DNA of 33,293 bases, from contig JBBDNI010000012.1 of NCBI GenBank assembly GCA_040877645.1, forward strand, positions 1 to 33,293. The letters run 5' to 3'. This DNA is from Chloroflexota bacterium (GTDB lineage: Bacteria > Chloroflexota > Limnocylindria > QHBO01). The translations under genes and the position numbers were made by a program. Below, one piece after another: positions 1 through 33,293 of this stretch (the stretch's first letter is position 1; each line of letters starts with the position of its first letter). The notes beneath the pieces were generated by a model. The model did not search any database. It was not told where the DNA came from and saw only the letters and a program-made list of their open reading frames with translations.

Positions 1-1
1 C

Positions 2-1906
2 TCGCTCCTGTGCCTCTACCTGGTCGGCTGGTCGCTGGCGATCATCGTCCAGCGCCTGACGCATGACCCCGCCGTCCTGCGGCCCGCCAAGGCGGTCGAG
101 GACCTGGGCGCCTTCCTCCTCCCGGCGGCGACGCTGCACATTGCGCTGTCGCTCGCCGTCGAAGGACGCCGATCAGGCCTGCAGAACGCCGCATTGGTGG
201 TCACGTACCTCGTCTGCGGAGGATTGGCGCTGGGTGCAGTCTTCTTCCCGGACCAGCGCTTCAGCGTGACGCCGCCGAATTTCGAGCTCCCCGGCGTGCC
301 CGGCGAGGTCTTCGGGTGGGGATGGATCGCCGCGCGCATCCTCATCTTCGTCGCCGCCATCATCTGGATCGCGGCTGCGCTGCGGACGGCGGGGGGCGAT
401 CGCGCCAGGCGCCGTGGGCTGGTGGCCGCAGTCGCCACAGTGTTCGTCGGCGCCGCCGGTGGCGTGATGCGGTTCCTCCCCGGGCCGGCCGACACCGACC
501 CGTGGATCGGTGTCTCGCTCGTTACGCTCGCGATGATCCTGGCCGCCTACGCGGTCTTCGCCCAGGGCGTCTTCCTGGCGCCCGAGGTGGCAGGCAAGGC
601 GTTCCGCTACTCGGTGGCGATTGGGGTGGGGCTGACTGTCTATGTCGCGGCGCTGGTCGGATTGGAGCGCCTCTCCGAGGAGATCCTGGCGATCGACTTC
701 CCCGTGGCCACAGGGCTCGCCATCGTGATCACGATCGCCCTCTTCGACCCGATCGCCAATCGGGCGCGGGCCCTGATCGGAGGTGACGGTGACCGCGCAG
801 CGTCGGCACGGCTGCTGCGCGTACTGGGGCGCGACCTTATGACCGCCCAGCGACCGGAGAGCACGGTGCAACCGGCGCTCGAGCGCCTGACTCGCACGTT
901 CCGGCTCACGGGAGCGCAGGTCGTAGGTCCCACGGGCGCGAGCCTGGCACAGCACGGCGCCGCTCCGCAGGAGAGCGCGCTGGCGGTAGGCTTTCCACTC
1001 GAGCGCGCCGGTGTCGCTCTGGGCACGGTGACCTTCGGACCGAAGCGCTCGCAGCTGCCCTTCACGCACCGCGAGGTCGAGATCCTCTCACTGGCGGCGG
1101 GGTACCTGTCGACCTCGCTGGGGCTCGCGGACCGGGTGGAGGAGCAGGCTGAGGCGCTTACCACCCTCGAGCAGGAGCGCACCACGTTCGAGTCCGAGGG
1201 CGAGGCCCTGCGCCAGGCGCTGACCATGACCGCTCCCCCGCCCTCGACCATCCACGTCTTCGCGCTGGGGCCGCTGCGCGCTGAGCGCGGCGGCACCCTC
1301 ATCGGCCAGTGGGGAGGCGCCAAGGCCGGCACGCGCCAGGCAGAGGCGATCTTCGCGTTCCTCTTCGACCGAGGCGAACGCGGCGCGTCGAAGGACGAGA
1401 TGGTGGAGCTGATCTGGCCCGATGTGGATCTCGAGCGCGCCGACCTCGCCTTCCACCGCACGCTGGGCGGGCTGCGCTCAACACTCAAGCCGGGCCGAGA
1501 GGGTCGCGACCGCGCCGGGGCAATCACCTTTCACAATGATCGCTATCGGCTCGACTCGGGACTGATCGAGTGGAGCGACGTGGTCGCCTTCGAAGAGCGG
1601 ATGGCCTCCGCAAGCGCGGCGACCGATCCCGCCGAGGCGCTCCTGCACCTCGAGCGCGCCCGATCCCTGTACCGTGGCGAGTACCTTGACGACTGCCCGT
1701 TCTACGGCGATTCGTCCTTCGCCGAGGAGCGGCGCGACTTCCTGCGCGGTCGCTTCGTCGACCTGCTGCTCGCCCTGGGCGCCCGATACGAGGCGCGCAA
1801 CGACCTGCCGGCCGCAGCCGCCTGCTACCGGCAGGCGCGGCAGGTTGCCGGCGAAGAGGTGCCGGTCGCCGAGGTCGCGCTCGATCGGCTCGGATCTGCG
1901 ATCTGA
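2..1906 (+). CDS. Membrane-bound regulator, 5' truncated: multi-TM sensor (HisKA_7TM-like), GAF-like segment, SARP-type winged helix and BTAD domain
   Basis: The frame of ORF 194..1906 stays open back to base 2 (SLLCLYLVGWSLAIIVQRL...). Many hydrophobic helices. The C-terminus has SARP/BTAD hallmarks: IHVFALGPLRAER, LIWPD, WSDVVAFE, ARSLYRGEYLDD. Confidence 0.8.
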   Translation, partial: SLLCLYLVGWSLAIIVQRLTHDPAVLRPAKAVEDLGAFLLPAATLHIALSLAVEGRRSGLQNAALVVTYLVCGGLALGAVFFPDQRFSVTPPNFELPGVPGEVFGWGWIAARILIFVAAIIWIAAALRTAGGDRARRRGLVAAVATVFVGAAGGVMRFLPGPADTDPWIGVSLVTLAMILAAYAVFAQGVFLAPEVAGKAFRYSVAIGVGLTVYVAALVGLERLSEEILAIDFPVATGLAIVITIALFDPIANRARALIGGDGDRAASARLLRVLGRDLMTAQRPESTVQPALERLTRTFRLTGAQVVGPTGASLAQHGAAPQESALAVGFPLERAGVALGTVTFGPKRSQLPFTHREVEILSLAAGYLSTSLGLADRVEEQAEALTTLEQERTTFESEGEALRQALTMTAPPPSTIHVFALGPLRAERGGTLIGQWGGAKAGTRQAEAIFAFLFDRGERGASKDEMVELIWPDVDLERADLAFHRTLGGLRSTLKPGREGRDRAGAITFHNDRYRLDSGLIEWSDVVAFEERMASASAATDPAEALLHLERARSLYRGEYLDDCPFYGDSSFAEERRDFLRGRFVDLLLALGARYEARNDLPAAAACYRQARQVAGEEVPVAEVALDRLGSAI

Positions 1907-1920
1907 CGCGGTCGGGAGGG

Positions 1921-2532
1921 CTAGGCAGGCCTTCGCGCCCGGTGGCGCAGGATGGCCTCGGCGTGCCGGCGCGCAGTCCCGAGCTCGTCGCGCACCAAGC
2001 CCACGGACAGGCGTCCCTCCACGGCAAGCCGGTCCAGCCGCCGTGTGATCTCGTCCCACGTCTGGCGCGGGTAGTCGATCCGGGGCGCGACCGCGACCAG
2101 GTCCCCAGCCGCGCGCAGCTGGCCGACCAGCGTGACTGGAACTCCGAGCCTGGCGGCCAGCGCGACGACCGGTGGCGGCATGACACCAGCCGCGCGCAGG
2201 GTTGCGAGCATCTCGTCCACGCGCTCGCGCATGATCGGATCGAGGGCCGGCGCAGGCCCCCGCAGCCGGATCCGGTGTCCGCTCCGCAGGAGCGTCCCGC
2301 TCGCGACCATCTCATCCACGATCCGTCGCAGGTCGGCGTCAGTCAGCGTCAGTGGCTTCCGGCCTCGATGCACGGACGCGCGACGCGGCTCCGCGTCGTG
2401 AAGCTCGGCCACCACGGTGTCCACGCGAACGTCCGGACGAAGCGGAGCCCGGCGCCCGGATCGGCGGAGGGCAGCCAGCAGGCGACGCTCGGCGAGCCGC
2501 CGCTGGGCGGGATCGATCGGGCCCTCGCTCAC
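1921..2532 (-). CDS. Stand-alone protein resembling the SelB C-terminal winged-helix domains
   Basis: PPPVVALA...LRAAGDLVAV...LSVGLVRDELGTARRHAEAIL parallels the SelB WH3/WH4 pattern (PP...L..G.LV...FRD.LG.SRKYA..LLE). No GTPase domain. Confidence 0.65.
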   Translation of the reverse strand: MSEGPIDPAQRRLAERRLLAALRRSGRRAPLRPDVRVDTVVAELHDAEPRRASVHRGRKPLTLTDADLRRIVDEMVASGTLLRSGHRIRLRGPAPALDPIMRERVDEMLATLRAAGVMPPPVVALAARLGVPVTLVGQLRAAGDLVAVAPRIDYPRQTWDEITRRLDRLAVEGRLSVGLVRDELGTARRHAEAILRHRARRPA

Positions 2533-2543
2533 GCGGGGTTGGC

Positions 2544-3065
2544 TCAGCCGGCGCTCGGAGTGGGTGGGGCGCCCTCGACCGCGACCCGGATCGCCTGCGC
2601 CTCCTCGTCGGAGAGGGTGTGCGTCGACGCCCCGCCCTCGACCGGCTTGGCGAAGAGGCGCGTGCCGCCCCGGCCGTGCAGGCTGCTGAGCACGACCCCA
2701 TCACGGCGGTCGTCGAGCAGCGCGATGGCGAAGCTCTGGTCCGATCCGGTGTCCTCGAACGGGTTGAAGCGCACCATCCCGACGTGCTGCAGGCTGCCGC
2801 GCGATCGAACCTCGAGGTACTCGTGCAGCTCGGAGAGCTTCTCGAGCCTGGCGCCGACCTCCACAACGCGGCTGATGTGCGCGTCGAGGAGCTGCTGGAG
2901 CGAGCCGCCCTCCGTGTCGCTGACCAGGGATCGGTACGCGCTGGTCGCCCGTCGCAGACGGGTCGCCTGCACTACCGCCACCACCAGCAGGCCGGTGACG
3001 ACAACCGCGATGACGCCCACGACGAGCGCCAGGTTGTCCACGAGGGTGCGGTTCAGGTCGGGCAC
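2544..3065 (-). CDS. DUF4446 family protein (N-terminal TM, coiled coil)
   Basis: Motif VGMVRFNPFEDTGSDQSFAIALLD...G.VLSSLHGR..TRLFAKPV..G.S...LS.EE. Start taken as GTG 3065 downstream of TATGAT (3081-3076); ATG 3080 is an alternative. Confidence 0.85.
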   Translation of the reverse strand: MPDLNRTLVDNLALVVGVIAVVVTGLLVVAVVQATRLRRATSAYRSLVSDTEGGSLQQLLDAHISRVVEVGARLEKLSELHEYLEVRSRGSLQHVGMVRFNPFEDTGSDQSFAIALLDDRRDGVVLSSLHGRGGTRLFAKPVEGGASTHTLSDEEAQAIRVAVEGAPPTPSAG

Positions 3066-3146
3066 GGGCGCTGGTATCATACCGCCCCCATTCGGCTTCC
3101 CAGCCGATCGGAGCATGCCGGCAGAGCCGGCGCAGCAGGAGGACCG

Positions 3147-3515
3147 ATGGCTCGACGAGGCGGCAAGGCGGCCAATCGCCGCGACCGCCAGCGACGTGCC
3201 CAGCGGCGCGCGCTGCAGCGCCCGGCCCCGACTCACCGCCCGGTCAGCGGCACCGTCTCGGAGGCCGTCGATGCCGTCGCCGAGCAGCGCGCCGCGGCTG
3301 CGCCGGTGGCCCCCGCCACCCAGCTGACCCGGGGCGCTCGCTCCGACCCCCGCTTCGCCGTCGCCGGCCCCTCTCGCCTCGGCGAGCGCGCCGCGGCCGA
3401 CTACCACTACGTGCGCAGCGACCTTCGCAACATCGCCGTCCTGGTCGCGATCATGGCCGTCCTGCTCGGTGCCGCAGTGGTCGCCTTCGGCGCCCTGGGG
3501 ATCGGTCCGAGCTAG
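3147..3515 (+). CDS. Small protein (122 aa) with Arg-rich N-terminus and C-terminal TM helix
   Basis: SD AGGAGG precedes ATG 3147. Sequence MARRGGKAANRRDRQRRAQRR...DYHYVRSDLRNIAVLVAIMAVLLGAAVVAFG. Confidence 0.8.
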   Translation: MARRGGKAANRRDRQRRAQRRALQRPAPTHRPVSGTVSEAVDAVAEQRAAAAPVAPATQLTRGARSDPRFAVAGPSRLGERAAADYHYVRSDLRNIAVLVAIMAVLLGAAVVAFGALGIGPS

Positions 3516-3532
3516 AAACCGGCGACGTTGCC

Positions 3533-3570
3533 AAAAAACGTTGACCGGCGGGACGCGTCCGCACTAGACT
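3533..3570 (+). promoter_or_regulatory. Sigma70-type promoter for the candidate large ncRNA
   Basis: A6 tract, TTGACC 3541-3546, 18-bp spacer, TAGACT 3565-3570. Confidence 0.75.
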
Positions 3571-3576
3571 CCGAGA

Positions 3577-4119
3577 TGCCGCTCCCACGACCCGCAAGGC
3601 CGTAATCTGGGGCGGACCGAAAGGAGATCCGCGGTGGCGATTCTGTCGCGACCCCGAGTCTCCGCCGGGTGCAGGTAACGTAGGAGACGGGGATAAGCTC
3701 CCGCCCCAAAGCGCGGCAGGCACACTGCCTCCGCCCGAGCGAACGCGAGAGAGTCAAAAGCCCAATCGGCAGTTCACTCGGGATCGTTACGGAGGAAAGG
3801 GTCAGCGGCGTCGAGGCAACGATCGGGACCGGCCGCACCACCTTCGGGTGATGTCAGCAATCCGATCGGGCCGTCCTACGGCTCCAGGTTCAGTGGCGTG
3901 GTAGCCACTGGGCGGCTCTGCAGACGAGGAGCCGCGAGAACCAGCTTGACCGGCACTGGGTGCCAGAAGGTCCGCACTGCTTACGCGGGCCCGAGGCCTT
4001 CAGCACCCGCAGTCAGGCGAGGCGTCCGAGGTTCGTTCGTCGCCGCGGGGTAATACCTAACGCTGATGAGCGAGTCGAGAGGGTCTGAGGTCCATGCGAG
4101 AAAGGGACCTCAGGCCCTC
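3577..4119 (+). ncRNA. Candidate large structured non-coding RNA of unrecognised family
   Basis: No credible ORF. Own promoter. Multiple nested helices, CC-GCAA-GG, CC-GAAA-GG and CACC-UUCG-GGUG loops, possible 5'/3' end pairing and a terminal hairpin. Confidence 0.7.
4079..4119 (+). terminator. 15-bp hairpin, probable terminator or 3' stabilising stem
   Basis: GAGGGTCTGAGGTCC (4079-4093) pairs with GGACCTCAGGCCCTC (4105-4119), with one U-G wobble on the + strand. No clear U tract follows. Confidence 0.6.
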
Positions 4120-4158
4120 ACGTCGTTCCTGGGCCACCGCCCCCATGACCTCGGTGCC

Positions 4159-4341
4159 TGCCATATTCACGCCCCATGAGCGCGGAGCGCACGCGCCTGT
4201 CCCCGGGGTGGCCATCTGCCCACCTCGTGTGAATGTGGCAGGGAAAGGCGCCTCGTCGCTGCCGTCTGCCCACATGGTGTGAATCTGGCAGCAAACGCAG
4301 CGCCTCACGCGGCATGGCGCTCATGGGGCGTGAATTTGACG
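4159..4341. repeat. ~182-bp MITE/REP-like element, copy 1
   Basis: Perfect 19-bp inverted repeat at 4165-4183 and 4317-4335. Internal 31-bp direct repeats at 4211-4241 and 4261-4291 (4 mismatches). Core motif GTGAATnTGGCA. Confidence 0.75.
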
Positions 4342-4376
4342 CTTGACCGTCGGCCGGGAGGCCCTGATCGTCCCGG

Positions 4377-4940
4377 CTACGCCGTCGCGGGACCGATGCG
4401 GAAGCTGAGCGCCGTCCGTGGACCGAACTCGGAGACCTCCAGCTTCTCGAGCGGCGTCTCCGCCAGCACGCCATCTTCGAAGAGGCGAAGGCCGCCTCCG
4501 AGGAGCACCGGCATGACGTCGATCGCGAGCTCGTCGACCAGGCCGGCGGCGAGGAACTGGCGGACGATGCTCGCACCGCCGATGACCAGCACATCGCGCT
4601 CGCCGGCCGCGTCCCGTGCCTGGCGCACGGCGGACTCGACGCCATCGGTCACGAAGGTGAATGTCAGGCGCTCGTCCTGCTTCGGCGCGACGGCCGGTGG
4701 ACGGTGGGTGACCACGAAGATCGGCACCTGGAACTCGTAGTTGCCGACGTACGCATCAGGGTCGCCCATCTCGAAGGCGCGGCGGCCCATGAGCACCGCG
4801 CCGGTCTGCGCGATATCGCGGGCCAGTGACTCGGAATCCGGGAGCGAGGGAAGGTCGGGGAAGAGCGCCTGAACGCTCCCCTGCCGATCGTTGACGAACC
4901 CGTCGAGCGACATCGTCATCCCGGCGACGACCTTCGTCAC
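4377..4940 (-). CDS. Dihydrofolate reductase / RibD C-terminal family protein
   Basis: MSLDGFV, GAVLMGRR.F, V.GG, AGLVDEL.I...PVLLGGG.RLF. SD GAGGAGG. Confidence 0.9.
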   Translation of the reverse strand: MTKVVAGMTMSLDGFVNDRQGSVQALFPDLPSLPDSESLARDIAQTGAVLMGRRAFEMGDPDAYVGNYEFQVPIFVVTHRPPAVAPKQDERLTFTFVTDGVESAVRQARDAAGERDVLVIGGASIVRQFLAAGLVDELAIDVMPVLLGGGLRLFEDGVLAETPLEKLEVSEFGPRTALSFRIGPATA

Positions 4941-4956
4941 GCTTGCACCTCCTCAG

Positions 4957-6318
4957 CTACGTGTCGCCACCGCCCTTGCGAGCCTGCTTGGATTCGAGCC
5001 GCTGTCGGCGCAGCCGTTGAAGCCGCTCGCCGATCTTGATCTCGAGGCCCTGATCGGATGGCTCGTAGAAGACGCGCCCGGCCAGCGCATCGGGCAGGTA
5101 CTGCTGGTCGACGTCGGCGTCGTCGAAGTCGTGGGGATAGAGGTAGCCTTTGCCATAGCCGTGCTCCCTGGCCAACCGGCGGTGCGACGACGGGCGCAGG
5201 TGCAGCGGGACCGGCAGCCGGCCGCGCTCCTCCACCTCGGCCAGGGCCGCGAAGTAGGCCGATCCCGCTCGGTTCGACTTTGGCGCGCTGGCGACGTAGG
5301 CGGCAGCCTGGGCCAGGGCGTACTGCGCTTCGGGCAGGCCGATCATCTCCACCGCCTGCATGGCCGCCACCGCGACCTGCAGCGCCCGCGGGTCGGCGTT
5401 GCCCACGTCCTCGCTGGCGGCGATCACGATCCGTCGCGCGATGAAGGTCGGGTCCTCCCCCGCCGCCACCATGCTGGCGCACCAGTACAGCGCCGCGTCC
5501 GGATCGTTCCCCCGCATCGACTTGATGAAGGCCGAGGCCGCCTCGTAATGCTGGTCGCCGACCCGGTCGTATGCGAGCAGGCGCTGCTGCGCCGCCTCGG
5601 CGATCGCCTCGCGGCTGAGCTCAGCTCCCTCCCCCACCACCGAGGCAGCCGCCTCCAGGATGTTCAACGCCTGCCGCGCGTCGCCGCCCGATAGCTCGAG
5701 CAGAGCGCTCATCGCCTCCTCGCCGAGCGCCACCCGGCCGGCGAGGCCCCGCTCATCGGCGATGGCGCGGACCACGATCTGGCGCACCTCGTCGGGGCCC
5801 AGCGGCTCCAGGCGATACACCCGCAGCCGCGACAGGAGCGGCGAGTTGATCTCGTAGTACGGGTTCTCGGTGGTCGCCCCGATCAGGACGATGGTGCCGT
5901 CCTCGACGTGCGGCAGCAGGGCATCCTGCTGGCTCTTGTTGAATCGGTGGATCTCGTCGATGAAGACCACGGTCATCGCCCCGCCAGCCCGCGCCGCGCC
6001 AGCATCGGCGAACAGCTTGCGCAGATCAGCCACCCCGCTGGTAACCGCGCTGATCTGGTGCCAGGCTCCGCCGGCCCGTTCGGCCAACAGCCGCGCGAGG
6101 GTCGTCTTGCCGGATCCCGGCGGACCCCATAGCAGGATGCTCGGCAGGTAGCCGGGCTGGACCACTCTGGTCAGCGCGCCGTTGGGGCCGGCCAGATGAT
6201 CCTGGCCGACGAAGTCCTCATCGGTCCGAGGCCGCATGCGAGCGGCCAGGGGTGCGGATGGCCCCCCATCACCGAAAGCGAACATCGGTTCAGACGGAGA
6301 ATCGGCACGCTTCGGCAC
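4957..6318 (-). CDS. rarA: Replication-associated recombination protein A (RarA/MgsA AAA+ ATPase)
   Basis: PLAARMRP, GPPGSGKTT, FIDEIHRFNKSQQDALLP, GATTENP, SAFIKSMRG, ASEDVGNADP, Y.YPHD. Confidence 0.95.
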   Translation of the reverse strand: MPKRADSPSEPMFAFGDGGPSAPLAARMRPRTDEDFVGQDHLAGPNGALTRVVQPGYLPSILLWGPPGSGKTTLARLLAERAGGAWHQISAVTSGVADLRKLFADAGAARAGGAMTVVFIDEIHRFNKSQQDALLPHVEDGTIVLIGATTENPYYEINSPLLSRLRVYRLEPLGPDEVRQIVVRAIADERGLAGRVALGEEAMSALLELSGGDARQALNILEAAASVVGEGAELSREAIAEAAQQRLLAYDRVGDQHYEAASAFIKSMRGNDPDAALYWCASMVAAGEDPTFIARRIVIAASEDVGNADPRALQVAVAAMQAVEMIGLPEAQYALAQAAAYVASAPKSNRAGSAYFAALAEVEERGRLPVPLHLRPSSHRRLAREHGYGKGYLYPHDFDDADVDQQYLPDALAGRVFYEPSDQGLEIKIGERLQRLRRQRLESKQARKGGGDT

Positions 6319-6372
6319 GGTGGTCCGAATGGTAGGGCCGGGGTCGTCAGCACGCTAGCGATAGCCGGGGGT

Positions 6373-7065
6373 CTAAGCGCGGCGCCGTCGTAACAGCCAG
6401 GTGAGGGATGTCCCGCTGATCACCCCCGCAATGCCCGCGCCGGTCGCGCCGATAAGGTAAGCCGTTCCCGTGGGCCCGCCGGCTGCCTCGTCTACGAGAT
6501 TGATGATGGCCCAGCCCATCGCCCATGCCAGGACGCTGGCCAACACCCACCATCCCGCCTGTGCAACGTGGCGATGCAGGACCACCCATTGGGCCATGCC
6601 AAGCGAAGCCCCGATTGCCGACCCGCTCAGGACAAGGCCCACGGTGCCGGGTACAGCTTGGACAAAGGCGTCGCCCACTGCCTTGCCGACGGCAAAGCCG
6701 ATAATGGTTGCCAGAACCCACCAGCCTGCCCGGTTGATGCGCCGTTTCAGGGCAAGCCATTGCAGTACACCGACTGAGATACCGATCACCGCTCCGTCTG
6801 CCGAGAAGGATTCCACGAAGTCCTTCAGGGCTTCACAGATGGCAAAGCCGACGATCCAACCAACGGTGGTTGCCAACGCCCACCACAGCCAAAAGGCCAA
6901 TTCAGCTCGTGTGAGTCGAGCGCCCAGCGCATCCATGGGTCGGCTGCCCGGTGGCGGCGGTATGCACTCGGTCCCGGTCCTGGGGGCTCTGGGTGGGGAT
7001 GTCATGTCGTTAAAGCCCGCCGGGATTCCAGGGCCGTCGACATCGCGGCCGTCATGTCGAGTCAT
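6373..7065 (-). CDS. Multi-pass membrane protein of unknown function with repeated W-rich hairpin units
   Basis: SD GGAGGA before ATG 7065. Repeated units QWLALKRRINRAGWWVLAT and QWVVLHRHVAQAGWWVLAS. Confidence 0.7.
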   Translation of the reverse strand: MTRHDGRDVDGPGIPAGFNDMTSPPRAPRTGTECIPPPPGSRPMDALGARLTRAELAFWLWWALATTVGWIVGFAICEALKDFVESFSADGAVIGISVGVLQWLALKRRINRAGWWVLATIIGFAVGKAVGDAFVQAVPGTVGLVLSGSAIGASLGMAQWVVLHRHVAQAGWWVLASVLAWAMGWAIINLVDEAAGGPTGTAYLIGATGAGIAGVISGTSLTWLLRRRRA

Positions 7066-7191
7066 CGGCGTCTCCTCCAGTGATTGATCCCACATCTTCA
7101 CGCTGGCCAACGTCACCCTGCCCGCCACGCCCAAAGGCGAGGCAGGGCCGTCGCCCGGAACGGCCCCCACCTGCTGGGTGCGTCTGCGTCA

Positions 7192-8025
7192 TCAACGCAG
7201 CCTGACGCCTCTCTCATCGGAGTCGAACCCACAGTCGAACTCGCCGCAGGCATACGCGAACGCCTCCACCGATGCGCGACCTCCCTTGAATTTGCCAGTA
7301 ATGCCGGAGATTTCGATGCTCCAGGGCTGAGGCGTCCCGTCACACGCGAATGCTTCCGGAGCCAGGTACCCTGATCCGAGGACGGTGAACCGGCCAACGG
7401 CCTGCGTGAGATAGACATCGATCTCCGTGAAGAATGCCTCGCCGGTGCAGACGACCGTGCCCGTAATGGTGGCGGAGCCGGTCGCCCTATTGAAGACACC
7501 ATGCGGGTCGATCGTGAGGTCGACCGATGCAGGCGGCGGCGCCGCGGTGAGCGAGAAGACCAGTAATCCGCCTGTCGCGTCCGGGTCGCAGCCGATCGCT
7601 GCCGCCGCCACCTCGTCGACGGTAAAGCACGCGGCAACCATGAAGTAGTACGTGGTAGCTGGCTCGGTGGGGAATTGCGCGCCGCCGAAGCCGCAGGCCA
7701 CAATCGCGTCGCCCGTCGGCGAGCCCGCCGTCACGGTGATCAGGGTTACGTAGTCGCTTTCAGCCGTATCGGCAAGAAGCGTGACCGGGTCCGCGCCGGT
7801 GGTGAAGGCGTACCACACCGAAGCGTTCGATCCGGCGCCGAAGCAATCCGGGTCAGATGGATCCGCGGTTGCCTCGGTCGTGTCGAGCGAATCACTGAAC
7901 GGCAGACTGTCGATGACGGTCGGCGAGCCGGCGTCGTCGTTGCCGGGCACCGCTGCCAGCGCCGGTCCCGCGAAAGCGAGGCTGAACATGGCGACCAGGC
8001 TGATGAGTACTGCTAGGCGTTTCAT
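7192..8025 (-). CDS. Secreted acidic beta-rich protein of unknown function
   Basis: Signal peptide MKRLAVLISLVAMFSLAFAGPALA, then PGNDD and SVWYAFT motifs and several Cys. Confidence 0.8.
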   Translation of the reverse strand: MKRLAVLISLVAMFSLAFAGPALAAVPGNDDAGSPTVIDSLPFSDSLDTTEATADPSDPDCFGAGSNASVWYAFTTGADPVTLLADTAESDYVTLITVTAGSPTGDAIVACGFGGAQFPTEPATTYYFMVAACFTVDEVAAAAIGCDPDATGGLLVFSLTAAPPPASVDLTIDPHGVFNRATGSATITGTVVCTGEAFFTEIDVYLTQAVGRFTVLGSGYLAPEAFACDGTPQPWSIEISGITGKFKGGRASVEAFAYACGEFDCGFDSDERGVRLR

Positions 8026-8237
8026 GATGCTTCTCCCATGGAGTCTTCCCGCTTGTGTCGGTGCTCACCGAACGCTTCGGTCAGGACCGTGCGCGGCGGT
8101 CGCCGTGCGTACGCACCATGGGACCCACGGACCGCGGCGCGACGGCGGCGCGACTGCGGCGAGACTGCGGCGGCTGGCGCGTGCGAGGCCGGAGGCTGAT
8201 CCGGCATCGGTCTCTTTCGGCCGATTATGATGCGAGC

Positions 8238-9398
8238 ATGGAGCAGAACCTGCGCGTCCCCGGACCGACGCCGATCCCCACCGAGGTGCGCGAGGCACAG
8301 TCGGCGCCGATGATCGACCACCGCGGCACCGAGTTCGGTGAGCTGCTGCGCGAGATCAGCACCGGGCTGGCCGACCTGATCGGGACGCGCGGCGAGGTGT
8401 TCCTGCTGACCGGTTCCGGGTCAGGTGCGCTCGAGGCGGCGGTGGTCAATACCCTCTCGCCGGGGGACCGGGTGCTGGCGGTCACAATCGGCTCCTTCGG
8501 AGATCGGTTCGCCAAGATCGCGGAGGCCTTCGGCGCGCAGGTCGAGCGGTTCGAGGTGCCCTGGGGCTCAGCCGCCGATCCGGCCGCGCTGGCAAGCCGC
8601 CTGGCGGCCAACCCGCCATACCGGGCAGTGCTACTGACCCACAACGAGACGTCGACCGGCGTCACCAACCCGCTGCGGCAGCTGGCTGCGGCAGTCCGCG
8701 CCGGGCCCGGCGAGCCTCTGGTCGTGGTCGACGGCATCAGCGGCCTGGGCGCCATGCCGTTCGAGATGGATGGCTGGGGGATCGACCTGGTGGTGAGCGC
8801 CAGCCAGAAGGCGTGGATGGGGTCGCCGGGCATCGCCATTGCTGCCGTCGGGGAGCGCGCCCGGCTCGCCGGCGAGAGCGCGACCATGCCACGCGCCTAC
8901 TGGGACTTCGCCGAGGCGCGCAAATGGGCCGAGAAGGGACAGACGCCGTGGACTCCGGCGGTGAGCGTGCTTTATGGCCTGCGGGTCGGTGTGCGCCGGC
9001 TCACCGAAGAGGGGCGCGAGCGAACGTGGGCGCGCCACGCCGCCATCGCGGCCGGCGTGCAGGCCGGGCTCGAGGCGCTGGGCCTGCAGCTCGTGGCCGC
9101 GCCCGACGATCGCTCGAGCACCGTCACCGCCGCCTGGCTGCCGGACGGCCTGGAGTGGGGCCCGTTCAACGCCGCCATGCGCGCCAAGGGCTTGATCGTG
9201 GCCGGCGGCCAGGGCGCCTGGATCGGCCGCATCCTTCGCTTCGGTCACATGGGCGATGTGGGCATCGACGAGATGGCCGATGCGCTGCGCGTGATGGGCG
9301 AGACGCTCGTCGAGTTCGGTCGCGAGGCGGACCCCGACGGATCGGCGCGCGCCGCGCGCCAGCGCTTCGAGGCCAGCCTCTCCGCCGCCGGCCGCTGA
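8238..9398 (+). CDS. Class V PLP aminotransferase (alanine-glyoxylate / serine-pyruvate family)
   Basis: PGPTP, HNETSTGV, VDGIS, SASQKAW (PLP Lys), RFGHMG. ATG 8238 lies 6 nt after TATGAT. Confidence 0.92.
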   Translation: MEQNLRVPGPTPIPTEVREAQSAPMIDHRGTEFGELLREISTGLADLIGTRGEVFLLTGSGSGALEAAVVNTLSPGDRVLAVTIGSFGDRFAKIAEAFGAQVERFEVPWGSAADPAALASRLAANPPYRAVLLTHNETSTGVTNPLRQLAAAVRAGPGEPLVVVDGISGLGAMPFEMDGWGIDLVVSASQKAWMGSPGIAIAAVGERARLAGESATMPRAYWDFAEARKWAEKGQTPWTPAVSVLYGLRVGVRRLTEEGRERTWARHAAIAAGVQAGLEALGLQLVAAPDDRSSTVTAAWLPDGLEWGPFNAAMRAKGLIVAGGQGAWIGRILRFGHMGDVGIDEMADALRVMGETLVEFGREADPDGSARAARQRFEASLSAAGR

Positions 9399-9399
9399 C

Positions 9400-11712
9400 C
9401 TAGCGGCGCTCGCGCGCCGGCAGCACGGATCGCAGTCGGCTGCGCACGGAGAGCCAGGCGAGCGGAACGCGAAGGCGCGACCAGGCGCGCTCGAGCCGGG
9501 CGATCGCATCGGACGAGATGGATCGGCCCGAATAGCTCTGCCAGACCTTGCCGTCGGCGATCTGGTGGATCTCGTCGCTCCGGCGCGGCAGCTGCTCCTC
9601 CAGCCAGCCGGCGTACTCGTAGACGGTCTCCGAGGCACGCTGCGCCACCCCCGCGCGATCGGCTGCGAACGCAAGCCGCTGCCACTGCCGGTCGCCCGGT
9701 GCGAGGAAGCGGAATCGGTGGCGCCCCTGGAGCAGCCGCCAGGCCGCAACCAGGAGCAGGACCGACAGGAGAGCGACCACCAGCAGCGCGTTGCCGTTGC
9801 GCGTGTCGCCGCTTGGCGCTGGGTCGCCTGGCTGAAAGCCACCCTCGACCGGGGTGAACGACTCCAGGTTGTTGACGGTGCCCAGGTCGTCGCCCTCAAG
9901 GAACTGCTGCCCTGGATCGACGCCGCCGACCGCTGGGTTGATGGGCGGAACCACTCCCTCGCCGCGCAGGCGGACCACCGGAGCGATGCTCTTGGTAGCC
10001 TCGAAGCTCTGCCACCCATAGCCGGGGAAGAAGATCTCGGCCCAGGCATGCGCGTTGCGCTCGCGGTACTGGTAGATGCCGTCCTCGAGCCGTTCGCCCG
10101 GCGCGTAGCCGACCGCCACGCGGGACGGAAGGCCCAGCGTGCGGGCCATCACGGCCATCGCACTTGCGAAGTACTCGCAGTAGCCGACCTGGCCGTTCGG
10201 GTCGAAGAGGAAGAAGTCGACCAGGTCGCGGTCCGGGTCTGCGGGCAGGGTCGCCTTGGTGGCGTAGGTGAAGCGGGGATCGGTGTGGAGGTAGGCAGCC
10301 AGCGCCTTGGCCTGCTGGAACTGGTCGGTCGCCCCGGCCGCCTCGACGACGGATCGGGCGAGGTCGGCCGTGCGGCTCGTCACGCCCGCGGTGCCGAGGT
10401 AGGTCGCCATGATCTCGGGCGGGTACGTTCCGCCCGCGCCAGCGAGCATCGCCTCGGTTGCGCTGGAGATGGCCGCGGTGATCTGGTAGCCCTTGCCCTC
10501 CTCGATCTGCGAACCCGCCTTCAGGGCGCCGAGCAGCGGCAGGCCACCCGGCTGCCCGATGATCAGCGGCGCGAAGGCCGTGGTCGGGTACCCCGGCGAG
10601 AACACGTTGCGGCCGCCCCCACGCTGCATCTCGACGGTGACGGTCTCCAGCTCAAAGGCTGCCGGGTTGAGCGGCCGTTCCGGCGTGTAGCCGGGAAAGA
10701 TGCGTTCCCCGGCTGCGACGCGCCGGTCCGACCCCTCGCTGCTCGACCAGCCGTGCCCGGTGTAGGTGTCGTACGTGACGGTCCGCATGTAGTAGGCGCG
10801 CTGCGAGGCGACCGTCATCACCTCGGCGTCCGAGCTGACCCAGCTGCCACGGACTGCGAAGGAACCACCGAACCCGGATCCGCGGATGCGCGAATCGGCA
10901 CTGCTCAGGCCGCCGAAGATCCCCTCGAACTGGCCGCGGAGGTCGGTCCACAGCCCGTCCAGGTTCGACCACACCGTGGTGAGCGGCGCTGCGACGGCGA
11001 CCGTAGTCAGGATCCAGGCCAGCGCGACGCTGCCGGCAATGAAGGTCACGCCGCTGCGCATGATCTGCGCCGGAACCTCGACGTTCTCGGTCACGCGGCG
11101 GAGTTGCCAGCTCTCTTCCCGGCTGATGAGCGCCACGCGCAGCCACAGCAGCAGCGCGGCCAGGGAGAAGAGGACGATGAAGCCGAACAGGTCGGCGAAG
11201 GTGGCGGCCATGTTGGCCACCAGAGCGACTCCCACCAGCAGGATGGTGTCGAGGACCCGATGGTGCCGGTAGAGCGTGTAGGCGGCGACGAACCCGGTCA
11301 CCCACATCAGCACACCCAGACCCACCGCGTAGGGCGAAAGCTGCGGCGCGAAGCCGCCATCGATGACGATCCGTGTCCAGTCCAGCGCATCGTCACGCAG
11401 CGCCGTCAGCTGACTGCCCAGGCCCAGCTCGGTGTAGTACTCGCCGCCGATGGTCCACAGCACGATTCCGGCACCGACCAGAGCGCCGATCGGGAGGATC
11501 AGCGTGACGCTGGTGCGGGTCAGCCCCAGCAGCGCCCCCGACAGGGCGGCGAAGAAGGCGACCGGGACCAGGAAGTCGAGTTGCTCGAACCACTCTGCGC
11601 GCTGGAGCGACCAGCCGAGCGCCAGCAGCATGACGAAGACCAGCGCGAAGCTCAGCCACCCCTCGCGCGGGTGGAGGTAGCGACGGAGGAGGTCACGCAT
11701 GCGGTCACGCAC
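9400..11712 (-). CDS. Membrane transglutaminase-like protein (TgpA-like)
   Basis: N-terminal TM bundle. Catalytic motifs GYCEYFASAM, RVAVGY, HAWAE, GWQSFEAT. Start GTG 11712 or ATG 11700. Confidence 0.9.
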   Translation of the reverse strand: MRDRMRDLLRRYLHPREGWLSFALVFVMLLALGWSLQRAEWFEQLDFLVPVAFFAALSGALLGLTRTSVTLILPIGALVGAGIVLWTIGGEYYTELGLGSQLTALRDDALDWTRIVIDGGFAPQLSPYAVGLGVLMWVTGFVAAYTLYRHHRVLDTILLVGVALVANMAATFADLFGFIVLFSLAALLLWLRVALISREESWQLRRVTENVEVPAQIMRSGVTFIAGSVALAWILTTVAVAAPLTTVWSNLDGLWTDLRGQFEGIFGGLSSADSRIRGSGFGGSFAVRGSWVSSDAEVMTVASQRAYYMRTVTYDTYTGHGWSSSEGSDRRVAAGERIFPGYTPERPLNPAAFELETVTVEMQRGGGRNVFSPGYPTTAFAPLIIGQPGGLPLLGALKAGSQIEEGKGYQITAAISSATEAMLAGAGGTYPPEIMATYLGTAGVTSRTADLARSVVEAAGATDQFQQAKALAAYLHTDPRFTYATKATLPADPDRDLVDFFLFDPNGQVGYCEYFASAMAVMARTLGLPSRVAVGYAPGERLEDGIYQYRERNAHAWAEIFFPGYGWQSFEATKSIAPVVRLRGEGVVPPINPAVGGVDPGQQFLEGDDLGTVNNLESFTPVEGGFQPGDPAPSGDTRNGNALLVVALLSVLLLVAAWRLLQGRHRFRFLAPGDRQWQRLAFAADRAGVAQRASETVYEYAGWLEEQLPRRSDEIHQIADGKVWQSYSGRSISSDAIARLERAWSRLRVPLAWLSVRSRLRSVLPARERR

Positions 11713-12961
11713 GGGATCGCTCCCGGATCTTCGGCGCCCGGGCACCCATCGCCCGGCGGCCCAGCACCTCGGGCAGCTCGTCGCCGGAGCGCACCAGGTG
11801 ATGCGCGATCTCGTACTCGGCGAGGGCGTGTCGCACGGCAGCCAGCTCGGCGCGGCTCTCGTCGTCGTCCCGCCCGTCGTAGCTGAACCGATCGATCAGC
11901 ACCACGATCGTCCCAATCCCGCGACGCCGCAGCGAGGCGAGCGCCCGCACCCACTCGCGGTCGGTGGAGCCGGTGATGATGCACAGCGTCATCCCGCGCC
12001 GCATCTGGGGCATGGTCGCCATCACCACCTCGGCCAGCCGCTGCGACCCATCCGCCTGCACGTTGGCCAGCAGGTTCAGGATCTTCTGCTCCACCCGCGT
12101 CCCGCGGTCGGGGGTCAGGTGCTGCTGGCGCCTGGCCGAGACGGTGACGCCGACGGCGCGATTCTCGCCGAGCGTGTGCACCGCGATCGACGCAGCGGCG
12201 CTGACCGCCGTCTCGACCGATGCGTTGTCTGGCGGTCCGGCGTGCGCGACGCGCTCGAGGTCGAGCAGCAGCCACAGGTCGGCGGCCTGCTCCAGGTCGA
12301 ACTCCTTGACATGCAGCTCTCCGTGGCGCACGGAGCTGAGCCAATGGATCCGGTTGATCGCGTCACCGTAGACGTAGGGGCGCACCGTGCTGACCAGCGG
12401 GGTCGCCGCCTCGTAGCGGCGACGCGATGGCGTGCTGCCGTCGACCGGTGACGGGGGGAGACGCCAGTGCGGGAGGGCATGCACCTTCGGGAAGACCACG
12501 ATCCAGGTCGGCCGCCCGACCACCATCTCGCTGGTGAAGAGGCCGAACGGGTCGCCGGTCCGAACCCGGAGCGCGCCGAGCCGGAAGCTGCCGCGCCGCA
12601 GCAGCCCGACCTTGGCCAGCCACTGGCGGCTGCCGCCGGACCGGACGCCGATGACGCGCCCCGGCAGCGGCGCCGGCAGAGTCGAGTCGTTCGACAGCTC
12701 GACCCACGGCTTGCTCCACCCCGTGTCGTTGTCGACGCGGTACACCGCCTCGAGCACATCGCCGACCTGGCTGCGCGGATTCAGGACGAAGTAGCCGGCG
12801 CGCAGGCCGCGCAGGCCGCGCCGGGCGTACCAGCGCGAGGCGAGGAGCAGGGTGGCCAGCAGGTAGACGAGGAAGAAGAGGAAGCTGATCCCCGTGCTGA
12901 AGGCTGCCACCACCAGGGCAGTGCCGAAGAATACGAGGCGCAGCTGCCGCGAAAGGGCCAA
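11705..12961 (-). CDS. DUF58 domain protein
   Basis: DPFGLF, VRPYVYGD.INRIHW.SS, VKEF. Lies between moxR and the transglutaminase gene. Confidence 0.92.
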   Translation of the reverse strand: MALSRQLRLVFFGTALVVAAFSTGISFLFFLVYLLATLLLASRWYARRGLRGLRAGYFVLNPRSQVGDVLEAVYRVDNDTGWSKPWVELSNDSTLPAPLPGRVIGVRSGGSRQWLAKVGLLRRGSFRLGALRVRTGDPFGLFTSEMVVGRPTWIVVFPKVHALPHWRLPPSPVDGSTPSRRRYEAATPLVSTVRPYVYGDAINRIHWLSSVRHGELHVKEFDLEQAADLWLLLDLERVAHAGPPDNASVETAVSAAASIAVHTLGENRAVGVTVSARRQQHLTPDRGTRVEQKILNLLANVQADGSQRLAEVVMATMPQMRRGMTLCIITGSTDREWVRALASLRRRGIGTIVVLIDRFSYDGRDDDESRAELAAVRHALAEYEIAHHLVRSGDELPEVLGRRAMGARAPKIRERSRA

Positions 12962-12970
12962 TGGAGTGGC

Positions 12971-13945
12971 CTAGCGCGTGCCGGCGGCCGCGCTGCTGGC
13001 TGCCTCCTCGATCGGGACCTGGGAGAGGACCTCGCGGACGATCCCGTCGGGGTCCACGTCGCGGAGGGACGCCTGGCTCTTCACGATGAGGCGGTGCCCG
13101 AGCACCGCCACCGCCAGCTGCTTCACGTCGTCGGGGATCACGAAGTCCCGTCCGTCGAGCGACGCGAGCGCCTGCCCGGCGCGGTACAGGTTGATCGACC
13201 CGCGCGGGGAGGCTCCCAGATACACATCGGCGTGCTCGCGGGTGGCGCCCACCAGCCGCACGATGTACTCGGCCACGGTCTGGTCGACGTAGATCTCCTT
13301 GACGGCGGCCTGCATCTGCCGCAGCTCCTCGAGGTCGAGCACCTGGTGCAGGTCGTCGATCGGGTGGGTCCGCTTCTGCTCGTCGAGGATGACGATCTCC
13401 TCCATCGCCTTGGGGTACCCGAGTCTGAGCCGCAGCATGAAGCGGTCGAGCTGGGCTTCCGGCAGGGCGAAGGTGCCCTCGTATTCGATCGGGTTCTGGG
13501 TGGCGATGACCAGGAACGGGGACGGCATCATGTGGCTGACGCCATCGATCGTCGCCTGCTTCTCTTCCATGCACTCCAGCAGCGCGCTCTGCGTCTTGGG
13601 CGTGGCGCGGTTGATCTCATCTGCCAGGACGACCTGGGCCATGATCGGTCCCGGGCGGAACTCGAACTCCTGCGTCTTCTGGTTGAAGATCGACAGGCCG
13701 GTGACATCGGACGGCAGCAGGTCCGGTGTGAACTGGATGCGACGGAACGAGCAGCCGATGCTGCGGCTGATCGCCTTGGCCAGCATCGTCTTGCCGACGC
13801 CGGGGACATCCTCGATCAGGATGTGCCCCTCGCACAGGAGCGCCACCAGCGCCATGCGGACCTCGGTGTGCTTGCCGACGATCACGCGCTCGACGTTGGC
13901 GACGACGCGCTCTGCCGACTCCTTGACGCTCTTCACGGTTGGCAT
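12971..13945 (-). CDS. moxR: MoxR family AAA+ ATPase
   Basis: [59 protein letters not shown]. Confidence 0.95.
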
Positions 13946-14023
13946 CCCCTACGGGGTTGAATCCGGCCGGTCACTCCCGCCCACAATACCCCAGCCAACC
14001 GGCGCATGGTTCACGGCGCATCG

Positions 14024-15565
14024 TCATCCGCCGTTCGCGAGGCGCAGCCACTCGGCCATCACCGCGCCGCCGATGGGGGCCGCCCGTCCCGTCCCCGTTC
14101 CGCCGCCCTCGACGATGACCGCGATCGCGATCGTCGATGCTGCACCCGGCTGGGCCGGCGCGAAGCCGATGAACCAGGAATGCGGCTGGAGGCCCGGCCC
14201 GCGCTCGGCGGTGCCGGTCTTGCCGGCAGTCTGCACACCGCTGATGCCGTAGCGCGTCACCGCCCCCGGGCCGGCGTACAGGCGGCCGATCGGACCCTCG
14301 ACCGCATCGACCATGGCCGATCGCAGCTGCGCCGCCGCCTGGCTCGAGATGACCCGGTCGCCGTCACCGCCATACGACTCGATGATGGTGCCGCTGGGAC
14401 CGGCGGCCGGATCTGTGGCGTGGCTGCGCAGGTCGCGCACGGCGAACGGCTGCGGGACCACGCCGTCGTTGGCGATGGCCGCTGCCAGGAGCACCATCTG
14501 GAGCGGCGTGACCGTCACCTGCGCCTGTCCGAAGGCGGCGCTGGCCAGCTCGACGTCGTCCAGGAATGGTGCGCAGCCGGCGTCCGTGCGGCGAGAGACA
14601 TAGGACGCATCGGCCGGGAGGCTGCGCTCACTGCTGCCGATCCGCAGCCCGGAGCAGAACCCGAACCGTCGCGCGTAGTCCAGGAGGCGGTCGGCCCCCA
14701 ACTCGAGGCCGACGTGCGCGAAGAAGATGTTGCTCGACACCTGGAGCGCGGGTGAGAGCGGCCAGAGCGCGGGCGTCACCGACCCGAGATCGTGCTCGCG
14801 GATGGTGAAGCCGGACACGACGAAGCCGTTGACCTCCTGCTCTGGCTGATCGGGGAAGGTGGTCTCCGGGGTGATCGCACCGCTGTCCAGCGCGGCCGCG
14901 GCGGTCAGCACCTTGAGGGTCGAGCCTGGAACGTAGCGGCCCTGCCGGACTCGGTCGAGGAAGGGGTTGCTCGGCGCGCCGGCCACCGCATCCCATGGGC
15001 CCTGGGCGCTCAGCGGATCGCCGGAGAAGCCGGTGGCATCGTAGGTTGGCGAGGAGACCATGGCCAGGATCGCGCCGGTGCGCGGGTCGATCGCGACCAC
15101 CGCCCCCACGTTTCCGGCCAGCTGCGCCGCGGCGAAGTCCTGCAGCCGACGATCGAGGGTGAGGGTCACGTCACGCGACACCGGCGGACGGTCGAGGATG
15201 TCGTTCAGGACGTCGCCGAGCGGGTTGGGGTCGGTGCGGCCGGTCAGCAGGTCGTCCCAGGCGCGCTCGACGCCCGTCGCCCCGAAGCGCAGGCTGGCGT
15301 AGCCGATCAGGTGGGTGAAGGCGGGATCCACGTACGTGCGGCGGCTGATCCCGTCGACCAGCACGCTGGATGCCAGGAGCTGGCCGCGCACGTCGAAGAT
15401 CGAGCCGCGCGGGGCGCTGCGTCGAGCGGCGATGACCTGCGGATTGTCCTGCCGCGCCGCGAGCTGCTGCGCGTCGAGGACCTGCCACCACGCCAGCGCC
15501 ACGGAGACCGCGGCAAAGCTGAGGACGAGGTAGACCGACAGGCGGCGGATGTTGGTGGCGATCAT
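14024..15565 (-). CDS. pbpA: Class B penicillin-binding protein (PbpA-like transpeptidase)
   Basis: N-terminal TM, RGSIFD, SxxK (GSTLK), SxN (SSN), KTG motifs. Overlaps the rodA stop codon. Confidence 0.92.
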   Translation of the reverse strand: MIATNIRRLSVYLVLSFAAVSVALAWWQVLDAQQLAARQDNPQVIAARRSAPRGSIFDVRGQLLASSVLVDGISRRTYVDPAFTHLIGYASLRFGATGVERAWDDLLTGRTDPNPLGDVLNDILDRPPVSRDVTLTLDRRLQDFAAAQLAGNVGAVVAIDPRTGAILAMVSSPTYDATGFSGDPLSAQGPWDAVAGAPSNPFLDRVRQGRYVPGSTLKVLTAAAALDSGAITPETTFPDQPEQEVNGFVVSGFTIREHDLGSVTPALWPLSPALQVSSNIFFAHVGLELGADRLLDYARRFGFCSGLRIGSSERSLPADASYVSRRTDAGCAPFLDDVELASAAFGQAQVTVTPLQMVLLAAAIANDGVVPQPFAVRDLRSHATDPAAGPSGTIIESYGGDGDRVISSQAAAQLRSAMVDAVEGPIGRLYAGPGAVTRYGISGVQTAGKTGTAERGPGLQPHSWFIGFAPAQPGAASTIAIAVIVEGGGTGTGRAAPIGGAVMAEWLRLANGG

Positions 15566-16902
15566 GGCCCGCGCCCCTCGGCCTCGGCATCGACGGCGGA
15601 CCGGTGGCTGATCGCCAGCAGGAGGCCGACCACCACGAAGCAGGCGAGCAGGCTCGAGCCGCCGTAGCTGACGAACGGGAAGGTGATCCCGGTCAGCGGC
15701 ACCAGCTTGAGGTTGCCCGCGGCGATGATGAGCGTCTGGAGGCCGAGGCTGACAGTGAGCCCCACCGCCAGCATGGCGCTGAAGTCGTCGCGGGCCAGCA
15801 CCGCGGTGCGCAACCCGCGGAAGACGAGCGCCATGGCCAGCGCCAGCAGGGCGAACGCCCCGATCAGCCCCAGCTCCTCCGCCACGGCAGCGAAGATGAA
15901 GTCGGTCGGCAGTGCCGGGATGGGGAGGCGTCCGGAGATGGTCGGCAGCCCCTGCCCAAGCCCCTCACCGAAGAGTCCGCCGCGACCGAAGGCGTAGAGC
16001 GCCTGTACCGTCTGGTAGCCCGCTCCGCTCGGATCGACGAACGGGTCGATCCAGTTATCGACCCGGATCCGGACGTGGCCGAACAGGTTGTACGCGACGA
16101 ACGATCCGACCAGGAAGAGGAGCAACCCGAGCAGGACGTAGCTCCGCCGGCCGGTCGCCACGAAGAGCATCGTCAGGAATATGCCAAGGAACAGGAGGGC
16201 GGTTCCGAGGTCGCGGCTGATGATCACGATCAGCATCACCATCACGAAGATGGCGAGCATCGGCAGCAGGTACGGCAGCGGCGGAATCCGGATCGGACCG
16301 ATGCGCGCGCTGGCGCCCGCCAGCAGGGTCCGCTTCTCAGCCAGGTATGCCGCGATGAAGACGACCAGCACGATCTTGATCGCCTCGCCTGGCTGGAATC
16401 CGATCGGCCCCAGGTAGATCCACAGCCGCGCTCCGTTCACCTCGCGCCCGAACAGGAAGGTGATCACCAGCAGCAGCGCCCCGGCCAGCGCCCACGTGTA
16501 CTTGTAGTGGCGCAGGATCCCGTCGTCGCGGAAGAGGGCCGCCACCGCGACCATCGCCGTCAGGCCAACGGCGAACCACAGCAGCTGGGTGGTGGCCATG
16601 CCCAGCTCGACGCCGAGGATGTCGGTGCCGAAGAGGGACTGTGGCAGCCGATTCAGCATCACGATCCCGACGGCGCCGATCGACGCCACGGCCGGCAGCA
16701 GGAGCTGGTCGCCGCGGTTGCCCACCAGCCGGAGGGCAAGGTGCGCGCCGATGACCAGGGCGAGGTAACCGATGGCCAGGGCCATCGGCCCGGGGTCGAG
16801 GGTATCGGTCTGGGCGATGTGGGTGACCGCGAATCCGAGCGGCACCAGGAGAATCAGCGGGACGAGCATGCGAAGCTCGATCGGGCGTCCGACCGCGTGC
16901 AT
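15562..16902 (-). CDS. rodA: SEDS family peptidoglycan polymerase (RodA/FtsW)
   Basis: NGARLWI, FQPGE..K, DLGTA, TDFIFA...EELG, PLTGITFPFVSYGGSS. Confidence 0.95.
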   Translation of the reverse strand: MHAVGRPIELRMLVPLILLVPLGFAVTHIAQTDTLDPGPMALAIGYLALVIGAHLALRLVGNRGDQLLLPAVASIGAVGIVMLNRLPQSLFGTDILGVELGMATTQLLWFAVGLTAMVAVAALFRDDGILRHYKYTWALAGALLLVITFLFGREVNGARLWIYLGPIGFQPGEAIKIVLVVFIAAYLAEKRTLLAGASARIGPIRIPPLPYLLPMLAIFVMVMLIVIISRDLGTALLFLGIFLTMLFVATGRRSYVLLGLLLFLVGSFVAYNLFGHVRIRVDNWIDPFVDPSGAGYQTVQALYAFGRGGLFGEGLGQGLPTISGRLPIPALPTDFIFAAVAEELGLIGAFALLALAMALVFRGLRTAVLARDDFSAMLAVGLTVSLGLQTLIIAAGNLKLVPLTGITFPFVSYGGSSLLACFVVVGLLLAISHRSAVDAEAEGRGP

Positions 16903-17345
16903 CAGCGCTCCAGCCGCATCCGCACGCGCCCGATGGTCAGCTCGTCGCCGAACGAGAGCGCCACGGCGCGATCGATCAGGTGGCCGTTGACGTAGGTCCC
17001 GTTGGTCGAGCCCTGGTCCTCGATGAACCAGCTGCGTCCACGGAAGGTCAGCATCGCGTGGCTGCCACTGACGAAATCGTCGTCGATGGAGATCGTGCTG
17101 TTGACGTTCCGCCCGATCGAGTTGATGGGGCCCAGGGCGATCGAGCTGCCGGCTGGCGGCTCGTCGGCCGGCGATTCGACCACCGACAGGCGACCGATCC
17201 CCGACTGGCTCGCCATCTGGGTCAGCTCGGCGCTGCGCAGATCCCGCAGCAGCGACCGGGCGAAGCCGATCAGGATCAGGTACAGGAGAGCCAGGAAGCC
17301 GAGCTGCAGGGCGAGGAGCAACACCCGAAGGACCTCGCCCGTCAT
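16902..17345 (-). CDS. Membrane-anchored FHA domain protein (FhaB/FipA-like)
   Basis: N-terminal TM and FHA motifs IGR, VS..HA, DQGSTNGTYVNG. ATGA overlap with the upstream gene. Confidence 0.9.
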   Translation of the reverse strand: MTGEVLRVLLLALQLGFLALLYLILIGFARSLLRDLRSAELTQMASQSGIGRLSVVESPADEPPAGSSIALGPINSIGRNVNSTISIDDDFVSGSHAMLTFRGRSWFIEDQGSTNGTYVNGHLIDRAVALSFGDELTIGRVRMRLER

Positions 17346-18100
17346 CCGCGCACCTCGAACACGATCTGCGTGTTGCCGATCTGGATCGTGTCGCCCGGCC
17401 CGAGTGCCACCTCGCTCACCTGCTGGCCGTTGATCCATGACCCGTTCCGGCTGCCAAGGTCGGCAAAGCTGTAAGCGCCGTGCTGCAGCTTGAGCTGGCA
17501 GTGATGGCGGCTGACCTGCGGGTCGTCGACGATCACGTCATTGTCGCTCGCGCGACCGATGCTGATCAGCGCTCCGCCCAGGTCAAACTGGACCGCCGCC
17601 GCTCCATCGGTGCGAACCACCAGGAGCGCTCGCGAGGCTGATTCGGGTGAGGCGATCTCGTGGCCGGGGCGCGCCAGGACCATGGTGCGGTCGGATGGTT
17701 GCGCCGGCTGCTCGTGGCTGACCTGCTCGCCGTCGTCGTCAACGACGTTGGCCGCGACCCGGACGTCGCCGCGGGGCACCGCCGGGTCCGCGACGAGCCG
17801 CACCGTCAGGCGAGCCACCAGATGGTATCGCTCGCGTCGCGCGCGGGCCGCGGCGCCGTGTGCGAGGTCATCCTCCAGCGACCCGCGATAGGGCTCGAAG
17901 GCGGAGAAGTCGGCCGGGTGCAGGTGCAGGTCGTACCGGTTCGGCACGATGACTCCGCCGTCGCGGAAGGACTTGCCGGTGTCCATTGCCCGCTCGATGC
18001 GCTTGGTCAGCAGGACGGGCTGCAGCGTCGCCCCCAGGCGCCCCGCCGGCGCCTCGAAGAGCCGCTCGAGGAACGCCTCGAGCCGCGCGAAGATGCCCAC
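17342..18100 (-). CDS. fhaA: DUF3662 + FHA domain protein (FhaA-like)
   Basis: LQPV....IERAMD, VPNRY.L.L, followed by FHA motifs IGR, VSRHH, DLGSRNGSWING. Confidence 0.9.
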   Translation of the reverse strand: MGIFARLEAFLERLFEAPAGRLGATLQPVLLTKRIERAMDTGKSFRDGGVIVPNRYDLHLHPADFSAFEPYRGSLEDDLAHGAAARARRERYHLVARLTVRLVADPAVPRGDVRVAANVVDDDGEQVSHEQPAQPSDRTMVLARPGHEIASPESASRALLVVRTDGAAAVQFDLGGALISIGRASDNDVIVDDPQVSRHHCQLKLQHGAYSFADLGSRNGSWINGQQVSEVALGPGDTIQIGNTQIVFEVRG

Positions 18101-18147
18101 GCTCCGATCCTAGCACGGGGCGCGGCCCCCTCCTCCGCAGGGGACGA

Positions 18148-18180
18148 GCGGGGTACCAACGGCGATACGCGGGGTACCAA
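18148..18180. promoter_or_regulatory. Tandem 12-bp direct repeat, possible regulator-binding site
   Basis: GCGGGGTACCAA at 18148-18159 and 18169-18180, between divergent -10 boxes. Confidence 0.5.
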
Positions 18181-18255
18181 TGTGCCCGTGGGGAGCCTGC
18201 CCGCGCTCCCGGTATACTCATCGCCCCTGCAGGTTATGTCCGAGCGGATGCCAAT

Positions 18256-19266
18256 ATGTCGATGCCCGACGCGCTGACCGAATCCTTCTGCGAACGGTGC
18301 GGAACTCGCTACGAGTTCGCCGCTCCGACCGAGTTGACCACCATACGCCGAGCGCGTGGTGTCCTCTCCGGGCTGAAGAACTACATCATGAGCCAGGACT
18401 CCCTGTCCGATGCCGTCGGCGACGGCATCCGCTCGCAGGAAGAGGTCCTCGCCTCCGCGCAGCTCGATGCCTTCCACTCCTCCTTCAACTTCTGCATCGA
18501 CTGTCGTCAGTACGCCTGCACCAACTGCTGGAACGAGCTGGCCGGTCGCTGCCAGAGCTGCCAGCCGCTCCCCGACGCGATCCCACTCGCCGACCGGTTT
18601 GCAGCGACCCTCGCACACGTCCACGCCGGCGAGGTGGGTGCCCAGTTCCCGCTCGACGAGCAGACCGCGTGGCCTGCTTCCGACCTCCCTGAGGCCGAGC
18701 CTGAGCCGGTCTGGGTGGAGCCTGAGCCGGAGCCCGAGCCGATGCCTCTCGAGCCGGCGCCGATGCTGGCCGAGGTGGCCGAAGTGGCCGAGCCTGAGCC
18801 CGAGCCGGTCCTCGCCGAAGTGCCCGAGCCCGAGCCTGAGCCGGTGCTTGCAGAGCCCGAGCCGATCCCGCACCGGCCGTTGCGGCCGATCTCGGACACC
18901 CTCCTGCGCGTGCCGCGCGCGATGCCCGACCAGGGCGAGGCGATCGCGGCCGCAGAGGCGAACGACGAGTCCCTGGCAGCGCGCCGCGCCCAGCTCGACG
19001 AGCTGGGGCTGGGCGAGGCTGAGCAGGGACCGATCGGGCGGACGCGGCCGGTGCTGCTTCCCTATCGGTCGAGTGGCGCCGCCCCACATCCCGCCGACGC
19101 GCAGGCCGCTGTTGCCGGCCCCGCGTTCTGGGATGCCTCAGCGCGCGAGGTGGCTGGGGCTGTCACCCAGATCGGCGTGCGCAGCTGCGGTCACTGCGAG
19201 CTTTCGATCTCCGCCACGGCGCGCTTCTGCCGCCGATGCGGCACACCGCAGGCCCAGTCGGCCTAG
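18256..19266 (+). CDS. Multi-zinc-finger protein with acidic Pro/Glu linker and C-terminal zinc ribbon
   Basis: CERC, CIDC-x4-CTNC-x7-CQSC, EPEPEP repeats, CGHC...FCRRCG. TATACT at 18214-18219. Confidence 0.8.
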   Translation: MSMPDALTESFCERCGTRYEFAAPTELTTIRRARGVLSGLKNYIMSQDSLSDAVGDGIRSQEEVLASAQLDAFHSSFNFCIDCRQYACTNCWNELAGRCQSCQPLPDAIPLADRFAATLAHVHAGEVGAQFPLDEQTAWPASDLPEAEPEPVWVEPEPEPEPMPLEPAPMLAEVAEVAEPEPEPVLAEVPEPEPEPVLAEPEPIPHRPLRPISDTLLRVPRAMPDQGEAIAAAEANDESLAARRAQLDELGLGEAEQGPIGRTRPVLLPYRSSGAAPHPADAQAAVAGPAFWDASAREVAGAVTQIGVRSCGHCELSISATARFCRRCGTPQAQSA

Positions 19267-19592
19267 TCGCTCCCCGCGCCACCGCCACTCGGTGTGGTCG
19301 GTTTCACGTCCTTGGCCTCTGAGCCGCTCTGCGCAGGCGCGGCGGCGGCGGCGTCTCCCCCGGATGTCGACGACGACCCTGAGCTGCCGGGGGCGCTCGC
19401 GGGCGAGGACGAGGACGAGCGGGAATCGGTCTTGTAGAACCCGCTCCCCTTGAAGATGATCCCGGACGGGCTCACCAGCCGACGCAGCTCGCCGCCACAG
19501 CGGTCACAGGCGGTTGGCCCATCCTCGAGCATCGAGTGGACCACCTCGGTGATTTCGCCGCAGCTGCGGCACTGGTAGTCGTAGGTAGGCAC
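19263..19592 (-). CDS. FmdB family zinc-ribbon protein
   Basis: PTYDYQCRSCG...CDRCGGELRRLVS...FKGSGFYKTDSR plus a Ser-rich tail. Confidence 0.92.
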   Translation of the reverse strand: MPTYDYQCRSCGEITEVVHSMLEDGPTACDRCGGELRRLVSPSGIIFKGSGFYKTDSRSSSSSPASAPGSSGSSSTSGGDAAAAAPAQSGSEAKDVKPTTPSGGGAGSD

Positions 19593-19717
19593 TGCACGCA
19601 CTCCGCCAGCTGCGGAGTCTCCTGTGAATCAGCGGGAATGAGAACGCGCGGACCGCAGGGTCCGCGCGGGCATGATGGCAGGGGGATCGCAGGGGCGCAA
19701 CGCGCGGGCTGCGGCGG

Positions 19718-20932
19718 TCAGGTGCTCGAGAGCCGCGCCGTCATCGTCTTCCACCACGGTCGCGGGGCAACCGCCGCCTCGACCGACGCATCACGCGTGA
19801 GGAGGCGCGCGACACCGTGCAGGTCGGTGCTCATCTTCTCGTTGGGGAACTTGGTGATCATGGGGATCCCCTCGTTCGCGGCGGCGACCGCTTTCGGGCC
19901 ATTCGAGACGATCCGAGCAGCGATCGGCTTGCCAAGCGCCTCGGCGATGTCGTCCACGCTGACACCGTGATTGGCGCGGTTGACGATGACCTTGATCACG
20001 TCTCCCAGGCCGACCTGCCGGGCGACCTCCAGGAACTGCGCCGAGTTACGGATCGGTCCAACCTCCGGGGTGACCACGAGGAAGATCTCGCTCGAGATGG
20101 CGAGCATCGCCATGGTGCGATCGTCGTACGACGGGTGGTTGTCGATCACCACGTAGGAGTAATGCGACCGGGCCCAGCGTACCGCCGCCAGGAGCAGGTC
20201 GACGTCGATCCGCTCGGACTCGGCGGGGTCGTTGCCCCAGGTCAGGACGTGCACACCACTCGGCTGGTGGATGTTCAGGATCTGCTCGAAGGCGGCGTCA
20301 GTCAATTCCTCGGGCGGCGAGTCGGCCAGGTCCACCAGCCCCATCTTGTACGGGACATCAAGGACGCTGCTCACGTTGCCGACCCCGACATCGGCATCGA
20401 CCAGGCAGACCTGGGCGCGCGTCTGCTCGCGCAGCGCGACCGCCAGGTTGACGGCGATCGTCGTCTTTCCCACGCCACCCTTGGGGGCGAAGACGCTCAC
20501 GACGTGCCCCTCACCGATGGTCGCTCCGTCAGATCGGTTCGTCTCCTCCCAGCGACCAGCGTCGGTGGGGACCGCGCGGTTGTAGCGGATCAGGAGCGCC
20601 TCGAGGCGAAAGACCAGCGAATCGGCGGGAAGTGGCTTGAGGGCGTACTCGTCGCGAGTGGCGTGCGAGTTGTTGCCGGTGGCATAGGTGGGCGGCTCAT
20701 CGGTGAAGACCAGGATGGTGGGCACCGGGGCGACGCCGTGGAGTTCGCCGTAGAGATCGGAGGCGTTGGGGAGGTCGCAATCGAGCACAGCGAGGTCGAT
20801 TGACAGGCCGTTCGCCAGGTGCTCGGCGACGACCGATTCGTCGATCAGGGTGTCGAAGCCCGCGGCCTGGAGCGCGTCGACATATGGCCGGGGATTCCCC
20901 AGCAGCGCAAGGAGAACTGTCGGTCGCTCCAT
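19718..20932 (-). CDS. Receiver-like domain + MinD/ParA-type ATPase (CpaE/TadZ-like)
   Basis: DLAVLD...ALKP receiver-like region, deviant Walker A KGGVGKTT, YVVID, VNR, and a C-terminal amphipathic PWWKTM. GGAG upstream of ATG 20932. Confidence 0.85.
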   Translation of the reverse strand: MERPTVLLALLGNPRPYVDALQAAGFDTLIDESVVAEHLANGLSIDLAVLDCDLPNASDLYGELHGVAPVPTILVFTDEPPTYATGNNSHATRDEYALKPLPADSLVFRLEALLIRYNRAVPTDAGRWEETNRSDGATIGEGHVVSVFAPKGGVGKTTIAVNLAVALREQTRAQVCLVDADVGVGNVSSVLDVPYKMGLVDLADSPPEELTDAAFEQILNIHQPSGVHVLTWGNDPAESERIDVDLLLAAVRWARSHYSYVVIDNHPSYDDRTMAMLAISSEIFLVVTPEVGPIRNSAQFLEVARQVGLGDVIKVIVNRANHGVSVDDIAEALGKPIAARIVSNGPKAVAAANEGIPMITKFPNEKMSTDLHGVARLLTRDASVEAAVAPRPWWKTMTARLSST

Positions 20933-21041
20933 TGAACCTTCACTCCGGTGGTGGTGCAGTGACGTGTGCACCACTATCGACCGCTCCGGAGCGCTGGACA
21001 ATGGGACTGGGGCCCATGCGTGCGGCGCCGAAGGTACTCCC

Positions 21042-21778
21042 CTAGGAGCCCCGCATGCGCATCCCGCACTTCGGGCAGTAGAAGGCGCCCTCGCCCGACT
21101 CGAAGCCGCAATGCTGGCAGACCGCACCGCCGCGGTCCCCGATCGCGGTGGCGCGACTCACGGCCGCGACGCCCATGCTGTGGCCGGTGGCGCGCACCTG
21201 CTGGTAGAGCGAGCTGAGCAGCCTCTGGCCGATGCGTTCGGTGTCACCCCGCTGGCCCTTGCCTCCCCAGCCGACGACGGATCGGACGATCAGGTCGCCC
21301 GACAGCTCATCCCAGTGGCTCGCCAGGCCGCCCACGACGGCGTTGTAGTCGGGATAGCCGCTGGTGTCGACCTCGCCGTGCAGGAGCGCGCAGAAGAAGG
21401 TGTCGACCGTCATGTCGACCGCATCGGTCGACTCCAGCACGTACAGGGCGTGATGCGCGATCGGGCTCACGTTTGCCCGCGCCAGGATCCATTGCTGCAG
21501 CTCGGTGATTCGCTCGATGTTCGGCGCCGCCTGGGCGAGGTCGTGCCCGACCGGCTCGATCGTCTCGACGGGGGTGATGGCGAGCGGCTGAACGACCTCC
21601 GGCAGGCTGGCACGAATCGTTGGGTCGCCCGGCATCCGCAGCCCGTCGCTGCTGCGCGCGAGGTACGCCAGCTTCAGGCTGAACTGCTGGGCGGTGACCT
21701 CCTCCTGGACGGGGGTCGGCGGGGGGGGGGGGGGGGGCGCGGCTCAGGATCCTTCCTGCGCCGCCTGAGGAATGACAT
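21042..21778 (-). CDS. Hypothetical protein with C-terminal zinc ribbon, frameshifted at a poly-C tract
   Basis: CQHCG...FYCPKCG. The likely start ATG 21778 lies 7 nt after TAGAAT but is out of frame with ORF 21042..21635. Confidence 0.7.
21721..21737. repeat. G17 homopolymer
   Basis: 17 consecutive G read directly from the sequence. Confidence 0.95.
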
Positions 21779-21856
21779 GCCGGCGATTCTAGCAGCGACC
21801 ACCGAGTACCCCGCGATAGCCCGATCGGCCGCCCCGGCGCCTCGATCGGCGGTCGC

Positions 21857-24526
21857 TCAGTCGCCGACCAGCAGGCGCAGCTGCGCCTCGAGCTCGGCCA
21901 GGCGCGCGCGTTCGCGCTCGACCAGCTCGGCCGGCGCGCGCGTCGCGAAGTCCCCGGCCAGGAGGGCCTGGAGCCGCTCTATCCCGCGCTGCAGGTGCGC
22001 CTCCTGCGACGCCCGCCGGGTATCGCCCTCGGTCGACGCCTCGCCGCCCCCCAGCCAGGCGGTGGCGACCGCCGTCGACGCCACGGTCGGTGGGCGACCG
22101 GCGTCGTCCCCCGGCTGCCGCAGCTCGATCGGGCGGACGCGCGCCAGCGCCGGGAGGTAGCCCAGCCCCCGCTCGATCGCTTCGCGCGCCGCCGCGTCGG
22201 CCGGGACCACGGTGAGCGGCAGCCACGCGCCGGCGGGGAGGCCTGACTCGGTCCGCAGGTTCCGGACGCCCCTGATCACGGTCATCAGCACCGCCATGTC
22301 CGCGTCGGCGGCTGCATCGCGCCCACCGGCGGCAGGCCAGGCGGCGCGGATCAGCAGTGGCTGCCCGTCGGTGGTATCGGGCGCCGCCTCCGTCAAGCCC
22401 GCCCAGATCTCCTCGGTCACGTATGGCACCACCGGATGCAGCAGTCGCAGTAGCCCCGCCAGCGTGGAGGCGGACGAGCGCCAGATCCGCGCGCGCTCCC
22501 CGTCGGTCACGTCGGGGCGTCGCAGGTCGACCTTGGCCATCTCCAGGAACCAGTCGCAGTAGTCGCTCCAGGCGAATTCGTGGATCGACCCGGCGTAGGC
22601 CGACATCTCCAGCTCGTCGAGCTGTTTTGTGGCGCGCTCGGTTGCCTCTGCCAGCCGTGAGGCGATCCAGCGCTCCGCGAGAGTCGGCGAGCCGTCCGAG
22701 GCCACGAGCGGATCGGGCCTGGCTCCGAGCACGAAGCGGGCGGCGTTCCAGAGCTTGTTGGTGAAGTTCCGCGCTCGCTCGAGCTTGGCGAGTGTCAGGC
22801 GCTGGTCGGCGCCCGGTGTGGTGCCACTGGTCAGAGCGAAGCGGAGAGCATCGGCGCCGACCTCCTCGATCACCTCTATCGGGTCGGTCGTGTTGCCCTT
22901 GGTCTTGCTCATCTTGACGCCGCCGTCGGCACGCACGAGGCCGTGCAGGTAGATGGTGTGGAACGGCTCCACGCCCGTGCAGAAGAGGCCGAGCATCATC
23001 ATGCGGGCGACCCAGAAGAAGACGATGTCGTAGCCGGTCTCCATCACCGATGTCGGGTAGAAGCGCCGCATGTCCGGCGTGTCATCGGGCCAGCCGAGCG
23101 TGCTGAACGGCCACAGGCCGCTGCTGAACCAGGTGTCGAAGATGTCGGTCTCCTGCGTGAGCTCTCCCGCCGGACGGCCACAGGTCGCGCAGGCATCGGG
23201 CCCGGCCTCGATGTCACTCACGGTGATGTGGCCGTCGGGGCAGTACCAGGCCGGGATGCGGTGGCCCCACCACAGCTGCCGCCCGATCGCCCAGTCCCGG
23301 ATGTTCTCCATCCAGTGGGTGTAGACCTTGGTGAAGTGGTCCGGCACGATCCGGGTGCGACCCTCGCGGACCGATGCCAGCGCCCGCTCGGCGAGCGGCT
23401 GCGTTCGCACGAACCACCCCACCGACAGGCGTGGCTCGATCACCGTCCCACATCGGTCACAGTGGCCGACCACCATCTGGTGCGGGCGCTCGTCTTCCAG
23501 GTCGCCCATCGCGCGCAACTCGTCGACGATGCGCGCCCGCGCCTCGTACCGATCCAGGCCGGCGAACGCGCCGCCTTCGGCGTTGATGCGCGCCTCCTCG
23601 TCCAGGACGCTGATCGCCGCCAGACCGTGGCGGCGGCCGGTCTCATAGTCGTCGGGGTCGTGGGCCGGGGTGATCTTGACCGCCCCCGTCCCGAACTTCG
23701 GATCGACCACGGCGTCGGCGATGATCGGCAGCCGCCGTCCCAGGAATGGCAGGATCGCCTCGCGCCCGACCAGGCCGCGGTAGCGATCGTCGTCAGGGTG
23801 GACCGCTACCGCCACGTCGCCGAGGATCGTCTCCGGCCGCGTCGTGGCGACCGAGATGGATTGTTCCGGATCCGGCGTGCCGTCCGGGCGCGCCAGGTGG
23901 TAGCGGATCGTCCACAGCGTGCCGGTCTCCTCGACCGGGACCTTCTCCAGGTCGCTGATGGTGGTCCGGCAGCGAGGGCACCAGTTGACGAGCGCCTCAC
24001 CGCGGTAGACGAGGCCGGCGTCGTGCAGCCGCTTGAAGGCGGTCCGCACCGCGCGGGCGCTCATCGGGTCCATGGTGAAGCGGTTGCGCGTCCAGTCGGC
24101 TGAGGCCCCCAGGCGTCGCATCTGGAGGCCGATCACGTCGCGGGTTTCGTCCATGAAGCGCCACATCCGCTCCAGGTACCTGTCGCGCCCCAGCGAGGCC
24201 CGGTTCTCGCCCTCCTCGGCGAGGATCTTGTCCAGCACGAACTGGGCGGCGATGCTGGCGTGGTCGACGCCCGGCAGCCACAGCGTGTCGTCGCCGCGCA
24301 TCCGGTGGTAGCGGGTGAGGATGTCCTCCAGGGTCACGAACAGGGCGTGCCCCACGTGCAGTGAGCCGGTCACGTTCGGCGGCGGCATGGCGATCACGAA
24401 CGGCTCGGCCCCGGTCGGCGGCTCGACGGACGGCGTGAAGGCGCCGCTCGCCAGCCAGCGGTCGTAGATGAGGGGCTCGATGGCAGCCGCGGCGTAGCGA
24501 GGCGCCATCTCGCGTCGCTCCTCCAT
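21857..24526 (-). CDS. valS: Valine--tRNA ligase
   Basis: PPPNVTGSLHVGH, ATTRPET, RQLWWGHRIP, DTWFSS, KMSKT, and a C-terminal coiled coil. Confidence 0.97.
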   Translation of the reverse strand: MEERREMAPRYAAAAIEPLIYDRWLASGAFTPSVEPPTGAEPFVIAMPPPNVTGSLHVGHALFVTLEDILTRYHRMRGDDTLWLPGVDHASIAAQFVLDKILAEEGENRASLGRDRYLERMWRFMDETRDVIGLQMRRLGASADWTRNRFTMDPMSARAVRTAFKRLHDAGLVYRGEALVNWCPRCRTTISDLEKVPVEETGTLWTIRYHLARPDGTPDPEQSISVATTRPETILGDVAVAVHPDDDRYRGLVGREAILPFLGRRLPIIADAVVDPKFGTGAVKITPAHDPDDYETGRRHGLAAISVLDEEARINAEGGAFAGLDRYEARARIVDELRAMGDLEDERPHQMVVGHCDRCGTVIEPRLSVGWFVRTQPLAERALASVREGRTRIVPDHFTKVYTHWMENIRDWAIGRQLWWGHRIPAWYCPDGHITVSDIEAGPDACATCGRPAGELTQETDIFDTWFSSGLWPFSTLGWPDDTPDMRRFYPTSVMETGYDIVFFWVARMMMLGLFCTGVEPFHTIYLHGLVRADGGVKMSKTKGNTTDPIEVIEEVGADALRFALTSGTTPGADQRLTLAKLERARNFTNKLWNAARFVLGARPDPLVASDGSPTLAERWIASRLAEATERATKQLDELEMSAYAGSIHEFAWSDYCDWFLEMAKVDLRRPDVTDGERARIWRSSASTLAGLLRLLHPVVPYVTEEIWAGLTEAAPDTTDGQPLLIRAAWPAAGGRDAAADADMAVLMTVIRGVRNLRTESGLPAGAWLPLTVVPADAAAREAIERGLGYLPALARVRPIELRQPGDDAGRPPTVASTAVATAWLGGGEASTEGDTRRASQEAHLQRGIERLQALLAGDFATRAPAELVERERARLAELEAQLRLLVGD

Positions 24527-24548
24527 CGGTCAGCCTCCTCCGCTCCCC

Positions 24549-24765
24549 AACACAAGACCCGCTCGTCGAAGGACGAACGGGTCGTGGTACCACCTTCGTT
24601 CAGCGACATCGGTCAGGCCCGGTGGCGCCCTCGTTCCGCGTTATCGGGCGGACCCGTGCGGCTCGCGTGCGACCTTCTCCCTCTCGTTCCGTGGCGGGCT
24701 TGCAGCCTGTGACCCGCCATCTCTGCCGGTCGTCGAGGGGTACTCCTCACGGTCAGCGCCGTGGG
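24549..24765 (-). promoter_or_regulatory. T-box riboswitch (Val, specifier GUC) with terminator
   Basis: On the minus strand: AGTA and CAGAGA elements, specifier GTC at 24673-24671, T-box AACGAAGGTGGTACCACG at 24600-24583, terminator stem 24556-24583 followed by TTGTGTT, and -10 TAGACT at 24775-24770. Confidence 0.93.
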
Positions 24766-24794
24766 CGGGAGTCTAGCACCCGCCCTGCCCTGCG

Positions 24795-25910
24795 TCAGCC
24801 GGCTCGGCGGCCCACCTTGACGCGCAACGTCTCGCCGTCGCGCGCGATCTCGGCAGTGCCCTCGATCGACCGGATCGCCGCATCGAGGTCGATCGCCGGG
24901 GCGTGGGTCGCGGTGTAGACGAACTCGCCGCTGGGGCCAAGGCCCAGCGTCACGCTGTGGATCCCATCGACCCGCTCGAGCGACTGCTTGAACGACGTGA
25001 TGGCACCGAAGCTGCTGAGGCCCCTGACCTGGATGGCGGTCGCCTGCTCGGCATCGGTCGAGGCCGTGTCGCCGTTGCGGTCCACCGCGGTCGGGGTGGT
25101 CGGGGCGCTGGCGACCGGCGCCGCTGGCACCTCGGGCTCGGCCATCGGCGGCTGCGGCGCGGTGAGCGTCGACGGCGCCAGCGCGACGGGCAATGGGGTC
25201 GGCGTCGCTGCCGGCGTAGTGCGCGGCGCCTCAGTCGGCGCCTCGGGCTCGGGTTCGGGCTCGGGAACGGATTCGGCGGCCACCGGCTCGGTTGCCGGCT
25301 CCGGCTCGGGCTCGGGTTCGGGCTCGGTGACAGGCTCGGCGACAGGCTCGGCGACAGGCGCAGGTACGGAATCCGTCATCGGTTCCGTCATCGGCTCGGT
25401 CTCTGGCTCGACGCTGTCCAGCCTCGGTGCCTGAACCCTGGCGCCCGGCGATGGCGACGGCATCCGTCGCGCGGCGGAGGCAAACGTGGCCGGGTCGTCG
25501 ATCCCTTCGAGTCCCTCCATGAAGGCCGCGACCTCGCGCTCATAGGCATCCGCTCGCGCGGCCAGGGCTGCGTGCTCGGCATTCGTGGCGGCGGCCAGCT
25601 GGGCAAGCTCCTGGTCGAGCTGCCGGCTACGCGCCTGCACCTTGCGCATCGCCTCGGCCTTGATACGATCGATCTCCGCCCGCTCCCAGGTGCCGACGGC
25701 GCTGATGTCAGCCTCGGCTCGCTCGCGCAGCGACGTCTCGTGCTCGGTGCGGGCCTGGTCGAGCTGCCCGGCCTCCGTCTCGACGGCCTCGCGCATCTCG
25801 GCCAGCGCACGATCGCGCGACGACTCGACCACCCGCCGCATCGCCTCCACCAGGCTGCGCAGGTAGTCGGTCGGCGCGTCGTCGCGGTACCGATCTGGGG
25901 TCGAGTTCAT
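24795..25910 (-). CDS. Hypothetical protein: coiled-coil N-terminus, Pro/Glu/Thr-rich linker, small C-terminal alpha/beta domain
   Basis: SD GAGGAG. Helical Glu/Ala/Arg-rich first ~140 aa, EPEPEP tracts, then IQVRGLSSFGAITSFKQSLERVDGIHSV. Confidence 0.75.
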   Translation of the reverse strand: MNSTPDRYRDDAPTDYLRSLVEAMRRVVESSRDRALAEMREAVETEAGQLDQARTEHETSLRERAEADISAVGTWERAEIDRIKAEAMRKVQARSRQLDQELAQLAAATNAEHAALAARADAYEREVAAFMEGLEGIDDPATFASAARRMPSPSPGARVQAPRLDSVEPETEPMTEPMTDSVPAPVAEPVAEPVTEPEPEPEPEPATEPVAAESVPEPEPEPEAPTEAPRTTPAATPTPLPVALAPSTLTAPQPPMAEPEVPAAPVASAPTTPTAVDRNGDTASTDAEQATAIQVRGLSSFGAITSFKQSLERVDGIHSVTLGLGPSGEFVYTATHAPAIDLDAAIRSIEGTAEIARDGETLRVKVGRRAG

Positions 25911-26051
25911 CGGGTCGACGGCTCCTCAGTCTGCTGTGCCCCGGCGCTGGACCGGCTCGATGGGCATCCTACCCTCAGAACGGTGCGCGGACGCAGCACC
26001 CGGAAGTACTGGCGGGCCGTGCCCACTGGTACCGGGAGCGGGTGGAACCCG

Positions 26052-27350
26052 CTACGCCGATTCCTCCACGCGCTCGACAACTCGGTCCTTGGGGGGTGTC
26101 CGCCGGCGAGGCTCGGTGTCATCCGTCTCGGTCACCAGCATCGGCGGCTGACCGCGCTCGATCGTCTCGCCGGTGATGACGACCTTCTTCACGTCGGTGC
26201 GCTCGGGGATGTCGTACATCACCTCGAGCAGGGCCTCCTCGACAATCGTGCGCAGCGCGCGGGCGCCGGTCTTGCGGTCAAGCGCGAGGCGAGCCGTCGC
26301 CTCCAGCGCCTCGGGGGTGAAGACCAGCTCGACGCGGTCGAGCGAGAGGAACTTGGCGAACTGCCGTGTGACGGCGTTCTTCGGCTCGGTCAGGACCTTG
26401 ATCAGGTCCTCCTTGACCAGCGCCGCAAGCCCGACCACGACCGGCAGGCGCCCGACGAACTCGGGGATCAGCCCGTACTTGAGCAGGTCCTCGGGCATCA
26501 GCTGGTCCATCAGCCGGCGCCGCTCCTCGCGAGAGCGCTGGGCCTGGGAGCCGAAGCCGATCCCCCGCTTGCCGACCCGCTCCTCCACGATCTTCTCGAG
26601 CCCCTCGAAGGCGCCGCCACAGATGAAGAGGACGTTGGTGGTGTCGATCTGGATGAAGTCCTGGTGCGGATGCTTGCGGCCGCCCTGGGGCGGCACGTTG
26701 GCGATCGTCCCCTCCAGGATCTTGAGGAGCGCCTGCTGAACGCCCTCGCCGGACACGTCGCGGGTGATCGAGGGGTTATCGGTCTTGCGTGCGATCTTGT
26801 CGATCTCGTCGATGTAGATGATCCCGCGCTGGGCGCGCTGCACGTCGAAGTCCGCGGCCTGGATCAGGCGCAGCAGGATGTTCTCGACGTCTTCGCCCAC
26901 GTACCCGGCCTCGGTCAGGCTGGTGGCATCGGCAATGCAGAACGGCACGTCCAGGACCTTGGCCAGGGTCTGCGCCAGCAGCGTCTTGCCGCTGCCGGTG
27001 GGCCCGACCAGCAGGACGTTGCTCTTGCCCAGCTCGACGTCGTCGACGGCTGAGCCGGCGTTCACGCGCTTGTAGTGGTTGTAGACCGCCACCGACAGGA
27101 CCTTCTTGGCCTGGTCCTGGCTGATGACGTAGCTGTCGAGCTTCTCCTTGATCCGCCGCGGCGACGGGAGTGCGGCGGGGGTGCTCTTGGCGCGAGGCGC
27201 CTCGAGCATCTCCTCCTCGATGATCTCCTGGCAGAGGTTGATGCATTCGTCGCAGATGTAGACACCCTGGCCCGCGATCAGCTTTCGGACCTGCTCCTGG
27301 CTCTTGCCACAGAAGGAGCAGCGATACGGGACCTTGGTCTTGCTCGTCAT
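26052..27350 (-). CDS. clpX: ATP-dependent Clp protease ATP-binding subunit ClpX
   Basis: CSFCGK...ICDEC zinc finger, [23 protein letters not shown] loop. Start ATG 27350 lies 7 nt after TATCCT. Confidence 0.97.
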
Positions 27351-27420
27351 TGCACCGAGGATATCACGCACATCCGGCCCGTCCGGCTATAGACCGATGG
27401 TCCGCGGGTAGCATCCCCCC

Positions 27421-27924
27421 ATGACCCGCTCCCCCATCTCCCATGCGCCGATGGAGTCGCCGATCGGGCGGCTGTGGGTCAGCGTCTCCCCGCGCGGGCT
27501 GGTCGCCATCTCGCGCGGCGAGGCCCCGGATGCGGATCTGCCCGGGCCGGCTGCATCCGACCCGGTCGCCGCTGGGTCCGCGATGGCCGAGCTGGCGGCC
27601 TATTTCGCCGGGCAGCTCCGCACCTTCTCGCTGGCGCTCGACCTGGAGGGAGTCGGCCGATTCGACGCCGCGGTGTGGGACGCCGCGCGAGGGATTCCGT
27701 TCGGTGCGACCGCCTCATACGGCGAGCTGGCCGCGATGGCCGGCTACCCGCGTGCTGGGCGGGCAGCGGGCGGCTCGATGTCGCGCTGCCGCGTCTCGCC
27801 GGTGGTGCCGTGCCATCGGGTCATCCACGCCGACGGCTCGATCGACGGCTGGGGAGCCGACACCTGGGTGAAGCGCTGGCTGCTGGACCACGAACGCGCG
27901 TCGAGTGCGTCCTCGATGCCGTGA
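27421..27924 (+). CDS. ogt: Methylated-DNA--protein-cysteine methyltransferase
   Basis: SPIG.L, IPFG...SYGELA, active-site PCHRV. Confidence 0.92.
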   Translation: MTRSPISHAPMESPIGRLWVSVSPRGLVAISRGEAPDADLPGPAASDPVAAGSAMAELAAYFAGQLRTFSLALDLEGVGRFDAAVWDAARGIPFGATASYGELAAMAGYPRAGRAAGGSMSRCRVSPVVPCHRVIHADGSIDGWGADTWVKRWLLDHERASSASSMP

Positions 27925-27929
27925 GTCCA

Positions 27930-28112
27930 TGCCAAATTCACACAAGGTGAGCGCCGAAGCGCGTCTTCCTGCGTCCATTCAGCCAAATGCACACGGGCCG
28001 TGAATTTCGGTATGCAGGGGACCGAATTTGCAGCCACATTCACACGGCGTGGGCATCTGTCACACGCTGCCCGACTCTTGCGCCCACGTGCTCACTCGGT
28101 GTGAATCTGGCA
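27930..28112. repeat. ~183-bp MITE/REP-like element, copy 2 (opposite orientation to copy 1)
   Basis: GCCAnATnCACAC motifs at 27931, 27982 and 28033 (51-bp period), with an inverted copy GTGTGAATCTGGCA at 28099-28112. Confidence 0.75.
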
Positions 28113-28152
28113 CGACATCCGTCTCCGCGGGCGGAACGCTACCATCGGGCCA

Positions 28153-28515
28153 GTGGCAACACATGACGACGTGCGCCGCCTGGCCACGGCGCTACCCGAG
28201 GCGATCGAGGAGCCCGGCTTCAGCTTCTCGGTATGTGGCAAGGCGTTCGCCTGGGTCTGGAGGGAACGGGTCGAGCCCAAGCGCGCGCGCGTGCTGAATC
28301 CAGACGTCATCGCCGTCCGGGTCGCCAACGAGCTCGAGAAACAGGCGCTGCTGGGCCTGGATCCGGACATCTTCTTCACGGAGCCGCACTACAACGGCTA
28401 CCCCGCGGTCCTGGTGCGCGTTGGGGCGATTGACCCAGACCTACTCGAGAAGGTCCTCTCCGATGCCTGGCGCACCCGCGCCCCCAAGCGGCTGGTACCG
28501 ACTCTCGACCGGTAG
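28153..28515 (+). CDS. MmcQ/YjbR family DNA-binding protein
   Basis: VRRLATALPE, F.V.GKAF, FFTEPHYNGYPAVLVR, DAWRTRAPKRL. Confidence 0.88.
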   Translation: MATHDDVRRLATALPEAIEEPGFSFSVCGKAFAWVWRERVEPKRARVLNPDVIAVRVANELEKQALLGLDPDIFFTEPHYNGYPAVLVRVGAIDPDLLEKVLSDAWRTRAPKRLVPTLDR

Positions 28516-28695
28516 ATCAGCGGCGCTCTAGGGGCCGGCTCACGTCGACCGATGCATGCGGCGAATGGAATCGCGCGGATCAGCGTCTTCCGGCGGGCGT
28601 GTATGCGTCCGATGAATCAAGCTCAACCAGAAGGTGTCATCTGGCGCGATTGCATGCGTTGAGCGCATGAACCCGCCGGTAGGCGCGCGACCCTG

Positions 28696-29376
28696 CTACT
28701 TCTTGGGCTTGGCCTCGCCCTTGGAATCGGCGGCGGCGGCCTCCTTGGCGGTCGGCACCGTCCCGCCCGAGGCCTGGGTCATGCTGATCAGCGACTCGGT
28801 GGAGCCGACGAAGACCTCGTCGATGAGGCCATACGCCTTTGCCTCGTCGGCGCCCATGTAGAAGTCGCGGTCCGAATCCGCCTTCACCTTGTCCGACGGC
28901 TGCCCCGTATGCGCGGAAAGGATTCCAGTGAGACGCTCGGTGAGGTGCATCACCTCGCGCATCTGGATCTCGACATCGGGCGTGTTGCCGCGGAAGCCGG
29001 CCGAGCCCTGGTGGATCATGATCCGGCTGTTCGGGAGGGCGAAGCGCTTGCCTTTGGCCCCGGCCGCGAGCAGGACCGACGCCATGCTGGCTGCCTGGCC
29101 GATGCAGATGGTGCTGACGGGGGCCTTGAGGTACTGCATCGTGTCGTAGATCGCCAACCCGCTCGTCACCACCCCGCCCGGCGAGTTGATGTAGAGGCTG
29201 ATGTCCTTGGTCGGGTCCTCGCTCTCCAGGAAGAGGAGCTGCGCGATGACCAGGTTGGCGATATGGTCCTCGATCGGCTCGCCCAGGAAGATGATCCGCT
29301 CCTTGAGGAGCCGCGAGTAGATGTCGAAGGCCCGCTCGCCGCGAGCGCTCGACTCGATGACCATCGGGACCAGCAT
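28696..29376 (-). CDS. clpP: ATP-dependent Clp protease proteolytic subunit
   Basis: [23 protein letters not shown] (Ser), MIHQ (His), DRD. Confidence 0.97.
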
Positions 29377-29380
29377 GCGT

Positions 29381-30709
29381 CTACTCCGTGGTGGGCTCTT
29401 GGGTGGGAGGCGCCTCGCTCGGCAGGGCGCGGTCGATGAGCGTGTCGACCAGTGTACGGTTGCGGAGGGTCATGCGCAGGTACGAGCGACCGCGGCGGGA
29501 GGTGAGGTACTCGCGCAGGCGAGGCTCGTCGGGGTAGCGGGCCAGCTGGTCGGCGATCTCGGCCTCGATCTGCTCCGCGGTGGCGTCGATCCCCTCGTTC
29601 TCGGCGATCGCGCTGAGCACCAGGAGTGACTTCACGCGGCGACTGGCGGGCTCGCGCAGCTCGGTTGCGAGCTCCTCGGGGGACTGTCGGGCGAGGTCGA
29701 GGTACTGGTCCATCCCGATCTGCTGCTGCGCCAGCCGGTTGCGCAGCTCGTCTCGCATGATGTCGATTTCGTTGGCGATCATCACCTCGGGCAGCTCGAT
29801 GGTGGCGTTGGCGGTGGCGAAGTCGATGATCCGATCGGCGAAGTGGTGGCGTGCCTCGTCCGCGCCACGCCGGGCGAGCGCGTCGCGGATCTCCGTGCGC
29901 AGCGCATCGACGGTCGTCAGCTCCCCGACGCTAGCGGCAAACGCGTCGTCAAGCTCGGGCAGGATCCGCTCCCGCAGGTCGAGCAGCGTCACCTCGAAGT
30001 GTGCCCGCTTGCCGCGCAGCGCCTCGACCCGGTAGTCATCGGGGAAGGTAATGTCGAAGCCCTTGGTCTGCCCGATCGTCATGCCGACCAGCTGCGCCTC
30101 CCAGCCGGGGATCATGCGGTCCTCGCCGATGATCAGCGGCAGGCGGTCCGCAGACCCGCCCTCGAACGGGTCGCCGTCGATGGTGCCGATGAACTTGACC
30201 GCGGCGACGTCCCCCTCGGCAGCGCCGCGCTCGTCCACCGGCCGCAGGGTGGCCTGCTGCTGACGCAGGTCGGTGATCACGGCCTCGACCTGCTCATCGG
30301 TCACATCGACCGGCTCGAGCCCGAAGGGATAGCCGGTATACGAGCCGAGTGACACCTCTGGCCTGACGGCCACGGTGGCGGTGAAGCGGACCGCGGCACC
30401 CTCGGCCACGGCCTCGGAATCGAGGTCGACCTCGGGCTGGTCGAGCGGGATGATCGACGCCTGGTCCAGCGCCGCGTCGTAGCTCTCGTTGACCAGGTGG
30501 TCGATCGCCTCGGCCAGGATCGTCCCGCGCCCCACGAACCGATCGATCACGTGGCGCGGCGCCTTCCCGGGGCGGAAGCCGGGGACCTTGGTCCGCTCGG
30601 CGACGTGCCGGTAGGCGGTCGCGAAATGGCGATCGACTTCGGCCGGCGAGACCTCGATCTCGAGGACCATCTTCGAGCCGGGCTCGGGACGAGACGAGAC
30701 GGTGACCAC
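29381..30709 (-). CDS. tig: Trigger factor
   Basis: Ribosome-binding motif [13 protein letters not shown] domain (FEGG, MIPGWE, FPDDY), located upstream of clpP. Confidence 0.95.
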
Positions 30710-30728
30710 GGCTGCTCCTGTTGTGGCG

Positions 30729-30812
30729 TGGTGGGCGAGGCGAGATTCGAACTCGCACGTCTTGCGACACCGGCTCCTAAAGCCGGCGCGTCTGCCGTTC
30801 CGCCACTCGCCC
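30729..30812 (-). tRNA. tRNA-Leu(TAG)
   Basis: Acceptor stem GGGCGAG/CTCGCCC-ACCA, anticodon arm CCGGC-TTTAGGA-GCCGG, long variable arm, GTTCGAATC. Confidence 0.97.
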
Positions 30813-30912
30813 CGGTCGTCGTGGTCGGCGGATGCCTGCCCGGGAGTCTACCGCGGGACGCTGGCGAGCGCGCCCCCGCCCGGTTGCGGCGGGCGGGCGC
30901 TATGGTGGGGTC

Positions 30913-31461
30913 ATGAATCACAGGACCCTGATCACTCTCGCGGCCATGGCCGTGCTCGTCATCGGCTGCAGTTCGGAATCGTCGCCCACCCCCGAGGAGA
31001 GCGTTGCCGCCAGCCTTGCCGCCAGCGCCTCCGCGTCCCCGAGCGAGGAGCCGACGGCGACCGCCTCGCCGACGGCGTCTCCGGTGCCCACCGCCGTCCC
31101 GGCGCAGGAGCTGACAGTCGACCTGTCAATGACGTCCGCCCGCGGCACGATTGAGGGTCCTGGCCGTTGCGACATCGGGCTGAAGGAGAGTTCGCTCTAC
31201 CTGGAGCATCGCGAGGGCGGCACGCTGGACGTCTACATTACGCTCGGCCCGGCGGCCGGTGGAATCAGCGGCCCCGGCCTGACACCCGGCGGCGGGACGT
31301 ACGGCCCGGAGGCGGTTCGGATTCGGGTCGTTGACCCGGCGATCGGCTCGTTCGTTGACGCTATCGACCCGGAGATGACGGTGGCTGCCGGCCTGAAGTC
31401 CGGCACCTTCGCGGGCACCTGGAAGGACGAGCCGCTGACGGGCGAGTTCAGCTGCAGCTAG
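30913..31461 (+). CDS. Putative lipoprotein
   Basis: MNHRTLITLAAMAVLVIG-C lipobox followed by a Ser/Pro/Thr/Ala-rich tether. Confidence 0.8.
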   Translation: MNHRTLITLAAMAVLVIGCSSESSPTPEESVAASLAASASASPSEEPTATASPTASPVPTAVPAQELTVDLSMTSARGTIEGPGRCDIGLKESSLYLEHREGGTLDVYITLGPAAGGISGPGLTPGGGTYGPEAVRIRVVDPAIGSFVDAIDPEMTVAAGLKSGTFAGTWKDEPLTGEFSCS

Positions 31462-31462
31462 G

Positions 31463-32092
31463 TCAGCTCGAGCCTGATTCGTTTCGCCCCGACCAGCCGG
31501 CATAGCCCTCGGTAGGGCTGGGCCCCGCGGCGTCGGGCCGTGACCGGGGCGCAGGCGTGGCAGCGGCTGCACCCTTGGGTCGCTCAGCGGTCAGGAACCG
31601 CTCGATCGCCTTGCGCGCCAGCGCAGCCGCAACCAGGGTGAGCGCCGTCTCGGCGGCGGTCCAGGCGGTGCGGGTCGGGCCTGGCGGTCCCTGGACCATC
31701 TGGCGCGCCAGCTCGCGACGCGCCTTGCGGTCCTTGACCGGATCGCGCCGCCAGCGTCGCAGCTCCTCGACGAGACCCTCTCGGACGGAGGCTGCCGACG
31801 GGCCTGCCTCACCGGCCAGGGTATCGACCCAGGCGCGCATCGAGCTGGGGAGCGCGTCGTAGGCCTTCTCCGCCTGGTGCGGGGCCATCCGGCGTCGGAG
31901 CACCCGAGCGATGCGACGAGGACCGCCGGCGATGAGGAAGGCCGCGACCGCACCGATGCCGATCACCTGCGCCGGGTTCTCGCGCAGGCGGCGGGGCAGG
32001 TCGAGCGACTCGCGCAGGCCGGTGGCCGTTGCCTCCAGCTCCGCGCGCTGGGCGGCGATCTCTACCCGCGTCTGATCAATCGTTTCGCCCAC
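31463..32092 (-). CDS. DUF3618-like protein
   Basis: N-terminal TRVEIAAQRAELEAT...L, one TM segment, SD GAGGAGG. Follows the holin-like gene, a common pairing. Confidence 0.65.
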   Translation of the reverse strand: MGETIDQTRVEIAAQRAELEATATGLRESLDLPRRLRENPAQVIGIGAVAAFLIAGGPRRIARVLRRRMAPHQAEKAYDALPSSMRAWVDTLAGEAGPSAASVREGLVEELRRWRRDPVKDRKARRELARQMVQGPPGPTRTAWTAAETALTLVAAALARKAIERFLTAERPKGAAAATPAPRSRPDAAGPSPTEGYAGWSGRNESGSS

Positions 32093-32469
32093 GCGACCTC
32101 CTCACGGACCGATGCGATGGTCTCCTCCGGCGCCCTTATCCGGATCCGGCGGATCCCGCGCCAGACCAGGAAGGCGGCCGTCCCCAGCAGCGCGAACGTA
32201 ACGATCAGGGCAACGACCCAGCCGGGCCACCCGAGTAGTGCGGCGATGCCCAGGATCAGGAAGACCGTCAGGGACATCAGCGCAGCGAAGACCAGCGCGA
32301 CGGCGATGGCGATCATCACGATCCCCCAGACGGCCTCGCCCACAATGGCGCCGATCTCCTGCCTGCCGTGCTGGATCTCGAGCTTGGCCAGCGCGACCAT
32401 CCCTGAGATCAACCGCTTGGCGAGCGCGAACGCGCTCAGGCGGGATGGAGCATCCTCTGGGTCTGGCAT
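32062..32469 (-). CDS. Phage_holin_3_6 (Holin-X) family membrane protein
   Basis: L.K.EI...R.E, two TM helices, PEETIASVREEV.W. Confidence 0.8.
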   Translation of the reverse strand: MPDPEDAPSRLSAFALAKRLISGMVALAKLEIQHGRQEIGAIVGEAVWGIVMIAIAVALVFAALMSLTVFLILGIAALLGWPGWVVALIVTFALLGTAAFLVWRGIRRIRIRAPEETIASVREEVAWAKRLIRRG

Positions 32470-32549
32470 GGCGCGCCGATTCTAACAAGGGCGCGCCGCA
32501 GGACCGCCCCCACCCGCCTGGCTGCTTCCTCGACTATCCTGTCGCGTCA

Positions 32550-33197
32550 ATGGCAAAGCGACGGACTAGCGGCATTCAACGGCGATCACGCGCCTCGGAG
32601 GAGGCACTGGGTCGACGCCTCGGCACGGGCGGTGGCCGCAGCCTCGACTGGCGGGTCCTGCTGATCGGCGCGATCCTCGTCCTCGGAGCCGTGATCCTTC
32701 TGCTCGTGCTCCTGTTCGGTGGCGGAGGACAAAGCGACCGGGTCGGGACGCCCCAGATTGACAACGGGGGGGCCCACATCGCGGAGGGAACCGCTGGCGG
32801 TCCGTACTCATCGGTCCCGGCGACATCGGGCCAGCACTGGAACTCGGCGACTGCTCCCGGCCCGTGGGGCGTCTACTCCACCGCGCAGCCGCAGGAGCGA
32901 CTGCTCCACAACATGGAGCACGGTGGGATCGTGATCTGGTACCAGCCCGGCGGGCTCGACGCCGATGGCCTCACCGCCCTGACCTCCTACGTGCAGGCCC
33001 AGGTCAGCACCGAGCGCTTCAAGGTGATCCTTGCGCCGTGGGCCGGCGCGGACTTCAACCACCCCATCGCGGTCACCTCCTGGGGCTGGCTCCTGTACCT
33101 CGACTCGGCTGATATGGACCAGGTGCGCGCCTACATCGATGACCATTACCTCGAGGCGCCGGAGCCGAACGGAGGGCCCGGCCGTCCCGCGGTGTGA
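32550..33197 (+). CDS. DUF3105 domain protein
   Basis: N-terminal TM, YSSVPATSGQHW, LHNMEHGGIVIWY, PIAVTSW, APEP. Confidence 0.9.
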   Translation: MAKRRTSGIQRRSRASEEALGRRLGTGGGRSLDWRVLLIGAILVLGAVILLLVLLFGGGGQSDRVGTPQIDNGGAHIAEGTAGGPYSSVPATSGQHWNSATAPGPWGVYSTAQPQERLLHNMEHGGIVIWYQPGGLDADGLTALTSYVQAQVSTERFKVILAPWAGADFNHPIAVTSWGWLLYLDSADMDQVRAYIDDHYLEAPEPNGGPGRPAV

Positions 33198-33203
33198 CGC
33201 GGG

Positions 33204-33232
33204 TTGACCCCTCCGTCACCCTCCGCCATGAT
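33204..33232 (+). promoter_or_regulatory. Sigma70-type promoter of tRNA-Lys
   Basis: TTGACC 33204-33209, 17-bp spacer, CATGAT 33227-33232. Confidence 0.65.
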
Positions 33233-33240
33233 TCGCGGGC

Positions 33241-33293
33241 GGGCGGCTAGCTCAACGGCAGAGCAAGTGACTCTTAATCACTAGGTTCAGGGT
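33241..33293 (+). tRNA. tRNA-Lys(CTT), 3' truncated by the window edge
   Basis: GGGCGGC-TA-GCTC...GAGC D arm and anticodon arm AGTGA-CTCTTAA-TCACT. Confidence 0.93.

What the first reader, a model, noticed from the sequence alone, without database searches (positions are those of the whole stretch)
3533..4119. Candidate novel ~500-540 nt highly structured ncRNA with its own promoter
Seen: a promoter (TTGACC-N18-TAGACT), no credible ORF, and A-rich linkers between GC helices. Helices read by eye: TGGGGCGG 3608-3615/CCGCCCCA 3701-3708 enclosing GTCTCC 3658-3663/GGAGAC 3683-3688 and CCCC/GGGG; CCTCCG 3728-3733/CGGAGG 3790-3795 enclosing CCCGAGcGAAC 3734-3744/GTTCaCTCGGG 3772-3782; TCAGCG 3802-3807/CGCTGA 4061-4066 closing a ~260-nt domain. 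That domain contains CGATCGG 3820-3826/CCGATCG 3862-3868, CAGTGGC/GCCACTG 3891-3910, GCGGCTC/GAGCCGC 3912-3935, and GGGTGC 3958-3963/GCACCC 4003-4008 with GAAGGTC/GGCCTTC inside. CGCTC 3580-3584/GAGCG 4068-4072 could join the two ends. GCAA, GAAA and cUUCGg tetraloops indicate the + strand. Knowledge: RNase P, tmRNA, SRP and 6S signatures are absent, and the size class matches ornate RNAs such as OLE, ROOL and GOLLD, none of which I can match. Inference: an independently transcribed large RNA, possibly of an undescribed class.
Basis: partly seen in the sequence, partly recalled or inferred. Interest (0 to 1): 0.9.

Follow-up and report, generated by a model that had tools for sequence, protein, structure and literature searches.

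The report
New large structured RNA in Chloroflexota
This is a gene for a non-coding RNA of about 550 bases with its own promoter, conserved through compensating base-pair changes in a group of uncultured soil and sediment bacteria and matching no described RNA family, so it may be a new class of large bacterial RNA.

Summary
The finding holds. Window 3541-4132 (+) carries a conserved promoter (TTGACC-N18-TAGACT) and a non-coding RNA of about 550 nt.

- **No known family:** Rfam 15 matches neither this RNA nor eight divergent homologues.
- **Not a housekeeping RNA:** canonical RNase P and tmRNA lie elsewhere in genomes that carry it.
- **Not coding:** substitutions show no codon periodicity, and 74 of 79 indels are 1 nt.
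- **Distribution:** covariance models find one copy in 33 of 151 genomes of the family, in 5 of 24 genera. There is one solid hit in a sister family, none in the rest of the phylum sample and 34 metagenome contigs. Phage, plasmid and viral collections gave nothing.
- **Structure:** 158 pairs are 83% paired against 34-46% for slid controls. Two pseudoknots are each 99% paired.
about half are supported; the long-range closing helices are not.
- **Expression:** contigs of four RNA libraries cover the RNA.
- **Context:** flanking genes differ between genera, and close relatives have an empty site.

Function is unknown. My best guess is a trans-acting scaffold RNA.

The parts
3533..3539 (+). A-rich tract directly upstream of the -35 hexamer (UP-element-like)
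   Evidence: An AAAA-type tract just 5' of the -35 is kept in most homologues (alignments). The role is inferred.
3541..3570 (+). Promoter: -35 TTGACC (3541-3546), 18-nt spacer, -10 TAGACT (3565-3570)
   Evidence: Only promoter-like site in 3000-5000 (1 found, 0.1 expected). The -10 (TAGACT or TAGAYT) and mostly the -35 are conserved across genera. The start site near 3577-3579 is inferred from the spacing.
3579..4132 (+). The RNA gene itself, about 550 nt
   Evidence: Sequence conservation starts at the promoter and stops after 4130. Non-coding substitution pattern. RNA-library contigs cover 3579-4093 (table 8). Conserved G-U pairs fix the strand.
3579..3615 (+). 5' hairpin domain, variable between genera; in this clade CCGCUCC 3579-3585 / GGGGCGG 3609-3615 with an inner GCAA-capped stem
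   Evidence: In 7 close relatives the pairs are kept, with changes on both sides at 3 inner pairs. Across 29 sequences only 80% of cells pair and the alignment is poor here. Tentative.
3623..3663 (+). P2 hairpin (GGAGAUCC 3623-3630 / GAGUCUCC 3656-3663, inner stem 3638-3648)
   Evidence: 81% paired, 4 pairs with double changes in 50 sequences. 74% paired, 6 of 8 pairs with double changes in 29 (helix 1).
3681..3684 (+). 5' strand of pseudoknot PK1 (UAGG), inside the highly conserved junction 3664-3685
   Evidence: Pairs with 3875-3878. 99.1% of cells paired in 29 sequences (helix 4). In 50 sequences pair 3682-3877 is AU:33, GC:16.
3686..3705 (+). P3 hairpin with conserved loop (G)AUAAGC(U)
   Evidence: 93.1% paired, 3 of 6 pairs with changes on both sides.
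3711..3811 (+). P4 long irregular arm (3711-3733/3790-3811 and 3734-3748/3766-3782); its internal loop carries UCGU 3784-3787, the 5' strand of PK2
   Evidence: 19 pairs at 85% with 11 double-change pairs, and 15 pairs at 83% with 10 double-change pairs, in 50 sequences.
3820..3868 (+). P5 arm: CGAUCGGG 3820-3827 / UCCGAUCG 3861-3868 enclosing a UUCG-capped stem 3835-3854
   Evidence: Outer helix 98.3% paired, 4 of 8 pairs with double changes. Inner helix 87.1% paired, 7 of 8 (helices 11 and 14).
3869..3883 (+). P6 hairpin; loop CCUA 3875-3878 is the 3' strand of PK1
   Evidence: 99.3% paired. Pair 3870-3882 is GC:15, AU:12, GU:2 and GC:26, AU:19, GU:5 in 50 sequences.
3890..3911 (+). P7 hairpin (UCAGUGG / CCACUGG)
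   Evidence: 99.5% paired, 5 of 7 pairs with double changes (helix 16).
3912..3935 (+). P8 hairpin; loop ACGA 3924-3927 is the 3' strand of PK2
   Evidence: Helix 97% paired (helix 17). PK2 is 99.1% paired, and all 4 of its pairs change on both sides. Three versions occur: UCGU/ACGA, UCAC/GUGA and UGAC/GUCA.
3944..4018 (+). P9 variable arm: conserved base GCUUGAC 3944-3950 / GUCAGGC 4012-4018, variable stem, apical loop with GCUUA/GCUUG
   Evidence: Base helix 98% paired with several covarying pairs in 50 sequences. Every one of 29 homologues folds this stretch on its own into one long hairpin.
4019..4126 (+). 3' domain: closing helix 4019-4025/4120-4126, P11 4030-4041/4065-4076, terminal hairpin 4079-4088/4110-4119
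   Evidence: 91%, 93% and 96% paired in 50 sequences. 90.4% and 92.2% for the first two in 29 sequences. No canonical intrinsic terminator was found (0 sites), so how the 3' end forms is unknown.

Best explanation
Window ~3579-4132 (+) is a stand-alone gene for a non-coding RNA of about 550 nt, driven by its own conserved sigma-70-type promoter (3541-3570).

The RNA folds into about a dozen helices tied together by two pseudoknots: 3681-3684 with 3875-3878, and 3784-3787 with 3924-3927. It belongs to a family absent from Rfam 15. That family is confined, as far as searched, to five genera of one family-level clade of Chloroflexota (probably class Limnocylindria), plus one genome of a sister family.

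Shown: the gene is real, non-coding, structurally constrained, single-copy, dispensable at genus level, and present in RNA libraries.

Inferred: it acts in trans as a folded RNA. Most likely it is a stable scaffold that binds a protein partner or assembles with itself, as OLE, ROOL and GOLLD do. It is unlikely to be a cis regulator, an antisense RNA or an mRNA. My odds are about 0.9 that it is a genuine structured ncRNA of an undescribed family, and about 0.35 that the scaffold or self-assembly mechanism is right. The single confidence figure of 0.6 is a compromise between the two.
For: Family:
- Rfam at gathering scores gives only 2 tRNAs elsewhere in the window.
- At E <= 10 over 3400-4500 there are 3 chance-level hits, at 15.6-17.2 bits against cut-offs of 47-104.
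- On 8 divergent homologue loci (25,147 nt) none of 6 matches lies on the RNA.

Non-coding: phases 136/123/153 and 74 of 79 indels of 1 nt, against 194/153/326 in the neighbouring ORF.

Homologues:
- blastn finds 7 of 41 relatives, G000 included.
- Model R3 finds 33 of 151 family genomes, all at 99 bits or more, one per genome: g1 10/28 plus G000, g17 3/4, g22 1/1, g25 12/18, g27 6/8.
- G200 of a sister family scores 77.5 bits.
- 34 of 53 metagenome pattern hits are confirmed at 117-172 bits.

Structure:
- Core of 36 pairs in 29 sequences: 96.1% paired and 21 pairs changed on both sides, against 30-48% and 3-6 for slid controls.
- Full length, 158 pairs: 83.1% paired and 97 double-change pairs, against 34-46% and 44-55; 0 of 500 shuffles reach the observed values.
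- The RNAalifold version gives 86.1%.
- PK1 and PK2 are each 99% paired in 29 and in 50 sequences.

Strand: many conserved G-U pairs, such as GU:28, UG:27, UG:27 and UG:25 of 29, would be A-C on the other strand. The promoter has the same orientation.

RNA libraries: contigs of 4 metatranscriptomic runs from 4 studies lie on the RNA. X1 has 154 pieces, 44 of them at 99% identity or more, the first from 3579. X3 has one contig over 3602-4069 and X4 one over 3645-4093.

Trans action:
- Flanking genes are shared only within sub-clades, and no protein family is shared across genera (21 loci).
- Neighbours are unrelated metabolic and membrane genes with no mobile, reverse-transcriptase or nuclease genes.
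- In this window the downstream genes are on the opposite strand.
Against: - No function, partner or ligand is shown. The scaffold idea rests on analogy.
- The family is missing from 118 of the 151 family genomes searched, including 98-99% complete members of the same genus whose syntenic site is empty. It therefore cannot be a core housekeeping RNA.
- The genome searches score only the best 19 first-look candidates per genome and use stricter filters above 40 genomes, so some absences may be misses.
- The related sequences fall into a few clades, so covariation counts overstate the number of independent events. A branch-wise count was too noisy to help.
- The 5' domain and parts of the variable arm align poorly (helices at 58-77%).
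- PK1 has only one covarying pair.
- The RNA-library data are assembled contigs. They cannot show strand, ends or level, and DNA can be present in such libraries.
- No intrinsic terminator was found.
Confidence: 0.6

Rival explanations
1. A 6S- or Ms1-like regulator: an abundant stationary-phase RNA that sequesters RNA polymerase.
For: No canonical 6S RNA (RF00013) was detected in 0 of 5 genomes of the genus. The promoter is strong and conserved. The RNA is present in RNA libraries from sediments.
Against: The 6S search rings in only 5 of 14 control genomes, so its silence says little. The fold is multi-branched with pseudoknots, not one long helix with a central bubble. It was not found in 118 of 151 family genomes, and close relatives have an empty site, which is odd for a general polymerase regulator.
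Confidence: 0.12
2. A ribozyme: a catalytic RNA whose conserved junctions and pseudoknots build an active site, perhaps also making its own 3' end.
For: There are two pseudoknots and many invariant unpaired nucleotides in junctions. No intrinsic terminator follows the gene, so the 3' end might be made by processing.
Against: No known ribozyme family matches. A CUGAUGA-like string at 4062-4068 is not conserved in other genera, which read CCGAUGG or CCGAUAG. No substrate or cleavage site is indicated by any result.
Confidence: 0.1
3. An RNA carried by a cryptic mobile element or prophage, like ROOL or GOLLD, moved between genomes as cargo.
For: Distribution is patchy (5 of 24 genera), with one hit in another family. 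The gene sits in a variable intergenic spot that holds other cargo or nothing in close relatives. A tRNA-Arg gene lies directly upstream in 3 of the 60 homologue loci scanned. In this window a dispersed repeat element follows the gene.
Against: There were 0 matches in 2.9 million viral contigs by pattern, in 50,697 phage records and in 72,556 plasmids. No integrase, phage, transposase or reverse-transcriptase gene is among the neighbours scanned. There is one copy per genome. Synteny is stable within sub-clades, and the RNA tree groups by genus, which fits mostly vertical descent with losses.
Confidence: 0.1
4. A cis-acting leader, riboswitch-like 5' UTR, or long 3' UTR of a neighbouring gene.
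For: In some clades a co-oriented gene starts 55-145 nt downstream (g27 glyoxalase-family gene, G041 luciferase-like gene).
Against: Downstream genes differ between genera, and in this window they are on the opposite strand. The RNA ends in a closed 3' domain. The promoter is conserved even where the upstream gene is a tRNA.
Confidence: 0.03

Closest known systems
ROOL RNA (Rumen-Originating, Ornate, Large)
   Same: Similar size class. ROOL is described as having a complex fold with multiple pseudoknots, no identified protein partner, abundance comparable to 16S rRNA, and being non-essential (passages read in PMC12286853). ROOL also has a linker with little similarity across homologues. Here the fold has two pseudoknots, the gene is dispensable within a genus, the RNA is present in RNA libraries, and one arm is variable in sequence.
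   Different: No match to the Rfam ROOL model. ROOL is encoded in phages and prophages, often near tRNA islands. This RNA was not found in viral, phage or plasmid collections, and only 3 of the 60 homologue loci scanned have a directly adjacent tRNA. The variable part here is a conserved hairpin, not a disordered linker. Oligomerisation is untested.
OLE RNA (Ornate Large Extremophilic)
   Same: Large (about 600 nt, recalled), chromosomal, single-copy, highly structured, and works as a scaffold with proteins. It forms a dimer (abstract and passages of PMC12286853).
   Different: No Rfam match. OLE lies next to its partner gene oapA in Bacillota (recalled). Here no neighbouring protein family is shared across genera, and the host is Chloroflexota.
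GOLLD RNA
   Same: A large ornate RNA of unknown function first seen in environmental sequence.
   Different: GOLLD often exceeds 800 nt and is encoded in phages and prophages near tRNAs. There is no Rfam match and no viral context here.
Bacterial RNase P RNA (type A) and tmRNA
   Same: Stand-alone, promoter-driven, pseudoknotted, abundant RNAs of a few hundred nt. A GGAGGAAAG string at 3791-3799 recalls the RNase P CR-I motif (recalled).
   Different: Canonical RNase P is encoded elsewhere in 4 of 5 genomes tested, including the carriers G022 and G013. tmRNA is found in 5 of 5, including this genome. Neither model touches this RNA. The GGAGG string is not conserved in other genera.

Membership tests
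Any Rfam 15 family (4227 models) | Score at or above the family's gathering threshold | tested here: not met
   Whole window: only 2 tRNA matches elsewhere. At E <= 10 over 3400-4500 there are 3 hits at 15.6-17.2 bits against cut-offs of 47-104. On 8 divergent homologues no match lies on the RNA at E <= 5.
RNase P RNA, bacterial type A (RF00010) | Match to the covariance model, and being the genome's only RNase P RNA | tested here: not met
   No match on this RNA. Canonical copies at 150-159 bits lie elsewhere in G022, G013, G005 and G008, that is 4 of 5 genomes. None was found in G000, which is 72.6% complete.
tmRNA (RF00023) | tRNA-like ends plus a tag reading frame; match to the model | tested here: not met
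   tmRNA is found elsewhere in 5 of 5 genomes, including G000 contig C32 at 127.9 bits. There is no match on this RNA.
6S RNA (RF00013) | Match to the model; a long helix with a central bubble | tested here: not met
   No match on this RNA or anywhere in 5 genomes. The fold is multi-branched. Binding to RNA polymerase is not testable here.
ROOL / GOLLD | Match to the Rfam model | tested here: not met
ROOL / GOLLD | Encoded in phages or prophages, often near tRNA islands (PMC12286853, passages) | tested here: not met
   0 viral contigs by pattern, 0 phage records, no phage genes among neighbours. A tRNA lies directly upstream in 3 of the 60 homologue loci scanned, and a tRNA-Gly within about 1 kb in 6 more.
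ROOL / GOLLD / OLE | Homo-oligomeric RNA assembly | not testable with these tools
   Needs size-exclusion, mass photometry or cryo-EM of an in vitro transcript.
OLE RNA | Conserved neighbouring partner gene (oapA; recalled) | tested here: not met
   No protein family is shared next to the RNA across genera (crude ORF calling on 21 loci; Pfam).
Riboswitch or cis-regulatory leader | Constant position upstream of one gene family, in the same orientation | tested here: not met
   Downstream genes differ by clade, and in this window they are on the opposite strand.

The most novel reading that the evidence does not exclude
This is the founding member of a new class of large ornate bacterial RNAs, chromosomally encoded in Limnocylindria-like Chloroflexota. 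It would act without a dedicated neighbouring protein, either as an RNA-only assembly like ROOL and GOLLD or as a new ribozyme, and would rank among the abundant stable RNAs of sediment and soil communities.
Probability: 0.3. Interest if true: 0.9.

Novelty: categorically new. Interest (0 to 1): 0.8.

Why it matters
Only a handful of large bacterial non-coding RNA classes (over 400 nt, with complex tertiary structure) are known, and each has turned out to be a ribozyme, a ribonucleoprotein core or, recently, an RNA-only nanostructure.

A new one, with two covariation-supported pseudoknots, a strong conserved promoter and presence in RNA libraries, comes from an uncultured and environmentally widespread lineage of Chloroflexota. 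It would be a direct target for structure determination and for asking what such RNAs do.

The natural presence/absence polymorphism between close relatives (filled against empty site) offers a ready-made comparison for function.

Tried and rejected
**Weak model hits.** R2 hits at 22-27 bits (G063, G068, G183; also G046 and G098, not inspected) were rejected. The three inspected look like coding DNA and lack the promoter and the 3' tail. None reappears with R3. G287, at 25.1 bits in the phylum search, was not inspected and is treated as chance.

**Helices.**
- RNAalifold's long-range pairing of 3665-3684 with 3875-3888, and GGC 3815-3817 with GCC 3870-3872, was rejected in favour of the local hairpin P6 plus a 4-bp pseudoknot. 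When 3870 is A (19 of 50 sequences) the long-range pair breaks, while 3870-3882 covaries.
- A possible end-to-end helix 3665-3669/4128-4132 is 87% paired with no change on both sides, so it is left open.

**Covariation methods.** All-against-all helix scoring and a parsimony count of double changes per tree branch were too noisy to rank pairs, because many columns change together on a few long branches.

**6S search.** Uninformative.

**Syntenic site.** Relatives without the RNA gave no R2 match above 9.2 bits with filters off.

**Literature.**
- 'Limnocylindria' with 'noncoding RNA': 0 papers.
- Chloroflexi or Chloroflexota with terms for large or structured RNAs: nothing on this RNA in the listings.
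- Passages of one preprint, 10.64898/2026.10.21.760802, did not mention it.
- These searches cover only the held library. Supplements were not opened.

**Sequencing runs.**
- 24 runs were listed as holding 19-44% of the sampled words.
- In the 4 laid runs the flanks 3200-3550 and 4124-4500 had little or no cover (table 2).
- The contig that begins at 3579 is not proof of a start site, and summed depths are not a measure of level.

**Other.** No protein-structure, complex or atlas tool was used, since no protein is at issue.
Full report
**What is there.**
- The stretch 3533-4135 lies between a + strand ORF ending at 3515 (no Pfam family) and genes on the - strand: RibD_C 4377-4940 and MgsA 4957-6318.
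- The only sigma-70-like site in 3000-5000 is TTGACC-N18-TAGACT at 3541-3570 (1 found, 0.1 expected). No intrinsic-terminator-like site was found.
- The + strand of 3570-4125 folds to -273.2 kcal/mol, z = -5.76 against 100 shuffles. The - strand gives z = -3.56.

**Not a known RNA.**
- Rfam 15 at gathering thresholds finds only two tRNAs elsewhere in the window.
- At E <= 10 over 3400-4500 it lists three chance-level hits far below their cut-offs.
- Eight divergent homologue loci gave no match on the RNA at E <= 5.
- RNase P (RF00010) is found elsewhere in 4 of 5 genomes of the genus, including the carriers G022 and G013. It was not found in G000, which is 72.6% complete.
- tmRNA is found elsewhere in 5 of 5, including G000. 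6S was found in 0 of 5, which is uninformative because the model rings in only 5 of 14 control genomes.

**Not coding.**
- Against six close relatives, mismatches in 3579-4130 fall 136/123/153 on the three phases, and 74 of 79 indels are 1 nt long.
- The upstream ORF gives 194/153/326, with indels mostly in multiples of three.

**Homologues and distribution.**
- blastn found the RNA in 7 of 41 relatives at 83-100% identity, one copy each.
- Conservation starts at the -35 hexamer and ends just after 4130.
- A 162-nt core model (R1) found 11 of 29 genomes of the genus. A second model (R2) found 37 of 151 family genomes at E <= 0.01, four of them weak.
- The third model (R3, 29 sequences) gives a clean split: 33 of 151 genomes, all at 99 bits or more, and nothing else at E <= 0.001.
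- By genus: g1 10/28 plus G000, g17 3/4, g22 1/1, g25 12/18, g27 6/8. Nothing was found in g14 (0/38), g32 (0/14), g24 (0/8), g26 (0/6) or g15 (0/6).
- Three positives (G016, G048, G134) are unpublished genomes. Without them the count is 30 of 148.
- In a class-wide sample of 151 the only solid hit outside the family is G200 at 77.5 bits.
- In a phylum-wide sample of 151 only family members scored, plus one 25-bit hit.
- A degenerate pattern found 53 metagenome contigs, of which R3 confirms 34 at 117-172 bits.
- The same pattern found 0 viral contigs. blastn found nothing in phage or plasmid collections.
- These searches score only the top first-look candidates per genome, and many genomes are incomplete, so 'not found' is not 'absent'.

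**Taxon.** The neighbouring MgsA gene has its best relatives in MAGs labelled Chloroflexi or Chloroflexota and Candidatus Limnocylindrales (78% and 58-60% identity). The top hit, at 86%, carries a conflicting Steroidobacteraceae label. Placing the organism in Limnocylindria is therefore an inference.

**Structure.**
- On the tool-made 29-sequence alignment A6 (no unpublished genomes), the RNAalifold consensus plus one pseudoknot has 165 pairs, 86.1% of cells paired and 94 pairs changed on both sides. Slid controls give 34-46% and 40-46.
- A curated version derived from a 50-sequence set (under 97% identity) has 158 pairs, 83.1% paired and 97 double-change pairs, against 34-46% and 44-55. None of 500 shuffles reaches the observed values.
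- The core alone (36 pairs, alignment A7) is 96.1% paired with 21 double-change pairs, against 3-6 for slid controls. A7 was fitted to the model, so it leans towards that structure.
- Best-supported elements: P3 3686-3705, P5 3820-3868, P6 3869-3883, P7 3890-3911, P8 3912-3935, the base of the variable arm 3944-3950/4012-4018, and P10-P12 in the 3' domain.

**Pseudoknots and strand.**
- PK2 joins UCGU 3784-3787, in an internal loop of the long arm, to ACGA 3924-3927, in the loop of P8. It occurs as UCGU/ACGA, UCAC/GUGA and UGAC/GUCA and is 99% paired.
- PK1 joins UAGG 3681-3684 to CCUA 3875-3878 in the loop of P6. It is 99% paired, with pair 3682-3877 as AU:33 and GC:16 of 50. Its geometry, with one nucleotide before and none after the loop strand, fits an H-type pseudoknot; this is inference.
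- Many conserved G-U pairs fix the + strand.
- The 5' hairpin domain and the inner part of the variable arm differ between genera and align poorly. Even so, every one of 29 homologues folds 3950-4012 into a single long hairpin with a GCUUA/GCUUG apex.

- The local hairpins at 3820-3868, 3891-3910 and 3912-3935, and the arm around 3728-3795, are right.
- The closing helix 3802-3807/4061-4066, the helix 3608-3615/3701-3708, 3658-3663/3683-3688, and the end-joining helix 3580-3584/4068-4072 are not conserved.

**RNA libraries.** Of 24 runs listed as holding part of the stretch, four metatranscriptomic runs from four studies were laid on 3200-4500 at 85% likeness.
- X1 gave 154 contig pieces, 44 of them at 99% identity or more. 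Examples are 3579-3703 and 3940-4041.
- X2 gave 25 pieces.
- X3 gave one contig over 3602-4069.
- X4 gave one contig over 3645-4093.
- These are assembled contigs, so they show presence in RNA libraries only. They do not show strand, ends or level.

**Context.**
- With crude ORF calling on 21 loci of +-5 kb, neighbours are shared within sub-clades only. No protein family recurs next to the RNA across genera.
- Pfam names for 20 neighbours are unrelated: luciferase-like monooxygenase, AhpC/TSA, DsbD, glyoxalase, adenylate cyclase, LytR, amino-acid permease, DUF2461, a deaminase and MFS. No mobile-element, reverse-transcriptase or nuclease genes appear.
- In genus members without the RNA, the homologue of the upstream ORF and mgsA face each other. 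They lie about 50 nt apart in G005 and G001, or are separated by other genes in G008 and G017. R2 with filters off finds nothing there (best 9.2 bits).
- The RNA gene is therefore dispensable and sits in a variable spot.
- A tRNA-Arg gene lies directly upstream in 3 of the 60 homologue loci scanned. A tRNA-Gly lies within about 1 kb downstream in 6 more, all of one clade.

**Interpretation.**
- Shown: a real, single-copy, promoter-driven, non-coding, structurally constrained RNA family with no described relative, narrow in taxonomy and patchy within it.
- Inferred: it works in trans as a folded RNA.
- I commit to a scaffold role, binding a protein encoded elsewhere or assembling with itself. 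Three things point that way. The conserved tertiary contacts and junctions argue for a defined three-dimensional shape. No neighbouring gene is constant. And the closest analogues in size, complexity and dispensability (ROOL, GOLLD, OLE) are such RNAs (passages of PMC12286853).
- This mechanism is a guess, at about 0.35. The rivals are a 6S/Ms1-like polymerase binder, a ribozyme, and cargo of a cryptic mobile element. A cis-regulatory role is close to excluded.

**Novelty and score.** The RNA fails every membership test that could be run, and none of the five answered literature searches turned it up. I rate it categorically new as an RNA family, with the caveat that its function, and hence its 'kind', is unknown. 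Interest is 0.8.

Noticed in passing
window 4141-4342 (also 27929-28113): Right after the RNA gene lies a repeat cluster. It has two 31-nt direct repeats 50 nt apart, a 22-nt inverted repeat (4162-4183 / 4317-4338) and three copies of GTGAATNTGGCAG. That motif occurs 13 times in the genome with up to 1 mismatch, against 0 for the reversed control, in clusters of two or three on contigs C2, C12 (two clusters) and C43, with single copies on C24 and C62. It looks like a small dispersed MITE- or REP-like element. It is not conserved next to the RNA in relatives.
   Followed up: partly
window 3516-4956 and loci L152-L157: The gap between the upstream ORF and mgsA is a variable spot within the genus. 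It is empty (about 50 nt) in G005 and G001. G008 has one reverse-strand ORF there and G017 a forward-strand ORF (read by eye, no family search run). This genome and its nearest relatives have the RNA gene, with or without extra genes.
   Followed up: yes
L022 1173-1248, L033 and L034 1147-1222: In G003, G125 and G100 a tRNA-Arg gene (CCT or TCG anticodon) ends about 50-75 nt upstream of the RNA gene, on the same strand.
   Followed up: partly
window 30732-30812 (-) and 33241-33293 (+): An 81-nt tRNA with a long variable arm, and the first 52 positions of another tRNA cut off by the window end.
   Followed up: no
window 2-1906 (+): A long ORF, open at the window start, with a weak BTAD (bacterial transcriptional activator domain) match at 20.4 bits, below the 22.1-bit cut-off.
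   Followed up: no
L047: The closest relative of the window's MgsA (86% identity) lies on a MAG contig labelled Steroidobacteraceae, while the next ones are labelled Chloroflexi and Limnocylindrales. This is probably a binning or labelling conflict in the public record.
   Followed up: no
loci L152-L158: Matches of the upstream ORF in relatives are reported with 1-4 in-frame stops, and some are split in two pieces. This may mean frameshifts, a wrong frame for the ORF as I delimited it (2352-3515 against the alternative 1942-3327), or decay of that gene.
   Followed up: no
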